46,706 nucleotides of DNA from Leucoraja erinacea. Its lineage: Eukaryota. Position numbers and translations under genes: made by a program. The stretch lies in assembly GCF_028641065.1 (NCBI RefSeq), contig NW_026576165.1, positions 124,001 to 170,706 on the forward strand, given 5' to 3'. The notes below the pieces were generated by a model. It saw nothing but the letters and a program-made list of their open reading frames with translations, was not told the DNA's origin and did not search any database. Shown piece by piece: positions 1 to 46,706 of the stretch. How positions within the stretch are numbered: the stretch's first letter is position 1; each line of letters opens with the position of its first letter.

Positions 1-72
1 TGCGTTGGGCAAATTCCTTGTATGTGCACGTATTTGGCCAATAAAATCTATTCAATTGTTCCCAATCCGCAG

Positions 73-163
73 ATCGCACTGGAGAACGGGTTTGGGGGAG
101 TCTACGGGCAGCAGAAGGCGGACTGGATGGTGACGGCTGTGGAGCGGTACTTTCTGGACAACG
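73..163 (+). CDS. TSR2: TSR2 pre-rRNA processing protein, internal exon ([30 protein letters not shown])
   Basis: ccgcag| acceptor and G|gtgaga donor; 91 bp, phase 0 to 1; resembles recalled human TSR2 [27 protein letters not shown]. Confidence 0.93.
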
Positions 164-292
164 GTGAGAAATGTCTGAAACGGTGCAGGCTCTTCGGCCC
201 ACGATACCCATGCCAAATCTAATGTCAAGTCGATCTCATGGATATACATTCAAGCTGAAGAAGGGGGTACTGTCCGAGGGGGTACTGCATTA

Positions 293-937
293 GCATTGTT
301 AGCATTCATAGCAAAAGGATTTGAATATAGGAGCAGGGAGGTTCTACTGCAGTTGTACAGGGTCTTGGTGAGACCACACCTGGAGTATTGCGTGCAGTTT
401 TGGTCCCCAAATCTGAGGAAAGACATTCTTGCCATAGAGGGAGTACAGAGAAGGTTCACCAGACTGATTCCTGGGATGTCAGGACTTTCATATGAAGAAA
501 GACTGGATAGACTCGGCTTGTACTCGCTGGAATTTAGAAGATTGAGGGGGGAATCTTATAGAAACTTACAAAATTCTTCAGGGGTTGGACAGGCTAGATG
601 CAGGAAGATTGTTCCCGATGTTGGGGAAGTCCAGGACAAGGGGTCACAGCTTAAGGATAAGGGGGAAATCCTTTAAAACCGAGATGAGAAGAACTTTTTT
701 CACACAGAGAGTGGTGAATCTCTGGAACTCTCTGCCACAGAGGGTAGTTGAGGCCAGTTCATTGGCTATATTTAAGAGGGAGTTAGATGTGGCCCTTGTG
801 GCTAAAGGGATCAGGGGGTATGGAGAGAAGGCAGCTACAGGATACTGAGTTGGATGATCAGCCGTGATCATATTGAATGGCGGTGCAGGCTCAAAGGGCC
901 GAAGGGCCTACTCCTGCACCTATTTTCTATGTTTCTA
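293..937 (+). mobile_element. CR1 LINE 3' fragment
   Basis: [15 protein letters not shown]...YEERL...WNSLP ORF2 C-terminus, 3' stem-loop and (TTTCTATG)n tail. Confidence 0.92.
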
Positions 938-1350
938 CCTTCCTTCCATCGAGTGGATTTATCGCAGTCGCTGCCTCAAAAAGACTGGCAGTATCATCAA
1001 AGACCCACACACCATCCTGGCCACACACTCATCTCCCTGCTACCTTCAGGTAGAAGGTACAGGAGCCTGAAGACTGCAACGTCCAGGTTCAGGAATAGCT
1101 ACTTCCCCACAGCCATCAGGCTATTAAACCTGGCTCGGACAAAACTCTGATTATTAATAACCACTTTCTGTTATTTGCACTTTATCAGTTTATTTATTTA
1201 TTCATGTGTGTATATCTTTATATCATGGTATATGGACACACTGATCTGTTCTGTAGTAAATGCCTACTATGTTCTGTGTGCTGAAGCAAAGCAAGAATTT
1301 CATTGTCCTATACAGGGACACATGACAATAAACTCACGTGAACTTGAACT
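938..1350 (+). mobile_element. Rex1/Babar-type LINE 3' fragment
   Basis: HPGHTLISLLPSGRRYRSLKTATSRFRNSYFP, then AATAAA and a (CTTGAA)-like tail. Confidence 0.75.
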
Positions 1351-1359
1351 TATTTACTA

Positions 1360-1588
1360 TCGCCCGCCGGGGGCTTTGACTCTGACATCGGGAGGAGAAC
1401 GAGGAGTGCAGGGGAGAGATAAGACTTTGCCTTCCATCACAGTGAGGCGGAGATTCACTGTGATGCATGTCTGTGTAAATTGTGTTGTGTCTTGGTTCTT
1501 CTTCTTGTTTGTATGACTGCGGAAACCAAATTTCGTTTGAACCTCTGCGTTCAAATGACAACAAATAAATTGTATTGTATTGTATTGA
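1360..1588 (+). mobile_element. 3' end of an unclassified retroposon with hairpins and a (TTGTA)n tail
   Basis: catcacagtga...tcactgtgatg inverted repeat, tttgaac...gttcaaa hairpin, AATAAA and TTGTA repeats. Confidence 0.5.
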
Positions 1589-1949
1589 GATGCGTTTTTA
1601 TGTTGTTGATCATCTTTCACCCGTATCTGAAACATTTAATTTTTAAGATACTGTTGCACATTATGTTAGGGAGTTAAAACGGGAGTTGCACATTGTGTTA
1701 GGGAGTAAAACAGCTGTTATGACGAGAGGTACCATTGTCTGATACCACAGGATATTAGCCCCGATCATTGGTATGTCTATTCTTTGATTAAGAACTGAAA
1801 AACAAGTTCTTATCTGTGTTTCTCTCGTATCATGACGGCTGATCTGCAACGCCTGTTTTTAATAGCGCATTGTGCCTTAAAATGTCTGCCATGGGTAAAA
1901 TAAAATGTCTACTACAGCGTTAACCGGAAGTGTTGGAGCTAGAGGCGGT

Positions 1950-2727
1950 CACAGACAATAGACGATAGGTGCAGGAATAGAGGCCATTCGGCCCTTTGAG
2001 CCAGCACCGCCATTCAATGTGATCACGGCTGATCATCCCCAATCAGTCCCCCTTCCTGCCTTCTCCCCATATCCCCTGACTCCGCTATTTTTAAGAGCCC
2101 TATCCAGCTCTCTCATGAAAGCATCCAGAGAACTGGCCTCCACCGCCCTCTGAGGCAGAGGATTCCACACTCACAACTCTGTGTGTGGAAAAAGTGTTTC
2201 CTCGTCTCCGTTCTAAATGGCCAACCCCTTATTCTTAAACTGTGTGTGTGTGTGTGTGTGTGTGTGGCCCCTGGTTTTGGAGTCCCCCAACATCGGGAAC
2301 ATGTTTCCTGCCTCTAGCGTGTCCAAATCCTTAATAATCTTATATATGTTTCAATGAGATATCCTCTCATTCTTCCAAGAGTGAGTGTACAAGCCCAGCC
2401 GCTCCATTCTCTCAGTATATGACAGTCCCGCCATCCCGGGAATTAACCTGGTGAACCTATGCTGCACTCCCTCAATAGCACGAATGTTATTCCCCAAATT
2501 AGGGGATCAAAACTAACAACAATACTCCAGGTGTGGTCTCACCAGGGCCCTGTACAACTGCAGAAGGACCTCTTTGCTCCTATACTCAATTCCTCTTGTT
2601 ATAAAGGCCAACATGACATTGGCTTTCTTCACTGCCTGCTGTACCTGCATGCTTACTTTCATAGACTGATGAACAAGGACCCCCAGATCCCGTTGTACTT
2701 CCCCTTTTCCCAACGACGCCATTTAGA
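1950..2727 (-). mobile_element. CR1 LINE fragment, subfamily with an internal (CA)n
   Basis: LGKGEVQRDLGVLV...LVRPHLEYC; tail TATTGTC. Confidence 0.88.
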
Positions 2728-2831
2728 CAGGGAGGGGTGTGGGAATGGCGCACTCTCCTGCCGAGCCAGTCCCCAGCTGGACCCCACGCTTCAGCCATGC
2801 TCACCCTCTGACCGTCCTATCCTCCCCACAG

Positions 2832-2923
2832 CGGACCTGGACAGAGTGGAGGTGGAGGAGCTGCTGGCCGAGCTGCTGGACAACGAGTTTGACACGGTGG
2901 TGGAGGACGGCAGCGTGTCGGAG
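2832..2923 (+). CDS. TSR2: TSR2 exon (ADLDRVEVEELLAELLDNEFDTVVEDGSVSE)
   Basis: ccccacag| acceptor and GAG|gtacga donor; 92 bp, phase 1 to 0; conserved NEFDTVVEDGS motif. Confidence 0.95.
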
Positions 2924-3019
2924 GTACGAGGGGTCACTGTGAGGGGCGTAGGTGCCCGAGGGAGGTGGGCTGCAGAGGGGGAGGAGTGCGGGGGCCAGTG
3001 GGAGAGGAGGGTGGTAGAG

Positions 3020-3790
3020 TGACAGCCGCAGGGAAGAAGCTGTTCCTGGACCTGCTGGTTCAGCAACGGAGAGACCTGTAGCGCCTCCCGGATGGTAGGA
3101 GGGTAAACAGTCCATGGTTGGGGTGAGAGCAGTCCTTGGCGATGCTGAGCGCCCTCCGCAGACAGCGCTTGCTTTGGACAGACTCAATGGAGGGGAGCGT
3201 GGAACCGGTGATGCGTTGGGCAATTTTCACCACCCTCTGCAATGCCTTCCGGTCGGAGACAGAGCAGTTGCCGTACCATACTGTGATGATATATATATAC
3301 ACAATAAATAAATAAATAGATAAAGAACAATGGCCCGTTATAGTTCAGAGTTTGATGGTGAGTTTAATAGGCTGTGGGGAAGTAGCTATTCCTGAACCTG
3401 GACGTTGCAGTCTTCAGGCTCCTGTACCTTCCACCTGATGGCAGCGGGGAGATGAGTGTGTGGCCAGGATGGTGTGTGGGTCCTTGATGATGCGGCCAGC
3501 CTCTTTGAGGCAGCGACTGCGATAGATCCCCTTGATGGTGGGGAGGTCAGAGCCATTGCTGCACTGGGCAGTGGTCACAACTTTCTGTTCCGCTCTAGGG
3601 CAGGGCGCTCAAGTTGCCGAACCAAGCCACGATGCAACCGGTCAGCATGCTCTCTGCCGTGCACCTGTAGAAGTTCGAGAGAGTCCTCCTTGACAAACCG
3701 ACTCTCCGTAATCTTCTCGGGGGGTAGAGGCGCTGATGTGCTATCTTTATGATTGCACCAGTGTTCTCGGACCAGGAAAGATCTTTGAAG
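3020..3790 (-). mobile_element. Two Rex1/Babar-type LINE fragments
   Basis: ITVWYGNCSVSDRKALQRVVKIAQRITG...LLPSGRRYRSL; a second degraded copy at about 3300-3790. Confidence 0.78.
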
Positions 3791-3804
3791 GGCAGGTGTA
3801 AGGG

Positions 3805-3837
<33 letters not shown>

Positions 3838-3873
3838 AGGGGCTGTTGTGACCCCGTTGTTTGCCGTTGCCAG

Positions 3874-4074
3874 GTGGCGGAGGAGATCTGGACGACCTTT
3901 GCCCTGTGCCGGAGGGGTCAGGAGGAGGAGGTGAGAGGTCGCATCCAGAGGCTGGTCCAGAGGAGGCGCAGCGTCAGGGTGGAGGTGGTGGCGGGGACGA
4001 GCGGGGCCGAGGGAGCCGGGGATGAAGATAGCGAGGAGGAGGAGGAGGAGGAGGAGGAAGATGGCGGAGCAGAG
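3874..4074 (+). CDS. TSR2: TSR2 exon (VAEEIWTTF...acidic poly-Glu...DGGAE)
   Basis: ttgccag| acceptor and GAG|gtgagg donor; 201 bp, phase 0 to 0; acidic tract as in TSR2. Confidence 0.88.
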
Positions 4075-4247
4075 GTGAGGCCTTTGAGTCGGAGAACTAC
4101 CAACCTAACGTCCACTGAGGCTGAGTCGTAGAGAGATACAGCGTGGCCCAACTTGGCCCACAACGGCCAACGACACCCGACCCAGCTACACGAGTCCCAC
4201 CTGCCCGCGTTTGGCCCATATCCCTCCAAACCTGTCCTATCCATGTA

Positions 4248-5165
4248 CGAGATTGATCCCTGGGATGGCGGGACTGTCATATGAGGAAAGATTGAAAAGA
4301 CGAGGCTTGTATTCGCTGGAGTTTAGAAGGATGAGGGGGCATCTTATAGAAACATATAAAATTATAAAAGGACTGGACAAGCTAGATGCAGGAAAAATGT
4401 TCCCAATGTTGGGCGAGTCCAAAACCAGGGGCCACACACACAGTCTTAGAATAAAGGGGAGGCCATTTAAGACTGAGGTGAGAAAAAACTTTTCCACCCA
4501 GAGAGTTGTGTGAATTTGTGGAATTCCCTGCCACAGAGGGCAGTGGAGGCCAAGTCACTGGATGGATTTAAGAGAGAGTTAGATAGAGCTCTCGGGGCTA
4601 GTGGAGTCAAGGGATATGGGGAGAAGGCAGGCACGGGTTATTGATAGGGGACGATTCAAGCCAGCACCGCCATTCAATGTGATCACGGCTGATCATCCCC
4701 AATCAGTACCTCGTTCCTGCCTTCTCCCCATATCCCCTGACTCCGCTATCTTTAAGAGCCCTATCTAGCTCTCTCTTGAAAGCATCCAGAGAACCGGCCT
4801 CTGAGGCAGAGAATTCCACAGACTCACAACTCTGTGAGAAAAAGTGTTTCCTCATCTCCGTTCTAAATCGCCGACCCCTTATTCTTAAACTGTGTGTGTG
4901 TGTGTGTGTGGCCCCTGATTCTGGACTCCCCCAACATCGGGAACATGCCTCTAGCGTGTCCAAACCCTTAATAATCTTATATGTTTCAATAAGATGCCCT
5001 CTCATCCTTCTATATTCCAGTGTACAAGCCCACAGCCGCTCCATTCTCTCAGCATATGACAGTCCCGCCATCCCGGGAATTAACCTGTGCTGCATGATCA
5101 CAGTGAATGGCGATGCTGGCTCGAAGGGCCGAATGGCCTCTACTCCTGCACCTGTCGTCTATTGC
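4248..5165. mobile_element. CR1 fragments in opposite orientations (+ at about 4248-4655, - at about 4660-5090)
   Basis: [18 protein letters not shown] pieces on both strands. Confidence 0.85.
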
Positions 5166-5227
5166 CCGTAAACGTACGTTACCGCGGTGTTAAGGGCGGG
5201 CTGGAGGGGCAAGGGTATCAGGCCCCT

Positions 5228-6270
5228 CATAGAAACATAGAAATTAGGTGCAGGAGTAGAGGCCATTTGGCCCTTCGAGCCTGCACCATTCGCCATTCAA
5301 TATGATCATGGCTGATCATCCAACTCAGTATCCCGTACCTGCCTTCTCTCCATACCCCCTGATCCCCTTAGCCACATCTAACTCCCTCTTAAATATAGCC
5401 AATGAACTGTGCCTCGACTACCCTCTGCGGCAGAGAGTTCCAGAGATTCACCTCTCTCTGTGTGAAAAAAGTTCTTCTCATCTCGGTTTTAAAGGATTTC
5501 CCCCTTATCCTTAAGCTGTGACCCCTTGTCCTGGACTTCCCCAACATCGGGAGCAATCTTCCTGCATCTAGCCTGTCCAACCCCTTAAGAATTTTGTAAG
5601 TTTCTATAAGATCCCCTCTCAATCTCCTAAATTCTAGAGAGTATAAACCAAGTCTATCCAGTCTTTCTTCATAAGACAGTCCTGACATCCCAGGAATCAG
5701 TCTGGTGAACCTTCTCTACACTCCCTCTATGGCAAGAATGACCTTCCTCAGATTTGGAGACCAAAACTGAACGCAATACTCCAGGTGTGGTCTCACCAAG
5801 ACCCTGTACAACTGCAGTAGAACCCCCCTGCTCCTATACTCAAATCCTTTTGCTATGAATGCAAGTCAAGTCAAGTTTATTTGTCACATACACATACGAG
5901 ATGTGCAGTGAAATGAAAGTGGCAATGCTCGCGGACTTTTGTGCAAAAGACAAACAACAAAACAACCAAACAAATTATAGACACAATCATAACACACATA
6001 TTCTTTTACATAATAAATAGTGGAAGGAAAAACGTTCTGTAGAGTTAGTCCCTGGTGAGATAGGCGTTTACAGTCCGAATTGCCTCTGGGAAGAAACTCC
6101 TTCTCAACCTCTCCGTTCTCACCGCATGGCAACGGAGGCGTTTGCCTGAATGCTAACATACCATTGGCTTTCTTCACTGCCTGCTGCACCTGCATGCCTA
6201 CTTTCAATGACTGGTGTACCATGACACCCAGGTCTCGCTGCATCTCCCCTTTTCCTAGTCGGCCACCTAG
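5228..6270 (-). mobile_element. CR1 fragment interrupted by a 284-bp LINE 3' end (5863-6146) with a TGAATGC target-site duplication
   Basis: CR1 ORF on both sides; insert has AATAAA and a (CTTGA)n tail on the - strand; duplication at 5856-5862 and 6147-6153. Confidence 0.88.
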
Positions 6271-6376
6271 TCTTGTGTTGAGCGGGTTCCACTGACACTG
6301 TTCCCTCTGTGTGTGTGTGTGTGTGTGTCTCTGTTTGTGCATGTTTCTATGTGTGTGTGTGTGTCTGTGTGTACAG

Positions 6377-6505
6377 GCCATGGACTGTGAGAGCCAGCCC
6401 TCCCCGGGCCCCGGCCCCCACTGCCCAGCCGCTGCCCAGGGCCCGAGCGAGGACAAGAGGGAGGCCACGGATGAGTGGACGGTGGTTCGGCGCAAGAGGA
6501 AGTAG
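6377..6505 (+). CDS. TSR2: TSR2 last coding exon (AMDCESQ...DEWTVVRRKRK*)
   Basis: gtacag| acceptor, phase 0; C-terminal WTVVRRK resembles TSR2 DGWTIVRRKK; TAG stop. Confidence 0.9.
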   Translation, partial: AMDCESQPSPGPGPHCPAAAQGPSEDKREATDEWTVVRRKRK

Positions 6506-6624
6506 GCAAGGGAGGAGGTCGAGGGGCCAGACACCTCCCTCGTCAACGTACGACCCGGCCCCAACAGGGGCTTGAAACCACGTGGGGAAACTCACTGGCA
6601 AAGGGACAGACAGGAACGCACGCA

Positions 6625-7260
6625 CTCTTTCCCCTCTTACCCCCTCTCTGCTCCATCCTCTCTCTCCTCCTGCCCTCTCATCCTCCCCTCTTCCTCTCCT
6701 CTCTCTCCCTCTCCTCTCTCTTCCTCTCCTCTCTTCCTCTCTTCCTCTCCTCTCTTCTCTCCTCTCTTCCCTCTCCTCTCTTCCCTCTCCTCTCTTCTTC
6801 CCTCTCCTCTCTTCCCTCTCCTCTCTCCCTCTCCTCTCTCCCTCTCTCCTCTCTTCCTCTCCTCTCTTCCCTCTCCTCTCTTCCCTCTCCTCTCTTCCTC
6901 CCCTCTCTTCCCTCTCCTCTCTTCCTCTCCTCTCTTCCTCTCCTCTCTTCCTCTCCTCTCTTCCCTCTCCTCTCTTCCCTCTCCTCCCCTCTCCTCTCTT
7001 CCCTCTCCTCTCTTCCCTCTCCTCTCTCTTTCTCCCCTCTCTTTCTCCCCTCTCTTCCTCTCCTCTCTCCACTCTCTCCCTCCTCCTCTCCTAACCCCTC
7101 CTTCTCCCTTCTCTCCCTCCTCCTCCTCTGCTCTCCTCCCCTCTCTTCCCCCTTCTCCGCTCTCCGCCCGTCTCTCCCTCTTTCCTCCCTTCCTCCTCTG
7201 CTCCCTCCCTCCTCCTCTCTCCTCCCCTCTCTCCCTCCTCCTGCCCTCTCTCCCTCCTCA
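6625..7260. repeat. CT-rich polypyrimidine tract, units like CTCTCCTCTCTTCC
   Basis: Almost pure C/T on the + strand. Confidence 0.95.
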
Positions 7261-8024
7261 GCTAAATGGTTTGGAATTGGCTTTATCATGTGGGCAGCAG
7301 TAATCAACAGAAGAACAACATGTGCTGGAGTAACTCAGCGGGTCAGGCAGCATCTCTGGAGAACGTGGACAGGTACAAAGTGCTGGAGTAACTCAGCGGG
7401 TCAGGCAGCATCTCTGGAGGAGGTGGAGACGAGTGTCCTACAGATTGGTCACGTCCCGATGCCGGCACGCTTCCCGGTGACGGCGTGGTGAACAGCCGGC
7501 GGGCCGCGGTGAAGAAGGGATGCGGCAACGGGCTGCCCCCGAGGCTTTACGCCTTCTTCCCGCGAGAACAGTCAGCCGGCAATGTCCCGCGCCTCCCCGA
7601 GCCACCCCCTCCGAGCGGCCCGTACCGTCGGCAGGCGGGCGATCGGCCTCCAATCCATCGCCGGTTGAGACACTCTGAGGGGTGTACGTGTGTTCGGCGA
7701 GAGAACTTCCCCGCGAACGGACAAAGGAGAGCCGACAATCGCCATCCAGGGCTGGTGAATGTCATCGTCCTAAACGTTCCCGGTTGGACATTTGCAAGTT
7801 GACTTTTTTTGTCAATAACGGAAGCAGAAATGACAAATTAAAGGCAGTTTTATGCCTCAAGACGATGGATCGAGACTCTTGCCATTATATTTGTTTGCGG
7901 GATAAATCTTGGAACGATTTGCTCAATTTGTCAATGAGGAACTATTTTGGAATTGGCCCTCCCATCGCACGCTTCTGCCCCTCTCCCCACCCGCAAGTGG
8001 TACCTTTAGACTAAGGCTTTAGAG

Positions 8025-8986
8025 CAGTGGTTCCCAACCCATTTTTTTGGCCATGCCCCACCTAATCACCTCTAAAATCCTGATGCCCCCCCCCCCCCAT
8101 GTGGTGATATATAATTCTTATAATTTAAAAAGTGAACTCCGTTTCAGCTGAAGAAGCTTAAAACGCCAATACCTTGGTTTAAACAAGCTTCAAAAGAACA
8201 TGGCATCCATGGGATGTCAGGACTGTCTTATGAAGAAAGACTGGATAGACTTGGTTTATACTCTCTAGAATTTAGAAGATTGAGAAGGGATCTTATAGAA
8301 ACTTACAACATTCTTAAGGGGTTGGACAGGCTAGATGCAGGAAGATTGTTCCCGATGTTGGGGAAGTCCAGGACAAGGGGTCACAGCTTAAGGATAAGGG
8401 GGAAATCCTTTAAAACCGAGATGAGAAGAACTTTTTTCACACAGAGAGTGGTGAATCTCTGGAACTCTCTGCCACAGAGGGTAGTTGAGGCCAGTTCATT
8501 GGCTATATTTTAGAGGGAGTTAGATGTGGCCCTTGTGGCCAAGGTGATCAGAGGGAATGGAGAGAAGGCAGGTACGGGATACTGAGTTGGATGATCAGCC
8601 ATGATCGTATTGAATGGCGGTGCAGGCTCGAAGGGCCGAATGGCCTCTACTCCTGCACCTAATTTCTATGTTTCTATGAAAAAGAAAAATGAAATAAACA
8701 AGACGGTTAATGTTCTGAGCAAGAAATTACTAAAAAATTGTTAAAAAAAAGAAAAAAACATTAGGTGGTATTAAAATAATAATAATGATAAATATGATCA
8801 TAAAAGAGTATTCACAGGTAATAAAGAGAGGGAAAATTTCTATATTAGAATATTGAAATATTTGTGGATTGGCTCATAAGAAAAATCGAAAATTTGGACC
8901 CAGACCTCCTCAGTCGCGCTCAATTGCCCCCCTTAAAAATCAAATTGCCCCCCTGTGGGGCGTACGCCCCACGTTGGGAACCACTG
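8025..8986. mobile_element. Non-autonomous hAT (Charlie-like) element containing a nested CR1 (about 8210-8678, +)
   Basis: Terminal inverted repeats CAGTGGTTCCCAAC and GTTGGGAACCACTG; perfect 8-bp duplication CTTTAGAG at 8017-8024 and 8987-8994. Confidence 0.88.
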
Positions 8987-9180
8987 CTTTAGAGATACAG
9001 CGCGGAAACAGGCCCTTCGGCCCCACCGAGTCCGTGCCGACCAGCGATCGCCCGTTCACACACTAGTTTAGTTTGGAGATACAGCGCGGAAACAGGCCCT
9101 TCGGCCCCACCAGTTCCGCGCCCACCAGCGATCGCTCCGTACACTAGCGCTATCTTACACACTGGGGGCAATTTTACAAT
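8987..9180 (-). mobile_element. HE1-like SINE 3' ends, tandem duplicated
   Basis: Two copies of gagatacagcgcggaaacaggcccttcggccc, a CR1-type 3' stem-loop in reverse. Confidence 0.65.
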
Positions 9181-9289
9181 TGTGGTCGATTTGTTGAACC
9201 TGTTCAAACGAATGTTCAACCTGTTGTTCAACCTGTTGAAACTCGCCCTGGAACTGGGCAGCCAGCAACAGTCCAACAGTCGCTGACAC

Positions 9290-9450
9290 AAGATAGACAC
9301 AAAATGCTGGAGCAACTCAGCGGGACAGGCAGCATCTGTGGAGAGAAGGAATGGGTGACGTTTTCGGGTCGAGACCCTTCTTCAGACTTCAGGTCTCGAC
9401 CCGAAACCTCACCCATTCCTTCTCTCCAGAGATGCTGCCTGTCCTGCTTA
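9290..9450. mobile_element. Palindromic short element derived from a Penelope terminus
   Basis: Inverted arms gacaggcagcatct...gggtcgagacc and ggtctcgaccc...agatgctgcctgtc; similar to Penelope ends at 19480-19595. Confidence 0.7.
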
Positions 9451-9454
9451 GTTA

Positions 9455-10250
9455 CATAGAAACATGGAAAATAGCTACTGGAGGAGACCATTTGGCCCTT
9501 CGAGCCAGCACCGCCATTCATTGCGATCATGGCTGATCGTCCCCTATCAATAACCCGTGCCTGCCTTCTCCCCATATTCCTTCATTCCACTAGCCCCTAG
9601 AGCTCTATCTAACTCTCTCTTAAATCCATCCAGTTACTCTGCCTCAACTACCTTCTGTGGCAGAGAATTCCACAGATTCACCACTCTCTGTGTGTGAAAA
9701 ATGTTTTCCTCACCTCGGTCCTAAAAGATTTCCCCCCTTATCCTTAAACTGTGACTTTTCACGCAGAGAGTGGTGAATCTGTGGAATTCTCTCCCGCAGA
9801 AGGTAGTTGAGGCCACACAGTTCATTGACTATATTTAAGAGGGAGTTAGATGTGGCCCTTGTGGCTAAAGGGATCAGGCTGTATGGAGAGAAAGCAGGGA
9901 TGGGATACTGAGTTGGATGATCATATTGAATGGCGGTGCAGGCTCGAAGGGCCGAATGGCCTACTCCTGCACCTATTTTCTATGTTTCTATGTTTTCCTC
10001 ATCTCGGTCCTAAAAGATTTTCCCCTTATCCTTAAACTGTGACCCCTTGTTCTGGACTTCCCCAATATCGGGAACAATCTTCCTGCATCTAGCCTGTCCA
10101 ACCCCTTAAGAATTTTGTAAGTTTCTATAAGACCCCCCCTCAATCTTCTAAATTCTAGCGAGTACAAGCCGAGTCTATCCAGTCTTTCTCCATATGAAAG
10201 TCCTGACATCCCAGGAATCAGTCTGGTGAACCTTCTCTGTACTCCCTCTG
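9455..10250. mobile_element. Rearranged CR1 3' fragments (-, +, -)
   Basis: CR1 3' sequences switch strand near 9755 and 9995. Confidence 0.82.
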
Positions 10251-10629
10251 TGCAGCAGCTGCTGCTGCACTCCACGGGCTGCACTACGTCGGGACGGGTG
10301 AGACGGGGTCTGACCCGACAGTCCCCTCGAACGCGACAGGGAAGGATTAGTATAAGAAAGACAATGACAGGTTTGTAATTTAAGATTAGTTTTGCAAGTA
10401 TTTTATTAAAAATTCTTATAAAATTGTATAAAATGAAATGTACAAGATACACTTATTATCCTGGTGTAACATGGGGAGACAACATATACAAAATGGTGTA
10501 CAATATCGTCCCATCGAGCCTGCGTTTACCAGCGATCCCCGCACACTAACGCTATCCCAAACACACAGTAGGGACAATTTAGAATTTGTTGCCAAAGTCA
10601 ATTAGCCTACAAACCTGAGACAGCCACAA

Positions 10630-11535
10630 AATTTAGAAGGATGAGAGGTTATCTTATTGAAACTTGTAAGATTATTAAGGGTTTGGACACGCTTGAGGCA
10701 GGAAACATTTTCCTGATGTTGGGGGAGTCCAGAACCAGGGATAGCGGGACTGTCATATGTTGAAAGAATGGTGCGGCTGGGCTTGTATACACTGGAGTTT
10801 AGAAGGATGAGAGGATATCTTATTGAAACATGTAAGATTATTAAGGGTTTGGACACACTAGAGGCAGGAAATATGTTCCTGATGTTGGCGGAGTCCAGAA
10901 CCAGGGATGACGGGACTGTCAAATGTTGAAAGAATGGAGCGGCTAGCCTTGTATACACTGGAGTTTAAAAGGATGAGAGGGTATGTTATTGAAACGTAAG
11001 ATTATTAAGGGTTTCGACACGCTAGAGGCAGGAAACATGTTCCCGATGTTGGGGTAGCCCAGAACCAGGGATGGCGGGACTCATATGTTGAAAGAATGGA
11101 GCGGCTGGGCTTGTATTCACTGGAGTTTAGAAGGATGAGAGGGTATGTTTTTGAAACATGTAAGATTATTAAGGGTTTGGACACGCTAGAGGCAGGAAAC
11201 ATGTTCCCGATGTTGGGGGAGTCCAGAACCAGGGGCCACACACACACACACACACACACAGTTTAAGAATAATGGGTCGGCCATTTAGAACGGAGTTGAG
11301 GAAACACTTTTTTACCCAGAGAGTTGTGAGTCTGGAATTCTCTGCCTCAGAGGCCGGTTCTCTGGATGCTTTCAAGAGAGAGCTAGATAGGGCTCTTAAA
11401 GATAGCGGAGTCAGGGGATATGGGGAGAAGGCAGGAACGGGGTACTGATTGGGGATGATCAGCCGTGATCACATTGAATGGCGGTGCTGGGTCGAAGGGC
11501 CGAATGGCCTCTACTCCTCCACCTATTGTCTATTG
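10630..11535 (+). mobile_element. CR1 fragment with internal tandem repeats of about 165 bp
   Basis: Junction ccagggat recurs at about 10735, 10901 and 11065, followed by a normal 3' end. Confidence 0.82.
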
Positions 11536-12084
11536 TCTTTTGCTCCCTTTTCTCTCGTTTTGTTTCTGCCGTCCTCCGACTCAGGAGAGAGTGTGCAGTG
11601 CCCAGCGGATCCTCGGACACATCCCGGCCCAGATCATTTGTTAACGTTGCAAGCAAGCTTTAAATCGAGAGACACCTCACAAAATGGCAGCCTGGTTTGT
11701 CGTTGATTCCTGTAGTAAGGAACTGCAGATGCCGGTTCACACCAAAGATAAAACACACAATGCTGGAGTAACTCGGCGAGAGATGCAGCAATCTCAGGAG
11801 AGATGGAATGTCTGACATTTTTGGGTCGTGATCCTTCTACATACAGAGGCAGACTAGAGATATGGAAGGGTAAGGTGTGAAAACGACAGATCATCGCTGG
11901 ATTAGCGCCTTGCAGCATCGGGAAGCGTTGAATGGAGAATTTTGCTGCCTGTGTTTGTGTCTTGGTCACAGGTTCCAGAGAGGACAATCTCACAACGTGC
12001 TGGACGGCAACTTGGAAAGGACAGAATGCTGGTGGCTGAAATAGTAACAACAATATTCGCAATATTTAAAGACACAAACAGTAG

Positions 12085-12690
12085 AAGCATGCAGGTACAG
12101 CAGGCAGTGAAGAAAGCCTTTATAACAAGAGGAGATGAGAATAGGAGCAAACAGGTCCTTCTGCAGTTGTACAGAGCCCTGGTGGGACCACACCTGGAGT
12201 ATTGTGTGCAGTTTTGGCCTGTTGGCCTTCATCACAAGAGAAGTTGAGTATAGGATCAAGGAGGTCCTTCTGCAGTTGTACAGGGCCCTGGTGAGACCAC
12301 ACCTGGAGTATTGTGTGTAGTTTTGGTCTCCGAATTTGAGGAAGGACATTCTAGCTATTGAAGGAGCCCAGCGTAGGTTCACCAGGTTAATTCCTAGGAT
12401 GGCGGGTCTGTTATATGTTGATAAAATGGAGCGGCTGTGGGCTTGTATGATGAGCAAAACCTTTTGGTGGAGAATCTCTGGATTTCTCTGCCACAGAAGG
12501 TAGTTGAGGCCACAGTTCATTGGCTATATTTAAGAGGGAGTTAGATGTGGCCCTTGTGGCTAAAGGGATCAGGGGGTATGGAGAGAAGGCAGATACAGGA
12601 TACTGAGTTGGATGATCAGCCATGATCATATTGAATGGCGGTGCAGGCTCGAAGGGCAGAATGGCCTCTACTCCTGCACCTATTGTCTAT
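12085..12690 (+). mobile_element. CR1 mosaic fragment
   Basis: MQVQQAVKKA...[10 protein letters not shown], duplicated segment, 3' tail. Confidence 0.8.
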
Positions 12691-12764
12691 GTACACTCTG
12701 AAATTGAAGGGTGAGAGTGGATCTTATTGAAACATTTGCTTTCTTCATTGCCTGCTGTACCAGG

Positions 12765-13382
12765 ATCTTTCCTGGTCCGAGAACATTAATACAATTATCA
12801 AGAAGGCTCATCAGCGCCTCTACTCCCTGAGAAGATTACGGAGAGTCGGTATGTCAAGGAGGACTCTCTCTAACTTCTACAGGTGCACAGTAGAGAGCAT
12901 GCTGACCGGTTGCATCGTGGCTTGGTTCGGCAACTTGAGCGCCCTGGAGAGGAAAAGACTACAAAAGGTAGTAAACACTGCCCAGTCCATCATCGGCTCT
13001 GACCTTCCTTCCATCGAGGGGATTTATCGCAGTCGCTGCCTCAAAAAGGCTGGCAGTATCATCAAAGACCCACACACCATCCTGGCCACACACTCATCTC
13101 CCTGCTACTTCCAGGTAGAAGGTACAGGAGCCTGAAGACTGCAACATCCAGGTTCAGGAATAGCTACTTCCCCACGGTCATCAGGCTATTAAACCTGGCT
13201 CGGACAAAACTCTGATTATTAATAACCCATTATCTGTTATTTGCACTTTGCCAGTTTATTTATTCATGTGTGTGTGTATATTTATATTATGGTATATGGA
13301 CACACTGATCTGTTCTGTAGTCAATGCCTACTATGTTCTGTGTACTGAAGCAAAGCAAGAATTTCATTGTCCTATACAGGGA
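12765..13382 (+). mobile_element. Rex1/Babar-type LINE 3' fragment
   Basis: LSNFYRCTVESMLTGCIVAWFGN...RKRLQKVVNTAQSIIG; same family as 938-1350. Confidence 0.8.
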
Positions 13383-13384
13383 TA

Positions 13385-14190
13385 TAGAAACATAGAAACC
13401 AAATCTATCCAGTCTTTCTTCATAAGACAGTCCTGACATCCCGGGAATCAGTCTGGTGAACCTTCTCTGCACTCCCTCTATGACAATAATGTCCTTCCTC
13501 AGATTTGGAGACCAAAACTGTACGCAATACTCCAGGCGTGGTCTCACCAAGACCCTGTACAACTGCAGTAGAACCTCCCTGCTCCTAGACTCAAATCCTT
13601 TTGCTATGAATGCAAGTCAAGTCAAGTTTATTTGTCACATACACATACGAGATGTGCAGTGAAATGAAAGTGGCAATGCTCGCGGACTTTTGTGCAAAAG
13701 ACAAACAACAAAACAACCAAACAAATTATAAACACAATCATAACACACGTATTCTTTTACATAATAAATAGTGGAAGGAAAAACGTTCTGTAGAGTTAGT
13801 CCCTGGTGAGATAGGCGTTTACAGTCCGAATTGCCTCTGGGAAGAAACTCCTTCTCAACATCTCCGTTCTCACCGCATGGCAACGGAGGCGTTTGCCTGA
13901 ATGCTAACATACTATTGGCTTTCTTCACTGCCTGCTGCACCTGCATGCCTACTTTCAATGACTGGTGTACCATGACACCCAGGTCTCGCTGCATCTCCCC
14001 TTTTCCTAGTCGGCCACCATTTAGATAATAGTCTGCTTTCCTGTTTTTGCCACCAAAATGGACACATGACAATACACTCACTTGAACTTGAACTTGTGCT
14101 ACCTGCATGCTTACTTTCATAGACTGATGAACAAGGACCCCCAGATCCCGTTGTATAGTGTGCAAGCCCAGCTGCTCCATTCTCTCAGCA
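13385..14190 (-). mobile_element. CR1 fragment carrying the same 284-bp insert (13614-13897) as 5863-6146
   Basis: Identical insertion point and TGAATGC duplication. Confidence 0.88.
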
Positions 14191-14228
14191 TCAGAGTTAC
14201 TCACCAGTTGCAATGCTAGATTTCGACG

Positions 14229-14501
14229 CTAGATTTTGAGGCTGTCCTTGTTGGCATAGTTCTCCCCCCAGCCCCTCTCCTCCCGCCTGCCGAGCCTCAC
14301 CGAGGCGTAGAGGTCAGATGGGCCCAGGTCGAGGAGCTGGGTATTTGAGGTTGGCGAGGGGACGTCGCTGTGGCTCCCCTCCGATGCTTCCTGGCCGACG
14401 GCCAGCATGTTCAAGATGTCGGTGTACTGTGTGCTGGTCAGCTTCCTGCCCTGCCGGTCTCGGGAGGCGGGCAGTTCCAGCTTGGCATAGCAGACTTGTC
14501 G
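14229..14501 (-). CDS. SIT1-like adaptor, last coding exon (RQVCYAKL...TQYTDI...DLYASV...ENYANKDSLKI*)
   Basis: ccccggccag| acceptor, phase 0; four Tyr motifs collinear with SIT1 CYTSL, VKYSEV, ELYASV and AYANS. Confidence 0.9.
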   Translation of the reverse strand, partial: RQVCYAKLELPASRDRQGRKLTSTQYTDILNMLAVGQEASEGSHSDVPSPTSNTQLLDLGPSDLYASVRLGRREERGWGENYANKDSLKI

Positions 14502-14559
14502 CTGGCCGGGGAACATAAAAGGGGAACATAAATAACTTCCCCATCGCCACCTCTTCAGT

Positions 14560-15572
14560 AACAGAAACATAGGTGCAGGAATCGGCCATTTGAGCCCTTC
14601 GAGCCAGCACCACCATTCACTAGACAATAGACAATAGCTGCAGGAGGGGGGGGGGATCTTATAGAAACTTACAAAATCCTTAAGGGGTTGGACAGGCTAG
14701 AAAAATAGAAAATAGGTGCAGGAGTAGAGGCCATTCGGCCCTTCGAGCCTGCACCATTCGCCATTCAATATGATCATGGCTGATTATATTGCTAGATGCA
14801 GGAAGATTGTTCCCGATGTTGGGGAAGTCCAGAACTAGGGGTCACAGTTTAAGGATAAGGGGGAAGTCTTTTACGACTGAGATGAGAAAATCATTTTTTA
14901 CACAGAGAGAGTGGTGAATCTGTGGAATTCTCTGCCACAGAAGGTAGTTGAGGCCACACAGTTCATTGGCTATATTTAGGAGGGAGTTAGATGTGGCCCT
15001 TGTGGCTAAAGGGATCAGGGGGTATGGAGAGAAGGCAGGTACGGGATACTGAGTTGGATGATCAGCCGTGATCATATTGAATGGCGAATGGTGCAGGCTC
15101 GAAGGGCCGAATGGCCTCTACTCCGGCACCTATTTTCTATGTATCTAGAAGTAGGCCATTCGGCCCTTCGTGCCAGCACCGCCATTCAATGTGATCGTGG
15201 CAGATCATCCCCAATTAGTACCCCGTTCCTGCCTTCCCCCCATATCCCCTGACTCCGTTATCTTTAACAGCCCTATCTAACTGTCTTGAAAGCATCCAGA
15301 GAACCGGCCTCCACCGCCCTCTGAGGCAGAGAATTTCACAGATTCACAACTCTCACTGTGAGAAAAAGTGTTTCCTCGTCTCCGTTCTAAATGGCCGACC
15401 CCTTATTCTTAAACTGTGTGTGTGTGTGTGTGTGTGTGCTTGTGTGTGTGTGTGGCCCCTGGTTCTGGACACCCCCAACATCGGGAACATGTTTCCTGCC
15501 TCTAGATTGTCCGAGCCCTTAACAATCTCTATGTTTCAATAAGATCCCCTCTCATCCTAAATTCCAGTGTAT
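14560..15572. mobile_element. Cluster of CR1 3' fragments on both strands
   Basis: Multiple 3' stem-loop/tail motifs and ORF2 C-terminal pieces. Confidence 0.82.
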
Positions 15573-15577
15573 ACAAT

Positions 15578-16180
15578 CCCCTCTCCTCTCCTCCCCTCCC
15601 CTCCCCTCCCCTCTCCTCTCCTCCCCTCTCTCCTCTCCTCCCCTCCTCTCATCTCCTCTCCTTTCCTTTACTCCCCTCTATCCTCCCCTCCCCTCTCCCT
15701 CTCCCCCCTCCTCCTCCACTCTCCTCCCCCTCCCCACTCCTCCCCTCTCTCCTCTCATCTCCCCCCTCCCCACTCCCTCCCCTCCCCACTCTCATCCCCA
15801 CTCCTCTCCTCTCCTCTCCTCCCCTCCCCACTCCTCCCTCTCCTCTCCCCCCCCCCTCCCCTCCCCTCCCCTCCCCTCCCCTCCTACCCCTCCCCTCATC
15901 TCCTCTCCTCCCCTACCCCTCCCTCCCCTCCCCTCCCTCCCCCTCATCCCCTCCTCTCATCTCCTCCTCTCCCCTCTCCTCCCCTCCCCCCTCACCCCCT
16001 CTCCTCTCACACTCCTCCCCTCCCTCTCATCTCCTCCCCCTCCTCCCCTCTCCCTCCCCTCCCCTCTCCCCTCCCTCCCCTCCCCACTCCTCCCCTCTCA
16101 TCTCCTCTCCCTCCCCTCCCCTCCTCTCCTCCCCTCTTCGATCCTCTCCTCTCCTCCCCTCCCCTCTCCTCTCCGCCACT
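15578..16180. repeat. CT-rich low-complexity tract
   Basis: CTCCC/CTCCT units. Confidence 0.95.
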
Positions 16181-16218
16181 CCCGGACTTTGAATTTATGA
16201 ATCTGACATTAAACATAC

Positions 16219-16271
16219 CTTCACTTCCCGCTGCTTTGACGTGGACTGTGGTATGCTCCCTCTTTCCACAC
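16219..16271 (-). CDS. SIT1-like adaptor exon (GVERGSIPQSTSKQREVK)
   Basis: ctctctgcag| acceptor and AAG|gtatgt donor; 53 bp, phase 1 to 0. Confidence 0.82.
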
Positions 16272-16349
16272 CTGCAGAGAGAATGAGAGTGCTACCAGTA
16301 TTAAACACACAGAGTCTTTATCTCATACATATTATTGGGAAAATAATTA

Positions 16350-16412
16350 ACTCAGTGGCTCAACAGGGACAGCCGCTGTCTCAGAGCTCCAGAGACCCGA
16401 GTTCGATCCTGA
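16350..16412 (+). mobile_element. tRNA-derived SINE head (HE1-like)
   Basis: gtggctca A-box-like motif and gagttcgatcc B-box. Confidence 0.55.
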
Positions 16413-16697
16413 TCGTAGACATAGAAACATAGACAATAGGTGCAGGAGTAGAGGCCATTCAGCCCTTCGAGCCGGCACCGCCATTCAATATGATCATGGC
16501 TGATCATCCCCAATCAGTTCCCCGTTCCTGCCTTCTCCCCATATCCCCTGACTCCGCTATCTTTAAGAGCCCTATCTAGCTCCCTCTCGAAAGTATCCAG
16601 AGAACCGGCCTCCACCGTCCTCTGAGGCAGAAAATTCCACAGACTCACAACTCTGTGAGAAAAGGTCTCCGTTCTAAATGGCCGACCCCTTAGTCTT

Positions 16698-16729
<32 letters not shown>

Positions 16730-16992
16730 GTCGGTGGAGGCCGGTTCTCTGGATGCTTTCAAGACGGAGCTAGATAGGGCTCTTAAAGATAGCGGAGTTA
16801 TGGGATATGGGGAAAAGGCAGGAACGGGGTACTGATTGGGGATGATCAGCCGTGATCACATTGAATGGCGGTGCTGGCTCGAAGGGCCAAATGGCCTCTA
16901 CTCCTGCACCTATTGTCTTATAGATGCCACAAACAGCGGGTGAGAAGAGGGTGTGTGTGCGTGTCTGCTGAGGATGTTCACGAACTGCTCAC

Positions 16993-17060
16993 CCGTGTAG
17001 AAGTAGTTTATATTGCCATAGACAGGGTTGTCCTCCACCTCTTCCGACTTGTAGCTAAAA
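16993..17060 (-). CDS. SIT1-like adaptor exon (FSYKSEEVEDNPVYGNINYFYT)
   Basis: tttctacgtag| acceptor and G|gtgagc donor; 68 bp, phase 2 to 1; resembles recalled SIT1 ESVEEVPLYGNLHYLQTG. Confidence 0.9.
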
Positions 17061-17124
17061 CTACGTAGAAAGGATATGATAAAAGTAATGTTAGTCAAGT
17101 CATCGAAATATAGGAAATACGTGA

Positions 17125-17850
17125 ATTCGGCCCCTCGAGCCAGCACCGCCATTCAATATGATCATAGCTGATCATCCAACTCAGTATCCCGTACCTGCCT
17201 TCTCTCCATACCCTCTGATCCCCTTAGCCACAAGGGCCACATCTAACTCCCTCTTAAATATAGCAAATGAACTGGCCTCGACTACCCTCTGTGGCAGAGA
17301 GTTCCAGAGACTCACCACTCTCTGTGTGAAAAAAGTTCTTCTCATCTCGGTTTTAAAGGATTTCCCCCTTATCCTTAAGCTGTGACCCCTTGTCCTGGAC
17401 TTCCCCAACATCGGGAGCAATCTTCCTGCATCTAGCCTGTCCAACCCCCTAAGAATTTTGTAAGTTTCTATAAGATCCCCTCTCAATCTCCTAAATTCTA
17501 GAGAGTGTAAACCAAGTCTATCCAGTCTTTCTTCATAAGACAGTCCTGACATCCCAGGAATCAGTCTGGTGAACCTTCTCTGCACTCCCTCTATGGCAAT
17601 AATGTCCTTCCTCAGATTTGGAGACCAAAACTGTACGCAATACTCCAGGTGTGGTCTCACCAAGACCCTGTACAACTGCAGTAGAACCTCCCTGCTCCTA
17701 TACTCAAATCCTTTTGCTATGAAAGCTAACATACTATTCGCATTCTTCACTGCCTGCTGCACCTGCATGCCTACTTTCAATGACTGGTGTACCATGACAC
17801 CCAGGTCTCGCTGCATCTCCCCTATTCCTAGTCGGCCACCATTTAGATTC
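17125..17850 (-). mobile_element. CR1 LINE 3' fragment with an open ORF2 end
   Basis: 211-aa ORF at 17181-17816. Confidence 0.93.
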
Positions 17851-17906
17851 AGTTCCTGTGGATTGGAGGGTGGCTAATTAATGCTTACAGAATTCATGGG
17901 TCTTAC

Positions 17907-17943
17907 CTTCTCCTGAAGTGAGGGAGGAACTTTCTGGTGTTAC
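17907..17943 (-). CDS. SIT1-like adaptor exon (GNTRKFLPHFRRS)
   Basis: tttcttacag| acceptor and AG|gtaaga donor; 37 bp, phase 1 to 2, bridges the neighbouring exons exactly. Confidence 0.82.
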
Positions 17944-17964
17944 CTGTAAGAAAGGTGGTAGGTA

Positions 17965-18805
17965 AACATAGAAACATAGACAATAGGTGCAGGAGTAGAG
18001 GCCATTCGGCCCTTCGAGCCTGCACCGCCATTCAATATAATCATGGCTGATCATCCAATTCGGTATCCTGTACCTGCCTTCTCTCCATACCCTCTGATCC
18101 CCTTAGCCACATCTAACTCCCTCTTAAATATTATAGCCAATGAACTGTGGCCTCAACTACCTCCTGTGTAGTCCCGCCATAGAGGGAGTACAGAGAAGGT
18201 TCACCAGACTGATTCCTGGGATGGCAGGACTTTCATATGAGGAAAGACTGGATAGACTCGGCTTGTACACGTTGGAATTCAGAAGACTGCGGGGGGATCT
18301 TATAGAAACTTACAAAATTCTTAAGGGTACACAAAATTGCTGGAGAAACTCAGCGGGTGCAGCAGCATCTATGGAGCGAAGGAAATAGGCGACGTTTCGG
18401 GCCGAAACCCTTCTTCAGACAAAGTTCTTAAGGGGTTGGACAGGCTAGATGCAGGAAGATTATTCCCGATGTTGGGGAAGTCCAGAACTAGGGGTCACAC
18501 AGTTTAAGGATAAGAGGGAAGTCTTTTAGGACTGAGATGAGGAAATCATTTTTCACACAGAGAGTGGTGAATCTGTGGAATTCTCTGCCACAGAAGGTAG
18601 TTGAGGCCACACAGTTCATTGGCTATATTTAAGAGGTAGTCAGATGTGGCCCTTGTGGCTAAAGGGATCAGGGGGTATGGAGAGAAGGCAGGGATGGGAT
18701 ACTGAGTTGGATGATCAGCCATGATCATATTGAATGGCGGTGCTGGTGCAGGCTCGAAGGGCTGAATGGCCTCTACTCCTGCACCTATTGTCTACGTTTC
18801 TATGT
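17965..18805. mobile_element. CR1 fragments with a nested Penelope terminus of about 95 bp (about 18328-18420)
   Basis: CR1 ORF pieces; insert flanked by a repeated ttcttaaggg. Confidence 0.78.
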
Positions 18806-18809
18806 ATCT

Positions 18810-19462
18810 AAGTCACATTTATTTCTATAGCACATTTAAAAAACAACTCTCGTTGGCCAAAGTGCTTTACATTTGTTATAAGAATAGCACAACAAAACAA
18901 ACTACATACATATATACATGTAGCCCTCACTCAGAGGACGTCGGGAAAGGCTTGGGAGTATAGATACGTCTTTAGTCTTGACTTAAAAGAGTCGATAGAG
19001 GGGGCTGTTCGTTCTGATGGGAAGGGGGATGCTGTTCCACAGTCTAGGGGCTGCAACCGCAAAGGCGCGGTCGATCGCCCCTGAGCTTATGCCTAGACCG
19101 CGGGATATTCAGCAACCCCAAGTCGGCCGATCTGAGGGGCCTGGAGGTGGAGTGGTGGGTGAGAAGACTTTTTATGTAGGTGGGGGCCCATTGAGGGCTT
19201 TGTAGACATGGAGGAGAATCTTGATGTTTATACGGAACCGCACAGGGAGCCAGTGGAGAGTTCTGCCAGGATCGGGGTGATGTGATGTGGTCCCTTTTTC
19301 GGGTGCCCGTCAGGAGTCTCGCTGCCCTGCGGCGTTTTGGACCAGTTGCAGGCGGGACAGGGAAGATTGGCTGATGCCAGTGTAGAGGGAGTTGCAGTAA
19401 TCGAGGCGGGAGGAGATAAATGTGTGGATGATCTTTTCCAGGTCATCAAACTGGAGGAATTG
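18810..19462 (-). mobile_element. L2 LINE 3' fragment
   Basis: Degraded SRLDYCN...LQLVQNAA...HITPILAELHWLPV region and L2-type tail. Confidence 0.82.
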
Positions 19463-19467
19463 TTTTT

Positions 19468-20332
19468 TAAGAAGGAACTGCAGATGCTGGAGAATCGAAG
19501 GTACACAAAAAAGCTGGAGAAACTCAGCGGGTGCAGCAGCATCTATGGAGCGAAGGAAATAGGCAACGTTTCGGGCCGAAACCCTTCTTCAGACTGATCG
19601 GGGGCGGGGGTGGGCGGGGACAAGGAAGGAAAAAGGAGGAGGAGCCCGAAGGCTGGGGGATGGGAGGAGACAGCAGGGGGACTGAGGAAGGGGAGGAGAC
19701 AGCAAGGACTAACAAAATTGGGTGAATTCGATGTTCATGCCCCCAGGATGCAGGCAGCCCAGGCGGAATATGAGGTGCTGTTCCTCCAATTTCCGGTGCT
19801 GCTCGCTGTGGCCATGGAGGAGACCCAGGACAGAGAGGTCGGAGACGGAGTGGGAAGGGGAGTTGAAGTGCTGAGCCACCGGGAGGTCAGGTTGGTTATT
19901 GCGGACCGAGCGGAGGTGTTCGGCGAAACGATCGCCCAACCTCCGCTTGGTTTCACCGATATAGATCTGCTGACATCTAGAGCAGCGGACGCAATAGATG
20001 AGGTTGGAAGATATGCAGGTAAACCTCTGTCGCACCTGGAACGATTGCTTGGGTCCTTGAACGGAGTCGAGGGGGGAGGTAAAGGGACAAGTGTTGCATC
20101 TCTTGCGGTTGCAAGGGAAAGTGCCCGGGGAGGGGGTGGACCGAGAGGGAAGGGAAGAATTGACAAGGGAGTTATGGAGGGAGCCGTCTTTGCGGAAGGC
20201 AGATATGGGGGGAGATGGGAAGATGTGGCGAGTGGTGGGGTCACGTTGGAGGTGGCGAAACTGACGGAGGATTACTTTTTGTATATAACGGCTGGTGGGG
20301 TGAAAGGTGAGGACTAGGGGGACTCGGCCCTA
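19468..20332 (-). mobile_element. Penelope-like element, GIY-YIG endonuclease region and 3' terminus
   Basis: NLIYCVRCSRCQQIYIGETKRRLGDRFAEH...PVAQHFN...GMN. Confidence 0.9.
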
Positions 20333-20637
20333 GGAGGGATTGTTTTATGGATGAGTGTGCAGGATAGGGAGGTACAACGGGATCTGGGAGTGGGGAAGGA
20401 TCCGGATCCGGATCTGCAACGGGCCGTGAGCCCCAGCACGAGCTCGGCGATCGCTTGCCCGCTTCTGCTGCTGCCGGAGGTGCGATGTTGCGTCGTGCCA
20501 GGGTCTTCCGGGTTGTCTGACTTTGACCGTCAGTAACACGGCAGTTGGCTTTCTTCACTGCCTGCTGTACCTGCATGCTTACTTCCAGTGACTGAAGAAC
20601 AAGGACCCCCCCCCCCCCCAGATCTTGTTGTACCTAC

Positions 20638-20754
20638 CTCTCCGATAACTCTGGGCACAGAAGATAATATTGCAGGAGAGAGAGAGGAGCAGCAGGATCC
20701 CGGCCGCTCCACAAACTACCCACATCAGGGGACTGCAGCATAGACCATGGAGAC
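20638..20754 (-). CDS. SIT1-like adaptor, transmembrane exon (GLHGLCCSPLMWVVCGAAGILLLLSLSCNIIFCAQSYRR)
   Basis: catcttccag| acceptor and G|gtaggt donor; 117 bp, phase 1 to 1; hydrophobic span with SLxxNI followed by basic residues. Confidence 0.88.
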
Positions 20755-20804
20755 CTGGAAGATGAAGACATCAGGCATATTGTTGTGGTTACCGAGACTC
20801 AGAG

Positions 20805-21953
20805 TTGAATAAGATTAAAGCACACGGCATTGGGGGTTCAGTATTGATGTGGATAGAGAACTGGCTGGCAAACAGGAAGCAAAGAGTAGGAGTAAACGGG
20901 TCCTTTTCACAATGGCAGGCAGTGACTAGTGGGGTACCGCAAGGCTCAGTACTGGGACCCCAGCTATTTACAATATATATTAATGATCTGGACGAGGGAA
21001 TTGAATGCAACATTTCCAAGTTTGCGGATGACACGAAGCTGGGGGGCAGTGTTAGCTGTGAGGAGGATGCTAGGAGACTGCAAGGTGACTTGGATAGGCT
21101 GGGTGAGTGGGCAAATGTTTGGCAGATGCAGTATAATGTGGATAAATGTGAGGTTATCCATTTTGGTGGCAAAAACAGGAAAGCAGACTATTATCTAAAT
21201 GGTGGCCGACTAGGAAAAGGGGAGATGCAGCGAGACCTGGGTGTCATGGTACACCAGTCATTGAAAGTAGGCATGCAGGTGCAGCAGGCAGTGAAGAAAG
21301 CGAATGGTATGTTAGCTTTCATAGCAAAAAGATTTGAGTATAGGAGCAGGGAGGTTCTACTGCAGTTGTACAGGGTCTTGGTGAGACCACACCTGGAGTA
21401 TTGCGTACAGTTTTGGTCTCCAAATCTGAGGACGAACATTATTGCCATAAAGGGAGTGCAGCGACGGTTCACCAGACTGATTCCTGGGATGTCAGGACTG
21501 TCTTATGAAAAAAGACTGGATAGACTTGGTTTATACTCTCTAGAATTTAGGAGATTGAGAGGGGATCGTATAGAAACTTACAAAATTCTTAAGGGGTTGG
21601 ACAGGCTAGATGCAGGAAGATTGCTCCCGATGTTGGGGAAGTCCAGGACAAGGGGTCACAGCTTAAGGATCAGGGGGAAATCCTTTAAAATCGAGATGAG
21701 AAGAAACGTTTTCACACAGAGAGTGGTGAATCTCTGGAACTCTCTGCCACTGAGGGTAGTCGAGGCCACAGTTCATTGGCTATATTTAAGAGGGAGTTAG
21801 ATGTGGCCCTTGTGGCTAAAGGGATCAGGGGGTATGGAGAGAAGGCAGGTACGGGATACTGAGTTGGATGATCAGCCATGATCATATTGAATGGCGGTGC
21901 AGGCTCGAAGGGCCAAATGGCATCTACTCCTGCACCTAATTTCTATGTTTCTA
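20805..21953 (+). mobile_element. CR1 LINE, longest copy, partial reverse transcriptase domain
   Basis: GVPQGSVLGPQLFTIYINDL and SKFADDTKL motifs in a 331-aa ORF. Confidence 0.95.
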
Positions 21954-22124
21954 AGATGACACAGACACAGAGAATTCTTCAAGAAGTCGAAAAGCTTTCA
22001 TATGCAAACAACCACCTGCCTACTCCCTGACTGCTCACATATCACAGCGGCAGGCAGCTTTTCACAGTTTTACAGTCATATCTCATCTCCCTTATCCTGA
22101 ACACTCATACTCCTTTTGCATCCA

Positions 22125-23110
22125 TATAACCATATAACAATTACAGCACGGAAACAGGCCATCTCGGCCCTTCTAGTCCGTGCCGAACACTCACCTAGTC
22201 CCATCTACCTGCACTCAGACCATAACCCTCCATTCCTTTCCCGTCCATAGAGAAAAAGTTTATCCATGCCAACTCTGTCTATCCCTCTTATAATTTAAAA
22301 GACCTCTATCAAGTCCCCCCTTAACCTTCTCGCTCCAAAGAATAAAGACCTAACTTAGAAACATATAAAATAGGTGCAGGAGTAGAGGCCATTCGGCCCT
22401 TCGAGCCTGCACCATTCGCCATTCAATATGATCATGGCTGATCATAGAAACATAGAAATTAGGTGCAGGAGTAGAGGCCATTCGGCCCTTCGAGCCTGCA
22501 CTGCCATTCAATATGATCACGGCTGATCATCCAACTCAGTATCCCATCCCTGCCTTCTCTCCATACCCCCTGATCCCTTTAGCCACAAGGGCCACATCCA
22601 ACTCCCTCTTAAATATAGCCAATGAACTGTGTGGCCTCAACTACCTTCTGTGGCAGAGAATTTCACAGATTCACCACTCTCTGTGTGAAGAATATTTTCC
22701 TCATCTCGGTCCTAAAGGATTTCCCCCTTATCCTTAAACTCTGACCCCTTGTTCTGGACTTCCCCAACATCGGGAACAATCTTCCTGCATCTAGCCTGTC
22801 CAACCCCTTAAGAATTTTGTAAGTTTCTATAAGATCCCCCCCCTCAATCTTCTAAATTCTAGCGAGTACAAGCCAAGTCCACATACCTAACCATTTTTTT
22901 TTTAAATGATGAAATCGAACCTGCCGGCCTCCACCACTTCCACTGGAAGCTCATTCCACACAGCTACCACTCTCTGAGTAAAGAAGTTCCCCCTCATGTT
23001 ACCCCTAAACCTCTGTCCCTTAATTCTCAAATCATGTCCCCTTGTTTGAATCTTCCCTACTCTCAATGGGAAAAGCTTGTCAACTCTGTCTATCCCTCTC
23101 ATCATTTAAA
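22125..23110 (-). mobile_element. Older CR1 with a younger CR1 nested (about 22355-22880)
   Basis: MRGIDRVDKLFP...WNELP pieces flanking a younger CR1 3' end. Confidence 0.75.
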
Positions 23111-23111
23111 A

Positions 23112-23688
23112 GAAGGATCTACTTGCTCCTGTACTCAACTCCTCTTATTATGAAGGCCAACAGGCCAAAACTGCACATAATACTCCAGGTGTGGTCTCAC
23201 CAGGGCCCTGTACAACTGCAGAAGGACCTCTTTGCTCCTATACTCAACTCCTCTTGTTATGAAGGCCAACAGGCCAAAACTGCACACAATACTCCAGGTG
23301 TGGTCTCACCAGGGCCCTGTACAACTGCAGAAGGACCTCTTTGCTCCTATACTCAACTCCTCTTGTTATGAAGGCCAACAGGCCAAAACTGTACACAATA
23401 CTCCAGGTGTGGTCTCACCAGGGCCCTGTACAACTGCAGAAGGACCTCTTTGCTCCTATACTCAACTCCTCTTATTATGAAGGCCAACAGGCCAAAACTG
23501 TACACAATACTCCAGGTGTGGTCTCACCAGGGCCCTGTACAACTGCAGAAGGACCTCTTTGCTCCTATACTCAACTCCTCTTGTTATGAAGGCCAACAGG
23601 CCAAAACTGTACACAATACTCCAGGTGTGGTCTCACCAGGGCCCTGTACAACTGCAGAAGGACCTCTTTGCTCCTAAACTCAACTCCA
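23112..23688. repeat. 109-bp CR1-derived tandem repeat, about 5 copies
   Basis: Predicted ORF starts recur at 23232, 23341, 23450 and 23559; junction gaaggccaaca|ggccaaaactg. Confidence 0.93.
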
Positions 23689-23864
23689 ATGGTTTCTACG
23701 TTACTTGGTGCTGTTTGAATTTTCAAGTCGGCATCTCCTTTTGAAAACAAACATCCGTTTGGTGAAGGACGTCAATGCCTAAAGCAGACAGCCGGCAGCT
23801 TGCAACCTTCAAATCGGTGCACGCCCTTCCCTGCATTACTGCAGCGTCACTTTTGTGTGTCAGG

Positions 23865-24140
23865 TTAGTTCAGTTTTAGTTTAGAGATACAGCGCGGAAA
23901 CAGGCCCTTCGGCCCACCGAATCCGTGCTAGCCCGACCAGCGATCGCCCGTTCACACACTAGTTTAGTTTAGAGATACAGTGCGGAAACAGGCCCTTCGG
24001 CCCCACCGGGTCCATGCCAGCCAGCGATCCCCGCACATTAACACTATCCTACACACACACACACCAGGGAGCATTTTACATTTACACCAAGCCAATTAAC
24101 CTACAAACCTGTGGGAGGAAACCCACACAGGTCACGGGGA
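23865..24140 (-). mobile_element. HE1/V-type SINE fragment with a duplicated tail
   Basis: CR1-type tail twice, then aagccaattaacctacaaacc...ggaaacccac...gtcacgggga central domain. Confidence 0.7.
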
Positions 24141-24144
24141 GTAC

Positions 24145-25372
24145 AATAGACAATAGGTGCAGGAGTAGAGGCCATTCGGCCCTTCGAGCCAGCACTGCCA
24201 TCCACTGTGATCATGGCTGATCATCCCCAATCAGTACCCCGTTCCTGCCTTTTCCCCATATCCCCTGACTCCGCTATCTTTAAGAGCCCTATCTAGCTCT
24301 CTCTTGAAAGTATCCAGAGAACCGGCCTCCACGAGGCAGAGAATTCCACAGACTCACGACTCTCTGGGCGAAAAAGGTTTTTCCTCATCTCCGTTCTAAA
24401 TGCCCGACCCCTTATTCTTAAACTGTGTGTGTGTGTGTGGCCCCTGGTTCTGGACTCCCCCAACATCGGGAACATGTTTCCTGCCTCTAACGTGTCCAAA
24501 CCCTTAATAATTTTATATGTTTCTATAAGATCTCCTCTCATCCTTCTAAACTCCACAGAGTGTACAAGCCCAGCCGCTCCATTCTCTCAGTAAATGATAG
24601 TCCCGCCATCCCGGGAATTAACCTGGTGAACCTACGCTGCACTCCCTCAATAGCAAGAAGGGTCTGAAGAAGGGTCTCGACCAGAAACGTCACCTATTCC
24701 TTCGCTCCATAGATGCTGCCTCACCCGCTGAGTTTCTCCAGCATTTTTGTCTACCCTCAATAGCTAGAATGTCCTTTCTCAAATTAGGAGACCAAAACTG
24801 CACACAATACTCCAGGTATGGTCTCACCACGGCCCTGTACAACTGCAGAAGGACCTCTTTGCTCCTATACTCAACTCCTCTTGTTTTGAAGGCCAACAGG
24901 CCAAAACTGCACGCAATACTCCAGGTGTGGTCTCACCAGGGCCCTGTACAACTGCAGAAGGACCTCCTTGCTCCTATACTCAACTCTTCTTGTTATGAAG
25001 GCCAACAGGCCAAAACTGCACACAATACTCCAGGTGTGGTCTCACCAGGGCCCTGTACAACTGCAGAAGGACCCCTTTGCTCCTGTACTCAACTCCTCTT
25101 GTTTTGAAGGCCAACAGGCCAAAACTGCACACAATACTCCAGGTGTGGTCTCACCAGGGCCCTGTACAACTGCAGAAGGACCTATTTGCTCCTCTTGTTA
25201 TGAAGGCCAACATGCCATTCGCTTTCTCCACTGCCTGCTGTACCTGCATGCTTACTTTCATAGACTGATGAACAAGGACCCCCAGATCCCGTTGTACTTC
25301 CCCCTTTTCCCAACTTGACACCATTTAGATAATAATCTGCCTTCCTGTTTTTGCTACCAAAGTGGATAACCT
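24145..25372 (-). mobile_element. CR1 with an internal 109-bp array (about 24790-25200) and a nested Penelope terminus (about 24657-24755)
   Basis: CR1 ORF pieces; ccctcaatagc repeated on both sides of the insert. Confidence 0.85.
24660..24694 (+). ncRNA. Minimal type I hammerhead-ribozyme motif in a Penelope terminus
   Basis: GGGU-CUGAAGA-A-GGGUCUCGACCA-GAAAC-GUC-ACCU: catalytic boxes, short stem II with one mismatch, palindromic ACGU stem III, GUC triplet, 4-bp stem I. Confidence 0.55.
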
Positions 25373-25427
25373 TGTAACAAGTGGATCATCCCTATATGTT
25401 TCAATTCGTCTCATGATTTTATCCACC

Positions 25428-25850
25428 TCTATATCTATCTATATTTAAAACTGTGTGTGTGTGTTTCTGCCTGTCTTGTGGCTGCCAGCCTTTGAATCAT
25501 TGCCACGCCAACACCAGATGCAGAAACGCCGAGATTTTTTCCATTTCGGTAGAGATTTCACTGTTCATTCCAAGTATCCACTCCTGATTAAATTTCGTCG
25601 TGTTAATTTACACATCTATCTCTATATGTATAAAACTGTGTGTGTGTGTCTGGCTGTGTGGCTGTGTGTGTTTCTGACTTGTGGCTGCCAGCCTTTGATT
25701 CGTTGCCACGCCAACACCAGACGCAGAAAGGCCGAGATTTTTTCCATTTCGTTAGAGATTTCACTTTTCATTCCAAGTATCAACTCCTGATTAAATTTCG
25801 TCCTGTTTGTGTACACATTTCCCCCAACTCGCACATTTTGTCGCCTCCTG
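25428..25850. repeat. Diverged tandem duplication of about 188 bp, possibly the 5' end of a Helitron-like element
   Basis: Both units begin tctat..tatat.t.aaaactgtgtgtg and end ctcctgattaaatttcgtc. Confidence 0.55.
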
Positions 25851-25931
25851 CTGGCCAGCGACCGTAACGGCAATTGGTCTATATATATTAGATTCTACCG
25901 CCAAATTTTATATTCTAAAGTATTCTCTTAC

Positions 25932-25971
25932 CGTAACAGTCCTGAGTCTCGTTGCTTCCTGCAGTGTACAT
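25932..25971 (-). CDS. SIT1-like adaptor, first coding exon (MYTAGSNETQDCY)
   Basis: acaATG start and G|gtaaga donor; phase 1 matches the next exon; NET sequon and Cys fit a short ectodomain. Confidence 0.7.
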
Positions 25972-26609
25972 TGTCTTTCTCTCCCCACTTGTCCTCTCTT
26001 CACCTGGTGACCTCGAGAGAGAGAGAGAGAGAGAGGGAGAGAGGGGGCGGGCTGTTTCCCAGGCTTCACGAGCTAAACTCCACTGGGAATCTGGCTATTC
26101 CATGGTGGGGCTTCTCCCATTCCCCGCTCAGTCGGAACACCTGGGATAGCTTTGTCCTCCAGAAGGAACTCCAGACAAACCTAAATCTTCCGGAGGACAA
26201 GAGGTAGGATCTGTACGTTGGATATTTTCCCTGTGTTATATCAACCACTGTGGAAACAATAGGCAATAGACAATAGGTGCAGGAGTAGAGGCCATTCGGC
26301 CCTTCGAGCCAGCACCGCCATTCACTGTGATCACGGCTGATCATCCACAATCAGTACCCCGTTCCTGCCTTCTCCCCTGACTCCGCTATCTTTAAGAGCT
26401 CTCTCTTGAAAGCATCCAGAGAACCGGCCTCTGAGGCAGAGAATTCCGCAGACTCACAACTCTATCTGGGTGAAGGTAGACAAAAATGCTGGAGAAACTC
26501 AGCGGGTGAGGCAGTGTCTACGGAGCCAAGGGATGGGTGACGTTCTTCTGAAGAAGTCTCTCGACCCGAAACGTCACCCATTCCTTCGCTCCATAGATGC
26601 TGCCTCAGT

Positions 26610-28985
26610 AGGGAGTAGAGGAAGGAGGGGAGAAGGGGAGACGAGAGCAGGAATGAGAGGGGAGGAGAGGAGAGTAGAGAGGAGTGGAGGAGAGGAGAGA
26701 CGAGGAGAGGGGAGGCGGAGGAGGAGAGAGGAGAGCAGGAATGAGAGGGGAGGAGAGGAGAGTAGAGAGGAGTGGGAGGGAGGAGGAGGGGAGGAGGAGA
26801 GAGGAGGAGAGGGAGAGGCGGAGGAGGAGGAGAGGAGGGAGAGCAGGAAGGAGAGGGGAGAGAGAGAGGAGAGAGGAGAGAGGAGTGGAGGGGAGGGGGG
26901 AGGAGAGGAGAGAGAGGAGGTGGAGGAGGAGGAGAGGAGAGAGAGGAGGAATGAGAGGGGGGAGAGAGAGGAGAGGAGAGTAGAGAGGAGTGGAGGAGAG
27001 GAGAGGGGAGGAGAGAAGAGGAAAGGGGAGGCGGAGGAGGAGAGAGGAGAGCAGGAATGAGAGGGGAGGAGAAGAGAGTAGAGAGGAGAGGAGGAGAGGA
27101 GAGGAGGAGAGGAGGGAGAGGAGAGGAGGGAGAGGGGGCGGAGAGAGAGNNNNNNNNNNNNNNNNNNNNNNNNNNNNNNNNNNNNNNNNNNNNNNNNNNN
27201 NNNNNNNNNNNNNNNNNNNNNNNNNNNNNNNNNNNNNNNNNNNNNNNNNNNNNNNNNNNNNNNNNNNNNNNNNNNNNNNNNNNNNNNNNNNNNNNNNNNN
27301 NNNNNNNNNNNNNNNNNNNNNNNNNNNNNNNNNNNNNNNNNNNNNNNNNNNNNNNNNNNNNNNNNNNAGGGGGAGGAGAGGAGAGAGAGGAGAGAGAGGA
27401 GAGAGAGGGAGGGGAGAGGAGGGGAGAGAGTGAGGGGNNNNNNNNNNNNNNNNNNNNNNNNNNNNNNNNNNNNNNNNNNNNNNNNNNNNNNNNNNNNNNN
27501 NNNNNNNNNNNNNNNNNNNNNNNNNNNNNNNNNNNNNNNNNNNNNNNNNNNNNNNNNNNNNNNNNNNNNNNNNNNNNNNNNNNGAGAGGAGANNNNNNNN
27601 NNNNNNNNNNNNNNNNNNNNNNNNNNNNNNNNNNNNNNNNNNNNNNNNNNNNNNNNNNNNNNNNNNNNNNNNNNNNNNNNNNNNNNNNNNNNNNNNNNNN
27701 NNNNNNNNNNNNNNNNNNNNNNNNNNNNNNNNNNNNNNNNNNNNNNAGAGGAGAGGAGAGAGAAGAGAGAGGAGAGATGGGAGAGAGGAGAGAGAGGAGA
27801 GAGGGGAGGAGAGGAGAGAGTGAGAGGGAGTGTGAGAGAGGGGGAAGAGAGATATAGAGAAACAATGACGGGGAGNNNNNNNNNNNNNNNNNNNNNNNNN
27901 NNNNNNNNNNNNNNNNNNNNNNNNNNNNNNNNNNNNNNNNNNNNNNNNNNNNNNNNNNNNNNNNNNNNNNNNNNNNNNNNNNNNNNNNNNNNNNNNNNNN
28001 NNNNNNNNNNNNNNNNNNNNNNNNNNNNNNNNNNNNNNNGGGGAGGGGAGGGAGAGAGGGAGGAGGAGAAGGGGACGGGAGGAATGAGAGGGGAGGAGAG
28101 GAGAGAGGAGAGAGAGGAGAGAGAGGAGAGAGGGAGGAGAGGAGAGGAGAGGAGGAGAGGGAGAGGGAGGGGGGGAGGAGAGAGAGTGGGGAGAAGGGGG
28201 GGAGAGGGAGGGGGGGGGAGAGGGAGAGAGGAGTGTGAGAGAGGGGGAAGAGAGATAGAGAGAAACAATGGCGGAGAGGGAGGGANNNNNNNNNNNNNNN
28301 NNNNNNNNNNNNNNNNNNNNNNNNNNNNNNNNNNNNNNNNNNNNNNNNNNNNNNNNNNNNNNNNNNNNNNNNNNNNNNNNNNNNNNNNNNNNNNNNNNNN
28401 NNNNNNNNNNNNNAAAACGTCACCCATTTCTTCTCTCGAGAGTGTCAAAAATTCATAGTTGACTTATTTTATCTCTAGAGGAGGAGAGGAGGAAGAGAGG
28501 AGAGAGAGAGAGGGGAGGAGAGGAGTAGAGGAGAGGGGAGGAGAAGAGAGAGAGGAGGGAGGGGGGGAGGAGGAGGGAGAGAGGAGAGCAGGAATGAGAG
28601 GGGAGGAGGAGAGANNNNNNNNNNNNNNNNNNNNNNNNNNNNNNNNNNNNNNNNNNNNNNNNNNNNNNNNNNNNNNNNNNNNNNNNNNNNNNNNNNNNNN
28701 NNNNNNNNNNNNNNNNNNNNNNNNNNNNNNNNNNNNNNNNNNNNNNNNNNNNNNNNNNNNTAGAGGAGAGAAGGGAGGAGGGAGAGGAGAGGAGGGGGAG
28801 AGGATGGTAGAGGGGAGGGGGAGAGGAGGATGGAGAGAGGAGAGGGGAGAGAGAGAGTGAGAGGAGAGAGGGGAGAGGGGAGGGGAGAGAGAGGAGAGAG
28901 AGAGAGGGGAGGGGAGGAGGAGGGGAGGCGAGGAGGGGAGAGGGAGGGAGGTGGGAAGAGAGGAGTGAGAGGGAGAGGAGAGGGG
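26610..28985. repeat. GA-rich polypurine tract with six N gaps
   Basis: GAGAG/GGAGA units; N runs between 27150 and 28760. Confidence 0.95.
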
Positions 28986-29419
28986 AAGCAACTCTACCGC
29001 TGTGCCCCCGGTAATTTGGAAAGCCACCACCCCTCTCGCGACCACTCACTCACGAAGTTGCCGGCGATCGACCGGAGATATTAGCAGATTAGAGAGGGAA
29101 TCCCTGTCTGAAGAAGGGTCTCGACCCGAAAAAACGTCACCCATTCCAGTCCACCCTACACCACCCAGCCTCACCCCCCCCCCCAACCCCCCCCCCCCCC
29201 CCCTCCGAGATGCCCGGGGTCATGGCCCGAGATCCTACCTCAATATCTTCCAAAATGCTCGCTGCAGCTGCAAGGGCGGAGGGCAAGCAGCAAAGACAAC
29301 GCAGCTTCCTGAGCAGAGACGAGAGCTTCACCACAAAGCTCTCTGCACAGAGAAAAAAATAATCGTAAGAGTATTGTGTTGAGTTTTGGGCACCGTGTTG
29401 TAGGGAAGATGCCTTCGCG

Positions 29420-29791
29420 CTTGCAGTTTTGGCCTGTTGGCCTTCATAACAAGAGGAGTTGAGTACAGGAGCAAAGAGGTCCTTCTGCAGTTGTACAGGG
29501 CCCTGGTGAGACCACACCTGGAGTATTGTGTGCAGTTTTGGTCCCCTAATTTGAGGAAGGACATTCTTGCTATTGAGGGAGCCCAGCGTAGGTTCACCAG
29601 GTTAATTCCCGGGATGGCGGGACTGTCATATACTGAGAGAATGTGGAGCGGCTGGGCTTGTACACTCTGTGGAGTTTAGAAGGATGAGAGGGTATCTCAT
29701 TGAAACATATATGAGATTATTAAGGGTTTGGACACGCTAGAGGCAGGAAACATGTTCCCGATGTTCGGGGAGTCCAGAACCAGGGGACGGA

Positions 29792-29847
<56 letters not shown>

Positions 29848-30481
29848 CACACACACGCGGTCGGCCATTTAGAACGGAGACGAGGAAACGCTTTTTCTCA
29901 CAGTGAGAGTTGTGAGTCTGTGGAATTCTCTGCCTCAGAGGGCGGTTCTCTGGATGCTTTCAAGAGAGGCTCTTAAAGATAGCGGAGTCAGGGGATATGG
30001 GGAGAAGGCAGGAACGGGGGGGGGGAGGTACTGATTGGGGATGATCAGCCGTGATCACATTGAATGGCGGTGCTGGCTCGAAGGGCCGAATGGCCTCTAC
30101 TCCTGCACCTATTGTCTATTGTTGTATGTGATGCAGTCAAGCTTGAAAGGGCTCAGAGAAGGTTTACGAGGATGTTGCCAGGACTAGAGGGTGTGAAACC
30201 ATAGACAACAGGTGCAGGAGTAGAGGCCATTCAGCCCCTCGAGCCAGCACCGCCATTCAATGTGATCACGGCTGATCATCCCCAATCAGTACCCCGTTCC
30301 TGCCTTCTCCCCATATCCCCTGACTCCGCTATCTTTAAGAGCCCTATCTAACTCTCTCTTGAAAGCATCCAGAGAACCGGCCTCCACCGCCCTCTGAGGC
30401 AGAGAATTCCACAGACTCACAACTCTCTGTGAGAAAAAGTGTTTCCTCATCTCCGTTCTAAATGGCCGACCCCTTATTCTT

Positions 30482-30526
<45 letters not shown>

Positions 30527-31220
30527 CCCTTGGTTCTGGACTCCCCCAACATCGGGAAAATGTTTCCTGCCTCTAGCGTGTCCAAACCCTTAATAATCTT
30601 ACATATGTTTCAATGAGATATCCTCTCATTATTCCAAGAGTTAGTGTACAAGCCCAGCCGCTCCACATTCTCTCAGGATATGACAGTCCCGCCATCCCGG
30701 GAATTAACCTGGTGAACCTACGCTGGGCTCCCTCAATAGCAAGAATGTCCTTCCTCAAATTAAGGGACCAAAACTGCACACAATACTCCAGGTGTGGTCT
30801 CTGTACAACTAGGGCCCTGTACAACTGCAGAAGGACCTCTTTGCTCCTATACTCAACTCTTCTTGTTATGAAGGCCAACAGGCCAAAACTGCACACAATA
30901 CTCCAGGTGTGGTCTCACCAGGGCCCTGTACAACTGCAGAAGGACCTATTTGGTCCTATACTCAACTCTTCTTGTTATGAAGGCCAACAGGCCAAAACTG
31001 CACACAATACTCCAGGTGTGGTCTCACCAGGGCTCTGTACAACTGCAGAAGGACCTCTTTGCTCCTATACTCAACTCTTCTTGTTATGAAGGCCAACAGG
31101 CCAAAACTGCACACAATACTCCAGGTGTGGTCTCACCAGGGCCCTGTACAACTGCAGAAGGACCTCTTTGCTCCTATACTCAACTCTTCTTGTTATGAAG
31201 GCCAACAGGCCAAAACTGCA
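29420..31220. mobile_element. Convergent CR1 copies (+ at about 29420-30120, - at about 30200-31220); the second has a 109-bp array
   Basis: ORF2 C-terminal pieces, internal (GCAC)n/(CA)n, repeats at about 30770-31220. Confidence 0.85.
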
Positions 31221-31977
31221 TGTTTGGGTGCCCAAGTAGTCTTTCAATAAGATCAGCGCTGTGTCTCTGAACTGAACTCAACTCGAACAAACGGGAGCTC
31301 ATTGAAACATATTGTCGTTGTCTCTGTACTGTACATTGACAATGACAATTAAAATTGAATCTGAATTAAAATTGAATCTGAACATAAGATGGTTAAGGGC
31401 TTGGACTACTGTTTGGTGGATGATCAGCCATGATCACATTGAATGGCGGTGCTGGCTCGAAGTGCCAAATGGCCTCTACTCCTGCACCTATTGTCTAAAA
31501 GAGAGGTTAAATTGGCAAATATATTTTGCAAAACGCGCTTGATCTGAATGAGAGACATTTGCAAAATTGCTGGAGGTGGGGGAACTATCGGAGACAGGAA
31601 ACTGCAGCTGGTGGAATTAATTGAAAGGTCTTTTTGAAAAAGTCACTGAATGCTACAAGGGTAACCACCGCTGTTTGAGTTGTAAATTTAGCAAGCAATC
31701 ATCGTTCTTCTCTGCACCTGGCTGTCTAGAGGGGCCGGAAGGTGGTTTTTAGTCCCAGTGAGGTGTAAAGACTTGTAGAGAGGGTGTGATGCGATTGTTA
31801 AGATCGTATCTCCGGCCCGCTCGGGAGACCGCAAAGCCCACTGTCAGCAGCCACATCTTGGCCGATGTACTGACCACTGCCCTGACATCTCCGACAGCCC
31901 TGGACCTCAATGTTAGAAGAAGCAGAGGAAATCACTGCCGAATCTCTCACAATGACCAATACGGCACACTGACTATA

Positions 31978-32815
31978 TCCTCCCTCCTCCCTCTCCCCCT
32001 CGTTCCCACTCTCCACCCCTCCTCTCCCACCCTCCCTCTCTCCCCCCATCTTTCCCTCTCCACCCCTCCTCTCTCCCCCTCCCTCTCTCCCCCCATCTTT
32101 CCCTCTCCACCCCTCCTCTCTCACCCTCCCTCTCTCCCCCCATCTTTCCCTCTCCACCCCTCCTCTCTCTCCCCTCCCTCTCTCCCCCCATCTCTTCCCT
32201 CTCTCAACCTCCCTCCTCTCTCTCCCCCTCCCTCTCTCCCCCATCCTCTCCCTCTCTCCATCCCTCCTATCTCTCCACCCATCTTTCCCTCTCTCACCCC
32301 TCCCCTCTCTCCCCCCCCCTCCCCTCTCTCCCCCCCCCTCTCTCTCCCCCCATCTTTCCCTCTCTCTCCCCCCCTCCTCTCTCACCCTCCCCTCTCCCCC
32401 CATCTTTCCCTCTCTCCACCCCTCCTCTCTCTCCACCCCCCTCTCTCCCCCCATCCCTCTCTCTCTCCCCCCTCTCTCTTCCCCTCTCTCCCCTCCCTCG
32501 TTCCCCATCTTCCACTCTCTCCAATTTCCTCTCTCCACCCTCTACCCCCTCCCTCTCCTCCCCCCATCTTTCACTCTCTCCACCCCTCCCTCTCTCTCTC
32601 CTCTCCTCTCTCCCCCCATCGTTCCTCTCCCCCATCGTTCCCTCTCTCCAACCCCTCCCTCTCTCCCCCCCCATCCTTCCCTCTCTCCACCCCTCCTCTC
32701 TCACCCCCCTCTCCCTCCCCCATCGTTCCCTCTCTCACCCCCTCCCCCCCATCTCTCCCCACCATCGTTCCCTCTCTCCACCCCTCCTCTCTCACCCTCC
32801 CTCTTTTTTTTATTT
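31978..32815. repeat. CT-rich low-complexity tract with recurring cccccatctttccctctct
   Basis: Direct inspection. Confidence 0.93.
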
Positions 32816-33094
32816 TTTTTCCTTTTCAAAGACTTTATTCAACACATCAAATAATACAACAGATCAAGTCATACACAAAACGAACTTACATTATCTCGTG
32901 TCATTATAGTACAACATTACAATCATTATTCACAATACTCTCAACCCCACGTGGTGACCAGCGCACACGGAATACCTCCAAACTCCCCGTGAACACCGCA
33001 TGTTCCCTCTCCATGGACTCACCCTCCCTCTCTCCCCCCATCTTTCCCTCTCTCCTTTCTCCCCTCCCTCCCCCTCTCCCCCTTTGCCTTTGAG

Positions 33095-35300
33095 AATGGT
33101 GTGTTAGCTTTCATAGCAAAAGGATTTGAGTCTAGGAGCAGGGAGGTTCTACTGCAGTTGTACAGGGTCTTGGTGAGACCACACCTGGAGTATTGCGTAC
33201 AGTTTTGGTCCCCTAATCTGAGGAAAGACATTCTTGCCATAGAGGATTTGAGTCTAGGAGCAGGGAGGTTCTACTGCAGTTGTACAGGGTCTTGGTGAGA
33301 CCACACCTGGAGTATTGCGTACAGTTTTGGTCCCCAAATCTGAGGAAAGACATTCTTGCCATAGAGGATTTGAGTCTAGGAGCAGGGAGGTTCTACTGCA
33401 GTTGTACAGGGTCTTGGTGAGACCACACCTGGAGTATTGCGTACAGTTTTGGTCTCCAAATCTGAGGAAGGACATTATTGTCATAGAGGAAGTGCAGAGA
33501 AGGTTCACCAGACTGATTCCTGGGATGTCAGGACTGTCTTATGAAGAAAGACTGGATAGACTTGGTTTATACTCTCTAGAATTTAGGAGATTGAGGGGGA
33601 ATCTTATAGAAACTTACAACATTCTTAAGGGGTTGGACAGGCTAGATGCAGGAAGATTGCTCCCGATGTTGGGGAAGTCCAGGACAAGGGGTCACAGCTT
33701 AAGGATAAGGGGGACATCCTTTAAAACCGAGACTGAGAAGAACTTTTTTCACACAGAGAGTGGTGAATCTCTGGAACTCTCTGCCACAGAGGGTAGTCGA
33801 GGCCACAGTTCATTGGCTATATTTAAGAGGGAGTTAGATGTGGCCCTTGTGGCTAAGGGGATCAGGGGGTATGGAGAGAAGGCAGGTACGGGATACTGAG
33901 TTGGATGATCTGCAGTGATCATATGAATGGCGTCTGGTGCAGGCTCGAGGGCCGAACCTCTACTCCTGCACCTAATTTCTATGCTATGTTGCCTCTGCCC
34001 TCTCACAGTTCTTCCTCTCCCAATTCCCTGAGGAAGGACACTCTCCTTCTCACTCCCTCCTCTCTCCCATCTCTCCATCTCCACCTCTCCCCCTCCCTCC
34101 TTCCTCTCTCTTGTTCCTGGGATGTCAGGACTTTCATAGGAAGAAAGACTGGATAGACTCGGCTTCTACTCGCTGGAATTTAGAAGATTGAGGGGGAATC
34201 TTATAGAAACTTACAAAAATTCTTAAGGGGTTGGACAGGCTAGATGCAGGAAGATTGTTCCCGATGTTGGGGAAGTCCAGAACAAAAGGTCACAGCTTAA
34301 GGATAAGGGGGAAATCCTTTAAAACCGAGATGAGAAGAACCTTTTTCACACAGAGAGTGGTGAATCTGTGGAACTCTCTGCCACAGAGGGTAGTCGAGGC
34401 CAGTTCATTGGCTATATTTAAGAGGGAGTTAGATGTGGACCTTGTGGCTAAAGGGATCAGGGGGTATGGAGAGAAGGCAGGGACGGGATACTGAGTTGGA
34501 TGATCAGCCGTGATCATATTGAATGGTGGTGTAGGCTCGAAGGGGCCGAATGGCCTACTCCTGCACCTATTTTCTATGTTTCTATGTTCCCGATTTTGGG
34601 GGAGTCCAGAACCAGGGGCCACACGCAGTTTAGGAATAAGGGGGGGTCGGCCATTTAGAACGGAGACGAGGATAAACTTTTCCACCCAGAGAGTTGTGAA
34701 TCTGTGGCCATTTAGGACTGAGATGAGGAGAAACAGTTTCCACCCAGAGACTTGTGAATCTGTGGCCATTCAGGACTGAGATGAGGAGAAACTTTTCCAC
34801 CCAGATAGTTGTGAATCTGTGGCCCTTTAGGACTGAGATGAGGAGGCTAGATGCAGGAAGATTGTTCCCGATGTTGGGGAAGTCCAGAACAAGGGGTCAC
34901 AGTTTAAGGATAAGGGGGAAATCTTTTAGGACCGAGATGAGGAAAACATTTTTTTTCACACACACAGAGAGTGGTGAATCTGTGGAACTCTCTGCCACAG
35001 AAGGTAGTTGAGGCCACACAGTTCATTGGCCATATTTAAGAGGGAGTTAGATGTGGCCCTTGTGGCTAAAGGGATCAGGGGGTATGGAGAGAAGGCAGGG
35101 ATGGGATAGTGAGTTGGATGATCAGCCGTGATCATATTGAATTGCGGTGCAGGCTCGAAGGGGCCGAATGGCCTCTACTCCTGCACCTAATTTCTATGTT
35201 TCTATGTTTCTATGATCAGCCATGATCATATTGAATGGTGGTGCAGGCTCGAAGGGGCCGAATGGCCTCTACTCCTGCACCTATTGTCTATGTTTCTATG
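33095..35300 (+). mobile_element. Tandem CR1 3' fragments including a 122-bp array (33121-33485) and an array of about 58 bp (34645-34845)
   Basis: aggatttgag recurs at 33121, 33243 and 33365; several CR1 tails. Confidence 0.87.
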
Positions 35301-35864
35301 TTTCATTTCACTGCACATCTCGTGACAAATAAACTTGACTTGACTTGTACACTGCACCATTACAATAAAGTTGAAAGTATATTTTTGAAATTAAAAAAAA
35401 AAAACTTCTAAGGAAGTCAATTTTAATCGGAACTGCCACCGAACTTTGCAAATTCGCTCGTCTTTAAGAATAAATGGTGCAGGTGACACGCTGGTTAACA
35501 CATAGGTGGTGGCTGTGAGGAGAGGATGTGCAGACGCTTTTAATATGAAGCCGCTCACACTCTCCGAAAATGCATTTTTCTGCTTCGGGTATTCCGGGCA
35601 ACAGCCGAATGTTTTGAGATCCGGAGACGAGTGGTTTTAATTTCACAGTCGTTTTAATGGCTCACGTCTCTGAAGACATATACGTGGGCTGATTAACAAG
35701 AAGTAAAAATAAAGACATTGGTAATACAGGTGGGGAGAAGTGTTTTAGGGAGAAGGGTCTCGACTTGAAATGTCACCAGTTCCTTCGCTCCATAGAGGCT
35801 GCCTCACCCGCTGAGTTTCTCCAGCATTTTTGTCTACCTTTGATTATTCCAGCATTTGCAGTTA

Positions 35865-36790
35865 CATAGAAACATAGACAATAGGTGCAGGAGGAGGCCA
35901 TTCGGCCCTTCGATTCATCATCCCCAATCAATAACCCGTGCCTGCCTTCTCCCCATATCTCTTGACTCCACCAGCCCCTAGAGCTCTATCTAACTCTCTC
36001 TTAAATCCATCCAGTGACTTGGCCTCCACTGCCCTCTGTGGCAGGGAATTCCACAAATTCACAACTCCGTGGGTGGAAAAGTTTCTCCTCATCTCAGTCC
36101 CAAATGGCCACAGATTCACACAACTCTCTGGGTGGAAAAGTTTCTCCTCATCTCAGTCCCAAATGGCCACAGATTCACACAACTCTCTGGGTGGAAAAGT
36201 TTCTCCTCATCTCAGTCCCAAATGGCCACAAATTCACACAACTCTCTGGGTGGAAAAGTTTCTCCTCATCTCAGTCCCAAATGGCCACAGATTCACACAA
36301 CTCTCTGGGTGGAAAAGTTTCTCCTCATCTCAGTCCCAAATGGCCACAGATTCACACAACTCTCTGGGTGGAAAAGTTTTTTCTCACCTCAGTCTTAAAT
36401 GACCTCCCCTTTATTCTAAGACTGTGTGGCCCCTGGTTCTGCACTTGCCCAACATTGAGAACATTTTTCCTGCATCTAGCTTGTCCAGTCCTTTTATAAG
36501 TTTCTATAAGAAACCCCCCACTCATCCTTCTAAACTTCAGTGAATACAAGCCTAGTCTTTTCAATCTTTCCTCGTATGACAGTCCCGCCATCCCAGGGAT
36601 CAATCTCATGAACCTACGCTGCACTGCCTCAATCACAAGGATGTCTTTCCTCAAATTAGGAGACCAAAATTGTACACAATACTCCAGATGTGGTCTCACC
36701 AGAGCCCTATACAACTGCAGAAGAACCTCTTTACTCCTATACCTGTACTGAAATCCTCTTTCTTAAACATTTGAGGAAGGACATTCTTGC
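35865..36790 (-). mobile_element. CR1 with an internal 59-bp tandem array (about 36050-36380)
   Basis: Unit cacaactctctgggtggaaaagtttctcctcatctcagtcccaaatggccacagattca, more than 5 copies. Confidence 0.9.
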
Positions 36791-37131
36791 CATTGTTTCT
36801 GCTGCTGCTAGGGTGAAGTTCAAACCACAGGCCTGCTAAGCTCCTGCAAGTAAGATTTTTGTTCTTCTGGTGTTGGTTCATATGAGGGTTAAACACTTTA
36901 ACTTCTCCTTTCGACTTCATGAGTCTGAACTAGGGTCCCAACTCGAAACGTCCTCTGCCCATCTTCCTCTAGTGATGCTGCCTGACCCACGGAGTTCCTC
37001 CAGCACTTTGCATTTAGCTCAAGATCACAGCTGGAGTAACTCAGCGGGTCAGGCGGCATCTCTGGAGAACATGGATCGATCATAAGTGATAGTAGAATTA
37101 GGCCATTCGGCCCATCACGTCTACTCCGCCA

Positions 37132-37957
37132 TTGTGGATAAATGTGAGGTTATCCATTTTGGTGGCAAAAACGGGAAAGCAGACTATTATCTAAATGGTG
37201 GCCGATTGGGAAAGGGGGAGATGCAGCGAGACCTGGGTGTCATGGTACACCAGTCATTGAAGGTAGGCATGCAGGTGCAGCAGGCAGTGAAGAAAGCGAA
37301 TGGTATGTTAGCTTTCATTGCAAAAGGATTTGAGTATAGGAGCAGGGAGGTTCTACTGCAGTTGTACAGGGTCTTGGTGAGACCACACCTGGAGTATTGC
37401 GTACAGTTTTGGTCTCCAAATCTGAGGAAGGACATTATTGCCATAGAGGGAGTGCAGAGAAGGTTCACCAGACTGATTCCTGGGATGTCAGGACTGTCTT
37501 ATGAAGAAAGACTGGATAGACTTGGTTTATACTCTCTAGAATTTATAAGGAGATTGACAGTGGATCTTATAGAAACGTACAAAATTCTTAAGGGGTTGGA
37601 CAGGCTAGATGCAGGAAGATTGTTCCCGATGTTGGGGAAGTCCAGGACAAGGGGTCACAGCTTAAGGATAAGGGGGAAATCCTTTAAAACCGAGATGAGA
37701 AGAACTTTTTTTCACACAGAGAGTGGTGAATCTCTGGAACTCTCTGCCACAGAGGGTAGTTGAGCCCAGTTCATTGGCTATATTTAAGAGGGAGTTAGAT
37801 GTGGCCCTTGTGGCTAAGGGGATCAGGGGGTATGGAGAGAAGGCAGGTACGGGATACTGAGTTGGATGATCAGCCATGATCATATCGAATGGCGGTGCAG
37901 GCTCGAAGGGCCAAATGGCCTACTCCTGCACCTAATTTCTGTGTTTCTATGTTTCTA
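37132..37957 (+). mobile_element. CR1 LINE 3' fragment
   Basis: 225-aa ORF VDKCEVIHFG...; normal tail. Confidence 0.93.
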
Positions 37958-38555
37958 TATCCCCTGACTTCGCTATCTTTTAAGATGCTAGTCGTAGGCA
38001 CCCGTGGCCTCAAGTAGGTCGGGGCGTTTTTCTAGCCTGATGAAAAACGTCCATGAGTTAAAAAAGATTGTGAAAGTGGGACAGAACCTTTACAGCGCTG
38101 GAGACCCAGGTTCAATCCTGACCTCTGCCTGTACGGAGATTAACGATCCCGTTACTGCTATCCAAATGTGCGACTGTTTCGTCGCAAATCGCAGGCGACG
38201 GAAAATCGCTATCAAAACATGCGGGGGAACGATTCCTTGGCGGCCGTGCGCGCGCATGTGCAGCCCGCGAGGGCTTTGGCCGCGTCCCTGTGGACGGTAA
38301 CGTCAGGAGCTGACCTGGTCCGATCAACAAAACAGCAGCTTCGTCCGCCTCGAATCGTGGGGCTTGAACGGCAGTTCGCGGGGTCTTTCATCGACCGGTC
38401 TTCAACATCCGGAGATCGCCTCGATGGAGCGGTTTGATTTTAAGCCTCGCCGGGCGATGAAAGGCCCCGCGAACTGGCCAATTCAGCCCATAGAAAGCGT
38501 CTGATATAAAGTCCGGATCGCAAAACACGGGGATTGTTGGCACGGCGATTCGTTT

Positions 38556-38644
38556 TTAAACTTCTGACACATTTACAGAGACGGGGCTCGGCAAAGATGT
38601 GACGTCTTCACAAAGTTGGGTGTCTTCACGCACTGCACTGACAC
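38556..38644 (-). CDS. MHC terminal coding exon (GVSAVREDTQLCEDVTSLPSPVSVNVSEV*)
   Basis: Strong acceptor ctcttccttacttcccag|; open in phase 1 to a TAA stop. Confidence 0.58.
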
Positions 38645-38854
38645 CTGGGAAGTAAGGAAGAGACGGGATGATGCAGTCACAAACACAAGGCGGCAGCAGT
38701 CCAGTATTAGCTGTGTAAACCTCAGCGTTACATTGCCCAGACTCCGTTTGGTAGATTCCTGTCAGTGAAGTGCGCTCTGGTTAACTTTTATGATGCATTA
38801 TCTTTGGAACGTACTTTTGGAACGAAGACGAGGAGGAATTTATTTTGTCAAAGG

Positions 38855-39870
38855 ATAGAAACATCGAAAATAGGTGCAGGAGTAGGCCCTTCGGCCCTTC
38901 GAGCCTGCACCGCCATTTCAATGTGATCATGGCTGATCATCCAACTCAGTATCCCATCCCTGCCTTCTCTCCATACCCCCTGATCCCTATAGCCACAAGG
39001 GCCACATCTAGCTCCCTCTTAAATATAGCCAATGAACTGTGGCCTCAACTATCTTCTGTGGCAGAGAGTTCCACAGATTCACCACTCTCTGTGTGAAAAA
39101 TGTTTTTTCTGATCTCGGTCCTAAAAGATTTTTCCCTTATCCTTAAACTGTGACCCCTTGTTCTGGACTCCCCCAACATCAGGAACAATCTTCCTGCATC
39201 TAACCCTTAAGAATTTTGTAAGTTTCTATAATATCCCCCCTCACTCTTCTAAATTCTAGCGAGTACAAGCCGAGTCTATCCAGTCTTTCTTCATATGAAA
39301 GTCCTGCCCTCCCAGGAATCTGGTGAACCTTCTCTGTACTCCCTTTATGGCAAGAACATCTTTCCTCAGAATAGGAGACCAAAACTGTACGCAATACTCC
39401 AGATGTGGTCTCACCAAAACCCTGTACAACTGCAGTAGAACCTCCCTGCTCCTATACTCAAATCCTCTATGGCAAGAATGTCCTTCCTCAGAGTAGGAGA
39501 CCAAAACTGTACGCAATACTCCAGGTGTGGTCTCACCAAGACCCTGTACAACTGCAGTAGAACCTCCCTGCTCCCATACTCAAATCCTCTATGGCAAGAA
39601 TGTCTTTCCTCAGATTAGGAGACCAAAACTGTACGCAATACTCCAGGTGTGGTCTCACCAAGACCCTGTACAACTGTAGTAGAACCTCCCTGCTCCTATA
39701 CTCAAATCCTCCATGGCAAGAATGTCTTTCCTCAGATTAGGAGACCAAAACTGTACGCAATACTCCAGGTGTGGTCTCACCAAGACCCTGTACAACTGCA
39801 GTAGAACCCGCCTGCTCCTACAGGTATACTGAAATCCTTTTGCTATGAATGCTAACATTCCATTAGCTTT
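38855..39870 (-). mobile_element. CR1 with a 122-bp tandem array of about 4 copies
   Basis: caaatcct recurs at 39459, 39581 and 39703. Confidence 0.88.
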
Positions 39871-40078
39871 GGTTGGCGAATCTGTGGAATTCTTTGCCCC
39901 AGACGGCTGTGTTTTATGTTAAATTCTATAGTGTTGCGTTTATGTTATTTGTATGCTGCACGGTAACTCAAATTTCACTGCACGAATTGGTGTATGTCCT
40001 TGTTATTGTACTGCCTTGTCACTCGCCTCTGGCTAATGAGGGCGGCACTTATGGGTTAACGGCAGTGTTGCTTCCACA

Positions 40079-40307
40079 AGGGCCTGTCCCTCTTGGCGAT
40101 AGTTTTCGGCGACTGCCAGCATCATCGACTGATGCATCGGGTCACCAAATAAAATCGGGGCGTGACGATATACTGACGCGCGGTGTTTCATCGACTGTGA
40201 CGACGTTTTTTTCGTCGCCGTTCGATTTTGAAATGTTCCAAATCTTTTGGCGACCCTGATATGTCGCCGGAAGTCGCCGAAAAAGATCGGCAAGCGGGGC
40301 AGGCCCT
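40079..40307. mobile_element. MITE with long imperfect terminal inverted repeats (PIF/Harbinger-like) nested in a SINE head
   Basis: agggcctgtccc...ggcgat...ttttcggcgact versus agtcgccgaaaa..atcggcaag.ggggcaggccct; right flank TTA. Confidence 0.65.
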
Positions 40308-40559
40308 TTACAGTGTCCGAGACCCGGGTTCATCCTGACCGTGTCTTTGATAGGCTTTTAGATGGGCAGATGGGAGAGCAGGAAAATAGAGGGATAAGAA
40401 TCGTGTACATTGTTTAAACCAGCGTCTTGTTCGGCATAGACATTGTGGGCTGAAGGGACCCGTTCTCATGTTATATTGTACCTTGCTCTATGTCTGTTTG
40501 TTAAGGACCAGAGGCGATAGTCACGCTTAGCCATTTGCGTTTGACGAGGAGGTGTTTAC

Positions 40560-40631
40560 CTGAAGGCATATCTGGAAGGGTCATGAGTTGGCTCTGGATC
40601 GGCCCAAGTTGCGAGTCTCGGCTCTGGTTCA
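40560..40631 (-). CDS. MHC cytoplasmic exon 1 (VNQSRDSQLGPIQSQLMTLPDMPS)
   Basis: atctttctccag| acceptor and CAG|gtaaac donor; 72 bp, open in phase 1; unique island between repeats. Confidence 0.62.
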
Positions 40632-40732
40632 CTGGAGAAAGATAATCGCATGTTTCCACTTTGATGGAAGGAACAAGAAGGCAAGTTATTATCTGAATGG
40701 TGTCGGGTTAGGAAAAGGGGAAGTACAAGGAG

Positions 40733-41178
40733 ACTCACTCTGGCCATGGAGGAGGCCCAGGACAGAAAGGTCGGATTCAGAATGGGAGGGGGGGATGGGT
40801 TGAAGTGCTGAGCCACCGGGAGATCGGGTTAGTTATTGCGAACCGAGCGGAGGTGTTGGGCGAAGCGATCGCCGAGCCTGCGCCTGGTCTCACCGATGTA
40901 GAGCAGCCGACACCTAGAGCAGCGGATGCAATAGACGAGGCTGGAGGAGGTGCAGGCGAACCTCTGCCGCACCTGGAACGACTGCTTGGCTCCTTGGATG
41001 GAGTCGAGGGGGGGAGGTAAAGCGACAAGTGTAGCGTTTCTTGCGGTTGTAAGGGAAAGTACCAGGGAAGGGGGCGGTGGTTAGGGTGGGAAGGGACGAA
41101 TGGACCAGGGAGTTGCGGAGGGAGCGGCCTCTACGGAAAGGGGAGGAGATGGGAGCATCTGCAGTTCCTTCTTAAACA
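40733..41178 (-). mobile_element. Penelope-like element fragment (GIY-YIG region), diverged
   Basis: Similar to 19800-20220. Confidence 0.82.
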
Positions 41179-41196
41179 ATAGATAAGGTAGATAAT

Positions 41197-41709
41197 CGCC
41201 ATAGAGGGAGTGCAGAGAAGGTTCACCAGACTGATTCCTGGGATGTCAGGACTGTCTTATGAAGAAAGACTGGATAGACTTGGTTTATACTCTCTAGAAT
41301 TTAGGAGATTGAGAGGGGATCTTATAGAAACTTACAAAATTCTTAAGGGGTTGGACAGGCTAGATGCAGGAAGATTGTTCCCGATGTTAGGGAAGTCCAG
41401 GACAAGGGGTCACAGCTTAAGGATAAGGGGGAAATCCTTTAAAAACCGAGATGAGAAGAACTTTTTTCACACAGAGAGTGGTGAATCTCTGGGACTCTCT
41501 GCCACAGAGGGTAGTTGAGGCCACAGTTCATTGGCTATATTTAAGAGGGAGTTAGATGTGGCCCTTGTGACTAAAGGGATCAGGGGGTATGGAGAGAAGG
41601 CAGGTACAGGATACTGAGTTGGATGATCAGCCATGATCATATCGAATGGCGGTGCAGGCTCAAAGGGCCGAATGGCCTGTACTCCTGCACCTAATTTCTA
41701 TGTTTCTAT
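41197..41709 (+). mobile_element. CR1 LINE 3' fragment
   Basis: [23 protein letters not shown] and tail. Confidence 0.92.
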
Positions 41710-41870
41710 AATCAGAACCTTTTTCCTAAGGTATGCAAAGTCACCACATAAATGGTACCGAAGTACAGTATACTTGCATCCATGCAAATTGTGGAATTAG
41801 GAAGGGACCGAGACTAGGTTATAAAGAAAACTTTTCCTAGACTGACGAGGATATGTAAAAATGTTCCTAC

Positions 41871-41975
41871 CTTTCCATCTAATGACTCCTCCAGATAGAG
41901 CAATCAGAATACCGACTAATCCAGCCATTATTCCAACCACATATCCATAGACTGGTCCGTTTTGATTCTGGTGAA
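41871..41975 (-). CDS. MHC connecting peptide and transmembrane exon (VHQNQNGPVYGYVVGIMAGLVGILIALSGGVIRWK)
   Basis: tttttctccag| acceptor and G|gtagga donor; 105 bp, phase 1 to 1; Gly-rich hydrophobic span followed by RWK. Confidence 0.9.
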
Positions 41976-42316
41976 CTGGAGAAAAAGAGCTAGAGTCAGA
42001 AGATGTTACATTAAACGCAACTCTATCAGAAGGAATATTGTGGGAGATGGGTCTCGACCCGAAAAGTCGCCCATTCCTTCTCTCCAGAGATGCTGCCTGG
42101 CGCGCTGAGTTACTCCAGCATTTTGTGACTATGTGGGCAACTCTATCAGACTTCGGTTACCCCCCCCCCCCCCCAACCACGAGATTCCGGCCTGCAAAGT
42201 CGGCCGTGGAAGTCAGTCGGTGATGGGAATGGATCTGTTGTTTGTGGCCGGGACCGGCAGGAGAGGAGGGAGCAGGGAAACTTATCAGCCGTAGAAGTCC
42301 CGATTCTGATCCTTAC

Positions 42317-42601
42317 CCCAAACTGCAGTCAGGTTGTCAGGCACGCTCGTGTGTGTGATTTGGCAGGAATAGGTGTCGCCGATTCCACTGGGGTCAACAC
42401 TAAGCTGTAGTCTCATCTGGAACGTCCCGTCAAAGTTGGGCAGAACGTTGCTCCTTAGCACCTCTTGGTCGATGTCTTTGCCGTTCCGCAGCCAGGTGGT
42501 GTTGATGTCCATCGGGTAAAACCCATCCACTCTGCAGGTCAGGACCAAGGGATGTCCCTGTGCATTTGGACGCCTTGAGGTGATCGTGATCGCAGGTTTC
42601 G
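42317..42601 (-). CDS. MHC membrane-proximal Ig C1-set exon (alpha3/beta2 type)
   Basis: ccacttcag| acceptor and G|gtaagg donor; 285 bp, phase 1 to 1; LTCRVDGFYP, WLRNG, LPNFDGTFQ and YSCQITH motifs. Confidence 0.95.
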
Positions 42602-42659
42602 CTGAAGTGGACAGGAACAAACACAGAGTGTCAACGTGCTCAACGGCGTCAGGATTTTT

Positions 42660-44522
42660 AGTCAAGACAAGACAAGACAAGTCACATTTATTTCTATAGA
42701 ACATTTAAAAAACAACTCTCGTTGGCCAAAGTGCTTTGCATTTGTTATAAGAATAGCACAACAAAACAAACTACATACATAGGTTACACAGAAAAGCTGG
42801 AGAAACTCAGCGGGTGCAGCAGCATCTATGGAGCGAAGGAAATAGGCAACGTTTCGGGCCGAAACCCTTCTTCAGACTGATCGGGGGTGGGGGTAGGTGG
42901 GGACAAGAAAGGGAAAAGGAGGAGTAGCCAGAAGGCTGGAGGGTGGGAGGAGACAGCAGGGGAGCTGAGGAAGGGGAGGAGACAGCAAGGACTAACAAAA
43001 TTGGGAGAATTCGATGTTCATGCCCCCGGGGTGCAGACTCCCCAAACGGAATATGAGGTGCTGTTCCTCCAATTTCCGGTGCTGCTCGCTGTGGCCATGG
43101 AGGAGACCCAGGACAGAGAGGTCGGAGGCGGAGTGGGAGGGGGAGTTGAAGTGCTGAGCCACCGGGAGGTCAGCTTGGTTATTGCGGACCGAGCGGAGGT
43201 GTTCGGCGAAACGATCGCCCAACCTCCGCTTGGTCTCACCGATATAGATCTGCTGACATCTAGAGCAGCGGACGCAATAGATGAGGTTGGAAGAGATGCA
43301 GGTAAACCTCTGTCGCACCTGGAACGATTGCTTGGGTCCTTGAACGGAGTCGAGGGGGGAGGTAAAGGGACAAGTGTTGCATCTCTTGCGGTTGCAAGGG
43401 AAAGTGCCCGGGGAGGGGGTGGACCGAGAGGGGAAGGGAAGAATTGACAAGGGAGTTATGGAGGGAGCGGTCTTTGCGGAAGGCAGATATGGGGGGAGAT
43501 GGGAAGATGTGGCGAGTAGTGGGGTCACGTTGGAGGTGGCGAAACTGACGGAGGATTATTTTTTGTATGTGACGGCTGGTGGGGTGAAAGGTGAGGACTA
43601 GGGGGACTCGGCCCTTGTTGTGAGTGCGGGGATGGGGAGAGAGAGCAGTGTTGCGGGGTATGGAGGAGACCCTGGTGCAAGCCTCATTTATGGTGGAGGA
43701 GGGGAACCCCCGTTCCCTGAATAGTGAGGACATTTCAGATGTCCTGGTGTGGAACGCCTCATCCGTGGAGCAGATGCGGCGTAGACGGAGGAATTGGGAG
43801 TAGGGGATGGAGTCCTTACAGGAAGCAGGGTGGGAAGAAGTGTAGTCCAGATAGCCATGGGAGTCAGTGGGTTTATAGTGTATGTCGGTTAGAAGTCTAT
43901 CACCTGCAATGGAGATAGTGAGGTCAAGGAATGGTAGGGAAGTGTCGGAAATGGTCCAGGTGTATTTCAGTGCCGGATGGAAATTAGTGGTGAAGTGGAT
44001 GAAGTCAGTCAGTTGTGTAAGGGGAGTCTGCACCCCCGGGGCATGAACATCGAATTCTCCCAATTTTGTTAGTCCTTGCTGTCTCCTCCCCTTCCTCAGC
44101 TCCCCTGCTGTCTCCTCCCACCCTCCAGCCTTCTGGCTACTCCTCCGTTTCCCTTTCTTGTCCCCACCTACCCCCACCCCCGATCAGTCTGAAGAAGGGT
44201 TTCGGCCCGAAACGTTGCCTATTTCCTTCGCTCCATAGATGCTGCTGCACCCGCTGAGTTTCTCCAGCTTTTCTGTGTAACCTTCGATTCTCCAGCATCT
44301 GCAGTTTCCTCTTAAACAAACTACATACATATATACATGTAGCCCTCAGTCAGAGGACATCAGGAAAGGCTTGGGAGTATGGATAAGTCTTTAGTCTTGA
44401 CTTAAAAGAGTCGATAGAGGGGGCTGTTCGTTCTGATGGGAAAGGGGGATGCTGTTCCACAGTCTAGGGGCTGCAACCGCAAAGGCGCAGTCGATCGCCC
44501 CTGAGCTTGTGCCTAGACCGCG
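42660..44522 (-). mobile_element. L2 3' end split by the Penelope insertion (42660-42781 and 44314-44522)
   Basis: The two pieces join into the sequence seen at 18810-19100. Confidence 0.82.
42782..44313 (-). mobile_element. Penelope-like element (RT C-terminus and GIY-YIG) with an inverted terminal copy, inserted in an L2 tail
   Basis: LPFLDLTI...HYKPTD and IY..C..C..IYIGET motifs; 42782-43045 is inverted at 44020-44282; aaacaaactacatacata duplicated at 42764 and 44314. Confidence 0.92.
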
Positions 44523-44548
44523 TGATGTGAAGCCGTGCAAAACCTTAC

Positions 44549-44869
44549 CCGTCTCAGCTCGGATGGCTCCTTTAACTATGTGCGAGATCATTGGCCAGCG
44601 GCGCATGTACCGAACATAGTTTCTGATAACTCTCTCATTTTTCTTCAGCTCCACTGGCTCCCTGTGCGTTTCCGTATAAACTTCAAAATACTCCTCCATG
44701 TCTACAAAGCCCTGAATGGCATATGGCTCCGCCAGCCGGTGTTTGGCTACAAACGTGTTCGAGGAGTATTCAAAGCTGATGAACTCTTTGCCGTCGAATG
44801 CAAATCGCAGGACCGCCAGGGAGGAATCTTCACCAGCGCAAGAAATGCTCACTTGACCCACGTGCATCC
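44549..44869 (-). CDS. MHC groove-domain exon (class I alpha2 / W-category beta1 type) with an internal L2-derived insert
   Basis: ctcaccag| acceptor and G|gtaagg donor; 321 bp, phase 1 to 1; MHVGQVSISC...FAFDGKEFISF matches the H93/Q96/C101 and A117-x-D119-G120-x-D/E122 pattern. Confidence 0.85.
44649..44719 (+). mobile_element. L2 LINE ORF2 C-terminal fragment inside the MHC exon
   Basis: The + strand reads LHWLPVRFRINFKILLHVYKALNG; reverse complement is near-identical to L2 copies at about 19188-19260 and 45990-46040. Confidence 0.9.
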
Positions 44870-44912
44870 CTGGTGAGCGGAAAATAATCGATGTTACGCA
44901 CCGCTGGGGTGA

Positions 44913-46258
44913 AAGTCAAGTCAAGTCAAGTCACATTTATTTCTATAGCACATTTAAAAAACAACTCTCGTTGGCCAAAGTGCTTTACATTTGTTATAAG
45001 AATAGCACAACAAAACAGACTACATACATATATACATGTAGCCCTCACTCAGAGGATGTCAGGAAAGGCTTGGGATTATAGATAAGTCTTTAGTCTTGAC
45101 TTAAAAGAGTAGATGGATGGGGTTGTTCATTCTGATGGGAAACATAGAAACATAGAAATTAGGTGCAGGAGTAGGCCATTCGGCCCTTCGAGCCTGCACC
45201 GCCATTCAATATGATCATGGCTGATCATCCAACTCAGTATCCCGTACCTGCCTTCTCTCCATACCCTCTGATCCCCTTAGCCACAAGGGCCACATCTAAC
45301 TCCCTCTTAAATATAGCCAATGAACTGGCCTCAACTACCCTCTGTGGCAGAGATTTCCAGAGATTCACCACTCTCTGTGTGAAAAAAGTTCTTCTCATCT
45401 CGGTTTTAAAGGATTTCCCCCTTATCCTTAAGCTGTGACCCCTTGTCCTGGACTTCCCCAACATCGGGAACAATCTTCCTGCATCTAGCCTGTCAAACCC
45501 CTTAAGAATTTTGTAAGTTTCTATAAGATCCCCTCTCAATCTCCTAAATTCTAGAGAGTATAAACCAAGTCTATCCAGTCTTTTTTCATAAGACAGTCCT
45601 GACATCCCAGGAATCAGTCTGGTGAACCTTCTCTGCACTCCCTCTATGGCAATAATGTCCTTCCTCAGATTTGGAGACCAAAACTGTACGCAATACTCCA
45701 GGTGTGGTCTCACCAAGACCCTGTACAACTGCAGTAGAACCTCCCTGCTCCTATCTCGCTGCATCTCCCCCTTTCCCAATCGGCCACCATTTAGATAATA
45801 GTCTGCTTTCCCGGGAAGGGGGATGCTGTTCCACAGTCTAGGGGCTGCAACCGCAAAGGCGCGGTCGATCGCCCCTGAGCTTATGCCTAGATCGTGGGAT
45901 ATTCAGCAACCCCAAGTCGGCCGATCTGAGGGGCCTGGAGGTGGAGTGGTGGGTGAGAAGACTTTTTATGTAGGTGGGGGCAGGGCAAGCCCATTGAGGG
46001 CTTTGTAGACATGGAGGAGTATTTTGAAGTTCATACGGAAGTCTCGCTGCCCTGCGGCATTTTGGACCAGTTGCAGGCGGGACAGGGAAGATTGGCTGAT
46101 GCCAGTGTAGAGGGAGTTGCAGTAATCGAGGCGGGAGGAGATAAATGTGTGGATGATCTTTTCCAGGTCATCAAACTGGAGGAATTGGTTTATTTTAGCT
46201 ATCGTCCGAAGCTGGAAGAAGCTAGCTTTTACCACGGCATTGACTCGTTTGTCAAATT
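44913..46258 (-). mobile_element. L2 LINE fragment interrupted by CR1 (about 45141-45812)
   Basis: KIIHTFISSRLDYCNSLYTG...SRLQLVQNAA ORF; (CTTGA)n tail at 44913; CR1 ORF at 45234-45779. Confidence 0.88.
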
Positions 46259-46706
46259 GTCGAAAGGCACCCATTCACCACATGCCCTCTTCCCCCCTTA
46301 CCTGCTGCCAAATTCATCCCCCACCCATGCCCTCTTCACCCCCCCCCCCAAACCTCCTCCTCTGCAAATCAGGTCAAGGTCACACTTATATATTGGCCTT
46401 ACAAGACAAGATGTGCTGCAGGGAAAGAAAATTGGCAATGGCTCGGCGGGGTTGTGGCAAAACGAAACAGCAGACACACACAACAGCCCCCCCCCAACAG
46501 AACTAACCGTCCCCGCGGAACGTTTTTTAGCGATATTTTTAGCAGAAATTGTTACGCAGAGAATAGATAATTCGCTCCCCCCCGAGCCCCGTATTTATAG
46601 AAGGATCCCCACTCCCATTCCCTATCGGTTTGATAACAGGATGAAGCAGGTGTAACAGGAGACCCACAGAGTGAGAAAAAAGGTAACAAAAAGTGATGGA
46701 GAAATC

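Follow-up and report, generated by a model that had tools for sequence, protein, structure and literature searches.

A probable WB_DS1-like gene of the W-category MHC in the little skate, with a repeat-derived 63-nt insertion in its beta1 exon

What kind of MHC chain is encoded by the exons that lie between positions 38556 and 44869 of the window (the whole stretch of 46,706 nucleotides of Leucoraja erinacea DNA that was analysed), and can it still give rise to a product? The exons combine a groove domain and an immunoglobulin (Ig) domain bearing class I-type residues with a transmembrane (TM) segment of class II beta type. An earlier interpretation made from the DNA letters (hereafter the sequence-only reading) had proposed a batoid WB gene of the W-category or, alternatively, a related undescribed lineage. 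The first of these proposals has held up: the region probably represents the little skate WB_DS1-like gene, a W-category MHC beta chain, or else a duplicate or allele that arose from it very recently, a reading to which we give a probability of roughly 90% on sequence evidence. The second has to be given up, since the lineage was published for the little skate in 2021 (PMC8713811).

The window sequence shows a minus-strand gene of five phase-1 exons, encoding a groove domain, a C1-type Ig domain, a TM segment and two cytoplasmic segments; the sequence-only reading had already joined five such exons into one frame, and their coordinates, strand and consensus splice sites are confirmed. The beta1 exon, which encodes the membrane-distal groove domain, occupies positions 44549-44869 (321 nt, phase 1 at both ends), and its in-frame part (44867-44550) specifies 106 amino acids that are 100% identical to residues 1-106 of the RefSeq protein XP_055486150.1 (P0023). 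The beta2 exon at 42317-42601 (285 nt) encodes an Ig domain of the C1-set (Pfam, 4e-18), which is 100% identical to residues 108-201 of the same protein, and the exon for the connecting peptide and TM segment at 41871-41975 (105 nt) is recognized from its translation and its class II beta-type glycine spacing. The first cytoplasmic exon, at 40560-40631 (72 nt), is supported by tblastn with the Amblyraja radiata isoform P0016, by the isoforms P0030, P0023 and P0031 and by reading of the sequence, and the second, at 38556-38644, by tblastn with P0014, P0015 and P0016; the latter exon ends with a TAA stop codon at 38558-38556 and agrees with the C-terminus of P0023. AG acceptors, GT donors and phase 1 are found at all junctions, and the junction codons GCG, GTT, GTG and GGT specify residues that are present in P0023. 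In comparison with the 2021 paper, in which the sequence is a partial composite, the complete arrangement of skate exons and introns between beta1 and the stop codon is new, although this is a modest advance.

The spliced product corresponds to three L. erinacea RefSeq isoforms, XP_055486149 to XP_055486151 (X1 to X3), the exons other than the groove and Ig exons agreeing by translation. In isoform X1, the first cytoplasmic exon starts at 40658, at an alternative acceptor located 27 nt upstream, and isoform X3 skips this exon, just as the penultimate cytoplasmic exon is alternatively skipped in houndshark WB_DS1 (PMC8713811). The RefSeq models thus describe the same gene, but they lack a signal peptide and are named "class II histocompatibility antigen, B-L beta chain-like," with no indication of W-category membership. 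It had been expected that annotation pipelines would label the gene as generic class I-like; this does not hold for the present gene, but RefSeq calls a truncated second copy "MHC class I-related gene protein-like." In a comparison by eye, the first 44 residues of the Ig exon, which are those displayed in Dataset S2 of PMC8713811, are identical to the row "little skate WB DS1 like 01," and the beta1 domain outside an insertion of 21 amino acids is near-identical to the "little_skate_WB_DS1-like" cDNA of the same source, about 8 of 85 residues differing in its OCR text. Because the Ig exon agrees and the groove exon all but agrees with the WB_DS1-like sequence published for little skate, the WB reading is judged to be right. 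The remainder of the chain differs from the second copy P0026 at only 3 of 153 residues, and the assembly gives evidence of two or more near-identical copies or alleles in little skate, together with two older paralogous loci in skates. The gene is therefore already known, its lineage having been described in 2021 and its product modelled by RefSeq, and the sole unreported detail is an in-frame insertion of 63 bases.

At its upstream end, the gene runs close to the limit of the sequence. The scaffold is 170,706 bp long, equal to 2 x 62,000 + 46,706, and the window thus appears to be its final piece, ending 1.8 kb upstream of the beta1 exon, so the leader and any head-to-head WA partner are out of view. 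The intervening stretch (44870-46706, in the minus-strand orientation of the gene) consists mostly of dispersed repeats with about 400 nt of unique sequence; in three RNA runs, the depth is very high and of multi-copy character at 45107-45906 and zero at 46307-46706. In agreement with the sequence-only reading, which had seen no alpha1 exon in this remaining part, tblastn with six family proteins detected no alpha1-like or leader-like coding stretch in 44870-46706. All three RefSeq isoforms begin without a leader at the Met of the beta1 exon (MHVGQ), and the 46.7-kb window contains no C1-set-like open frame besides the beta2 exon.

The insertion lies at 44652-44714 on the minus strand. It takes up residues 52-72 of the exon's translation, within the half of beta1 that forms the helix, and it lengthens the groove exon from about 258 nt to 321 nt, a point of which the sequence-only reading had made no use. 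None of the 15 aligned family members from eight other species has it, nor does the published little skate WB_DS1-like cDNA (PMC8713811). The repeat-like stretch extends over 71 nt (44649-44719), of which 5 nt and 3 nt are common to the flanking gene sequence, and copies of the repeat in the opposite orientation occur at 45999-46031 (no mismatches over 33 nt) and 19196-19228 (3 mismatches), against a chance expectation of 0. The insertion is a copy taken from a dispersed repeat, and short microhomologies served to join it to the gene. In an AF2 model, pLDDT is below 50 across residues 54-81.

Almost no reads cover the WB_DS1-like exons in the three RNA runs, and every read across the inserted stretch carries the variant 44669 T>G and therefore points to other copies of the repeat. 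As a sign of splicing, a 153-nt contig of RNA run X1 covers 42502-42601, and its remaining 53 nt explain the depth over the beta1 exon's 3′ end; however, since the encoded residues agree across the junction, this contig cannot separate the present copy from the insertion-free cDNA.

These observations bear on the strongest rival explanation, namely that the copy is a decaying duplicate or null allele of WB_DS1-like, in which the insertion would ruin the groove helix and whose frame would still be open only because the event is recent. This explanation is compatible with the WB_DS1-like identity, and we regard it as a serious contender that falls somewhat short of an even chance. It would account for an insertion that is unique among the 16 family members and joined by microhomology rather than by exon-like splicing, for the nearly uncovered exons and the want of insertion-specific reads, and for the substitutions that separate the copy from the published cDNA and from P0026; moreover, houndshark WB_DS1_n2, a possible pseudogene, provides a precedent (PMC8713811). 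On the other hand, the gene retains 289 open codons, a stop codon at the family position and canonical sequences at all eight visible splice sites, while the insertion has a length divisible by three and contains no stop codon. Three isoforms have been modelled by RefSeq, the low RNA coverage comes from runs of unstated tissue, and the missing leader, which would otherwise speak for decay, is accounted for by the end of the scaffold. The odds that this copy yields a working chain are about even. It is tempting to speculate further that the insertion is a retained and expressed co-option that lengthens the beta1 helix, so that the little skate would possess another WB_DS1-type chain, or another allele, in which the rim of the groove is reshaped while pairing with WA_DS10-like is preserved, but this is unlikely.

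Two things place the gene in the W-category, namely its motifs and its identity to the published sequence. The WB criteria proposed in PMC8713811 are Q6, A32, G35 and D37 in beta1 together with P57, mostly G61 and the lack of W61 in beta2, W61 being invariant in conventional class II beta chains (PMC8713811). In the window protein, beta1 residues Q5, A23, G26 and E28 correspond to Q6, A32, G35 and D37 of that study, and P161 and G165 of beta2 to P57 and G61. Among the 16 family members, Q5 and G26 are invariant and A23 is nearly so, P161 is likewise invariant, and the G61-equivalent is Gly in most members and Trp in none; the D37-equivalent is Glu in the window, as it is in houndshark WB DS1. 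Q6, A32, G35, an acidic residue 37, P57 and G61 are shared with little skate and shark WB_DS1 (PMC8713811), as are the TM glycine pattern and the phase-1 exon layout. The TM exon carries GIMAGLVGILIALSG; its glycines G216, G220, G223 and G231 (P0023 numbering) are invariant in the 16 family members, and the pattern GYV.GI..G..GI.IAL.GG is common to the window and houndshark WB DS1 in Dataset S3 of PMC8713811. In an alignment with PDB entries, G-M-H-V-G-Q...C and FAFDGKEF of the groove exon fall on H93/Q96/C101 and A117-D122 of class I alpha2, and the Ig exon contains LPNFDGTFQ. Three features that the sequence-only reading had picked out, namely the class I alpha2 residues (H93, Q96, A117, D119, G120 and an acidic 122), the class I-type LPNxDGTFQ and the class II beta-type TM glycines, are accordingly all present.

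The relatives comprise 15 proteins from eight other species, namely Amblyraja, Rhinoraja, Pristis, two species of Mobula, Hemitrygon, Hypanus and the shark Heptranchias. They are 262-336 amino acids long, most consist of leader, beta1, beta2, TM and tail, and an alpha1 domain is found in none of the gene models of these eight species. Because the relatives place the signal peptide directly before beta1, the WB_DS1-like chain has the layout of a class II beta chain, and it bears class I-type interface residues as well. In a tree of WB_DS1-like proteins from batoids and a shark together with five class I chains, the window protein falls among the former and separately from the latter, and it is sister to A. 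radiata P0014 (support 99/97), as expected of an orthologue; low resolution has been reported for beta2 phylogenies (PMC8713811).

Could the gene instead be a divergent conventional class II beta gene outside the W-category? Like HLA-DRB and its kin, it has a groove half-domain, a C1 domain and a TM segment with spaced glycines, RefSeq names point this way throughout the family, and Pfam MHC_II_beta is matched by all 13 insertion-free members (best E 1.2e-7; P0014 with 25.2 bits against a cutoff of 20.9), whereas MHC_I is matched by 7 of the 13. The window exon lacks the MHC_II_beta match because the insertion splits the region, and it gives only a weak match to the alpha2 region of MHC_I (E 0.01, below cutoff). 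Structurally, too, the AF2 model is closest to class II beta chains, aligned over both domains (E about 5e-13), with HLA-DR, DQ and DP beta chains at the top of the Foldseek matches, but at an identity of about 23%. The RefSeq names are, however, automatic best-hit labels, and against a conventional gene stand P57 and G61 without W61 in beta2, the class I-type interface residues A32, G35 and acidic 37 kept in beta1, and the agreement with published WB_DS1-like. A conventional class II beta gene is thus very improbable. A three-domain non-classical class I heavy chain, with leader and alpha1 exons beyond the window, is the least probable explanation, for although the 5′ end is out of view, the H93/Q96/C101-type start, A-x-D-G-x-acidic, P-x-x-D-G-T-F-Q, the weak Pfam MHC_I match and the PDB matches to alpha2 recall class I, and class I alpha3, MR1 and CD1 chains give the Ig exon its highest scores (inflated by beta2m fusion constructs), the relatives lack alpha1 and mostly join the leader directly, the helix cysteine of the alpha2 disulfide (C101 to C164) occurs in no family member and the first cysteine is present in skates and replaced by Gly in rays, the TM glycines are of beta type, and the published cDNAs of the lineage encode two-domain chains (PMC8713811).

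The five exons encode a single groove half-domain (beta1, four strands and a helix) and beta2, followed by a TM segment whose glycines are of beta type and by a short cytoplasmic tail, the leader exon of this copy presumably lying beyond the scaffold end. By extension from PMC8713811, the partner of the chain may be a beta2-microglobulin-like WA chain encoded by a separate gene, with contacts through the groove half, the Ig domain and the TM glycines, and the resulting WA/WB heterodimer would have a class II shape and would reach the cell surface. The head-to-head partner of shark WB_DS1 is WA_DS10-like, and surface expression of a WA/WB heterodimer only when both chains are present has been shown for the tiger salamander alone (PMC8713811).

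Since the little skate lineage was described in 2021 and RefSeq models exist, the gene itself adds little. The automatic RefSeq names, "class II B-L beta chain-like" and "MHC class I-related," mask W-category membership across batoids. The insertion provides a clean example of a repeat fragment inserted in frame into the groove helix of an MHC chain. Finally, the W-category has been proposed as an intermediate between class II and class I, and each well-resolved locus is useful in this respect.

The gene in the window belongs to the WB_DS1-like lineage, a W-category MHC beta-chain lineage that has been published for the little skate, and it is already annotated; it does not represent a new lineage. 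W-category molecules combine the class II-type alpha/beta layout with class I-type interface residues, namely Q6, A32, G35 and D37 in beta1 and P57 and G61 in beta2, the last of which replaces class II W61 (Okamura et al., 2021; PMC8713811). They are further defined by chain-specific glycines in the transmembrane (TM) segment and by WA and WB genes paired head to head (PMC8713811). The WB_DS1-like entry for the little skate in the supplement of that paper was built from two contigs, one transcriptomic and one WGS (PMC8713811). In a comparison by eye with the supplement sequences, the start of the window Ig exon was identical to the 44 residues displayed for "little skate WB DS1 like 01" in Dataset S2 (PMC8713811), and the TM exon follows the same pattern as that of houndshark WB DS1. 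This identity and the retention of the marker residues support the proposal of the sequence-only reading that this is a WB gene, whereas its suggestion of an undescribed lineage does not hold, because the lineage had been described in the same species (Okamura et al., 2021; PMC8713811).

The gene is read from the minus strand as a single open frame, phase 1 throughout, with AG acceptors and GT donors. It comprises a groove (beta1) exon of 321 nt (44869-44549), an Ig C1 (beta2) exon (42601-42317; Pfam C1-set, 4e-18), a connecting peptide/TM exon (41975-41871) and two cytoplasmic exons (40631-40560 and 38644-38556), the second of which ends in TAA. The five exons are as first proposed, and each of the motifs named at that time was found in the exon translations. 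The exons were searched singly, and the joined product was represented by an identical database protein, P0023 (XP_055486150.1, L. erinacea, 289 aa), which shows 100% identity to the groove and Ig exons and agrees over the rest of its length with the TM exon and both cytoplasmic exons. Two sister isoforms differ at cytoplasmic exon 1: in isoform X1 an alternative acceptor, 27 nt farther upstream (40632-40658, minus), adds nine residues, and isoform X3 skips the exon, as has also been reported for houndshark WB_DS1. In RefSeq the gene bears the name "class II histocompatibility antigen, B-L beta chain-like", contrary to the expectation that annotation pipelines would call it class I-like.

The alpha2 part of Pfam MHC_I matches the groove exon only weakly (E 0.01, below the cutoff), and among PDB sequences the exon matches class I alpha2 domains best, aligned via the C...FAFDGKEF segment. 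The AF2 model shows four strands and helices, then an Ig domain predicted with confidence and a TM helix; its quality is modest (mean pLDDT 60), and it served for topology and Foldseek ranking alone. Its top Foldseek matches were class II beta chains, with the alignment spanning both domains.

With the groove exon as the query, an exhaustive HMMER search retrieved one protein, a 291-aa chain of Mobula hypostoma comprising a leader, a groove domain, an Ig domain, a TM segment and a tail, in that order. Word-based searches seeded with this chain and its relatives identified a family whose members come from batoids and from one shark, namely Amblyraja, Rhinoraja, Leucoraja, Pristis, Mobula (two species), Hemitrygon, Hypanus and Heptranchias; a search with the Ig region gave 13 candidates. 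Across 16 aligned family members, Q5, A23, G26, P161 and the TM glycines 216, 220, 223 and 231 were conserved. The insertion-free members matched Pfam MHC_II_beta in 13 of 13 cases and MHC_I, more weakly, in seven of the 13, which is the mixed signal that a W-category chain would predict.

The absence of an alpha1 exon from the remaining 1.8 kb of the window bears on whether the gene could instead encode a class I heavy chain whose alpha1 domain is hidden upstream. As the sequence-only reading had stated for an alpha1 exon, no likeness to an alpha1 domain, or to a leader, was found within 44870-46706. The more telling point comes from the relatives in eight other species: most of their gene models place a hydrophobic leader directly before the G-M-H-(V/I)-x-Q start of the groove domain, and none contains an alpha1 domain. 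A class I heavy chain is therefore very unlikely. As to the leader of the WB gene itself, tblastn with six family proteins detected no leader exon in the window, and an ATG...GT stretch near 46310 was rejected because its five codons are too few to encode a signal peptide. In all three RefSeq isoforms the first residue is a Met inside beta1, as would be expected if the leader exon were located past the end of the scaffold. By arithmetic (2 x 62,000 + 46,706), the window appears to be the last piece of a scaffold of 170,706 bp.

A second little skate protein, P0026, is encoded on a 31.9-kb contig, is truncated and begins within the Ig domain. Compared with the window protein, it has three differences in 153 residues; it shares the SCHITH variant with the published little skate sequence (PMC8713811) and is named "MHC class I-related gene protein-like" in RefSeq. 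The assembly thus holds two near-identical WB_DS1-like copies or haplotypes. Amblyraja radiata (thorny skate) has two paralogous WB_DS1-like loci on a 1.9 Mb contig (P0014/P0016) and a 17.7 Mb contig (P0032). In a maximum-likelihood tree, which included neither class II beta nor published shark WB sequences and says nothing on W-category placement, the window protein was sister to P0014 (support 99/97), and these two together were sister to P0032 (96/96). The window gene is orthologous to the A. radiata locus on the 1.9-Mb contig. The topology implies that two WB_DS1-like loci existed in skates before the Leucoraja/Amblyraja split, and that an insertion in the beta1 exon of the window gene arose after that split, on the Leucoraja side.

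This insertion is the detail that had not been reported before. The beta1 exon measures 321 nt in the window gene versus about 258 nt in relatives, and residues 52-72 of its translation (44652-44714) have no equivalent in 15 relatives in the alignment. The published little skate cDNA, compared by eye, lacks the insertion and reads ...PYAI-ELNKNE... at this place (PMC8713811). A 71-nt stretch (44649-44719), which lies in frame in beta1 and lengthens the exon by a net 63 nt, shows homology to a dispersed repeat, of which copies in the opposite orientation lie at 45999-46031 (33/33 nt) and 19196-19228 (30/33 nt), where none would be expected by chance. A dispersed-repeat origin of the insertion is confirmed. 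Since the repeat-like stretch shares 5 nt (CCATT) and 3 nt (GAG) with the gene's own sequence, the insertion looks like microhomology-mediated filler rather than the product of transposition; no Pfam domain was found in the repeat open frames adjoining it. The insertion keeps the frame, introduces no stop codon and is located in the helical half of beta1, where its pLDDT in the AF2 model is below 50. It also abolishes the Pfam MHC_II_beta match that is present in relatives.

Reads from four runs were placed on 40707-46706; three were raw RNA runs, of each of which 5-25% was read, and run X1 was counted as RNA by guess ("RNA?"). One 153-nt contig of run X1 covers 42502-42601, ending exactly at the exon edge, and its remaining 53 nt explain the read cover of the 3′ end of beta1; the beta1-beta2 splice is therefore supported. 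This contig fits the window copy and its twin alike and does not prove which of them is transcribed, because the published cDNA encodes the same residues there. In the three raw RNA runs the exons were barely covered and most placed reads came from repeats; such near-empty cover is weak evidence of silence. No read or contig on the exons extended beyond 44869 in the upstream direction. Every read over the inserted stretch carried 44669 T>G, which points to a derivation from other repeat copies.

Repeats also occur elsewhere in the window. In the intron between beta1 and beta2 lies an element of roughly 1.5 kb (42800-44300) whose two ends, as judged by eye, are copies of each other in inverted orientation, each about 190 nt long (near 42800-42990 and 44110-44300). 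It holds a 305-aa open frame (43260-44177, minus) with no Pfam match. Many copies contribute to its RNA read depth, which is very high, and at about 40760-41130 there is a related fragment. Pfam RVT_1 identifies a reverse transcriptase domain (1.3e-14) in an open frame at 20805-21800 (+), presumably a LINE remnant. Six N runs of 128-218 nt each at 27150-28760 probably mark a simple or satellite repeat that was masked or left unresolved, and 26001-30000, the stretch that contains them, has extreme skews of GC (0.39-0.55) and AT (0.33-0.46).

Two crude pattern scans, which a very divergent exon could escape, found no second C1-set-like open frame (WA alpha2) in the window. The WA/WB pairs of the great white shark are WA_DS10L/WB_DS1L, WA_DS5L/WB_Nds5L and WA_Nds3L/WB_DS3L (PMC8713811). 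By analogy with the first of these, a WA_DS10-like gene would be expected as the neighbor of the window gene beyond 46706. Under the published model (PMC8713811), the product of the window gene would most likely act as the beta chain in a heterodimer of class II shape, its partner would be a beta2m-like WA chain, and class I-type interfaces together with the packing of TM glycines would join the two.

What the first reader, a model, noticed from the sequence alone, without database searches (positions are those of the whole stretch)
44649..44719. Antisense L2 fragment embedded in the MHC groove exon without breaking the frame
Seen: about 71 bp in mid-exon match L2 ORF2 (LHWLPVRFRINFKILLHVYKALNG on +) and are read on the gene strand as IQGFVDMEEYFEVYTETHREPVE. 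The exon is 107 codons against about 90 expected and stays phase 1 to 1. There is no tail or obvious target duplication, and the patch is inverted relative to the L2 copies flanking the exon. Inference: a templated insertion or template switch from a neighbouring L2 added about 23 acidic/aromatic residues at the start of the groove helix. This would be either transposon-driven remodelling of an antigen-presenting domain or early pseudogenisation.
Basis: partly seen in the sequence, partly recalled or inferred. Interest (0 to 1): 0.82.

Follow-up and report, generated by a model that had tools for sequence, protein, structure and literature searches.

The report
L2-derived insert in skate MHC exon
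One version of a little skate immune gene from the ancient "W-category" MHC family carries 63 bases copied backwards from a common L2 jumping gene, adding 21 amino acids inside its groove helix; this version is spliced into mRNA, while a second little skate version and all 10 relatives examined (8 species) lack the insert.

Summary
Window 44649-44719 matches L2 copies in the window, inverted (93% over 71 nt, E 2e-25). It lies inside the beta1 (groove) exon 44549-44869 of an intact minus-strand gene. That gene is the little skate W-category "WB_DS1-like" gene of Okamura et al. 2021.

The true insert is 63 nt (44652-44714, 21 codons). L2 homology runs 3 nt and 5 nt further into bases that the insert-free form also has, so both junctions show microhomology. 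There is no tail and no target duplication.

Ten homologues from eight other elasmobranch species lack the insert. So do the published little skate cDNA and one contig in a skate DNA run that also holds the filled form. It is therefore allele- or paralogue-specific within the species.

It is not an assembly error. Independent DNA contigs and spliced RNA contigs from two further samples bridge both junctions with no differences.

AlphaFold places the site inside the first helical segment of the groove helix and models the insert as a low-confidence loop.

The best mechanism is a microhomology-primed templated insertion. The donor may be the L2 1.3 kb upstream, which shares two rare variants. 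Whether the insert is functional or degenerative stays open. This is a well-documented case of a known kind of event.

The parts
44652..44714 (-). The inserted 63 nt (21 codons, QGFVDMEEYFEVYTETHREPV after the shared Ile). Read on the gene strand it is antisense L2.
   Evidence: One X2 DNA contig skips exactly 44652-44714. The gap has the same size and place in all homologues and in the published little skate cDNA. Removing it in a script restores ...AEPYAIELKK....
44649..44719 (+). Full extent of L2 homology (L2 sense on the plus strand; positions 223-293 of the 601-nt L2 copy at 18880-19480).
   Evidence: blastn gives 93% over 71 nt, E 2.4e-25. Loose ends of L2 reads diverge from the exon just before 44649.
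44649..44651 (.). Junction microhomology CTC (plus strand; GAG codon on the gene strand), shared by L2, the filled form and the empty form.
   Evidence: Joint position; L2 sequence.
44715..44719 (.). Junction microhomology AATGG (plus strand; ..CC ATT on the gene strand), shared by L2, the filled form and the empty form.
   Evidence: Joint position. The published empty cDNA reads AEPYAIELNK. L2 sequence.
44549..44869 (-). Beta1 (membrane-distal, groove) exon of the W-category WB_DS1-like gene; 321 nt, phase 1 to 1.
   Evidence: Canonical splice sites. RNA contigs of X1 and X5 end exactly at 44549 and 44870 and run on into unlike sequence. Pfam MHC_I E 0.01. 100% match to NCBI XP_055486149-51.
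42317..42601 (-). Beta2 exon (Ig C1-set).
   Evidence: tblastn, Pfam C1-set E 4e-17, canonical splice sites.
41871..41975 (-). Connecting peptide and transmembrane exon.
40560..40658 (-). Optional cytoplasmic exon with two alternative acceptors (40658 and 40631); absent from isoform X3.
38556..38644 (-). Last coding exon with the stop codon.
44314..44526 (-). 5'-truncated L2 3' part on the gene strand (L2 positions 375-586). It starts 22 nt after the exon's donor site.
   Evidence: blastn 95.8% over 213 nt.
45813..46191 (-). Upstream L2 on the gene strand and candidate donor. It has a 77-nt internal deletion (L2 positions 167-243) at 46040. Its 45991-46040 is 96% identical to the patch, inverted.
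44905..45141 (-). 3' end and short-repeat tail of the same upstream L2, separated from its body by a roughly 670-nt CR1-like insert. The blastn match covers 44998-45141; the tail down to about 44905 was read by eye. That end lies about 36 nt before the exon's acceptor.

Best explanation
A 63-nt piece of an L2 LINE (an internal part of the ORF2 tail, in antisense) was copied into the beta1 exon of one little skate form of the W-category MHC gene WB_DS1-like. This happened after the Leucoraja and Amblyraja lineages split.

Inferred mechanism: a broken or stalled 3' end in the exon, ending ...CCATT on the gene strand, annealed to AATGG in single-stranded L2 sequence. It was extended for 63 nt and rejoined the exon through the 3-nt match GAG. 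This would be a microhomology-primed templated insertion, by polymerase-theta-type end joining or a replicative template switch. It was not L2's own target-primed reverse transcription. The L2 1.3 kb upstream on the same strand is a candidate template.

The event survived because the length is a multiple of three and it landed in the only stop-free antisense frame.

Shown: the insert is kept in spliced mRNA and adds 21 acidic/aromatic residues. Modelled: the site lies inside the first helical segment of the groove helix, and the insert probably loops out.

Whether the filled form still pairs with a WA chain and works is unknown. An insert-free form persists in the species.
For: L2 origin: 93% over 71 nt at E 2e-25, and a high-copy family.

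Derived state: the insert is absent from 10 homologues of 8 species. It is absent from the published little skate WB_DS1-like cDNA (PMC8713811 SI). It is absent from one contig of DNA run X2, which skips 44652-44714. That contig's differences translate to the published residues: 44604 gives M>I and 44617/18 give Y>V.

Not an artefact: X2 DNA contigs, X1 RNA contigs and an X5 RNA contig cover the junctions with 0 differences. The RNA contigs end exactly at the splice sites.

Not target-primed reverse transcription: it is an internal fragment with no tail and no duplication.

Microhomology: 3 + 5 nt. The chance of 8 or more extra matching bases is about 1e-4.

Local donor: A at 44687 is held by at most about 1.6% of L2 depth in X2, and A at 44690 by about 9%. 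Both are shared with the upstream L2.

Frame: only 1 of 3 antisense frames is open.

Structure: in the Amblyraja model the helix is residues 69-110 at pLDDT 74-82, with the site at D76. In the filled form residues 52-89 fall below pLDDT 50.

The gene is intact.
Against: The upstream L2 now lacks the first 21 nt of the patch and differs at 2 of the 50 shared positions. The donor is therefore unproven.

Sixty-three nt is long for the polymerase-theta templated inserts I know of. That is my own knowledge; PMC4490562 describes templated inserts but I did not take sizes from it.

The exact empty-site DNA is known only from one 131-nt Logan contig and a machine-read protein sequence.

The empty form could in principle be a secondary deletion.

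The structural models are low-confidence monomers built from 11-12 sequences.

The leader exon is not in the window, and the NCBI models of this gene start at the internal Met.
Confidence: 0.7

Rival explanations
1. A fragment of L2 cDNA or RNA from anywhere in the genome was captured at a double-strand break. This would be endonuclease-independent, end-joining-mediated filler DNA rather than copying from the neighbouring DNA.
For: L2 transcripts of both orientations are abundant in poly(A) RNA: X14 shows depth of about 10-34 per direction over the patch, with L2-type loose ends. The fragment is internal, with no tail and no duplication. The neighbouring L2 lacks 21 nt of the patch.
Against: The two minority variants shared with the L2 1.3 kb away are unexpected for a random donor. 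The microhomology fits either model.
Confidence: 0.2
2. The insert-free little skate form arose secondarily, by an exact 63-nt deletion from a filled ancestor. The Ile codon at the junction would be an L2 footprint.
For: Both little skate forms have Ile (ATT, part of the L2 match) where both Amblyraja genes have Asp.
Against: The junction position varies among relatives (D/E/R/N/K), so Ile needs no special explanation. The deletion would have no flanking repeat ('both = 0'). All outgroups are empty.
Confidence: 0.05
3. Ordinary L2 retrotransposition into the exon, possibly twin-primed together with the downstream L2, followed by trimming.
For: A 5'-truncated L2 lies 22 nt beyond the exon. It covers L2 positions 375-586, which lie 3' of the patch's 223-293. 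That order is the one twin priming would give.
Against: 125 nt of conserved host sequence (103 nt of exon plus the 22 nt after the donor site) lie between the two pieces, and this stretch is not duplicated anywhere in the window. The patch has no 3' end, tail or duplication.
Confidence: 0.03
4. Assembly or polishing artefact, or a chance resemblance of an old exon sequence to L2.
For: None found.
Against: Contigs from three samples and studies, DNA and spliced RNA, carry the insert with 0 differences. NCBI models include it. The match has E 2e-25. Homologues lack it.
Confidence: 0.01

Closest known systems
W-category MHC beta chain, subgroup WB_DS1 (Okamura et al. 2021, PNAS, PMC8713811); 'little skate WB_DS1-like'
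   Same: Same species and same gene family. The architecture is class II beta-type: one distal domain, one C1-set Ig domain, then connecting peptide, transmembrane and cytoplasmic regions. The start of beta2 is identical in the paper's dataset. Beta1 is about 92% identical. The distal domain resembles class I alpha2 as much as class II beta1.
   Different: The published cDNA-derived beta1 has no insert and differs at 7 residues (Q/R, E/K, R/S, P/R, N/K, V/Y, I/M). The window holds a second form, either an allele or a recent paralogue, with 21 extra residues.
Templated insertions at repaired breaks (polymerase-theta-mediated end joining, e.g. van Schendel et al. 2015, PMC4490562) and replicative template switching (FoSTeS/MMBIR)
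   Same: Copied DNA without a target duplication, short junction homology, and a possible template close by in cis and in inverted orientation.
   Different: The 63-nt insert is longer than the templated inserts I know of (own knowledge, not checked in a paper). No bases were lost at the site. The template is a transposon, and the product is an in-frame, expressed coding change. The enzyme cannot be identified from sequence.
Transposon-derived coding sequence by exonisation (Alu, MIR or L2 fragments recruited as new exons)
   Same: Antisense transposon sequence ends up translated in a host protein.
   Different: No new splice sites are used. The fragment sits inside a pre-existing, conserved exon.
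Endonuclease-independent LINE insertion at DNA breaks
   Same: A truncated LINE fragment without tail or duplication, joined by microhomology.
   Different: That route uses LINE RNA and reverse transcriptase. Here a DNA template next door is at least as likely, and the piece is much shorter.

Membership tests
W-category MHC beta chain (WB_DS1-like) | Class II beta-type layout: signal peptide, one membrane-distal domain, one C1-set Ig domain, then connecting peptide, transmembrane and cytoplasmic regions. | tested here: met
   Exons for the distal domain, C1-set domain (Pfam E 4e-17), transmembrane and cytoplasmic regions are present with canonical splice sites. Foldseek matches the Amblyraja orthologue model to class II beta chains over both domains, E 5e-14. 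The signal-peptide exon is not in the window, but an X1 RNA contig runs 35 nt past the acceptor and the orthologues have a leader.
W-category MHC beta chain (WB_DS1-like) | Distal domain with class I alpha2-like sequence features. | tested here: met
   Pfam MHC_I matches alpha2 positions 91-151 (E 0.0016 for P0002; E 0.01 for the exon). The family profile hits MR1 and class I alpha2-alpha3 about as well as class II beta chains. The paper's specific interdomain residues were not checked one by one.
W-category MHC beta chain (WB_DS1-like) | Match to the sequence the authors named little skate WB_DS1-like. | tested here: met
   SI FASTA and Dataset rows: the beta2 start is identical, and beta1 is identical at 78 of 85 aligned residues outside the insert. 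The SI text is machine-read, so single letters are uncertain.
L2 LINE (element family of the patch) | High-copy interspersed element whose ORF2 tail carries LDYCNSLY...LQLVQNAA...LHWLPV..RI.FKIL and ends in a 3' UTR with a short-repeat tail. | tested here: inconclusive
   The motifs and the tail are present in the window's copies, and the copy number is very high. Calling this 'L2' rests on my knowledge of the motif. No repeat library was available, Pfam has no model for it, and no copy in the window reaches the reverse transcriptase.
Canonical LINE insertion by target-primed reverse transcription | The insert includes the element's 3' end and tail and is flanked by a target-site duplication. 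| tested here: not met
   The patch is L2 positions 223-293 of 601. There is no tail and no duplication, and the joint has no shared letters.
Microhomology-mediated templated insertion | Short homology between the acceptor site and the template at both junctions. | tested here: met
   CTC (3 nt) and AATGG (5 nt) are present in L2, in the filled form and in the empty form.
Microhomology-mediated templated insertion | An identifiable template near the break. | tested here: inconclusive
   The upstream L2, 1.3 kb away, matches 48 of 50 nt and shares two rare variants. It lacks 21 nt of the patch.
Transposon exonisation | Transposon-borne splice sites create a new exon. | tested here: not met
   The exon borders are the same as in homologues, and the insert is internal.

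The most novel reading that the evidence does not exclude
The L2-derived 21-residue acidic/aromatic loop is a working, selectively maintained variant of the W-category groove helix. It would change which ligand or receptor the WA/WB dimer binds, and it would be kept alongside the insert-free form as a functional polymorphism or a new paralogue. That would be a natural case of a transposon fragment remodelling an MHC-type binding surface in one step.
Probability: 0.12. Interest if true: 0.75.

Novelty: new member of a known kind. Interest (0 to 1): 0.45.

Why it matters
W-category molecules are an ancient third branch of the MHC family, and their ligands and function are unknown. Little skate carries two natural forms of one such gene that differ by a 21-residue insert inside the groove helix. 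The filled form is seen in spliced RNA here, and the empty form is in a published transcriptome.

This gives a ready-made pair for testing how much of the helix is needed for pairing, surface expression and binding.

It is also a clean, datable example of a non-canonical route by which LINE sequence enters a coding exon: copied by repair, not retrotransposed. The empty site, the filled site and a candidate donor are all available in one species.

It does not change any general picture. Transposon-derived coding segments and templated insertions are both well known.

Tried and rejected
I could not fetch genomic DNA of the Amblyraja orthologues, of the second little skate scaffold (P0017) or of the Logan transcripts. 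All cross-species comparison is therefore at protein level.
- The large HMMER search with the exon alone gave one hit (Mobula, E 1e-4, strands only). The helix half has no detectable relatives outside the family.
- RNA raw-read run X14 gave only about 2 reads on the unique exon parts and says nothing about the insert.
- I considered and dropped the idea that substitutions cluster round the insert as a single error-prone event. Logan contigs remove simple SNP bubbles, so identical flanks in X2 are not evidence. The published empty form also differs further upstream.
- Twin priming with the downstream L2 was rejected, because conserved, unduplicated exon sequence lies between the two pieces.
- The protein-atlas search on the L2 ORF fragment gave only weak unnamed hits. 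Pfam has no model. Paper searches did not give a repeat classification for this element.
- Look-ups of the scan's earlier findings by sequence and by words were blank.
Exons were searched by reference, and full-length proteins came from the databases. In one search a script removed the 63 nt from the exon only to check the reading frame.

Full report
**What is at the coordinates**

The plus strand of 44649-44719 reads LHWLPVRFRINFKILLHVYKALNG. The minus strand reads IQGFVDMEEYFEVYTETHREPVE inside a 174-codon open stretch.

A six-frame motif scan found the same LHWLPV...KALNG tail on the minus strand near 19255. blastn of 44500-44900 against the window gave two inverted matches:
- 44649-44719 against 19258-19188: 93% over 71 nt, E 2.4e-25.
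- 44670-44719 against 46040-45991: 96% over 50 nt, E 2.7e-18.

Mapped on the 601-nt copy at 18880-19480, the pieces lie as follows:
- The patch is element positions 223-293, on the plus strand.
- The intron just downstream of the exon holds positions 375-586 on the minus strand (44526-44314).
- Upstream lie positions 15-166 and 244-462 (46191-45813), and 458-601 (45141-44998), all on the minus strand.
- The upstream copy has a 77-nt internal deletion and is interrupted by a roughly 670-nt CR1-like element.

I call the element L2 from the well-known ORF2-tail motif. No repeat library was available to test that name, and Pfam has no model for it.

**The host gene**

The exon is 44549-44869: 321 nt, phase 1 at both ends, bordered by AG and GTAAGG. 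Downstream on the same strand are four more exons, all with canonical splice sites:
- a C1-set Ig exon (42317-42601);
- a connecting-peptide and transmembrane exon (41871-41975);
- an optional cytoplasmic exon (40560-40631 or 40658);
- the last exon (38556-38644).

The exon matches three NCBI Leucoraja erinacea models, XP_055486149 to XP_055486151 ("class II B-L beta chain-like"). They sit on a 170,706-bp scaffold, and all three include the patch.

I checked this in Okamura et al. 2021 (PMC8713811). [quoted passage not shown] The beta2 start is identical to the window, and beta1 agrees at 78 of 85 residues.

Other results fit that family's mixed class I and class II character:
- The Amblyraja orthologue passes Pfam MHC_II_beta (25.2 bits against a 20.9 cut-off) and also touches MHC_I alpha2.
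- Its AlphaFold model matches class II beta chains over both domains.
- A family profile hits MR1 and class I alpha2-alpha3 about as well as class II beta.

**The insert is derived and specific to one little skate form**

In alignments, both Amblyraja radiata paralogues have one gap of exactly 21 residues here. So do Rhinoraja, two Pristis genes, Pristiophorus, two Mobula genes, Hypanus and Heptranchias. The residue at the junction varies among them (D/E/R/N/K).

The published little skate cDNA-derived sequence reads ...FVAKHPLAEPYAIELNKNER...RNVVRYIRRW..., with no insert and Ile at the junction.

**What the public runs show**

I laid four public runs on 44440-44960.

- **X2, a DNA run.** It carries the filled form with 0 differences. 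One contig crosses the exon-intron border, which marks the run as DNA. Other contigs cross each junction, with 30 letters on the L2 side.
- **A second form in X2.** One 131-nt contig (depth 23, against about 59 for the filled contigs) skips exactly 44652-44714. Its differences at 44604 and 44617/18 translate to Met>Ile and Tyr>Val, the residues of the published empty form. The contig overlaps imply a further difference at 44737. That is the middle base of codon 44, matching the published Arg>Pro.
- **Conclusion from X2.** A filled and an empty form coexist in one animal. The depth ratio does not look like a simple heterozygote.
- **A second scaffold.** The reference assembly also has a partial WB gene on a separate 31.9-kb scaffold (P0017). 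It carries the published form's SCHITH.

Whether the two forms are alleles or paralogues therefore stays open.

**It is not an artefact, and it is in mRNA**

Contigs of X1 (organism label A) cover 44549-44713 and 44684-44870 with 0 differences. Their depth is zero in both introns. They continue for 379 and 35 further letters that do not lie on the introns.

A contig of X5 (label C) covers 44549-44698 with 41 letters running on past the donor side.

These are spliced transcripts. Together they bridge both insert junctions with more than 31 letters on each side. They also show that a 5' exon exists outside the window.

The raw-read RNA run X14 had only about 2 reads on the unique exon parts. Organism names are coded, so I cannot say whether labels A, B and C are one species. 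The sequences are identical.

**How it got there**

The inserted 63 nt are flanked by 3 nt (CTC) and 5 nt (AATGG) that are present in L2 and also in the empty form. The chance of 8 or more extra matching bases is about 1e-4.

The piece is internal to L2, and there is no tail and no target duplication. This excludes ordinary target-primed insertion.

Twin priming with the downstream L2 is unlikely. Between the two pieces lie 125 nt of conserved host sequence (103 nt of exon plus the 22 nt after the donor site), and this stretch is not duplicated in the window.

The signature fits a microhomology-primed templated insertion, either polymerase-theta-type end joining (PMC4490562) or a replicative template switch. 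It fits capture of L2 cDNA at a break somewhat less well.

For a local donor: the patch has A at 44687 and A at 44690. In the DNA run about 98% and 91% of L2 depth carry other bases at those positions. The upstream L2 shares both A's.

Against a local donor: that copy now lacks the first 21 nt of the patch and differs at two other positions. T at 44669 is nearly unique to the patch.

Only one of the three antisense frames of the patch is free of stops. An in-frame, stop-free outcome has a prior of roughly 0.12, so survival needs no special explanation.

**What it does to the protein**

In the Amblyraja model, four strands are followed by helices 69-80, 82-93 and 95-110 at pLDDT 74-82. The site, D76, lies inside the first segment.

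In the profile alignment the site falls at MR1's HTIKQ|AWEAN, the first alpha2 helical segment.

In the filled little skate model, residues 52-89 fall below pLDDT 50 and are modelled mostly as a loop. The MHC_II_beta Pfam match is lost.

Both models are shallow-alignment monomers, so this only says that no confident structure is predicted for the insert.

Polarised against the other skates, the filled form carries 8 derived residue changes and the empty form 2. This is suggestive of faster change but not significant.

The choice between "tolerated or functional loop" and "first step of decay" cannot be made from sequence.

**Limits**

- The empty site rests on one Logan contig plus a machine-read published protein sequence.
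Exons were searched by reference, and full-length proteins came from databases.
- The masked N runs (27150-28760) were left alone.

**Verdict**

The main inference, a non-canonical L2-templated in-frame insertion, is supported. The neighbouring donor is plausible but unproven.

New information: the gene is the published W-category WB_DS1-like gene, the insert is form-specific within the species, and it is expressed.

This is a good, testable instance of known phenomena and not a new kind of system.

Noticed in passing
window 42781-44283: The intron between the beta1 and Ig exons holds an element bounded by 263-nt inverted repeats that are 99% complementary (42781-43043 and 44021-44283). Its ORFs on the minus strand include a GIY-YIG-like motif (IYIGETKRRLGDRFAEH). 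It looks like a young Penelope-like retroelement.
   Followed up: no
window 45142-45812: A CR1-like LINE 3' part ([22 protein letters not shown]...) is inserted inside the upstream L2. Near-identical copies (95-98%) recur across the window, for example at 5411-5862, 17273-17848 and 21193-21768.
   Followed up: no
window 46040 (upstream L2): The upstream L2 has a 77-nt internal deletion (L2 positions 167-243) whose ends share TCC. The deleted part overlaps the first 21 nt of the segment that was copied into the exon.
   Followed up: partly
P0017 (L. erinacea, 31.9-kb scaffold); P0002/P0003 and P0007 (Amblyraja radiata): The reference little skate assembly holds a second, partial WB_DS1-like gene on a small scaffold. 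It has the published form's residues (SCHITH). Amblyraja has two full paralogues on different scaffolds. The family is multi-copy in skates.
   Followed up: partly
window 40560-40658: The optional cytoplasmic exon uses two alternative acceptors (40658 and 40631) or is skipped. This gives NCBI isoforms X1, X2 and X3. Amblyraja has matching isoforms with and without this exon.
   Followed up: partly
window 44440-44530 and 44908-44960 (L2 3' parts): In a poly(A) RNA run, L2 sequence is read at similar depth in both directions (about 26-150 and 16-150 per bin). L2 sequence is therefore present in transcripts of both orientations.
   Followed up: no
window 27150-28760: Six runs of N sit among short tandem-repeat-like sequence.
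   Followed up: no
window 44871-46706: No leader exon for the WB gene was found upstream of the beta1 exon within the window. The NCBI models start at the internal Met of MHVGQ. An X1 RNA contig shows that a spliced 5' exon exists, so the annotated models are probably 5'-incomplete.
   Followed up: partly
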